This document shows, one piece after another, positions 1-20,000 of a stretch of 20,000 nucleotides of DNA. This stretch comes from an uncultured virus (IMG/VR IMGVR_UViG_3300033121_000366) (Duplodnaviria; Heunggongvirae; Uroviricota; Caudoviricetes): the IMG/VR virus record IMGVR_UViG_3300033121_000366; one strand, written 5' to 3'. The position numbers were made by a program, and so were the translations under genes. Position 1 is the stretch's first letter, and each line of letters begins with the position of its first letter. The notes under the pieces were generated by a model that did not search any database, was not told the DNA's origin, and saw only the letters and a program-made list of their open reading frames with translations.

Positions 1-855
1 CATAACTCTAAATAATTTTTTAATTTCTGCTGGTCTTGTCATATCTTTTTTATCAGCACCACTTAGAGTATCAGCTTTTTCTTTTGAAGTAGAAAGATTA
101 CCTAATGAATCTAAAACAACAAATATTTTTGGCATTTCTCCGCCACTTTTACGTTGAATATTTAATTGTTCTGCAATATTTCTCAATAAGTTTATAGCCA
201 TACTAATATCATCCACTGGTTGATAATCGACCAGTTCTGAATTAATACCAAAACGTTCCATCATATCAATATCAACTGCATTTTCAGTATCTATCCAAAT
301 GATATAATATCCCATTTTTTGGGCTTCTCTGGCAGAATTCAATGCTAAATATGTTTTACCTGTATTGTGTGATGATATACCCATATTATCAAAACCTGTA
401 CCTGCCCAATATCTATGATTTTCATGCTCAACTTCAAAATCATATACTATTTCTTTATCATTATTAGTTACAATATCAATAATTTTTTCTAATCCATTTT
501 TAGTAAGAATATTATCACCTATAGATAATTCATCTGCATGATACCAACCATTATCAGTTTCTATCAAATGATCATTTGAACATGAAAGTTTATTTTTATA
601 ATTTTCTGTAAAAATATTTTTAATAACTCTTTCATTTTTTATCCAAAAATCACCAATTGATTGGTAACCATCAGGTGTATCAATTATTATCTCATCTTCT
701 TTATGATTATAAATTAAATCTTTTATTGGTATTGTTTGTTTATTTTTTTCTATTATACCATAAAAATCATTTTTAATGCAATCTAAATCATGTATAACAT
801 AATGAGGATTATAATATAATATCTCATTCAACATCTCTTGTTCTGTAAAATTCAT
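1..855 (-). CDS. recA: RecA/UvsX recombinase C-terminal fragment preceded by the C-terminal half (IntC) of a split intein; runs off the window edge
   Basis: Not in the ORF track; translated by hand from ATG at 855 (alternative ATG at 834) and open to position 1. Sequence: MNFTEQEML...TIPIKDL...DTPDGYQ...LSCSNDHLIET...IVYDFEVEHENHRYWAG...ISSHN|TGKTYLALNSAREAQKMGYYIIWIDTENAVD...KIFVVLDSLGNL...DMTR. It has intein blocks B, F and G, then the RecA GKT, catalytic DTE and Walker B VVLDS motifs. Confidence 0.93.
   Translation of the reverse strand, partial: MNFTEQEMLNEILYYNPHYVIHDLDCIKNDFYGIIEKNKQTIPIKDLIYNHKEDEIIIDTPDGYQSIGDFWIKNERVIKNIFTENYKNKLSCSNDHLIETDNGWYHADELSIGDNILTKNGLEKIIDIVTNNDKEIVYDFEVEHENHRYWAGTGFDNMGISSHNTGKTYLALNSAREAQKMGYYIIWIDTENAVDIDMMERFGINSELVDYQPVDDISMAINLLRNIAEQLNIQRKSGGEMPKIFVVLDSLGNLSTSKEKADTLSGADKKDMTRPAEIKKLFRVM
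364..855 (-). mobile_element. Split intein C-fragment (long IntC, about 164 aa) of the RecA/UvsX intein
   Basis: Block B SNDH, block F VYDFEV...HRY, terminal His-Asn (367-369, 364-366), followed by Thr+1 (361-363). Confidence 0.9.
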
Positions 856-2092
856 TTTTTATTTCCTTTAATATAAAATTTAATTTATCAAATTTTTCAT
901 AATCATAAATAACATAATATTTATAATTATTGTTTAATGCACAATATTTTTTAAGAGTTTCTTTTTTTATTGTTTCGTAATAATTATCTTTAGAATATGG
1001 ATGTTTCCATACATTTTTTTCATCTTCTGTTAATAGAAGTGATGGATGTACATGCGAGCCATTATATTCTATAATAATTTTTAATTCTGGTATACAAAAA
1101 TCATAAAAATATATTTTATCATCTATATTTAAAAAAATTTCAGAATCTTTATATAAGTATATCAAATCTAAATTTAATTCTTTTATTATAATATCAAAAT
1201 ATTTAACTGATTCGTTTGAATAAAATCTTACATTATTATTTCTAAATTTTTTCAAAGCTATAGATGTTTTTTCTTCTATAGTTTTATTTTTCATTTTTTC
1301 AACCCATTTAGATTGTCTATCATAGAATTTTTTTGTACCTTCAATTTCACCATATTTAAGAATACATTTTTCTAAAGTAAATGTCGATTGTCTATCAATC
1401 AATAATTTATAAGCTTTTTCTATATCATTATCAGCATATTGCATCCAATATTCAAGAGTTGTATTATATTGAATTTTATAATTATGATTTATTTTATTAT
1501 TTTCTTTTCTTGATGCTGAACCTATAGATTGTCTTTTTTTAAGTTGTAATTTAGCTTCATCTATAGTATAAAATATACCAGTAATTGGATTTATTTTATC
1601 TAAAAAATAATCATATCTTAATGATGAACCTTTTTTTAAATTTATATTTTTTATTTCAACATCAGAATATTTAGAATTAAATGTATTATTCATTTTTGTA
1701 TGAATATCATCGTATAATTCTTTTCTTTTTATAATAGCATCATAATAACTCAAAGAGTATTTTTTTTGAATTTTTTCTATACTCAAAGTTTTTTGCAATT
1801 TACTAATCAATTCGGAACCTTCACTAATAGAATAACCTCTATTAATATAAAAATCTATAGATTTATTGGACATTATAGGTTCAAATCCTAATAATCTCAT
1901 ATCAAATCTAGATAATAAAGTTATTTCTTTAGATTTATATTTACCATATAAATCTAAATATTTAACATACTTATCATTTAAAAAATCTAAATTATTAGTA
2001 TTTAATATACTATACATCTTATTTAATTCCTTTACAAAGGAATCAAAAGTTAATGCATAATCATTATCAAAAAATATTTTCTTTCTATTCAT
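824..2092 (-). CDS. Free-standing putative homing endonuclease (Vsr-like/DUF559-type PD-(D/E)xK C-terminal domain) between the two recA halves
   Basis: C-terminal YSNES...FYDFCIPELKIIIEYNGSHVH motif; repeated TLE..(KYG) helical modules; lies between IntN and IntC in a different frame from both. Confidence 0.82.
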   Translation of the reverse strand: MNRKKIFFDNDYALTFDSFVKELNKMYSILNTNNLDFLNDKYVKYLDLYGKYKSKEITLLSRFDMRLLGFEPIMSNKSIDFYINRGYSISEGSELISKLQKTLSIEKIQKKYSLSYYDAIIKRKELYDDIHTKMNNTFNSKYSDVEIKNINLKKGSSLRYDYFLDKINPITGIFYTIDEAKLQLKKRQSIGSASRKENNKINHNYKIQYNTTLEYWMQYADNDIEKAYKLLIDRQSTFTLEKCILKYGEIEGTKKFYDRQSKWVEKMKNKTIEEKTSIALKKFRNNNVRFYSNESVKYFDIIIKELNLDLIYLYKDSEIFLNIDDKIYFYDFCIPELKIIIEYNGSHVHPSLLLTEDEKNVWKHPYSKDNYYETIKKETLKKYCALNNNYKYYVIYDYEKFDKLNFILKEIKNEFYRTRDVE

Positions 2093-2093
2093 A

Positions 2094-2127
2094 TTAACTT
2101 TTTTATTTTATATATTAAAAAAGTTAA
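2094..2127 (-). promoter_or_regulatory. Perfect 12-bp inverted repeat immediately upstream of the endonuclease ATG (probable translation-repressing hairpin)
   Basis: TTAACTTTTTTA (2094-2105) pairs with TAAAAAAGTTAA (2116-2127), 10-nt loop; the stem ends 1 nt from the ATG at 2092. Confidence 0.6.
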
Positions 2128-2136
2128 CCAGAATGT

Positions 2137-2436
2137 CTAGCTTTCAGTATTTATTTTTCTATCTCTTTTCAAAGTTTTCATTATATAACAATCAATTGTT
2201 TCACTACCAGGTAAACATCCACTTTGACCAGCAATCATAGTAACTCTACCTTCTGGTATACCTCTAAAAAGACTTCCAGTTACTTGTGCATTTAATAAAT
2301 AATTACCTAATGGAATCCACGCATTAATTTTACTAAATGGATTATTTTTTAGCACTGAACTTTCTGGATTGATTTTTGTCAAATGATTGCAAAATGTTGC
2401 AAAAGAAAATGGTGCACTTTCTGTTCTTTTAGCCAT
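2137..2436 (-). CDS. recA: RecA/UvsX recombinase N-terminal fragment (73 aa) fused to a very short split intein N-fragment (26 aa)
   Basis: WIPLGNYLLNAQVTGSLFRGIPEGRVTMIAGQSG is the UvsX/RecA segment leading into Walker A; it is followed by intein block A CLPGSETI and a TAG stop 26 codons later. Confidence 0.92.
   Translation of the reverse strand: MAKRTESAPFSFATFCNHLTKINPESSVLKNNPFSKINAWIPLGNYLLNAQVTGSLFRGIPEGRVTMIAGQSGCLPGSETIDCYIMKTLKRDRKINTES
2140..2217 (-). mobile_element. Split intein N-fragment (atypically short IntN, 26 aa)
   Basis: Cys1 (TGT at 2215-2217) begins CLPGSETIDCYIMKTLKRDRKINTES*. Joining the exteins restores G-Q-S-G-T-G-K-T. Confidence 0.87.
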
Positions 2437-2438
2437 AA

Positions 2439-2732
2439 TTATTTCTTTGTATATTGTTCGTTATTAAATGTGCCAATTTTTTTGGCAATGTTATTATATT
2501 TTTCAGTAAGAAACGTGTGTATCAAGCTCTCCATAGCTTCATCTTCTGTATTATAGAATAAACTATACTCATTCATTATAAACCAAAACCATGACTGTTC
2601 TAATGGATGAAAATTTAAATATCCTATAACACCTTTTCTTGATTCTTCTCGAACTATTATAAGTCCGTCATGTATTTTAGCTTTTTCAAATTTTAAGTTT
2701 GAAGTTGGTCCTGTAGTAATTATATTATTCAT
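2439..2732 (-). CDS. Hypothetical protein (97 aa)
   Basis: Tightly packed ORF in the minus-strand operon; no recognised motif. Confidence 0.7.
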   Translation of the reverse strand: MNNIITTGPTSNLKFEKAKIHDGLIIVREESRKGVIGYLNFHPLEQSWFWFIMNEYSLFYNTEDEAMESLIHTFLTEKYNNIAKKIGTFNNEQYTKK

Positions 2733-2929
2733 TTTTTATCATATGTAATAAAACTGTTAGCAATAGAAAAAATAAGGTTAATATTCCCCAAAATGCAAAT
2801 CCACCCCCAAAACGGTAATGTAACATACCACCAAGACCAATCAATAACATTACATAATTTTAAAATTACGAATGCTATACCTAACAAACCAAATATACTT
2901 ATACCAGATTGTGTTATATTTTTACTCAT
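2729..2929 (-). CDS. Small phage membrane protein (LKLxxVIDWSWWxV type), possibly frameshifted near its C-terminus
   Basis: Hydrophobic GLLGIAFVILKLCNVIDWSWWYVTLPFWG motif common in phage small membrane proteins. Confidence 0.75.
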   Translation of the reverse strand: MSKNITQSGISIFGLLGIAFVILKLCNVIDWSWWYVTLPFWGWICILGNINLIFSIANSFITYDKK

Positions 2930-2940
2930 ATATTTTTAAA

Positions 2941-3291
2941 TTAAATTCCTAAATCATCTCTTAAACGTCGTATTTCATCATCTGTATGTTTATTTGCTGC
3001 TATTAGATTAGCATCAATTTTCGCATCTAATTTTTTAATTTCTTTTTTAATATCTTCTATATCAGTTACTAAATTTTCAAATTTATCATCCACCGCAGTG
3101 AATTTAGTATTCATTTGACCATTCAAATCAGAAATTTTCGTATTTATATATGATATAATCCAATTTATAAAAATAATTATATCCTTTATTAAGGGGCCAA
3201 TATATGCACTTGGATATTTTTTATCGGCACCATCACCTTCGGTTATCGGTTTATATTTTGTTAAAAAATCATCGACATTGAAATTTTCCAT
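2941..3291 (-). CDS. Hypothetical coiled-coil protein (116 aa)
   Basis: Heptad-like C-terminal half (ISDLNGQM...IEDIKKEIKKLDAKI); operon packing. Confidence 0.7.
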   Translation of the reverse strand: MENFNVDDFLTKYKPITEGDGADKKYPSAYIGPLIKDIIIFINWIISYINTKISDLNGQMNTKFTAVDDKFENLVTDIEDIKKEIKKLDAKIDANLIAANKHTDDEIRRLRDDLGI

Positions 3292-3299
3292 AACACTTA

Positions 3300-4088
3300 T
3301 TATTTTTTATACATTGCATCATCTATATAATAATCTTCTACTGTTGGTATGTTTACTTGTACATAATCCGATATTTTTTGTTTAAATAAATCTATATTTT
3401 TATCAGTTTCATCTGTTTTGATTATAGATTTAATAATAAAATTACAAGTTGTAAATTTATTTTTAATTATTTCAATATCAGAAATAGATTCGAAACCTGT
3501 ATAATGATATAATATATTTACTTTTTTACCAGTATTCAATTTATATTTATTACAATAATTAACAATCTTTTGTAATCTTAAATATAAGATACCATGATTT
3601 TTAAACATATCATTTCTATCTTTATCATTCAAAGATGTTATATTGAAAAATAAATTAAAATCTTTATATTTTAAAGACATATTTAAAATTCTACTTAAAA
3701 TATCTGGATATTCTACTCCAACAGTATAAAGATTAAATGTAAAATTTAAATTTTTACAATACTCTACAAATCTTTCAACCTCTACCCAATTCATCATTGG
3801 TTCACCACTACATAAATTATCAATTTCTACTCTTGAATATTTTTCATTTGTATTTTTAACAGAATCCAAAACAGTATTTAATTGCTGTTTCATTTCATCT
3901 AATGTTAAATTTCTATAAAAGGAATTACCAAACTTACAATATTTACAACCTATAACACATCCTGATTGTACAGATATTGATATTTTTAATGTATCATTAA
4001 CAATATAAGCAAATGATGTATTATTTTGTTTTTTTTCTATATCTAAAATTACTGGTTTAATAATTTCATTATTTTTATTGAGATTCAT
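3300..4088 (-). CDS. Radical SAM protein of RlmN/Cfr-like ancestry, divergent (likely start ATG at 4088 rather than 4205)
   Basis: ISISVQSGCVIGCKYCKFG (CxxxCxxC with RlmN-like SxQxGC lead-in), RNLTLDEM..Q and GEPMMN. A start at 4088 avoids a long overlap with the upstream ORF. Confidence 0.78.
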   Translation of the reverse strand: MNLNKNNEIIKPVILDIEKKQNNTSFAYIVNDTLKISISVQSGCVIGCKYCKFGNSFYRNLTLDEMKQQLNTVLDSVKNTNEKYSRVEIDNLCSGEPMMNWVEVERFVEYCKNLNFTFNLYTVGVEYPDILSRILNMSLKYKDFNLFFNITSLNDKDRNDMFKNHGILYLRLQKIVNYCNKYKLNTGKKVNILYHYTGFESISDIEIIKNKFTTCNFIIKSIIKTDETDKNIDLFKQKISDYVQVNIPTVEDYYIDDAMYKK

Positions 4089-4350
4089 TTTGAATTTTTT
4101 TAATATTTTTAAGAATAGATGTTTTATCATTTCTGTATTCTCTTTTAAAGATTTCAAATTTATCATTTGAAATCTTATAGTCCTTTTTAAAGTCTTTAAA
4201 TTCAATAGACATATCTATAATAATTTTTAACATTTTTTGCTGTTGTTCATCATTATATGATATATAATTAGATAATATCTTTCTAGTTCTATATAAAGTA
4301 TAAAGAATATAAAATATTATAAATATTAATATTATATCTATGTATGTCAT
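4075..4350 (-). CDS. Hypothetical protein with an N-terminal membrane anchor
   Basis: IDIILIFIIFYILYTLY hydrophobic segment followed by a charged helical region. Confidence 0.7.
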   Translation of the reverse strand: MTYIDIILIFIIFYILYTLYRTRKILSNYISYNDEQQQKMLKIIIDMSIEFKDFKKDYKISNDKFEIFKREYRNDKTSILKNIKKIQNESQ

Positions 4351-4353
4351 ATT

Positions 4354-5328
4354 TTAAAATAAAGTTTTAACAGATACTAAATTGTATGGTATTTTTGGTT
4401 TACCTAATGCTTCCATAAATCTATTTATAGGATCTAAAATACAGTTAGAAAACATTAAATCATAATCGAAATTTGGAGCTATTTCTGCTGGAAAATTACC
4501 TTGTGCGTAGCCAAAAACTTCCCAAGATTTTGATTCATCTTTAACATAATAATATTTTATTTTGTTACCAGATTTTATCAAATTATACTTACTTTTATAT
4601 TTGGAATTATTTAATTTATAATTATGTATTGCGGCAGCTTTTACATGAATTGGACATTTTGATTCTAGTTCTAAACCATTTCTATCATTCAAAACATATT
4701 TTTCATAATCATTAACATTTCTAGATAAAGAAATGTTTTCAATATTTTGTAATTTAAAATCAGATTTCAATGCTTTTATTTTATTCATAAAAACAGTTGT
4801 ATCAAAATTCTTACCCTTTTCAATAATAAATTTTATTAAACTGAATAATGATTCCCTGGCAAATGTTGGATAAGAAGATTGAGAAGTTTCAATACCTTTG
4901 GTATATATTTTTTGCTGTGGTTTATAATAAATACCATTTTCACCACCATCTTTCCATGCCATATCCAACACATATTTTTTCTTAGAAGTCCATATACCAG
5001 CATATGATATAGATTCCATTTCAAACTCGTGCAAATTTTCTGTATTCCATTTTTTTGCATATTTCTCATGCATTTTAATAAAATAATCATTTAATCTGTG
5101 TTTATAAACTAAACGGATGAATTCTATAGGATCTATTTTACCATTTTTCCATTCAATGACAGAATCATATGCTTCTTCGAATGATACATAACTAGAATTA
5201 TGTACAAGTATATCATTAGCTATAAATGTATGTGTATCATCATTAATTTCTAAATCATATACATATTCATCTTCAAAATTACCTATACATTCACAACTCT
5301 CAACATCATCAAAATAATATTCAATCAT
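4354..5328 (-). CDS. polB: Family B DNA polymerase C-terminal fragment (palm/thumb) preceded by a 44-aa split intein IntC
   Basis: YVYDLEI...HTFIANDILVHN|SSYVSF (intein blocks F/G), then FEME, KKKYVL, TKGIETSQSS and PIHVKAA, which are T4 gp43-like C-terminal motifs. Confidence 0.93.
   Translation of the reverse strand: MIEYYFDDVESCECIGNFEDEYVYDLEINDDTHTFIANDILVHNSSYVSFEEAYDSVIEWKNGKIDPIEFIRLVYKHRLNDYFIKMHEKYAKKWNTENLHEFEMESISYAGIWTSKKKYVLDMAWKDGGENGIYYKPQQKIYTKGIETSQSSYPTFARESLFSLIKFIIEKGKNFDTTVFMNKIKALKSDFKLQNIENISLSRNVNDYEKYVLNDRNGLELESKCPIHVKAAAIHNYKLNNSKYKSKYNLIKSGNKIKYYYVKDESKSWEVFGYAQGNFPAEIAPNFDYDLMFSNCILDPINRFMEALGKPKIPYNLVSVKTLF
5197..5328 (-). mobile_element. Split intein C-fragment (IntC, 44 aa) of the PolB intein
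   Basis: Own ATG; ends in VHN with Asn at 5197-5199; Ser+1 at 5194-5196. Confidence 0.92.
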
Positions 5329-6464
5329 TTTATACCTAAAGTATTATTTATAAAATCTTTAATATTTAATTTAGGAACATCAGATTCCCAAATAATATAA
5401 GTTGTTATACCATATTCTTCTTTTAGAGCAGAATATCTAAAATTATCTTTTTCCCAAAGTTCACAAGCTTTAATATCTTTATTTAAAATCTTTAATAGAG
5501 GCATATCATTGGCTTCAAATATTTTAGGATTTCCATGAAATAAATCACCATTATATTCTATACATATATTCAAATCTGATATATAAAAATCTAAACTTAT
5601 AATCTTTTTTAAGGATTTTAATAGTATTCTTTTTTCTTTATTTTTTAAAGAATAATAAATATCTGTTATATTATATTTTTTTAATTCTGATTCTAATTTT
5701 TTAAAAAATATTTTTGATTGTTTTGAAACCGGCTGATATTTTCTATTTGAACAAGCTTCCAATTTTTTAGATAACATATTATAATATTTTTCTTCACCTA
5801 TTTCCTTACCATAAGTTTCTATGAAATATTCATATGTTATACCAGCAGTTCTTTGTTTTTCTATATAATCATTAAATATTTTTTCACCTTTAATATCACC
5901 ATGTCTTTTTTTACAATTATCTAATGTTATGGATCTTGATAAATTATATTCTTCAAATTGTTCTTTTGACCAACCATATTTATCTTTTTTATATTCGAAT
6001 GTGTTGGTTTCAGATTGTTTACTACAATAATTATTCCATACTTTTAAACCTTCATCATTACCATATTTTTTAATCATATTATCTAATGTCATGGCATAAC
6101 GGTCTCTTGAATTAAGAAAATCAACATCTGAAATATCAAATGCAAATTTTGTCATATCAGACATTATATTATATACCTTAGTTTTATTGATATTTTTATA
6201 ATTTTCAAAAGTATATTCCATACAAGATTGGCAAACTGTTAAATTATATTCTTTATCATTAATTATTTTACAAGTTTTATATGTTGTACCACCATATTTA
6301 AATTCCTTTGTTTTTTTATTATAACGTACAATAGTATTATCATAATATATTACATCATTGCACAATCTACATTGTGTAGCTGTATGATCAACATACATTT
6401 GTAAATTTTTAAATGTATTTTTATTTTTATCAATCCTGAACTGTTTTATTAATTCTAATAACAT
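5325..6464 (-). CDS. Free-standing putative homing endonuclease (Vsr-like/DUF559-type) between the two polB halves
   Basis: N-terminal CRLC...CQSC zinc-ligand pairs, repeated TLxxxxKKYG..G modules, C-terminal SKQS...LDFYISDLNICIEYNGDLFHG...WEKD..R...IIWESD. Its TGA overlaps the polB-C ATG (ATGA at 5325-5328). Confidence 0.85.
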   Translation of the reverse strand: MLLELIKQFRIDKNKNTFKNLQMYVDHTATQCRLCNDVIYYDNTIVRYNKKTKEFKYGGTTYKTCKIINDKEYNLTVCQSCMEYTFENYKNINKTKVYNIMSDMTKFAFDISDVDFLNSRDRYAMTLDNMIKKYGNDEGLKVWNNYCSKQSETNTFEYKKDKYGWSKEQFEEYNLSRSITLDNCKKRHGDIKGEKIFNDYIEKQRTAGITYEYFIETYGKEIGEEKYYNMLSKKLEACSNRKYQPVSKQSKIFFKKLESELKKYNITDIYYSLKNKEKRILLKSLKKIISLDFYISDLNICIEYNGDLFHGNPKIFEANDMPLLKILNKDIKACELWEKDNFRYSALKEEYGITTYIIWESDVPKLNIKDFINNTLGIK

Positions 6465-6500
6465 ATATAATCATTATTTTTTATTATAATGTTATATATG
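6462..6500 (-). promoter_or_regulatory. Hairpin that base-pairs the endonuclease start codon
   Basis: On the + strand CATATATAA (6462-6470) pairs with TTATATATG (6492-6500), and CATTAT (6472-6477) with ATAATG (6486-6491), with one bulge and an 8-nt loop. The ATG (6462-6464) is inside the stem. Confidence 0.6.
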
Positions 6501-6517
6501 CTGATACAGGATAAAAA

Positions 6518-7231
6518 TTATTTTAAAACTAAAATTTTGTCTGTTTTTAATATTTCACATGGTTTAACTTCTAGTTTTTCACCATCTCTAAATACTATCA
6601 TTGAATGATCATTTGTCATTATTATTTCTTTACCAGACTTTGTTTTTAATTTCCATTTAGATTTATTAACTTTGTGCCTTATAATTTTAGATACTTCAAC
6701 TTCTTTTATATCATTATTTTTAGTATAATTTAAAACTTTAAATGAAGTATTTTGTACAATTTCATGACCAAAAGAATCTATTATAAAACCTTCAAGTTTA
6801 GAAAATTCTTCCCATATAAACCAGACTGGTAATTTAATATCATTACTAATATTAATCAATGTATCAAAATTCACACTGTCGGTATCACCATATTTAACAG
6901 CATCACCTGTTAATTGATGTAACACTTTTATACCTAGTTTATCATGCAATTCTTTATCTAAGTGCCATTTTTCTTTAAAGTAATTATTAATGGAGTTAAT
7001 AGCATACATTAATAAATCTTGACCTTGTGTAGTTATAGCTTCTGCTACATCTGTATTATAACATTGAAAATATTGATTACCAATAGCACCATATGCAGAA
7101 TTAATAAAAATCTTTAATGCCATTTGTAAATTTTCATTATCATCTTTAATTTTTTTTAATCTTATTATTTCTTGTTTTATTTCATCTATCGATGAATTAT
7201 TGGGGTCTATATTACAATATTTTAATTTCAT
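6518..7231 (-). CDS. polB: Family B DNA polymerase middle fragment (fingers motif B to motif C) fused to a 119-aa split intein IntN
   Basis: QMALKIFINSAYGAIGNQYF (KxxxNSxYG), AEAITTQGQ and KYGDTD, then intein block A SVNFDTLI and block B IIMTNDHSMIV, ending in a stop. Confidence 0.93.
   Translation of the reverse strand: MKLKYCNIDPNNSSIDEIKQEIIRLKKIKDDNENLQMALKIFINSAYGAIGNQYFQCYNTDVAEAITTQGQDLLMYAINSINNYFKEKWHLDKELHDKLGIKVLHQLTGDAVKYGDTDSVNFDTLINISNDIKLPVWFIWEEFSKLEGFIIDSFGHEIVQNTSFKVLNYTKNNDIKEVEVSKIIRHKVNKSKWKLKTKSGKEIIMTNDHSMIVFRDGEKLEVKPCEILKTDKILVLK
6521..6877 (-). mobile_element. Split intein N-fragment (IntN, 119 aa, Ser1) of the PolB intein
   Basis: Ser1 (AGT at 6875-6877) directly after YGDTD; TxxH block B (TNDH). 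Splicing restores YGDTDSSYV. Confidence 0.9.
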
Positions 7232-7242
7232 ATTAATTTAAT

Positions 7243-7275
7243 AAAAAATAGGGAGTAAAAAATACTCCCTATTTT
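7243..7275 (-). terminator. Stem-loop followed by a U-tract (rho-independent terminator-like) between the clamp and polB genes
   Basis: AAAATAGGGAGTA (7245-7257) pairs with TACTCCCTATTTT (7263-7275), 5-nt loop; on the minus strand the GC core is followed by a T run. Confidence 0.7.
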
Positions 7276-7288
7276 ATTTAAGAAAACA

Positions 7289-8101
7289 TTATTCATCATC
7301 ACCAGTAACCGCACCAAATGATATATTTGTTTCAGTTTGTGAACTTTTAAAGACTATTTTACCATCATTAATATAAATTTTATATTCCTCTTTATCCAAA
7401 TATTTTAAATAATCCTTTTGGATAGTAATACTTGTATTTGGTTCTGATACATCAACCGACGTATCACATTTCCATTTACTATTTTTAGTAATAAAGAATA
7501 ATTCATTATCATCTTGATCACCGACCAATTTAATTTCTATATTTGATCCCTTTTCAACCGATGTAATCAATTCTAATTTTTTAAGATGAATAGTATCAAA
7601 ATCGAAAGAAAAATTACTATCATCTGTATGAAATACTTTATCAAGTACATCATTTGCTATATGTTTAAATAGTTTTTTACTGGAGCATTTAAAATTGTAA
7701 TTTAAATCTTTATTATAAACATTTACAGATGTTGCAACATATTCATCCTCATCATCTTTTTCATAGAAAATATCTAAAAACACATCAGTAGAACCCTCTG
7801 AAACTATACCAATCATCTTTATGAAAGTTTCTACAAAATAAATGCCAATTTTAATATTTTCTGTTATAGGTGTTTCTTTATCATCAAAGTCAAAAATATC
7901 TACCAAATTTAAAGAACCTACTTTTACAGCTGCTCTATTAGCGGTAAATGATTTGATAACTATTGTATTATTAGTTTTTAATTCTAATAAAGCATTTGCT
8001 TCAACAACTATAAATTTTTTCAAAAAATCCATAAATGTTGAAGCACTTAGGATATTAAATGTAAGTTGTTTTGTTGTGTTTACTTGTGTATTTTTTGCCA
8101 T
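7289..8101 (-). CDS. Probable DNA polymerase sliding clamp (T4 gp45/PCNA-like); likely start ATG at 8101
   Basis: About 270 aa, acidic, alternating strand/helix pattern with two similar halves (FMDFLKKF...; KIGIYFVETFIKMI), directly upstream of polB. Inferred from context and pattern only. Confidence 0.6.
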   Translation of the reverse strand: MAKNTQVNTTKQLTFNILSASTFMDFLKKFIVVEANALLELKTNNTIVIKSFTANRAAVKVGSLNLVDIFDFDDKETPITENIKIGIYFVETFIKMIGIVSEGSTDVFLDIFYEKDDEDEYVATSVNVYNKDLNYNFKCSSKKLFKHIANDVLDKVFHTDDSNFSFDFDTIHLKKLELITSVEKGSNIEIKLVGDQDDNELFFITKNSKWKCDTSVDVSEPNTSITIQKDYLKYLDKEEYKIYINDGKIVFKSSQTETNISFGAVTGDDE

Positions 8102-8138
8102 TTTATGGACTTTCAATATAGTTTAACAATTTATAAGT

Positions 8139-8167
8139 ATTATACTGTTTGAGTATGTTTTTGTTTA
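8139..8167 (-). promoter_or_regulatory. Possible sigma70-type promoter for the clamp gene
   Basis: Minus strand TAAACA-17 nt-TATAAT in the intergenic gap; the AT-rich background weakens this. Confidence 0.35.
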
Positions 8168-8791
8168 TTTTTTTATTATTTGCATCAAGTTAGATATATT
8201 TTGGCATTTTTCATATTCTTCTATTTTTAGGAAATAGTCCATCATATCGTTTAAAATCTCTAATTGTTTTTCTAAATTTCCTGTATAATTTATAGTATTA
8301 TTACCTCTTCTGTAAACTATAAAATTTTCCAGTATCTCATCTGTAGTTTTACCAGTTTCAAATAAAAGATAATTAGCTTCTTTTATTATATCTTCTTTTA
8401 GCTTATCATCATTATTCACATCTTCTTTTTTAGTTTCGCTTTCATTTCTTCTTTTTTGTATACGATCATTAATATCATCATCTTCATCTTCATAATCATA
8501 ATCATAACTACTATCAAACTTCTTATCATCCATAAAGAATTGTGGTGGTAATTCTTCTTGATCTGCTATTATACAAGGACCAGCTATAGGATAATTAAAT
8601 AGTACACTTGCCGTTTCGTTATATCCTAAATCAAGTTTATGACCTAATTTATTTACAAAAATCCATTTATCACCAACAAATGATATATCAATTAAACCGC
8701 CCAATATATCGGATATTTCATATAATGTGAAGAAATCTTTTTCTGGATTCAATCTTCTTTTTTTACCATCAGGTGTTATTATTATACCCAT
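8165..8791 (-). CDS. Hypothetical protein: DUF3846-like N-terminal domain, acidic linker, C-terminal UvrB/UvrC-like motif
   Basis: FTLYEISDILGGLID...VN..G..L..N..AS...IAGPCII; DYDYEDEDDD linker; MMDYFLKIEEYEKCQNISNL. Confidence 0.6.
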   Translation of the reverse strand: MGIIITPDGKKRRLNPEKDFFTLYEISDILGGLIDISFVGDKWIFVNKLGHKLDLGYNETASVLFNYPIAGPCIIADQEELPPQFFMDDKKFDSSYDYDYEDEDDDINDRIQKRRNESETKKEDVNNDDKLKEDIIKEANYLLFETGKTTDEILENFIVYRRGNNTINYTGNLEKQLEILNDMMDYFLKIEEYEKCQNISNLMQIIKK

Positions 8792-8815
8792 AATTATTTA
8801 ATTATTTTAAAAATA

Positions 8816-10219
8816 TTAAAAATTAAAATCTGGAACTTCAACATCTTCTTCTATATCATCGTCTGTTGGTTTAAATATTTCTATATCATCAAGATGTTCG
8901 AAATCCTCATCGTATATAGTCATTATTGACTTGTCTTTTGTATGTAATTTTGTAGATAATGTTTTAACAAAATTTTCTTTTTCCTTATATTCTATTTTCT
9001 GATTGTTAATTAAATTAATATATTCAGTTATTTTTAATGATGTAAGACGTAACTCATCTTCATTTAATTTTCTGAGTTTAATATCATCCAATCTTTTTCT
9101 GATATCATCCGTATATTTATTTAAATATAAATCTATATCATTTTCCATTAAAGGTTTATTAGTTTTCTTTTGAAGATTCATCCATGTTAAATATTCAAGT
9201 TTAGCTTCTAGAAATTTTAATTCTTTTATATTTAATTTTAAATTAAAGTTTATACATTCTAAATATAAATGTTCATTTTTAATTTTAAAATCTTCTAAAT
9301 AATTTTCAACAGAATCATATTCTAAAACAGTTTTATCTTTTATAAAAACAATATTTTCTCTTATTATTATTTTTGTAGCTTTTATTATTTTTTCTTTAAT
9401 AAGAGTCCATTCAGAATTTTCTATTTTATTAGAAACATTAATAATAATATCAACATTACTTTTACTATTATTATGTATAGTATAATCAATATCAGTTAAT
9501 ATTTTATCAATTTTTTTTACAAGTAATTGATATTTCATTAGAGGTGGTATAGAATGTATGTGAATTGTTTTTTTACTATCTATAATTTCTACATTACCTT
9601 CTAATAACCATGCATTATCTAAATTATCATATTTCTGAATATTACCATCAAAATCTTTAAATGAAGGTATTAATTTTTTAATTTTACCTGATAGAAAGTT
9701 TTGAATATCCTTTAAACTTCTTGGTAATATTATTGTACTATATCCAACTGCTATACCTATAGTTGGTAGTAGAAGTCCTATTGGTATATCTATACCTATT
9801 GGTAAATAGGATTCATCTTCATCCTTTTTATTCAAGAATTTAAATTTATTTATTAAATTTTGAACTGTTGGGTTAATTTTAACAGCAGTATATCTAGCAG
9901 AAGCAGCCTCTTGCGTTATTTGGTTTCCAAAAAAACCATCACCTATTAATAAAGATTCAGAGCAATCATAAGGTTTTGCTAATCTGGCAATAGATTTTTC
10001 TATCGAACTGTTGCCACTATGATATCCATCAGCTATACAATTACCAACTACACTCAATGTTTTAGATGTATTTGTTGGAGAATTTAATAAAATTATTCTT
10101 TGAACTGGTGTTAATGAATCATAAAAATTTGGTATACCACGTGAAGTTAATGTATGTATAGCATATTCTTTATAATCATTATTAATGAAATTTGTTATCG
10201 TTCTTTTTTTAACTGTCAT
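8816..10219 (-). CDS. Type IIA DNA topoisomerase, DNA cleavage subunit (GyrA/ParC/T4 gp52-like)
   Basis: RGIPNFYDSLTPVQRIIL, YHSGNSS, GDGFFG, AASARYT (catalytic Tyr) and GIAVGYST. Confidence 0.92.
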   Translation of the reverse strand: MTVKKRTITNFINNDYKEYAIHTLTSRGIPNFYDSLTPVQRIILLNSPTNTSKTLSVVGNCIADGYHSGNSSIEKSIARLAKPYDCSESLLIGDGFFGNQITQEAASARYTAVKINPTVQNLINKFKFLNKKDEDESYLPIGIDIPIGLLLPTIGIAVGYSTIILPRSLKDIQNFLSGKIKKLIPSFKDFDGNIQKYDNLDNAWLLEGNVEIIDSKKTIHIHSIPPLMKYQLLVKKIDKILTDIDYTIHNNSKSNVDIIINVSNKIENSEWTLIKEKIIKATKIIIRENIVFIKDKTVLEYDSVENYLEDFKIKNEHLYLECINFNLKLNIKELKFLEAKLEYLTWMNLQKKTNKPLMENDIDLYLNKYTDDIRKRLDDIKLRKLNEDELRLTSLKITEYINLINNQKIEYKEKENFVKTLSTKLHTKDKSIMTIYDEDFEHLDDIEIFKPTDDDIEEDVEVPDFNF

Positions 10220-10228
10220 ATTTTTAAT

Positions 10229-10280
10229 AATTATAGTATTTCAATTTAAAAATTATACGTATTTCAATTTAAAATGTTTT
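10229..10280 (-). repeat. Intergenic tandem duplication (22-23 bp unit) overlapping a possible promoter upstream of the topoisomerase A gene
   Basis: GTATTTCAATTTAAAA at 10236-10251 and 10259-10274; each unit carries TATAAT on the minus strand; AAAACA-17 nt-TATAAT spans 10280-10252. Confidence 0.6.
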
Positions 10281-10300
10281 ATGAAAAATGAAAATTAGAG

Positions 10301-10957
10301 TTATATTATTTTCAATCTCTTAATATAGCAATTATAATATATCATTTTATCATCAATACCTTTTATAATATATTGTTCTTTACCCTCATATAAATTATCA
10401 TCTTCTATCAAGTTAAAATGTTCTTTTATCATACATATTACATCTAATTTATCATTAAAATTAGATATTAACTCTCTACATTTTTCTTTAGATGAACAAT
10501 ATGCTGAATATTCCACAGTTTTTTCAATCCAAGGATTATATTTTTCTATATCTAATCGATATATATAATTTTTTACTTTTATTTTATTTATTTCTTTTAA
10601 CTTTTCTATTTTATCTAGAATATACTTATAAATATAAGGACAACGTGTTGGCAATTCTGCTAATCCTGTACCTAAACCATCTTCTGGTATAACAACATTT
10701 GCATCGACAGGTATTCTATCAAATGCTTTATCTATATAAAAACAGGCCTCGAATATATCATTATTACTGAAAAATGAATCTTCTGTCCAAGAAGGTTTTC
10801 TTTTTGTTGGAATACCTATGGCATTTGGTTCTCCTCGCATTTCTGCTGCTTGACCACCCATACCAATTTCTAAAAGATTATCACCAAATAAAAAATATGT
10901 ATCTGGTTCTTTCTGTAAATCTTGTCTATATATCATTTTTCTGTATTCTACACTCAT
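10301..10957 (-). CDS. Phage protein with an N-terminal macrodomain-like fold
   Basis: YFLFGDN...GMGGQA...NAIGIPTK...IPEDGLGTGLA resembles the two Gly-rich loops of macro/A1pp-like phage proteins. Confidence 0.55.
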   Translation of the reverse strand: MSVEYRKMIYRQDLQKEPDTYFLFGDNLLEIGMGGQAAEMRGEPNAIGIPTKRKPSWTEDSFFSNNDIFEACFYIDKAFDRIPVDANVVIPEDGLGTGLAELPTRCPYIYKYILDKIEKLKEINKIKVKNYIYRLDIEKYNPWIEKTVEYSAYCSSKEKCRELISNFNDKLDVICMIKEHFNLIEDDNLYEGKEQYIIKGIDDKMIYYNCYIKRLKII

Positions 10958-11622
10958 GAAAATAATTCCTTTATAGATTGTTCTAATATTTTTTTAGAAT
11001 TTTTAATTTGTTCTTTTAATTTTTCAAGATTATAAATTACATCATTATTTTTAACCATTACCATTTTATTATTAATATTTGTAAATTTAATATTTGCAAA
11101 TTTATCACAATAATCAAATGATAATAAATAACTTTTAAGAGATGCATGGTATTCAGAATCAGTTTTATGCACCTTTCTTTCAAAGAAAGGTTGATCAGAA
11201 TTTCTTTTTAAATTAAGTAATTCTTCTAAAATATCTCTTTCAAATATCCAGAAAATATCAGGAGTACCTTGAACATAATATTTTAATCTAGCATGATTTA
11301 AAATACCACTTTTCATCCAATTTTTAACATTATATCTATTTTTATATTCTTTATTATATTCGATACTTAATCTATTAGTTGGAGGTTTACCTGTACGATA
11401 TCCAGTAGATCTTTTATCTAATTTAATTTCAAATCCTGATGGACCTTCGCCAAATTCTCTTTGAAAAATTTCAGATTTATAATATTCTATAAATATACCA
11501 TTATTTTTCAAAGTATCTTTTACCCAATCCTGGAAAAGTTCCCCTTCTTCTAATTGTATAGGATCTACCTTATTTACACGTTTTTTATTTTTACGTCTAT
11601 AATCTTCAAATTCTTTATTCAT
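10954..11622 (-). CDS. Hypothetical protein, possible PD-(D/E)xK nuclease fold
   Basis: GFEIKLD...NRLSIEY...SGI pattern typical of restriction-like phage proteins; located between the two topoisomerase genes. Confidence 0.5.
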   Translation of the reverse strand: MNKEFEDYRRKNKKRVNKVDPIQLEEGELFQDWVKDTLKNNGIFIEYYKSEIFQREFGEGPSGFEIKLDKRSTGYRTGKPPTNRLSIEYNKEYKNRYNVKNWMKSGILNHARLKYYVQGTPDIFWIFERDILEELLNLKRNSDQPFFERKVHKTDSEYHASLKSYLLSFDYCDKFANIKFTNINNKMVMVKNNDVIYNLEKLKEQIKNSKKILEQSIKELFS

Positions 11623-11623
11623 A

Positions 11624-13414
11624 TTATTTTATAGATAACCATTTTTTACGTAAATTGGCATTATTACCAAAAACAATTGTTAATATTTTATCAGAATATT
11701 CATCAGGAGACATTCGTTCTAATGTTAGATTTGTAAATATGTATTCCCAATCCTTTAGATCATTACTACCAAGACCTTTTAAATAACGAGCATTTGTTTT
11801 ATTTGTTTCTTTTGAAAAATCATCCAAAGAATAATAATATTTTCTTTTACCCTTCATTTCAATTGAAACTAATGGTGTAATTAATTTATAAAGTTTACCT
11901 TGTTTAATAATATTTGGAAACCATTTATTAAAAAAGTTAAGTATTAATGATGCTATATGGTTACCATCAACATCACCATCCGTTGCAATTATTATTCTTT
12001 TATATTTTACATCTGAACCTTTATCTTCTAAATTCAAATTTAAAATATTTATCAGGTCAATTATTTCAACATTGGATGATAAATCTGATATACTTTTTAC
12101 ATTTTTTAATTTACCACGCAATGTATAAACTGCATCAACATTTGGATCTCTTTTTTGTAAAATAGAACCTCTTGCAGAATTACCTTCTACTAAATATAAA
12201 TTTTCTTTCCTTTGACTTGGAAAATACTTATCTGATATTTTTTTTGAATTTTTTCTAGCCTTTTTTAATTTACTCATCTCCTCTTTTTTAAGAGTATTTT
12301 CAATATCATTATTGACTATATTATACCATTCAGATTCTTTTATTTGTTTAATTTCTTTATCAGGTATGTCAAATTGTAAAACGCCATTTAATTCATTTCT
12401 TGTAGAAGAAAATTTCGTTTTATTTTGGTCTGCAAATTTGACATTTTTAGGAGGTAGGTTTAAAACCATCAAAGTTTCATATAAATAATGCGCTTTATCA
12501 TAATCAAAAACTTTATCATTTATAATTTCTTGCATCATTTTTTGATGTATACCTGTACACATAGAACCATTAACAAATGATACGCTTGTAGAATTCTCTG
12601 TGGTCTGCCAAGTATATACCTTTAACGAATTACTATTTTTAATTAATAATCGTTCTTTAGGCATGAAAGGAACGTCTAGATTTACTAATACATCATCAAT
12701 ATAGAATTTAAAATCTAAATTAGAAATAAACTCATCATCTTTTTTGAGCATATTTCTAAATATCATATTAGTGGTTAATAATTCTAAATCCCATAAACTA
12801 TCAAAAATATCAAATCTAGGTATAAATATAACTTTTGTACCAGGTTTAAAAGTACCATATTCGGTTTCCGATTCTATAGTTTCAAATTTAGCCCAAGTAT
12901 GTTTATACTTGTATTTACCGTCACCAGTTTCAACAGAAAATAATTCTGATAAAACATTAACAACCGAAGAGCCTACACCATTTGTACCAATTAAATTCGA
13001 TTCTTCATTATCATTATTAAAATTAGAACCAGCTCTTAATTGTGAAAATGCAGTTACTATATTATTAAGTCCTGTTTTTTCATTGATATCTAAACCTTTA
13101 TAAAATCCTCGTCCATTATCTTCAACTGAAACAAGATTGTGGGATGTATCTATTCTTACTTCAATTTTACCTTTATAAGTTGGCTTTAATTGATAAAGAT
13201 GTTTTAATTCATCAAAAGAATTATCAACTATTTCACCAAATAATTTATGCATACCTATAGAAAAAACTTTATTTTTTAAAATAAGTTCATTATTTTCTAT
13301 AATTGGTATTTTTTCTTCAGTTTGATCAATTGATCCAACATACATCGAGGGTCTTAACAAGATGTGACTTTTATCATCTAGGGCTACAATTTCCCTTTTA
13401 TTTTTAGATGCCAT
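11624..13414 (-). CDS. Type IIA DNA topoisomerase, ATPase/TOPRIM subunit (GyrB/ParE; T4 gp39+gp60-like in one ORF)
   Basis: HILLRPSMYVGS, EIVDNSFDE, DNGRG, GTNGVGSS (GHKL motifs); LVEGNSA, LRGK, TDGDVDG, RYLKGLGS (TOPRIM motifs). Confidence 0.95.
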   Translation of the reverse strand: MASKNKREIVALDDKSHILLRPSMYVGSIDQTEEKIPIIENNELILKNKVFSIGMHKLFGEIVDNSFDELKHLYQLKPTYKGKIEVRIDTSHNLVSVEDNGRGFYKGLDINEKTGLNNIVTAFSQLRAGSNFNNDNEESNLIGTNGVGSSVVNVLSELFSVETGDGKYKYKHTWAKFETIESETEYGTFKPGTKVIFIPRFDIFDSLWDLELLTTNMIFRNMLKKDDEFISNLDFKFYIDDVLVNLDVPFMPKERLLIKNSNSLKVYTWQTTENSTSVSFVNGSMCTGIHQKMMQEIINDKVFDYDKAHYLYETLMVLNLPPKNVKFADQNKTKFSSTRNELNGVLQFDIPDKEIKQIKESEWYNIVNNDIENTLKKEEMSKLKKARKNSKKISDKYFPSQRKENLYLVEGNSARGSILQKRDPNVDAVYTLRGKLKNVKSISDLSSNVEIIDLINILNLNLEDKGSDVKYKRIIIATDGDVDGNHIASLILNFFNKWFPNIIKQGKLYKLITPLVSIEMKGKRKYYYSLDDFSKETNKTNARYLKGLGSNDLKDWEYIFTNLTLERMSPDEYSDKILTIVFGNNANLRKKWLSIK

Positions 13415-13506
13415 TTTATTTACAGAAATACATTGTTGTTCTAAAAAAGAATATTAATTATTTAATATATAAATTATACAATATAACTAAAAAAAAGTTT
13501 AATATC

Positions 13507-14580
13507 ATGAATAAAAAAGAATTAGTAGAATTTATTGATAATATCTTAAAAACTAAGAGTAGATCATCATTAATGGGAATTATTAGGAATAATATAGATA
13601 TAAGAGAATTAATTCTAAAATATACAATTGAATTGGATAATTCTACAATGTCACAAAGATGTTGGCACATTTATTATGGTATAAAGGATAAACCTCTGTG
13701 TAAGCAATGTAATTTAAATATACCAACTTTCCAGAAAAATAATTGGAATTATTCCGATTGTTGTTCTTTAACATGTTCTGGATTATATACTCTTGAAAAA
13801 AAGAAACAAAAAAATTTACAACTGTATGGTGTTGATAATTATTCAAAAACGGACGAATGTAAAGAAAAGAGAAAACAAACATGTTTAAAAAAATATGGAG
13901 TAGAACATTCATTTCAATCTAACAACAATAAAGAGAAAACAAAACAAACATATTTAGAAAAATATGGAGTTGATCATTTTTCAAAAACAGATGAATTTAA
14001 AGAAAAACATAAACAAACATGTTTAGAAAAATATGGAGTTGATCATCAATCTAAAGCTAATGAAGTTAAAAATAAAATTAAACAAACATGTTTAGAAAGA
14101 TATGGAGTTAATAGTGGATTTGATATAAATAGAATTCAAAATTTACAATATAGAATAAAAACATGGATTAAAAAATATGGTGTTGAAAATCCCATGCAAA
14201 ATTGTGAAATATCGGATAAAAGTTTTCATAATGGATTTAAATATAAATCATATACTTTACCATCTGGTAAAGAAGTTAAAATTCAAGGTTATGAAGATAA
14301 ATTTTTATATGAATATTTTTCAAATGGTTATTCGGAATCTAATATTTTAATTGAAAATAAAGATATAGAGAAATATTTAGGTAAAATCTGGTATAATACC
14401 AAAGATGGTAAGAAACACAGATATTATCCAGATGCTTTTTTAATAGAAGAAAATAAGATTATAGAAGTAAAATCAATATGGACTATAAAAATAAATCCCG
14501 AGGTACAAGAATTAAAAAAACAAGCTTGTTTAGATAACGGCTTAAATTTTGAATATAAAATATACAAATATGAAGATTAA
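13507..14580 (+). CDS. Free-standing putative homing endonuclease with zinc-finger, 23-aa KYGV repeats and a C-terminal PD-(D/E)xK domain (likely start ATG at 13507; the ORF extends back to 13408)
   Basis: CKQC...CCSLTC; tandem KQTCLEKYGVDH repeats; QGYE...RYYPDAFLIEENKIIEVKS. The only convincing plus-strand gene; its stop overlaps the clpP stop (TTAA at 14577-14580). Confidence 0.82.
   Translation: MNKKELVEFIDNILKTKSRSSLMGIIRNNIDIRELILKYTIELDNSTMSQRCWHIYYGIKDKPLCKQCNLNIPTFQKNNWNYSDCCSLTCSGLYTLEKKKQKNLQLYGVDNYSKTDECKEKRKQTCLKKYGVEHSFQSNNNKEKTKQTYLEKYGVDHFSKTDEFKEKHKQTCLEKYGVDHQSKANEVKNKIKQTCLERYGVNSGFDINRIQNLQYRIKTWIKKYGVENPMQNCEISDKSFHNGFKYKSYTLPSGKEVKIQGYEDKFLYEYFSNGYSESNILIENKDIEKYLGKIWYNTKDGKKHRYYPDAFLIEENKIIEVKSIWTIKINPEVQELKKQACLDNGLNFEYKIYKYED
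13804..14220 (+). repeat. Coding tandem repeats with a 69-bp (23-aa) period inside the plus-strand endonuclease
   Basis: KQKNLQLYGVDN / KQTCLKKYGVEH / KQTYLEKYGVDH / KQTCLEKYGVDH / KQTCLERYGVNS, plus a more distant IKTWIKKYGVEN. Confidence 0.85.
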
Positions 14581-15188
14581 ACATTCAAAGAAAAACTATA
14601 ATCAATTTTATAAGTTAAATTTGGAACTGCTATATGGTTGATAAGATTAAATTCTAAAGCCCTTTCTGGTGTTAACCAAAAATCAACATTTTTTAATTTT
14701 TTAATCTTTTCTTTAAAGTATCCAGATTTTTGCCCACAGTTTTCATCTAATATTTTATATAATTGTGCATTAACTCTGTTTACTTCTTTCATAGAAGCCC
14801 CCATTTCATCTGCTTTTCCCATCAAAACACTAGATACATCATGTATCATTACAGATGAATTTGGCGTTATATATCTATAACCTTCGTGACCACATGATAA
14901 TAATATAGCCCCTGCGGAATATGCTTTACCACTACATATAGTCATTACTATTTTTTTAGATTCTTTTATGCAATCAATCATTGCAAATAATGAATAAATA
15001 TCACCACCATATGAATCTATTATAATAGGTATTATATTTTGTCCAGTATTCTCTGCCTCTTCAAACCTATCAAAAAAATCTTTACTTTTATCTTCTTCTA
15101 TATCATTCACTCTAATAGTAATAGGTTTTACTATAGATATATCATTTTCATTAATACTTAAATTATTACCTTCATATTTTATTAACAT
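14577..15188 (-). CDS. clpP: ClpP-family serine protease subunit
   Basis: IIDSYGGDI, GKAYSAGAILLSCG (catalytic Ser), VMIHD (His), DFWLTPERALEFNLI (Asp). Confidence 0.92.
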   Translation of the reverse strand: MLIKYEGNNLSINENDISIVKPITIRVNDIEEDKSKDFFDRFEEAENTGQNIIPIIIDSYGGDIYSLFAMIDCIKESKKIVMTICSGKAYSAGAILLSCGHEGYRYITPNSSVMIHDVSSVLMGKADEMGASMKEVNRVNAQLYKILDENCGQKSGYFKEKIKKLKNVDFWLTPERALEFNLINHIAVPNLTYKIDYSFSLNV

Positions 15189-15198
15189 TCGATATTCC

Positions 15199-16029
15199 TT
15201 AAATTGTTAAACTATTATCTAAAGATTCTTTAGAAAGCTTTATAAATTGATCATCTGGTATTTCATTATCCGAAAAATACATAGATAATCTTGCAGAAAA
15301 TTGACACAATTTACAAAAATTAATATTATCAGTATTTATTGATGAATTATAATCAACACCTATAAATCCTATTATATTTTCCATATCTGAATCCATGATT
15401 GGAGATATTATAAATGTATCAATACCCATATCTTCTAATTCTATTCTTGCTATACCCGCATAACTTAATTCTTTTACTTTTATAAGTAAAACCTTTACAG
15501 GATAATCTCCATTAGATGAATGACATACATCTTTTATATTTAAATCATAAACACCTACAGGATTTTTATCACCATTAACAGACCATAAAGATTTGAGATA
15601 ATCATCCCATATTAAACTTACCTCTTCTGCACCTTTTGTATTTCTTCTTTTTTGTGAAATACCAGGCTTAGATTTAGTGTAAGTATTTAACATTTTCCAG
15701 CTAGGATATTTATGTGTAAATTGTGTACCATTATGAAAATGATATACAAATGCTCTATCAGCATTTAATTCTATCCTTAATTCTGCTAAATCTGAATTAA
15801 CATGTGTTATAATAGTTCTTATATCTTTAGTTAATTTATGTTCTTCTTTATTCAATACCTTTTGTATAAAGGCAATAAGTCTTTTTGTTGTAAAATCTCC
15901 CAATAGTTTTATTAATATTAAGGTAATTCCTAAAATTATTAATATTGCTATAATAGTTAAAATGTTCCATGAAAATAATTGATATAAAACATCTGTTATT
16001 GAACTACTTGGTGTTGTACTTAAAAACAT
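15199..16029 (-). CDS. Single-pass membrane protein with a GAF-like soluble domain (possible T4 T-like holin)
   Basis: TM segment ILTIIAILIILGITLILIKLL; LRIELNADRAFVYHFHNG and PI...IIGFIGVDY are GAF-like strands. Confidence 0.55.
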   Translation of the reverse strand: MFLSTTPSSSITDVLYQLFSWNILTIIAILIILGITLILIKLLGDFTTKRLIAFIQKVLNKEEHKLTKDIRTIITHVNSDLAELRIELNADRAFVYHFHNGTQFTHKYPSWKMLNTYTKSKPGISQKRRNTKGAEEVSLIWDDYLKSLWSVNGDKNPVGVYDLNIKDVCHSSNGDYPVKVLLIKVKELSYAGIARIELEDMGIDTFIISPIMDSDMENIIGFIGVDYNSSINTDNINFCKLCQFSARLSMYFSDNEIPDDQFIKLSKESLDNSLTI

Positions 16030-16045
16030 GATTGATTGTTATTTT

Positions 16046-16318
16046 TTACCATTTATTTAATGGACATTTTTCAAAGTCCAATTTAGTTTTTATTTTAAGA
16101 TAACAACCACAAACGGAACACTTATCTTTTTTAATAAATAAAAAATTTTTAGAATCATCTATTTTTTCACATTTATTTTCTAATGTGTTACCCCTACAAA
16201 TATTTAATCTTTTTTTTATTTTATCAGAATCAGCTTTAAATTTATTCCTATTTTTAATAGTAAATAAAAATAATTTAAATGATTTTCTCAATGAATTTAT
16301 TTCTTTTTTCAAAAACAT
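16046..16318 (-). CDS. Small Cys-rich protein (DUF6171-like)
   Basis: KRLNIC...C...CSVCGCYLKIKT...CPLNKW. Confidence 0.7.
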   Translation of the reverse strand: MFLKKEINSLRKSFKLFLFTIKNRNKFKADSDKIKKRLNICRGNTLENKCEKIDDSKNFLFIKKDKCSVCGCYLKIKTKLDFEKCPLNKW

Positions 16319-16320
16319 TT

Positions 16321-16788
16321 TTAATCCAATGCATTTATAAAATATGAACCTTTAACATTACTTATAACCAATTTAAAATGTAATCTTCCTATTACATGAT
16401 AGTAAAAAACATCGGTTTGTGGATTTTCTTTTGAACCACCAACAATATGGCCTAAATTAAATTTATCATCAACATAATCATATAAGATTGCTTTACATTT
16501 ATCATCCCAATGTATACCATCAATAGATACAAATACTCTATAATCTAAAGAACCCTCACTGACAATTTGAAATGCCAATGTCGAAAATCTACCACCAGAA
16601 TTTAAATAATGAAATATACCCTCTTTATCATATACTATTGCTGCTATCTCACCATTTGCATTTTTAATTTCAGCACCTTTGATCTTATCACTTAAATCAG
16701 CTTTTATACCTTTTGGAGATAAAGAATCCTGTTGTAATTTTATATAATGTGTATGGTAAACAGAATCTTCGAATCTTGATGGTAGCAT
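16321..16788 (-). CDS. Hypothetical protein (155 aa, beta-rich)
   Basis: ORF coupled to the upstream kinase (TAATG overlap at 16788). Confidence 0.7.
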   Translation of the reverse strand: MLPSRFEDSVYHTHYIKLQQDSLSPKGIKADLSDKIKGAEIKNANGEIAAIVYDKEGIFHYLNSGGRFSTLAFQIVSEGSLDYRVFVSIDGIHWDDKCKAILYDYVDDKFNLGHIVGGSKENPQTDVFYYHVIGRLHFKLVISNVKGSYFINALD

Positions 16789-17342
16789 TAATTTTTTCCT
16801 TTAATTTTATTATATAATTCTTTTATTTTACATTCATAATCCTTTAGTGTACCATCATTATATATGATATAATCCCAATCTTTATAATCATCTAAAGATG
16901 TTTCACTCACATGGTTACTTAAATCTTTTATGTTAGGATTTATTACCCTAACTACTATACCACCATTTGATTTAATAGATTCAATCTCATTAGGAAACCT
17001 AACATCTGTAATTATCCATTTAGATGTTTGTTTAAAATCAACAAATAATGATTTTACCCAAACATCTTCATTTAATGAATCTCTAAATAATTCAGTACCT
17101 ATCTTCTGTTGAATTTCTCGTATCGTTAAATTCCATTCTGGGAGAAACTCTTCACAATAAGAACCATCATAAAATTTATATTCTGGTTTACCAGTTATAA
17201 TAGAACAAATAGTTTTTAATTTTCCTGCAAATTTTTTACATTCGTATATATTACCAGCAAAATTATTAAAAATTTCAAAAAATGTATCTTTACCCATTCT
17301 TTTACGAGCAGATACTCCTATTAAATTAATATTTGTAGACAT
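16788..17342 (-). CDS. Deoxynucleoside monophosphate kinase (T4 gp1-like)
   Basis: LIGVSARKRMGKDT P-loop, FAGKLK, REIQQKIGTE, WIITDVRFPNE and HVSE. Confidence 0.9.
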   Translation of the reverse strand: MSTNINLIGVSARKRMGKDTFFEIFNNFAGNIYECKKFAGKLKTICSIITGKPEYKFYDGSYCEEFLPEWNLTIREIQQKIGTELFRDSLNEDVWVKSLFVDFKQTSKWIITDVRFPNEIESIKSNGGIVVRVINPNIKDLSNHVSETSLDDYKDWDYIIYNDGTLKDYECKIKELYNKIKGKN

Positions 17343-17362
17343 ATTTGTAGATTTTTAAAAAA

Positions 17363-17575
17363 TTAAACAATGTTTTTTATATTTAAATTTTGTATACCAT
17401 TTAATTTAAAATATCTATATGCATCCAAAATATCAAAGCTTTTTTCATATAATGAATGAAAGTAATCTTTAATTAAGGGGTTATCTACGTAACCCCTTAA
17501 TATTTCATATTCATTTATATCAAATAAAGTTTTTAATAGGTTTTGTTCCCAATTGGTCCATGATATTTTATTCAT
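17363..17575 (-). CDS. Hypothetical protein (70 aa)
   Basis: Fills the operon gap; its start overlaps the upstream ORF stop (ATGAATAA). Confidence 0.6.
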   Translation of the reverse strand: MNKISWTNWEQNLLKTLFDINEYEILRGYVDNPLIKDYFHSLYEKSFDILDAYRYFKLNGIQNLNIKNIV

Positions 17576-17741
17576 TTATCAATTCACTTTCATCCAATTC
17601 TTGATCAAAATCTTGTGTTAATGATAACAATGTATCTGTTTGCGATAAAAATGGTAAATATTCATCACGATTAAAAGTATTTTTTTGAAGATAGTCTTCT
17701 TTGTCTATTTCAAATTCGTCTATTTCATTTATACTATTCAT
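17568..17741 (-). CDS. Small, highly acidic hypothetical protein (57 aa; not in the ORF track)
   Basis: Hand translation: MNSINEIDEFEIDKEDYLQKNTFNRDEYLPFLSQTDTLLSLTQDFDQELDESELINE*. It fills the gap between its neighbours. Confidence 0.65.
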   Translation of the reverse strand: MNSINEIDEFEIDKEDYLQKNTFNRDEYLPFLSQTDTLLSLTQDFDQELDESELINE

Positions 17742-17767
17742 ATAATTTTTGTTTATTTTTTATTAAT

Positions 17768-18052
17768 TTATTTTTGTAAATTTTTAACAAAATCAATAGG
17801 ATTAATTCCATTATTAAATGCAGTTATCATTTTTTCTTCTAGTGAATTATTATTATTTATATGATTTTTATATTCTAATATTTTAAAATCATATAATAAT
17901 TTAACCGTTTCATTTTTCCAATTATTATAATTATTTCTTAAATTTTTATAATAAATTTCTTTTTCTGAGTCGTTCCAATCTCTACCATCTGGAATATCCT
18001 TTTTATTTATAGGTTTTTTAGTTATTTTTACACCATTAAAAACTTCTTGCAT
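17768..18052 (-). CDS. Hypothetical protein (94 aa)
   Basis: ORF starts 2 nt after the phoH stop. Confidence 0.65.
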   Translation of the reverse strand: MQEVFNGVKITKKPINKKDIPDGRDWNDSEKEIYYKNLRNNYNNWKNETVKLLYDFKILEYKNHINNNNSLEEKMITAFNNGINPIDFVKNLQK

Positions 18053-18054
18053 AA

Positions 18055-18828
18055 TTATTGTTTTTTCTTTTTTGGAAATAAATCAGTATTTTTAGCTATT
18101 TCATATCTTTTAGTTATTTCAATTAATATTGAATGCCTCATTATATCATCTTCTGTAAACGTGAATACACCGACGCCTGGTATATCACCTATTAGTTTTG
18201 GTAAATAATCCAATGCAATATATTGCTTATCAATATCATATTGACTGATATCACCACAAATGATAATTTTAGAACCTTTACCCATTCTTGTAATAAACAT
18301 TATCAAACTTCTAATATCAGCATTCTGAAATTCATCACCAATTATTAAACAGTTTTCAAAACTTGCACCTCTCATAAATGCTAATGGTTTATTTTCAATA
18401 ATGCCATTTTTATAATTTCTATCTAATGTTGGGGCATCAATCATTTTTAAAAATGTACTTCTGTAACTCTCATAGTGTGGTGAAATTTTTTCATCTATTG
18501 TACCTGGTAAAAATCCTAAATTTTCACCGGCTTCTTGTACGGGTTTAGTTAAAATAATTTTTTCAAATTTATGTTCCTTCAAACAATTTAATGCATAGTA
18601 ACATGTTACAAACGTTTTTGCTGTACCACCAGGGCCATTAATTATAATTATATCATTTTCATCTATTAATTTTACTAATTGTTGTTGTTTTTCTGTTAAT
18701 TTTATATTATTTAAAGTTTTTGGTGATATTAATTTTTTCTTTTTTTCCAATTCTTCTTGTTTTGTTTTATTATCTACAGCATCGACATTTGGTATCATTG
18801 TCTTTTTTCTTCTTGTAGTTTTATTCAT
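18055..18828 (-). CDS. phoH: PhoH-family ATPase
   Basis: GPGGTAKT, LGFLPGTIDEK, PLAFMRGASF, DEFQN, TRMGKGSK, GDISQYD and RH motifs. Confidence 0.95.
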   Translation of the reverse strand: MNKTTRRKKTMIPNVDAVDNKTKQEELEKKKKLISPKTLNNIKLTEKQQQLVKLIDENDIIIINGPGGTAKTFVTCYYALNCLKEHKFEKIILTKPVQEAGENLGFLPGTIDEKISPHYESYRSTFLKMIDAPTLDRNYKNGIIENKPLAFMRGASFENCLIIGDEFQNADIRSLIMFITRMGKGSKIIICGDISQYDIDKQYIALDYLPKLIGDIPGVGVFTFTEDDIMRHSILIEITKRYEIAKNTDLFPKKKKQ

Positions 18829-18881
18829 AATATTTATTTTTTTTAACTAAACATATTGATTTATATATTTATATTCTAAAA

Positions 18882-20000
18882 TTACATTTTATACATATAT
18901 GCATCTCTTATTTCTATATAAGTTTCCATATCAGCTAATGACCATTGCCAAGTTATACCTATATCTTTAGTAACTGTAAAATTAGGATTTACTATTCTAA
19001 CTGTACTAAAACTATCAGTTGTTATAGCAGCTGTTGTTAAACTTGTACTAGTTGCTGGTATAGAATCTGATGATGTAAATAATAATAAATCTGAACCATC
19101 TCTATAAGCAACTAATCCTCTTACTGTATAACCTATTGTTGGACTTGATGTTACTGATGCCGAATTTAATAATGTTATAGTATCAGAACCATAATAAAAT
19201 TTTATAGTTACAGTTACAGTACTTCCGGAAAAATTTCTATGTTTTGCATTAAATCCCATAGCTATAAATTCACCAGATTGCCAAGAATTACCTGTAATTG
19301 ATTGAAATATTAAACTATCTTCTGATGTACTATTTTGAGAACCACCAAGCATGGTGAATGTATATTTTGTAATAACACTCGTACCACTTGTACCAGATGA
19401 TCCAGAAGAACCTGATGTGCCAGAACTACCAGAAAAGCCACTCGAACCACTTGAACCACTTGAACCACTTGAACCACTTGAACCACTTAAACCAGGTACT
19501 CCTTGTGGACCATTTGTTCCACTTGTACCAGAACTACCATGAGTTGATCCAGAAGAACCTGACGTTCCATGTAATCCTTGTATTCCATTTGTTCCACTTG
19601 TTCCACTTGTACCTGAACTACCATCAGTTGATCCAGAAGAACCCGAAGTACCTGAGCTACCAGAAGAACCATCAATACCTTTTGATCCACTTGTACCTGA
19701 ACTACCAGAAGAACCACTTAAACCGGATGTACCAGAAGTTCCTGCTGTACCTGAACTACCAGAAGAACCATCGATACCTGGTACACCATTTGTACCTGAA
19801 GTTCCTGCTGTACCAGAACTACCAGAAGAACCATCAATACCTTTTGATCCACTTGTACCTGAACTACCAGAAGAACCATCTGTTCCAGAGGTTCCACTTG
19901 TACCTGTAATTCCAGATGAACCACTTGGACCAGTTGGACCAGTTGGGGCATATATTAATGGTCCAGTTGGTCCAGTTGGTCCAATTATACCAGGTGTACC
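18882..20000 (-). CDS. Collagen-like Gly-X-Y (Ser/Thr-rich) fibre protein, 3' part; starts outside the window
   Basis: The frame of ORF 18882-19352 continues upstream to the edge: GTPGIIGPTGPTGP...GSSGITGTSGTSGTDGSSGSSGTSG...GTSVITKYTFTMLGG, then a beta-rich C-terminal domain. Confidence 0.85.
   Translation of the reverse strand, partial: GTPGIIGPTGPTGPLIYAPTGPTGPSGSSGITGTSGTSGTDGSSGSSGTSGSKGIDGSSGSSGTAGTSGTNGVPGIDGSSGSSGTAGTSGTSGLSGSSGSSGTSGSKGIDGSSGSSGTSGSSGSTDGSSGTSGTSGTNGIQGLHGTSGSSGSTHGSSGTSGTNGPQGVPGLSGSSGSSGSSGSSGSSGFSGSSGTSGSSGSSGTSGTSVITKYTFTMLGGSQNSTSEDSLIFQSITGNSWQSGEFIAMGFNAKHRNFSGSTVTVTIKFYYGSDTITLLNSASVTSSPTIGYTVRGLVAYRDGSDLLLFTSSDSIPATSTSLTTAAITTDSFSTVRIVNPNFTVTKDIGITWQWSLADMETYIEIRDAYMYKM
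19383..20000 (-). repeat. Gly-X-Y coding repeat tract
   Basis: 9-bp periodicity; GAACCACTT x5 at 19444-19488; identical 60-bp blocks at 19657-19716 and 19819-19878. Confidence 0.9.

Follow-up and report, generated by a model that had tools for sequence, protein, structure and literature searches.

The gene layout described here, the invasion model that we use to explain it and both types of intein involved are already in print or in GenBank. 'Fractured genes' were described by Dassa et al. in 2009 (PMC2677866), where the available text lists eight host enzymes and gives a gap of 27-51 nt and, in 15 loci, an overlap of 6-69 nt between the endonuclease gene and the C-terminal intein half (IntC). 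In Aeromonas phage Aes123 (GenBank JN377899), the DNA polymerase is encoded by gp43A, gp43B1 with an N-intein, a putative VSR endonuclease and gp43B2 with a C-intein; its PolB1 intein has been characterised, and 9HTH is the structure deposited with that paper, as given in its accessible part (PMC11923092). Tenacibaculum phage PTm1 (AP019524) is annotated with an 'intein-containing split DNA polymerase precursor', a 'VSR endonuclease' and a 'DNA polymerase'. VidaL is an atypically split, Cys-dependent intein with its break soon after the second strand (PDB 6vgv/6vgw), according to the part of the source at hand (PMC13014065).

The window analysed here, a stretch of 20,000 nt from IMGVR_UViG_3300033121_000366, comes from an uncultured, AT-rich, T4-like phage whose nearest annotated relatives are Bacteroidota phages. 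It carries two loci, uvsX and the polymerase gene 43B, both entirely on the minus strand, and each consists of three ORFs on that strand in the order N-extein plus N-terminal intein half (IntN), endonuclease gene, IntC plus C-extein. With a probability of about 0.88, a single phage here carries two 'fractured genes' that arose independently, each made by Vsr-like endonuclease invasion of a mini-intein. Of the outer intein limits, position 364 is where the uvsX IntC ends and position 6877 is where the polymerase IntN begins, to the base. This 7.3-kb region is 100% identical in two IMG/VR records, which excludes an assembly accident of one contig.

Both loci resemble those of Dassa et al. in their short non-coding gap, predicted leader hairpin, 3' overlap with the C half, predicted Vsr-like endonuclease and phage origin. 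The gaps here are 44 and 53 nt and the overlaps 32 and 4 nt; of these, the larger gap and the smaller overlap fall slightly beyond what was published. The terminase locus in that paper shares with uvsX here a very short N part, whereas uvsX and the family-B polymerase are absent from the eight host enzymes in its available text (PMC2677866). A further difference is that the present genome holds two fractured loci, 7 kb apart.

An atypically split intein in uvsX

The uvsX N piece (2137..2436, 99 aa) consists of N-extein residues 1-73 (2218..2436; phrog_97 UvsX-like recombinase, E 1.8e-7), which end in GQSG, the first half of Walker A, and a 26-aa tail that starts with Cys1 (first base 2217). 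This tail is the IntN (2140..2217), and it is followed by a stop codon (2137..2139) and a 44-nt spacer (2093..2136) with a 13-bp hairpin immediately 5' of the next start codon. The gene that starts there, ENDO1 (824..2092), encodes a presumed free-standing homing endonuclease of 422 aa, and its 3' end shares 32 nt with the start of the IntC ORF. The IntC (364..855) has 164 aa with a C-terminal SSHN and precedes the C-extein (1..363; phrog_97, E 3.8e-19). This C-extein begins with TGKT, the second half of Walker A, with Thr+1 at 363, and continues past the window end; in the identical contig (L004:10474-11931) the C piece is complete at 485 aa. Joining the two exteins would restore GxxG-TGKT, and the intact UvsX of LR756500 reads GPSGTGKT.

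The IntC matches VidaL (PDB 6vgv_A, E 1.5e-18) over residues 32-151 (120 residues); in Pfam, it matches PT-HINT and Intein_splicing weakly. The class 1 set of splicing residues is complete, with Cys1, the His of ..SNDH.., SSHN and Thr+1. The IntN core C-L-x-x-x-E-x-[IV]-x-x-Y-I-[LM]-K is common to the N pieces of four relatives (L006, L011, L012 and L014) and to contiguous inteins. Only the first 11-15 IntN residues align to the contiguous relatives, and the remainder is a tail. By homology and by a break near the N end (26 aa; about 15-37 aa in this type), the sequence classes the uvsX intein as atypically split and VidaL-type. VidaL presumably stems from the uvsX gene of a Lake Vida metagenome. 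VidaL and the intein here share the Cys-dependent type, a homologous IntC and a very short N fragment; the latter is 16 aa in VidaL versus 26 aa here, the extra residues being the variable tail. Unlike VidaL, the uvsX intein has a longer C fragment, at 164 aa, with a helical N-terminal extension.

A canonically split intein in the polymerase gene

The polymerase N piece (6518..7231, 237 aa) begins with 43B N-extein residues 1-118 (6878..7231; PF00136, E 1.4e-12; phrog_27191, E 1.7e-24), which contain motif B and stop at ..YGDTD of motif C. The 119 intein residues that follow start with Ser1 (first base 6877) and form the IntN (6521..6877; PF14890, E 2e-8), with a stop codon at 6518..6520. A 53-nt spacer (6465..6517), in which a hairpin pairs the start codon of the next gene, leads to ENDO2 (5325..6464), a second putative free-standing homing endonuclease gene encoding 379 aa. 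The C piece ORF (4354..5328) overlaps ENDO2 by 4 nt (ATGA, the start lying on the stop codon) and encodes a 44-aa IntC (5197..5328; PF14890 positions 118-155, E 2.4e-4) with a C-terminal VHN, followed by a C-extein of 280 aa from Ser+1 (4354..5196; phrog_262 DNA polymerase, E 5e-39) that starts with SSYVSF. Joined exteins would restore DTDS-x-Y, and intein-less alleles read DTDSAYISF (L005) and DTDSVYLNM (SW69-9).

The class 1 set is again complete, with Ser1, the His of ..TNDH.., VHN and Ser+1, and the IntC block H-T-F-I-A-N-D-I-L-V-H-N-S is invariant in 3/3 aligned sequences. The IntN matches PDB 9hth_A, derived from the Aes123 PolB1 intein, with E 7.6e-11. The polymerase intein is canonically split, and the same insertion point (DTD|S) in alignments with Aes123 gp43B1 and gp43B2, Ser1/Ser+1 and this homology class it as Aes123 PolB1-type. 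Also common to the two phages are the three-piece polymerase (43A, 43B1, 43B2), a gap occupied by homologous genes, the one in Aes123 being annotated 'putative VSR endonuclease', and similar split sizes (120 + 39 aa in Aes123 versus 119 + 44 aa here). Unlike in Aes123, the intein is divergent, since only IntN residues 44-116 align to 9hth, 43A is not adjacent and the host lineage is another. Non-catalytic cysteines also set it apart, one in the IntN and two in the IntC; judged from its sequence, the intein may be cysteine-independent at best, and 'cysteine-less' does not apply.

PTm1 has the same split intein, with the last 86 IntN residues 65% identical, and its parts, an ENDO2-family endonuclease among them, come in the same order; a difference is that the 43A of PTm1 is found two genes upstream and that another Vsr-type endonuclease gene lies between. 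Here, 43A was found neither in the window nor in the two partial IMG/VR records. The Aes123 C piece matches the SW69-9 43B from residue 110 on. The fractured piece here is only the 43B part of the polymerase, and its start point, before motif B, is that of 43B in the 43A/43B split-polymerase phages. The 43B of those phages differs in having no intein, and the chains are reported, in the literature as far as available, to co-purify and to work without ligation.

Thus, the two split inteins of different architecture that the earlier note had described, one split early (Cys1/Thr+1) and one late (Ser1/Ser+1), are both present. All aligned relatives (35-65% identity) retain the residue at position 1, the His of block B, the HN at the end and the nucleophile at +1. 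The uvsX and polymerase inteins have no sequence similarity to each other and their fold is cut at different points, which makes it plausible that they are mutually orthogonal.

Predicted Vsr-like endonucleases in both gaps

In ENDO1, a helical N-terminal region precedes the Vsr-like nuclease domain (residues 284-422, nt 827..1243); in ENDO2, the domain of this kind (residues 242-379, nt 5328..5741) follows a four-Cys N-terminal domain and helical KYG-type repeats. In a Pfam search, ENDO1 and ENDO2 matched 0 families, and their sequence profiles reached neither Vsr nor I-Bth0305I in the PDB, so the nuclease assignment leans on predicted structures and motif spacing. Among 56 ENDO2-family members, the curated model MTES_1575 finds four and DUF559 two.

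The AF2 model of ENDO1 (pLDDT 93) aligns with Vsr 1cw0 (Z 10.0, 116 aa, 4.7 Å) and with I-Bth0305I 3r3p_B (Z 9.6, rmsd 2.5 Å, 94/98 residues). The ENDO2 model (pLDDT 89.9) gives Z 10.1 to 1cw0 (130 aa, 3.6 Å), 9.4 to 1vsr and 8.7 to I-Bth0305I 3r3p_A (94/97 residues, 3.1 Å). A set of D, E, H and D positions, D331, E342, H349 and D378 in ENDO1 and D292, E303, H310 and D340 in ENDO2, is invariant or at least 90% conserved (51 and 56 homologues, respectively). The distances between them (+11, +7, +29/30) are those found in Vsr from D51 through position 62 and H69 to D97, a correspondence drawn from spacing rather than from residue-level superposition. The His-to-Asp step is 29-30 here, 28 in Vsr and, in the available text on that enzyme, 9 in I-Bth0305I (PMC3239194). 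The first Glu of the EDxHD motif, E170 in I-Bth0305I and E25 in Vsr according to the same partial source (PMC3239194), may correspond to E318 in ENDO1 and E277 in ENDO2; these candidates are at least 90% conserved, and the distance from them to the following Asp is 13-15 residues, not 26.

These features suggest that ENDO1 and ENDO2 are Vsr-like (EDxHD) nucleases. Like I-Bth0305I, as far as its report was accessible, both would have a C-terminal Vsr-like domain with Asp/His/Asp and an acidic residue at Vsr position 62 (PMC3239194), and both have, apart from it, an N-terminal region that presumably binds DNA. I-Bth0305I is encoded in an intron and carries NUMOD-type motifs, in the text available (PMC3239194), whereas ENDO1 and ENDO2 have long helical K-Y-G repeats.

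The motifs that the earlier note had quoted as common to the two endonucleases are indeed present in both, and the family profiles are homologous (hhalign probability 99.7%, E 9.5e-27, 251 columns). The possibility it had raised against itself, that the intervening ORFs are unrelated or are not nucleases, is countered by this homology and by the Vsr-like fold of the predicted models. ENDO1 has 1651 homologous cluster representatives (E<=1e-3).

Allele states in related phages

To describe alleles of the polymerase gene, we used 40 IMG/VR loci that had been fished by motifs inside the IntC, so that all shares are biased to intein carriers; near-duplicates are L019/L020, L025/L026 and L040-L042. 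The intein is contiguous in 10 loci and split with an ENDO2-family ORF in 13. One locus is split with ENDO2-family ORF fragments only (L023), 4 are split with other Vsr-type endonuclease genes, and 8 are split with a gap of at most 210 nt and no endonuclease gene. Of the remaining four, 3 have only the IntC in view and 1 is intein-less. The polymerase split point hosts at least three architectures with a Vsr-like nuclease, namely the ENDO2 type, the DUF7487 type and the DUF723/zinc-ribbon type.

Contiguous uvsX inteins were found in P0312, P0327, P0347 and L008, and the contiguous mini-intein ancestors that the earlier note had proposed to look for thus have counterparts at both sites. What separates L008 from L006 is a clean insertion of 1.25 kb (20 nt vs 1249 nt) that holds the endonuclease gene, in agreement with the idea of a split by endonuclease insertion into a contiguous intein. 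Besides the fragments in L023, weaker endonuclease remnants occur in L012 and L006. Across relatives, the states of the uvsX and polymerase genes combine in every way. As read from the sequences, the allele series supports independent endonuclease invasion of the two inteins.

Spacer hairpins

The uvsX spacer hairpin folds with -11.6 kcal/mol (z -3.4) and the polymerase spacer hairpin with -14.0 kcal/mol (z -3.8), and in each case 0/200 shuffles fold as well. Against mononucleotide shuffles, uvsX-site leaders reach z <= -3.5 in 2/3 cases, the window's own leader having -2.6, and polymerase-site leaders in only 2/12 distinct leaders. Strong hairpins are not general among the endonuclease leaders of relatives. 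The T4 late-promoter word TATAAATA, which the available text of Dassa et al. places in many of their hairpins (PMC2677866), is missing from both spacers here, and the window holds 13 copies versus 14 expected, which is no enrichment.

A model for the two loci and its alternatives

We propose that a mini-intein first resided in a catalytic motif of each host gene, both genes being essential for replication or recombination: in Walker A of uvsX and in motif C of 43B. A free-standing Vsr-like (EDxHD-type) homing endonuclease gene would then have entered each intein coding sequence, the insertion giving the front half a stop codon and the back half a start codon. Four polypeptides would be made, and the cognate intein fragments would associate, so that protein trans-splicing joins the exteins into a UvsX of 394 aa and a 43B chain of 398 aa; the latter would need as its partner a 43A subunit encoded by a separate gene. 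In co-infecting relatives, the endonucleases would cleave alleles that lack such a gene, and recombinational repair would then copy the gene in. The hairpin over the start region probably keeps translation of the endonucleases low.

It is also conceivable that the inteins are dead remnants and that UvsX and 43B each function as two chains held together non-covalently. Unligated split phage enzymes are documented for Aeh1 NrdA and for the 43A/43B polymerase of Aeromonas phage 25, in the accessible parts of the reports (PMC2988022, PMC3045599), and the present polymerase would already rely on 43A-43B assembly. However, every residue needed for splicing is present and conserved among relatives, and the breaks fall inside Walker A and motif C, where a loose chain end that still bears a stub of intein would hardly be tolerated. 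The close homologues VidaL and Aes123 PolB1 also splice in the test tube, in the available texts (PMC13014065, PMC11923092). We therefore consider dead inteins very improbable. Much less improbable, if still unlikely, is that the inteins splice and one or both ENDO genes are inactive for homing, either decaying or repurposed. The decay and the endonuclease-less split alleles seen in relatives fit such a stage in the life cycle of a homing gene, but both ORFs here are full length, keep all D/E/H/D positions and are predicted to fold with high confidence.

The timer on recombination-dependent replication that the earlier note had proposed finds no support. Here the split state would be adaptive, with trans-splicing delaying or gating UvsX and the polymerase. 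Both targets are replication or recombination genes close together on one strand, and split alleles lacking the endonuclease persist (L010, L011, L012, L032 and L040-L042), pointing to a split that is tolerated without homing drive. Yet relatives have intein-less, contiguous and endonuclease-less alleles, which suggests that the split is dispensable, and all these other states in all combinations are the pattern expected of selfish elements that move independently. Characterised relatives need seconds to minutes for splicing, according to the text at hand (PMC13014065), which is short for a timer, and the halves showed no regulatory feature of their own. An adaptive split thus seems a slim prospect. 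The faintest prospect is a single endonuclease gene recently duplicated in this genome and seeding both sites. The shared motifs and a common PHROG family, phrog_22677, speak for it, but ENDO1 and ENDO2 are only 30% identical over 149 aa (E 1e-6), and the four-Cys N-terminal domain of ENDO2 has no equivalent in ENDO1. ENDO2 is nearer to the Aes123 'putative VSR endonuclease' (31% identity over 344 aa, E 6e-43) than to ENDO1. The tree also contradicts a recent duplication: ENDO1, two other uvsX-site endonucleases and 7 metagenome representatives form one clade (100/100), and all 13 ENDO2-family polymerase-site genes lie outside it, on the opposite side. ENDO1 and ENDO2 represent separate, old lineages within one superfamily, each bound to its own target gene, with no within-genome spread. 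Invasion of both inteins by one endonuclease family, as the earlier note had it, holds in that the genes are homologous and appear to have been inserted independently; they are not close kin and fall into separate clades.

Together with endonuclease invasion of mini-inteins, we would tentatively consider, as a doubtful extension, that this phage group is a live record of endonucleases and inteins merging and parting, and that the inteins may be a naturally proven orthogonal pair. At the polymerase site, the IntN is fused in frame to the endonuclease in 3 protein clusters and 1 metagenome contig, where it replaces the four-Cys domain. If this fusion is functional, the excised complex would be the two-chain equivalent of an endonuclease-bearing intein, and the fusion could be an intermediate on the way from a free-standing gene to an intein-embedded domain.

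Two replication genes broken by split inteins

The window has a G+C content of 22-26%, carries nearly all of its genes on the minus strand and holds a T4-like replication module comprising topoisomerase II subunits, PhoH, a ClpP-like protease, a dNMP kinase, UvsX and a family-B DNA polymerase. Judged by polymerase similarity, its nearest annotated relatives are the uncultured 462-kb phage LR756500, Tenacibaculum phages PTm1 and PTm5, and the Prevotella Lak phages. Bases 1-7300 are present at 100% identity in two partial IMG/VR records.

The N-terminal piece of uvsX (2137..2436, minus strand; 99 aa; UvsX family phrog_97) runs to GQSG and ends with 26 residues from a cysteine on. In the ORF calls, a spacer of 44 nt on the same strand separates it from a free-standing 422-aa endonuclease ORF in the gap (ENDO1; 824..2092, minus strand). 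The ORF of the C-terminal piece, also on the minus strand, starts 32 nt inside the end of ENDO1 and supplies 164 intein residues that end in SSHN and match the VidaL structure 6vgv_A (E = 1.5e-18). TGKT and the remaining UvsX follow (phrog_97, E = 3.8e-19), and the full C piece, read off the identical contig, has 485 aa. Excision of the 26 + 164 residues leaves a Walker A loop resembling GPSGTGKT of the intact LR756500 UvsX, and the predicted spliced UvsX would have 394 aa. The uvsX intein is thus atypically split, with a short N part, Cys1 and Thr+1. Relatives of its C fragment also occur inside PhoH, AAA+ and DnaB-type proteins. UvsX is the recombinase needed for T4-type homing repair, and it is an oddity that this protein is itself one of the two targets.

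In the polymerase gene, the N piece (6518..7231, minus strand; 237 aa) covers motif B and reaches into motif C as far as YGDTD (PF00136, E = 1.4e-12). Its N-intein fragment, 119 residues beginning with Ser, matches Intein_splicing and 9hth_A, the structure of an intein derived from Aeromonas phage Aes123 PolB1 (E = 7.6e-11). After a minus-strand spacer of 53 nt in the ORF calls comes a free-standing 379-aa endonuclease ORF (ENDO2; 5325..6464, minus strand), whose stop codon overlaps the C piece (4354..5328, minus strand) in an ATGA. The C piece opens with 44 intein residues that have VHN at their end; SSYVSF and the thumb region come next (phrog_262, E = 5e-39). Since intein-less alleles read DTDSAYISF (L005, a related contig) and DTDSVYLNM (Aeromonas phage SW69-9), the first intein residue is the Ser that follows DTD, and the motif is made whole again by the +1 Ser. 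A relative with a contiguous intein, L015, has Thr at the intein start, which fits an intein nucleophile better than it does the conserved Ser of the extein. The window therefore contains, as the earlier note had described, two split inteins of different architecture, one split early (Cys1/Thr+1, 26 + 164 aa) and one split late (Ser1/Ser+1, 119 + 44 aa).

The fractured polymerase gene covers only the 43B part, that is, the separately encoded C-terminal chain with motifs B and C. It begins at the same point as 43B of Aeromonas phages 25, 31 and 44RR, just before motif B. Searches with PF03104 and the PTm1 43A protein found no 43A (exonuclease and N-terminal domains) in the two partial IMG/VR records, and none was found in the window. 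In PTm1 and in the related contigs L011, L012, L014 and L045, 43A lies 0-2 kb upstream of 43B, at ~1 kb in some relatives. Upstream of the window's polymerase N piece is a 275-aa ORF (7289..8116, minus strand) with no family match, which by its position might encode the sliding clamp. The stretch separating the polymerase gene from uvsX includes a gene for a radical SAM protein (3300..4205, minus strand; PF04055, E = 1.1e-8).

Precedents

The layout at both loci is that of the "fractured gene" of Dassa et al. 2009 (PMC2677866), a gene interrupted by a split intein, the gap holding a stand-alone gene for an endonuclease. That study describes 26 such loci, eight host enzymes and a Vsr-like endonuclease family. 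It also reports hairpins in the leaders, endonuclease genes that overlap the C half, and a single intein whose N part is very short. For the polymerase, the GenBank record of phage Aes123 lists gp43A, gp43B1 with an N-intein, a putative VSR endonuclease and gp43B2 with a C-intein, and the PTm1 locus carries the same kind of annotation. The Aes123 intein (120 + 39 aa) has already been characterized and engineered (PMC11923092). With the window's polymerase N-intein fragment alone, tblastn against phage records reached only PTm1, PTm5 and LR756500; Aes123 was reached via the extein. Atypically split inteins are likewise known, among them VidaL, PolB16, AceL TerL and GOS TerL (PMC13014065, PMC10189870), and our literature search returned no paper treating VidaL together with UvsX. 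Both halves of the finding thus have direct precedents: the two loci are selfish cassettes of a known kind, and they leave the understanding of how such elements work unchanged.

Related endonucleases in separate lineages

Neither endonuclease matched a Pfam family, and when both were searched against PDB sequences, as single sequences and as profiles, no relevant hit came up at E ≤ 1. The one family that both match, phrog_22677, has no assigned function, and their Vsr-like fold became visible only after structure prediction. Homologues at E ≤ 1e-3 numbered 1651 cluster representatives for ENDO1 and 132 proteins among 4757 candidates for ENDO2. We aligned ENDO1 with 50 representatives picked from 150 listed and ENDO2 with 55 proteins picked from 120 listed. 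Asp, Glu, Gly and His are invariant in these alignments and a further Asp is nearly so. The conserved residues are D331, E342, H349 and D378 in ENDO1 and D292, E303, H310 and D340 in ENDO2, with a D/E/H/D spacing identical to D51, position 62, H69 and D97 of Vsr. These positions, including the extra Glu at position 62, are given by Dassa et al. 2009 (PMC2677866) as the signature of Vsr-like homing endonucleases.

The AlphaFold models have pLDDT values of 93.0 (ENDO1) and 89.9 (ENDO2). The C-terminal domains of these predicted models match Vsr with Z scores of 10.0 and 10.1, respectively, and the I-Bth0305I catalytic domain with Z scores of 9.6 (ENDO1; 94 of 98 residues, 2.5 Å) and 8.7 (ENDO2; 94 of 97 residues, 3.1 Å). 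The nuclease-fold assignment is based on these Z scores, the whole-model Foldseek E-values being weak (0.013-0.6). Further structural matches of the nuclease domains are human FASTKD4, in its RAP domain (9gek, Z = 8.3), and helical-repeat proteins from the mitoribosomes of apicomplexans and ciliates (Z = 7.2-9.5); in these proteins, as in ENDO1 and ENDO2, helical repeats are joined to a Vsr-like domain.

Profile-profile comparison relates the ENDO1 and ENDO2 families with 99.7% probability (E = 9.5e-27). Together with the predicted Vsr-like fold, this indicates that the intervening ORFs are related nucleases, and not the unrelated or non-nuclease ORFs that would have spoken against the earlier reading. 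In a maximum-likelihood tree of 37 nuclease-domain sequences cut to ~200 residues, with five duplicate loci omitted, ENDO1 groups with the uvsX-site endonucleases of L006 and L014 and seven metagenome representatives (100/100 support), with the 13 ENDO2-family genes of the polymerase site all falling on the opposite side. ENDO2 is 31% identical to the Aes123 putative VSR endonuclease over 344 aa (E = 6e-43), while its match to ENDO1 reaches only E = 1e-6. By these sequence comparisons the two are not close kin. The proposal that one endonuclease family sits at both inteins thus holds for homology but not for close kinship. The two lineages are thus each bound to a target of their own, as predicted for site-specific homing enzymes.

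A range of allele states in relatives

When we looked for polymerase relatives with a single protein, only two loci turned up, and we used an alignment query instead. We collected 40 IMG/VR loci, several of them near-duplicates, with search motifs that sit inside the C-intein fragment, so that the sample is biased to intein carriers. The polymerase intein is contiguous in 10 loci. It is split with an intact ENDO2-family ORF in the gap in 13, with only fragments of such an ORF in one (L023), with a different endonuclease gene in four, and with a gap of 19-210 nt without an endonuclease gene in eight. Only the C fragment is in view in three loci, and one polymerase has no intein. The different endonucleases are of two types: those of L016, L018 and L028 are alike, with matches to DUF723 and a treble-clef zinc finger in L016, which was scanned for its type; L030 has the same 567-aa ORF as LR756500, matching DUF7487 and MTES_1575. 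In contiguous polymerase inteins, the window's N and C fragments map end to end with ~2 residues between them, which places the cut at the canonical endonuclease insertion point.

The uvsX gene is in view in 12 of the 40 loci. It is split with an ENDO1-family gene in three, split without an endonuclease gene in two (gaps of 17 and 399 nt), and interrupted by a contiguous intein in one; six lack the P-loop intein, three of which are broken further downstream. When contiguous L008 and split L006 are aligned on both sides of the cut, 20 nt in the former correspond in the latter to 1249 nt that include the endonuclease gene. Contiguous uvsX inteins also occur among database proteins (P0312, standing for 36 member sequences, P0327 and P0347). 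A survey of relatives such as the earlier note had suggested thus turned up contiguous inteins for both genes. The uvsX and polymerase states occur in all combinations, indicating independent histories; in a related 80-kb record, only the window's two inteins and two endonucleases of the ENDO family were found. Together, the related contigs illustrate the gene-breaking model of Dassa et al. with a natural series that is unusually complete, from intact gene through contiguous intein, invaded intein and decayed invader to empty split, in two genes whose states change independently.

Several relatives show further arrangements. In L023, a 397-aa ORF (3843..5036, minus strand) that looks, from its sequence, like an IS200/IS605-type TnpB occupies part of the polymerase intein gap and adjoins two fragments of the decayed ENDO2-family gene, which are on the other strand. 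In the metagenome contig L045 (3992..5647), the 43B N part, the N-intein fragment and an ENDO2-family endonuclease share a single open frame, with 43A directly upstream and the C-intein fragment and C-extein following after an ATGA overlap. This fusion (548-551 aa, table 11), also seen in proteins P0096, P0103 and P0118, lacks the four-Cys domain. It was absent from the viral contigs searched, and L045 is the one metagenome contig in which it was found. It may be an intermediate between free-standing and intein-embedded endonucleases. The uvsX genes of L009 (9877..12507), L010 and L015 lack the P-loop intein and are broken further downstream, where a different Vsr-type endonuclease ORF (334 aa) fills the gap in L009. 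A second or even third contiguous intein at GGG|C is present in the database UvsX proteins P0279, P0289, P0297, P0310, P0322, P0328 and P0347, and in these phages uvsX seems to be a hot spot for inteins.

Orthogonality and timing

The uvsX and polymerase inteins have no detectable similarity (E = 1.3; no alignment), and their splits fall at different places in the fold. A uvsX N fragment paired with a polymerase C fragment would miss most of the HINT domain, so that cross-splicing between non-cognate halves, which the earlier note had expected not to occur, looks unlikely. As both inteins must share one cell, they are a reasonable candidate pair for mutual orthogonality. Split inteins are in practical use as tools, and there is demand for those with a short N fragment and for cysteine-independent ones (PMC13014065, PMC10189870); the window's phage supplies one of each for protein engineering. 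For the suggestion that trans-splicing acts as a timer, we found nothing to support a timing role, and the varied allele states in relatives argue against it, since they indicate that the split is dispensable.

Leaders, control signals and other genes

Each spacer folds into a hairpin that adjoins or covers the start codon of its endonuclease gene (z = -3.4 for uvsX and -3.8 for the polymerase; none of 200 shuffles as good). We also surveyed 15 distinct leaders, including the window's two, with mononucleotide shuffles. Of the three uvsX-site leaders, that of the window gave z = -2.6 and the other two gave -6.0 and -7.1, and just 2 of 12 polymerase-site leaders reached z = -3.5. The T4 late-promoter word TATAAATA was found 13 times in the window against 14 expected, with none in the two spacers. 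At 22% G+C, scans for sigma-70 promoters and terminators were uninformative, with 105 promoter-like sites where chance alone predicts 85. Several polymerase-site endonuclease genes (ENDO2-family genes of L021, L022, L025, L029, L036, L037 and L039) share a small conserved stem-loop, GATA-loop-TATC within ..AGAGATAAAAGTATC.., which is located ~10-15 nt upstream of the start codon and is unlike the long hairpin in the window's own leader.

At the end of the window, an ORF with long collagen-like Gly-X-Y repeats (18882..20000, minus strand; PF01391, E = 5e-28; local G+C up to 39%) probably encodes a fibre or decoration protein. The sole large plus-strand gene (13408..14580; 390 aa), flanked by the topoisomerase large-subunit and ClpP-like genes, is a third free-standing endonuclease-like ORF with a DUF7487 match (E = 3e-55), tandem K-Y-G-V repeats and a PD..E.K-like C-terminal stretch. 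Its repeats resemble the K-Y-G modules of ENDO1, ENDO2 and the 567-aa endonuclease that fills the polymerase intein gap of LR756500.

Follow-up and report, generated by a model that had tools for sequence, protein, structure and literature searches.

On the minus strand at the start of the window, by which is meant the whole stretch of 20,000 nucleotides of viral DNA that was analysed, lie three ORFs encoding 99 aa, 422 aa, and the C-fragment ORF from position 855, which runs past the window edge and is complete, at 485 aa, in locus L001 (3446-4903). The 99-aa ORF (2436..2137, minus strand) consists of UvsX residues 1-73 and a 26-aa intein N part; its C-terminus reads ...MIAGQSG, then CLPGSETIDCYIMKTLKRDRKINTES, then TAG at 2139..2137. 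The C-fragment ORF begins with 164 aa ending in ...GISSHN, followed by Thr+1 in TGKTYLA... and the rest of UvsX. Once joined, the extein ends GQSG and TGKT make up a Walker A motif. The features of the locus are as follows, each with the evidence on which it rests:

2218..2436, minus strand: uvsX N-extein, 73 aa, ending ...MIAGQSG (first half of Walker A); ORF and phrog_97
2140..2217, minus strand: intein N part, 26 aa, with Cys1, the beta1-beta2 hairpin CLPGSETIDCYIM and a basic 13-aa tail; sequence
2137..2139, minus strand: TAG stop ending the N fragment; sequence and contigs of runs X5, X9 and X10
824..2092, minus strand: putative homing endonuclease gene, free-standing, 422 aa, in another frame; phrog_22677 and fold
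864..868, minus strand: AAGGA, Shine-Dalgarno-like, 8 nt 5' of the C-fragment ATG; sequence, with a presumed function
364..855, minus strand: intein C part, 164 aa, with extension ~1-38, alpha1 44-50, S93..H96, D139 and H163-N164; VidaL homology and model
1..363, minus strand: uvsX C-extein from Thr+1 (TGKTYLA...), 321 aa in all, continuing past the window; L001 ORF and phrog_97

The UvsX profile phrog_97 matches both pieces of the host protein, the N piece with an E-value of 1.8e-7 (its residues 10-74 aligning with profile positions 18-84) and the C piece with an E-value of 3.8e-19 (its residues 164-285 aligning with positions 83-205), and therefore the exteins abut exactly. With one profile at adjoining positions in both pieces and Walker A rebuilt, the host protein is identified as a UvsX/RecA recombinase; the Pfam RecA model matches the C-extein weakly. 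The initial annotation had described uvsX as broken within Walker A by a 26-aa/164-aa intein with Thr+1, with the joined exteins restoring GQSGTGKT, and both its coordinates, which are correct to the base, and its account of the junction hold. The two uvsX pieces share one reading frame, and the 1284 bases separating them are rich in stops throughout that frame; uvsX is therefore not one continuous frame. The 3' end of the nuclease ORF overlaps the start of the C-fragment ORF by 32 bases. A second uvsX was not found in the 80.5-kb record, which is 42% complete by CheckV estimate, and a further recombinase gene may lie elsewhere in the genome. Scans of positions 600-2800 gave 23 promoter-like sites against 24.1 expected, which is uninformative, and one terminator-like site, on the opposite strand.

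Positions 600-2500 are covered by contigs of three independent studies with zero indels, run X5 contributing one 4362-nt contig over this whole region and runs X9 and X10 contributing tiled contigs. Only two letter differences are listed, 2320 C>T (X5 and X10), which is synonymous by codon reading, and 2448 T>A (one 61-nt X9 contig), which lies outside the three ORFs. IMG/VR record G001 is 100% identical across window 1-2800, and a second, different IMG/VR record has a 100% identical C part. The TAG at 2137-2139 is covered by contigs of X5, X9 and X10 without a listed difference, and the indel-free contigs together with the in-frame stops across the gap bear out the claim that the three ORFs are not one contiguous frame. 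Run X5 is labelled RNA-Seq cDNA and was judged to be probably DNA, its one contig holding all three ORFs unjoined; none of the listed runs containing the locus is on record as RNA. Run X1 was left out: its word share was 1.00, yet it gave just pieces of 19-30 letters. Six contig joints (e.g. 636->2101) were also set aside, five having 22 letters or fewer on the shorter side and the sixth running backwards; short joints of this type are mostly repeats or other organisms.

The intein and its split site

A phmmer search of the PDB with the C part matched the VidaL intein (6vgv/6vgw) with an E-value of 1.5e-18, aligning query residues 32-151 with chain residues 18-135. The AF2 model of the C part has a pLDDT of 87.5, and Foldseek with this model also placed VidaL first (E 1.2e-8; TM 0.73 relative to the target; an rmsd of 1.7 and 35% identity across 127 columns); there were 38 PDB matches at E<=0.001, with inteins or related Hint-type domains throughout the matches listed. 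Model and Foldseek together give the C part a predicted Hint horseshoe fold, and the fragments earlier taken for an intein from their motifs are now recognized as relatives of VidaL, although on the C part the Pfam intein models scored too low to pass their cut-offs (PT-HINT 21.2 vs 27.7 bits, Intein_splicing 16.6 vs 35.8 bits). Cys1 is Cys74 of the N fragment, directly after ...GQSG, and is invariant in 7 of 7 N fragments; an alignment of 34 C parts shows no variation at H96, D139, H163 or N164 and hardly any at S93. Block B (S93..H96), block F (D139), block G (H163-N164) and the +1 residue T165 are all present, as in class-1 inteins. A 5-residue insertion, GFDNM (154-158), lies right before block G, where model confidence is 60-66; within the 34-sequence alignment it is otherwise seen only in the 99%-identical relative P0001, and the splicing activity of this copy could be impaired by it.

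The break falls after strand beta2 and before helix alpha1, in the same loop as in VidaL, and is an S1-type split: helix alpha1 (IPIKDLI, residues 44-50) belongs to the C part, and the N part is made up of the CL...Y.[IM] hairpin and the tail. N parts of relatives measure 24-29 aa, with C74, L75, Y84, R93 and E98 invariant in 7 sequences, and N fragments that have diverged to 36-71% identity retain an N part of this length with the conserved tail, which on these alignments is the signature of selection on both halves.

The C part starts ~31 residues ahead of the VidaL-aligned region. This extension is conserved, with E11 and F31 found in at least 90% of the 34 sequences, is predicted with high confidence to form a hairpin of two helices, and is kept in relatives whose intein is contiguous. 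The N and C parts, whose association the initial annotation had proposed to model, are predicted to bind one another, with an ipSAE of 0.87 against 0.00 for the best control, a result that may partly be memory of a like complex because that of VidaL has already been solved. The docking runs agree in at least 80% of contacts with a partner pLDDT of at least 66. Of 157 solved complexes, 116 reached the docking mark, as did 2 of 215 mismatched pairs; these counts hold only roughly because own alignments were used. The predicted interface comprises N-fragment residues 71-98, and in the docking model the N-part tail touches the two-helix extension. As the extension lies against the tail in this model, it is unlikely to be dispensable. 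The initial ~40 residues of the C part, which had been read as an extra segment that might be deleted, are indeed largely additional relative to VidaL, but their conservation, helical prediction, retention in contiguous inteins and predicted tail contact speak against their being expendable.

The net charge is ~+3 for the basic N-part tail and ~-5 for the acidic two-helix start of the C part, as counted by eye on the window's own copy only. It is conceivable, though rather doubtful, that the long-form subfamily (N part 22-33 aa, C part ~160-180 aa) carries an added docking or DNA-binding module that is absent from VidaL; the tail and the helices would then constitute an interface of their own, acting as a second electrostatic "handle" for fragment capture. 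The insertion in relative L057 resembles a helix-turn-helix (HTH_3, E 1.4e-4, 22.3 bits vs a cut-off of 23), with weak HTH_3 matches in the insertions of P0010 and L032; therefore the extension may derive from a DNA-binding element that cooperates with the nuclease or regulates the cassette. If the idea of an added module is true, the long-form subfamily could give split inteins orthogonal to VidaL whose N part is still synthesisable.

The nuclease gene and the spread of the family

The ORF between the halves, which had been called an endonuclease in another frame, encodes a 422-aa protein that is helical in its N-terminal region and has a Vsr-like nuclease domain at ~288-420, so that the earlier call is substantiated. 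It matches phrog_22677 and has homologues in 1651 representative clusters at E<=0.001. Pfam recognized DUF559 in 2 of 43 members. Against the PDB, phmmer gave nothing usable and a 43-sequence profile gave 0 matches at E<=10, neither search reaching I-Bth0305I, and as this sequence route was fruitless a fold search was needed. Residues 285-416 of the model (pLDDT 90.4) superpose on Vsr (1cw0; Z 10.1, rmsd 4.2, 115 aligned) and on I-Bth0305I (3r3p; Z 9.8, rmsd 2.4, 94 of 97 residues), giving a Vsr-type nuclease fold by structural superposition; Foldseek returned no match to the model at E<=0.001, its E-values being 0.013-0.14. E318, D331, E342, G345 and H349 are among 8 invariant columns in the 43 nuclease sequences, and the likeness to I-Bth0305I, of the EDxHD type (3R3P), lies in the C-terminal domain fold and in invariant acidic and His residues in the same region. 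According to PMC3239194, a group I intron of a recA gene encodes I-Bth0305I, whereas the gene here is free-standing inside an intein gene. The nuclease presumably cuts nuclease-less uvsX alleles in co-infecting phages, which would lead to homing.

In 81 of 90 homologues, 115-212 residues separate the start of the protein itself from the HN/[ST]GK junction, and no block A is present upstream. Thr+1 occurs in 79 of the 90 and is the native P-loop residue, many intein-less relatives reading G..GTGK[TS]; the initial annotation had regarded this residue as unusual, a view that does not hold for this family. At IMG/VR loci, 38 of 50 are split, with an upstream ORF stopping 15-33 aa after Cys1, and 4 of 50 have a contiguous intein; a gene of the nuclease family lies between the halves in 22 of the 38 split loci and is absent in 16. 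The nuclease gene is in pieces (degenerate) at L020 and L022, and the nuclease-less relatives L011 and L018 have stops and a fresh ATG between the halves. The best 80 of 272 confirmed metagenome relatives of the N-extein comprise 57 intein-less (41 called by pattern, 16 by eye), 17 split, 5 contiguous and 1 cut off. C-extein scans for a close intein-less allele gave only the same phage among viral contigs and nothing among metagenome contigs, the nearest empty sites found being L064 and L080, at 58-66% N-extein identity. By Pfam, the host P-loops belong to UvsX, PhoH and clamp-loader-like AAA proteins, with one DnaB-type helicase (P0090).

Judged from these sequences, the family is a large and metagenomic one, split at one shared place, and is not rare; the split here, once proposed as a rare or new type, is that of a VidaL homologue within it. 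Such inteins are evidently not scarce in nature; they make up a large family directed at P-loops in phage ATPases. One host gene family displays every stage of gene breaking put forward by Dassa and co-workers: an empty site, a contiguous intein, a split intein accompanied by a nuclease gene, a nuclease gene in decay, and a split intein from which the nuclease gene is absent.

Proposed mechanism and alternatives

As the intein is split and the intervening nuclease has the Vsr-like fold of I-Bth0305I, uvsX here qualifies as a "fractured gene" as Dassa et al. (2009) use the term, with two co-oriented ORFs for one host protein, and with split-intein halves and a free-standing endonuclease gene at the break. 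From the ORF layout, homology, predicted folds, predicted docking and family spread we infer splicing, nuclease activity and homing; very probably, a Vsr-like nuclease gene has split a class-1 P-loop intein, the halves trans-splice and the nuclease homes. A class-1 intein would have occupied the P-loop of uvsX in an AT-rich T4-like phage, and a free-standing EDxHD-type nuclease gene would have inserted into the intein coding sequence, in the loop after beta2, leaving a naturally split intein with 26 aa in its N part and 164 aa in its C part, with three proteins made. The beta hairpin of the N part would slot into the Hint fold of the C part as the basic tail docks on the acidic two-helix extension. 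Cys1 would then form a thioester to be attacked by Thr+1, and Asn164 would cyclise with the aid of His163, upon which an O-to-N shift would give a normal peptide bond, restoring GQSG-TGKT in a 394-aa UvsX. Cutting of nuclease-less uvsX alleles in co-infecting phages would be followed by recombinational repair that copies the cassette. The core of the earlier reading, that an active recombinase needs its pieces joined as protein, is upheld on this basis, with splicing as the presumed means. The fractured uvsX is real and of a kind already known and common in metagenomes; no new principle is involved.

The two pieces could instead act unspliced, as a non-covalent two-subunit recombinase. Precedents are other phage genes broken up by a nuclease gene, such as Aeh1 nrdA as cited in Dassa et al. 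2009; in the available text of PMC2677866 an intein-less fractured SbcD-like gene, Aeh1 NrdA and phage 25 gp43 work, or are taken to work, in two parts. In uvsX, however, the break is inside the P-loop and would leave bulky intein parts on both pieces at the active site, and all splicing residues are conserved across relatives of 36-71% identity, which is not expected if splicing is unused; this arrangement is quite improbable. The probability is smaller again that uvsX is a decaying pseudogene, inactivated by the nuclease insertion and no longer used. The private 5-aa insertion before block G, with its low model confidence, and the degenerate nuclease genes of L020 and L022 are what one would cite for decay, but three independent assemblies give the same three intact ORFs, the differences being synonymous or outside the ORFs, and the N-part tail and C-part extension are conserved in diverged relatives. 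The split form has, moreover, outlasted loss of the nuclease gene in 16 of 38 loci, a persistence that argues for a stable working state.

Trans-splicing is likewise to be preferred over joining at the RNA level, by a group I intron with a nuclease ORF, or by translational bypass, which are exceedingly unlikely. Rfam, searched over window 1-3000 on both strands at E<=10, returned no intron family and no group I ribozyme core, only three chance-level matches (snoZ101, ctRNA_p42d and ZNRD1-AS1_1). Intein blocks lie on either side of the break, the C fragment starts at an ATG of its own with AAGGA before it, the gap is full of stops, and the nuclease-less L011 and L018 retain stops and a new ATG between the halves. 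An assembly or sequencing artefact can practically be discounted, as contigs of three studies agree without indels, the C part is identical in two IMG/VR records, and the same layout recurs in many diverged loci and in the cultured phage PA5oct.

Comparison with known systems

The closest known system is VidaL (6VGV/6VGW), which is homologous and has Cys1, a short N part and an S1 split, the S1 name being that of PMC13014065. In the available text of the same source the VidaL N part is 16 aa, whereas the one here has 26 aa and includes a conserved basic tail; the ~31 further residues at the C part's N-terminal end make up most of the two-helix hairpin. AceL TerL, GOS TerL and PolB16 OarG are also natural splits with N parts of 15-37 aa, going by the accessible portions of PMC13014065 and PMC10189870, and reside in host genes other than uvsX. 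AceL TerL and GOS TerL are split after alpha1 (S2), in contrast to the S1 split here. The PolB16 C part of 168 aa is similarly long as the 164 aa here, but that intein is cysteine-less (Ser1/Ser+1) and its extra length is an insertion (T84-D101), not located at the N end of the C part.

The fractured genes of Dassa, London, Stoddard, Schueler-Furman and Pietrokovski (2009) share the arrangement of two same-strand ORFs, split-intein halves and a Vsr-like homing endonuclease gene between them, and their hosts are phage replication and repair genes (available text of PMC2677866). In that text uvsX figures as a neighbouring gene only and not among the fractured hosts, whereas here uvsX itself is fractured.

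The cultured Pseudomonas phage PA5oct shows the same layout: its N fragment of 81 aa ends 17 aa after Cys1, its 477-aa middle ORF contains a Vsr-like motif, and its C fragment, 423 aa long, carries the annotation UvsX-like recombinase. The PA5oct intein is of the short VidaL-like form, with no two-helix extension and with Ser+1 in place of Thr+1, and the record annotates neither intein nor nuclease at its fractured uvsX. Neugebauer et al. in 2017 and Burton et al. in 2020 are said to have first named VidaL inteins after UvsX-like and helicase-like host genes. A literature search for VidaL tied to UvsX or T4Lh found nothing, and in the partial texts available on UvsX and inteins no description of an intein in uvsX was found, the supplements of Dassa et al. 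2009 possibly listing more hosts.

A short, synthesisable N part is useful for protein semisynthesis, and few natural split inteins with such an N part are named in the available text of PMC13014065. The locus adds a 26-aa/164-aa VidaL relative with Thr+1 and a conserved extra element predicted to serve in docking. Canonical splits, as the accessible part of PMC13014065 describes them, pair an N part of ~100-120 aa with a C part of 35-50 aa and fall at the endonuclease insertion point; the break in uvsX, unlike these, is near the N end of the intein. Elsewhere in the same window, the DNA polymerase gene contains an intein split at the canonical site.

Layout of the fractured uvsX gene

The uvsX recombinase gene is carried as three closely spaced ORFs, all on the minus strand, and their layout agrees with the initial annotation, in which the gene was described as fractured inside Walker A by an intein with a 26-aa N part, a 164-aa C part and Thr at the +1 position:

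2436..2137, minus strand: uvsX N fragment ORF, 99 aa; UvsX-like N end to ...MIAGQSG, then 26 residues starting CLPGSETID, then TAG
2092..824, minus strand: nuclease ORF, 422 aa; in a frame different from that of the N fragment, beginning 44 bases beyond it
start 855, minus strand: C fragment ORF; overlaps the final 32 bases of the 422-aa ORF, with AAGGA 8 nt upstream

The C fragment totals 485 aa (taken from an IMG/VR record identical over 1-2800): 164 residues up to ...GISSHN and, from TGKTYLA... onward, 321 residues of UvsX. Joining both uvsX ends restores the Walker A loop (GQSG+TGKT); the two pieces lie in one reading frame, and the intervening stretch has many stops in that frame. The first piece covers positions 18-84 of the UvsX PHROG profile and the last positions 83-205; as these adjoin, the host protein is without loss or duplication. 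A single uvsX was found in the 80.5-kb record (42% complete), with no second copy. The best reading is that two precursors would undergo protein trans-splicing to give a 394-aa UvsX, with chemical steps that we infer from the family, and that the nuclease would spread the cassette by homing.

The stretch 600-2500 is present in runs of seven studies, and contigs were compared from four runs, X1 being left out as it held very small pieces only. Run X5 provides a single 4362-nt contig across the whole stretch and its full length is also tiled by contigs of X9 and X10; no indels were reported in any of them, and the TAG at 2137-2139 is upheld. Two differing letters were listed: 2320 C>T in X5 and X10, at the third base of Ala39 and read as synonymous, and 2448 T>A, which falls beyond the three ORFs and is seen in a single 61-nt contig of X9. 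The C part is 100% identical in a second IMG/VR record, and a 99% identical protein variant (P0001) begins at the same Met. As contigs, record and variant agree, the stop codons are no assembly error.

Intein fold, split site and extra segment

Among solved structures, the C part best matches the split intein VidaL (PDB 6vgv/6vgw; E 1.5e-18, query 32-151 to chain 18-135). VidaL also ranked first in a Foldseek search with the AlphaFold model of the C part (38 sequences, pLDDT 87.5), at E 1.2e-8 and rmsd 1.7 over 127 columns with 35% identity, followed at lower ranks by the Mtu RecA, Npu DnaB and gp41-1 inteins and others; there were 38 matches at E<=0.001, and those listed are all inteins or related Hint-type domains. 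The intein models of Pfam scored under their cut-offs on the C part. The splicing residues are complete, comprising Cys1, S93..H96 (block B), D139 (block F), H163-N164 (block G) and Thr+1, and H96, D139, H163 and N164 are invariant across 34 aligned sequences. A five-residue insertion, GFDNM, is present at C-part residues 154-158 (376-390), directly before the last strand and His-Asn. In the alignment it is found in this copy and P0001 only, and model confidence over it falls to 60-66; this is a caveat for this particular copy, whose activity may be impaired.

The N part consists of the first beta hairpin and a 13-residue tail, nothing more, and the canonical first helix (IPIKDLI) lies at C-part residues 44-50, placing the break in the loop after beta2. 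In a 2026 paper (PMC13014065), this loop is named S1, VidaL and PolB16 are placed there, and the VidaL N part is given as 16 aa. In comparison with VidaL, the N part of this copy ends in about 10 additional residues and its C part begins with about 31. The same extra segment is present in frame between beta2 and alpha1 in three contiguous relatives (P0042, P0057 and P0077), which indicates that the nuclease gene was inserted in or beside a pre-existing insertion.

The initial annotation considered the start of the C part possibly dispensable, a reading that is not supported. The segment is predicted to form two helices (residues 5-15 and 24-38, block pLDDT 87-95), with E11 and F31 conserved in at least 90% of the 34 sequences; the N-part tail is likewise conserved, R93 and E98 being invariant in seven N fragments with identity down to 36%. 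Complex prediction of the N and C fragments gave an ipSAE of 0.87 against 0.00 for the best control, with runs sharing at least 80% of contacts and partner pLDDT of at least 66; the ipSAE mark is met by 116/157 solved complexes and 2/215 mismatched pairs, counts that apply only roughly as own alignments were used. The predicted interface joins N-fragment residues 71-98 to C-part residues 3, 7, 10-11 and 13-15 and the Hint core, and E11 with residue 88 is among the most confident pairs. As VidaL is solved, part of the score may reflect that similar complex; the predicted contacts to the extension, although still a model, are not derivable from VidaL, which is without it. Counted from the sequence, the tail has a net charge of about +3 and the first 31 C-part residues about -5. 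From these models, the extra segment is read as a putative docking element.

The insertion with which the C part begins resembles a helix-turn-helix in some relatives: in L057 (3152-3400) it matches HTH_3 (E 1.4e-4, 22.3 bits with the cut-off at 23) and eight more HTH families weakly, in P0010 (residues 7-39) HTH_Tnp_ISL3 (0.0087) and HTH_28 (0.017), and in L032 (3267-3509) there is a weak Xre-like match. No HTH match was found in the L034 insertion or in the 42 residues of the window itself.

Relatives and competing explanations

A protein search with the C-part region gave 90 proteins at E<=0.001 out of 222 candidates. In 81 of these the HN/[ST]GK junction is reached 115-212 residues into the protein and block A is absent before it, identifying them as C fragments; five are contiguous with block A. 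The +1 residue is Thr in 79 and Ser in seven, the other four being outside the pattern used. Many of the intein-less genes found on metagenome contigs read G..GTGK[TS], so Thr+1 is the host's own P-loop residue. By Pfam, hosts are RecA/UvsX, PhoH and AAA proteins and one DnaB. The same intein family is seen in P-loops of other phage ATPases (P0046, P0049, P0063, P0070, P0072, P0076, P0078, P0079 and P0083-P0090), namely PhoH-like (PF02562) and AAA clamp-loader-like (PF00004) proteins and one DnaB-like helicase; C parts in the clamp-loader-like hosts are only about 116 aa. G..G/[TS]GK[ST] sites seem to be the general target of the family.

Fifty loci on viral contigs encode a relative. Thirty-eight have an upstream ORF ending 15-33 aa past Cys1, many being near-duplicates as only 23 distinct N-part strings occur; four are contiguous, and eight are without a class, mostly because contig ends cut them. 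The nuclease family lies between the halves in 22 of the 38 (fragmented in L020 and L022) and nothing of it in 16. Among metagenome contigs, the best 80 of 272 confirmed N-extein relatives comprise 57 intein-less (41 by pattern, 16 by eye), 17 split (N parts 22-29 aa), five with a contiguous intein of 174-184 aa, and one cut off.

In four nuclease-less loci (L011-L014, e.g. L011:3054-5024) the halves are in frame with each other, with just a stop, one codon and an ATG between them; in L018 (3030-4766), also without nuclease, two stops and five codons separate halves in one frame. From sequence, it looks as if the nuclease gene had been lost precisely in these loci, or as if they had a coupled restart. 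Joining of the halves at the RNA level is disfavoured, since these stops persist where the nuclease is absent, the C fragment has its own start signal and an Rfam scan of 1-3000 at E<=10 found no intron. The conservation of all splicing residues and both docking pieces is difficult to reconcile with a dead gene or with a two-piece enzyme that works unspliced.

The locus belongs to two known sets and would work like them: the fractured genes of Dassa 2009 (PMC2677866) and the S1 atypically split inteins, of which VidaL is the type. What sets it apart from VidaL is the two-helix insertion and the matching longer N part; from the Dassa 2009 set it differs, as far as the accessible part of that paper goes, in host gene and split site. 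No description of an intein in uvsX was found in the literature searched. Practical interest is moderate and conceptual surprise low. VidaL inteins reportedly take their names from UvsX-like hosts.

Relatives occur in 13 GenBank records of cultured phages. Besides PA5oct, records matching the C part are those of Salicola phage SCTP-2 and ten other Pseudomonas phage records. The cultured jumbo Pseudomonas phage PA5oct has the same layout in a short, VidaL-like form:

NC_071039.1 134722-137728 (locus L061): PA5oct fractured uvsX; 81-aa N fragment, 477-aa Vsr-motif ORF, 423-aa C fragment

Its annotation reads 'hypothetical protein' twice and 'UvsX-like recombinase', naming no intein or nuclease; the C fragment bears an ESI-MS/MS note.

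The nuclease and other genes of the window

The family of the 422-aa ORF comprises 1651 representative clusters at E<=0.001 and has no Pfam name. The C-terminal domain of its model (pLDDT 90.4) superposes on Vsr (1cw0; Z 10.1, rmsd 4.2, 115 aligned) and on the I-Bth0305I catalytic domain (3r3p; Z 9.8, rmsd 2.4, 94/97 residues), with weak Foldseek E-values for both; E318, D331, E342 and H349 are invariant across 43 homologues. Vsr-like nuclease genes in fractured genes are described in Dassa 2009 (PMC2677866).

A second fractured gene, for a family-B DNA polymerase, lies at 4354-7231 on the minus strand, its intein split at the canonical site:

7231..6518, minus strand: polymerase N fragment; intein N part of ~115 aa after ...YGDTD
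6464..5325, minus strand: nuclease, 379 aa; same family as the uvsX nuclease (phrog_22677, E 1.2e-48)
5328..4354, minus strand: polymerase C fragment; intein C part of ~44 aa ending ...ILVHN/SSYVSF

In two related phages (L008 and L009) the polymerase is split in the same way, but the nuclease gene is absent. In L009 (5740-7089), a DnaB/gp41-like helicase ORF enters an intein start (...ATQTNR/CLSLDTKV...) and then stops; by its sequence, this gene is probably fractured too, as the third such case, and of the canonical gp41 type. A radical SAM protein of 301 aa (PF04055, E 1.1e-8) is encoded at 3300-4205 on the minus strand, between polymerase and uvsX. A homing-endonuclease-like ORF of 390 aa (13408-14580, plus strand; phrog_3339, E 3.4e-20) lies between genes for the topoisomerase II large subunit (13414..11624) and prohead protease (15188..14577), both on the opposite strand.
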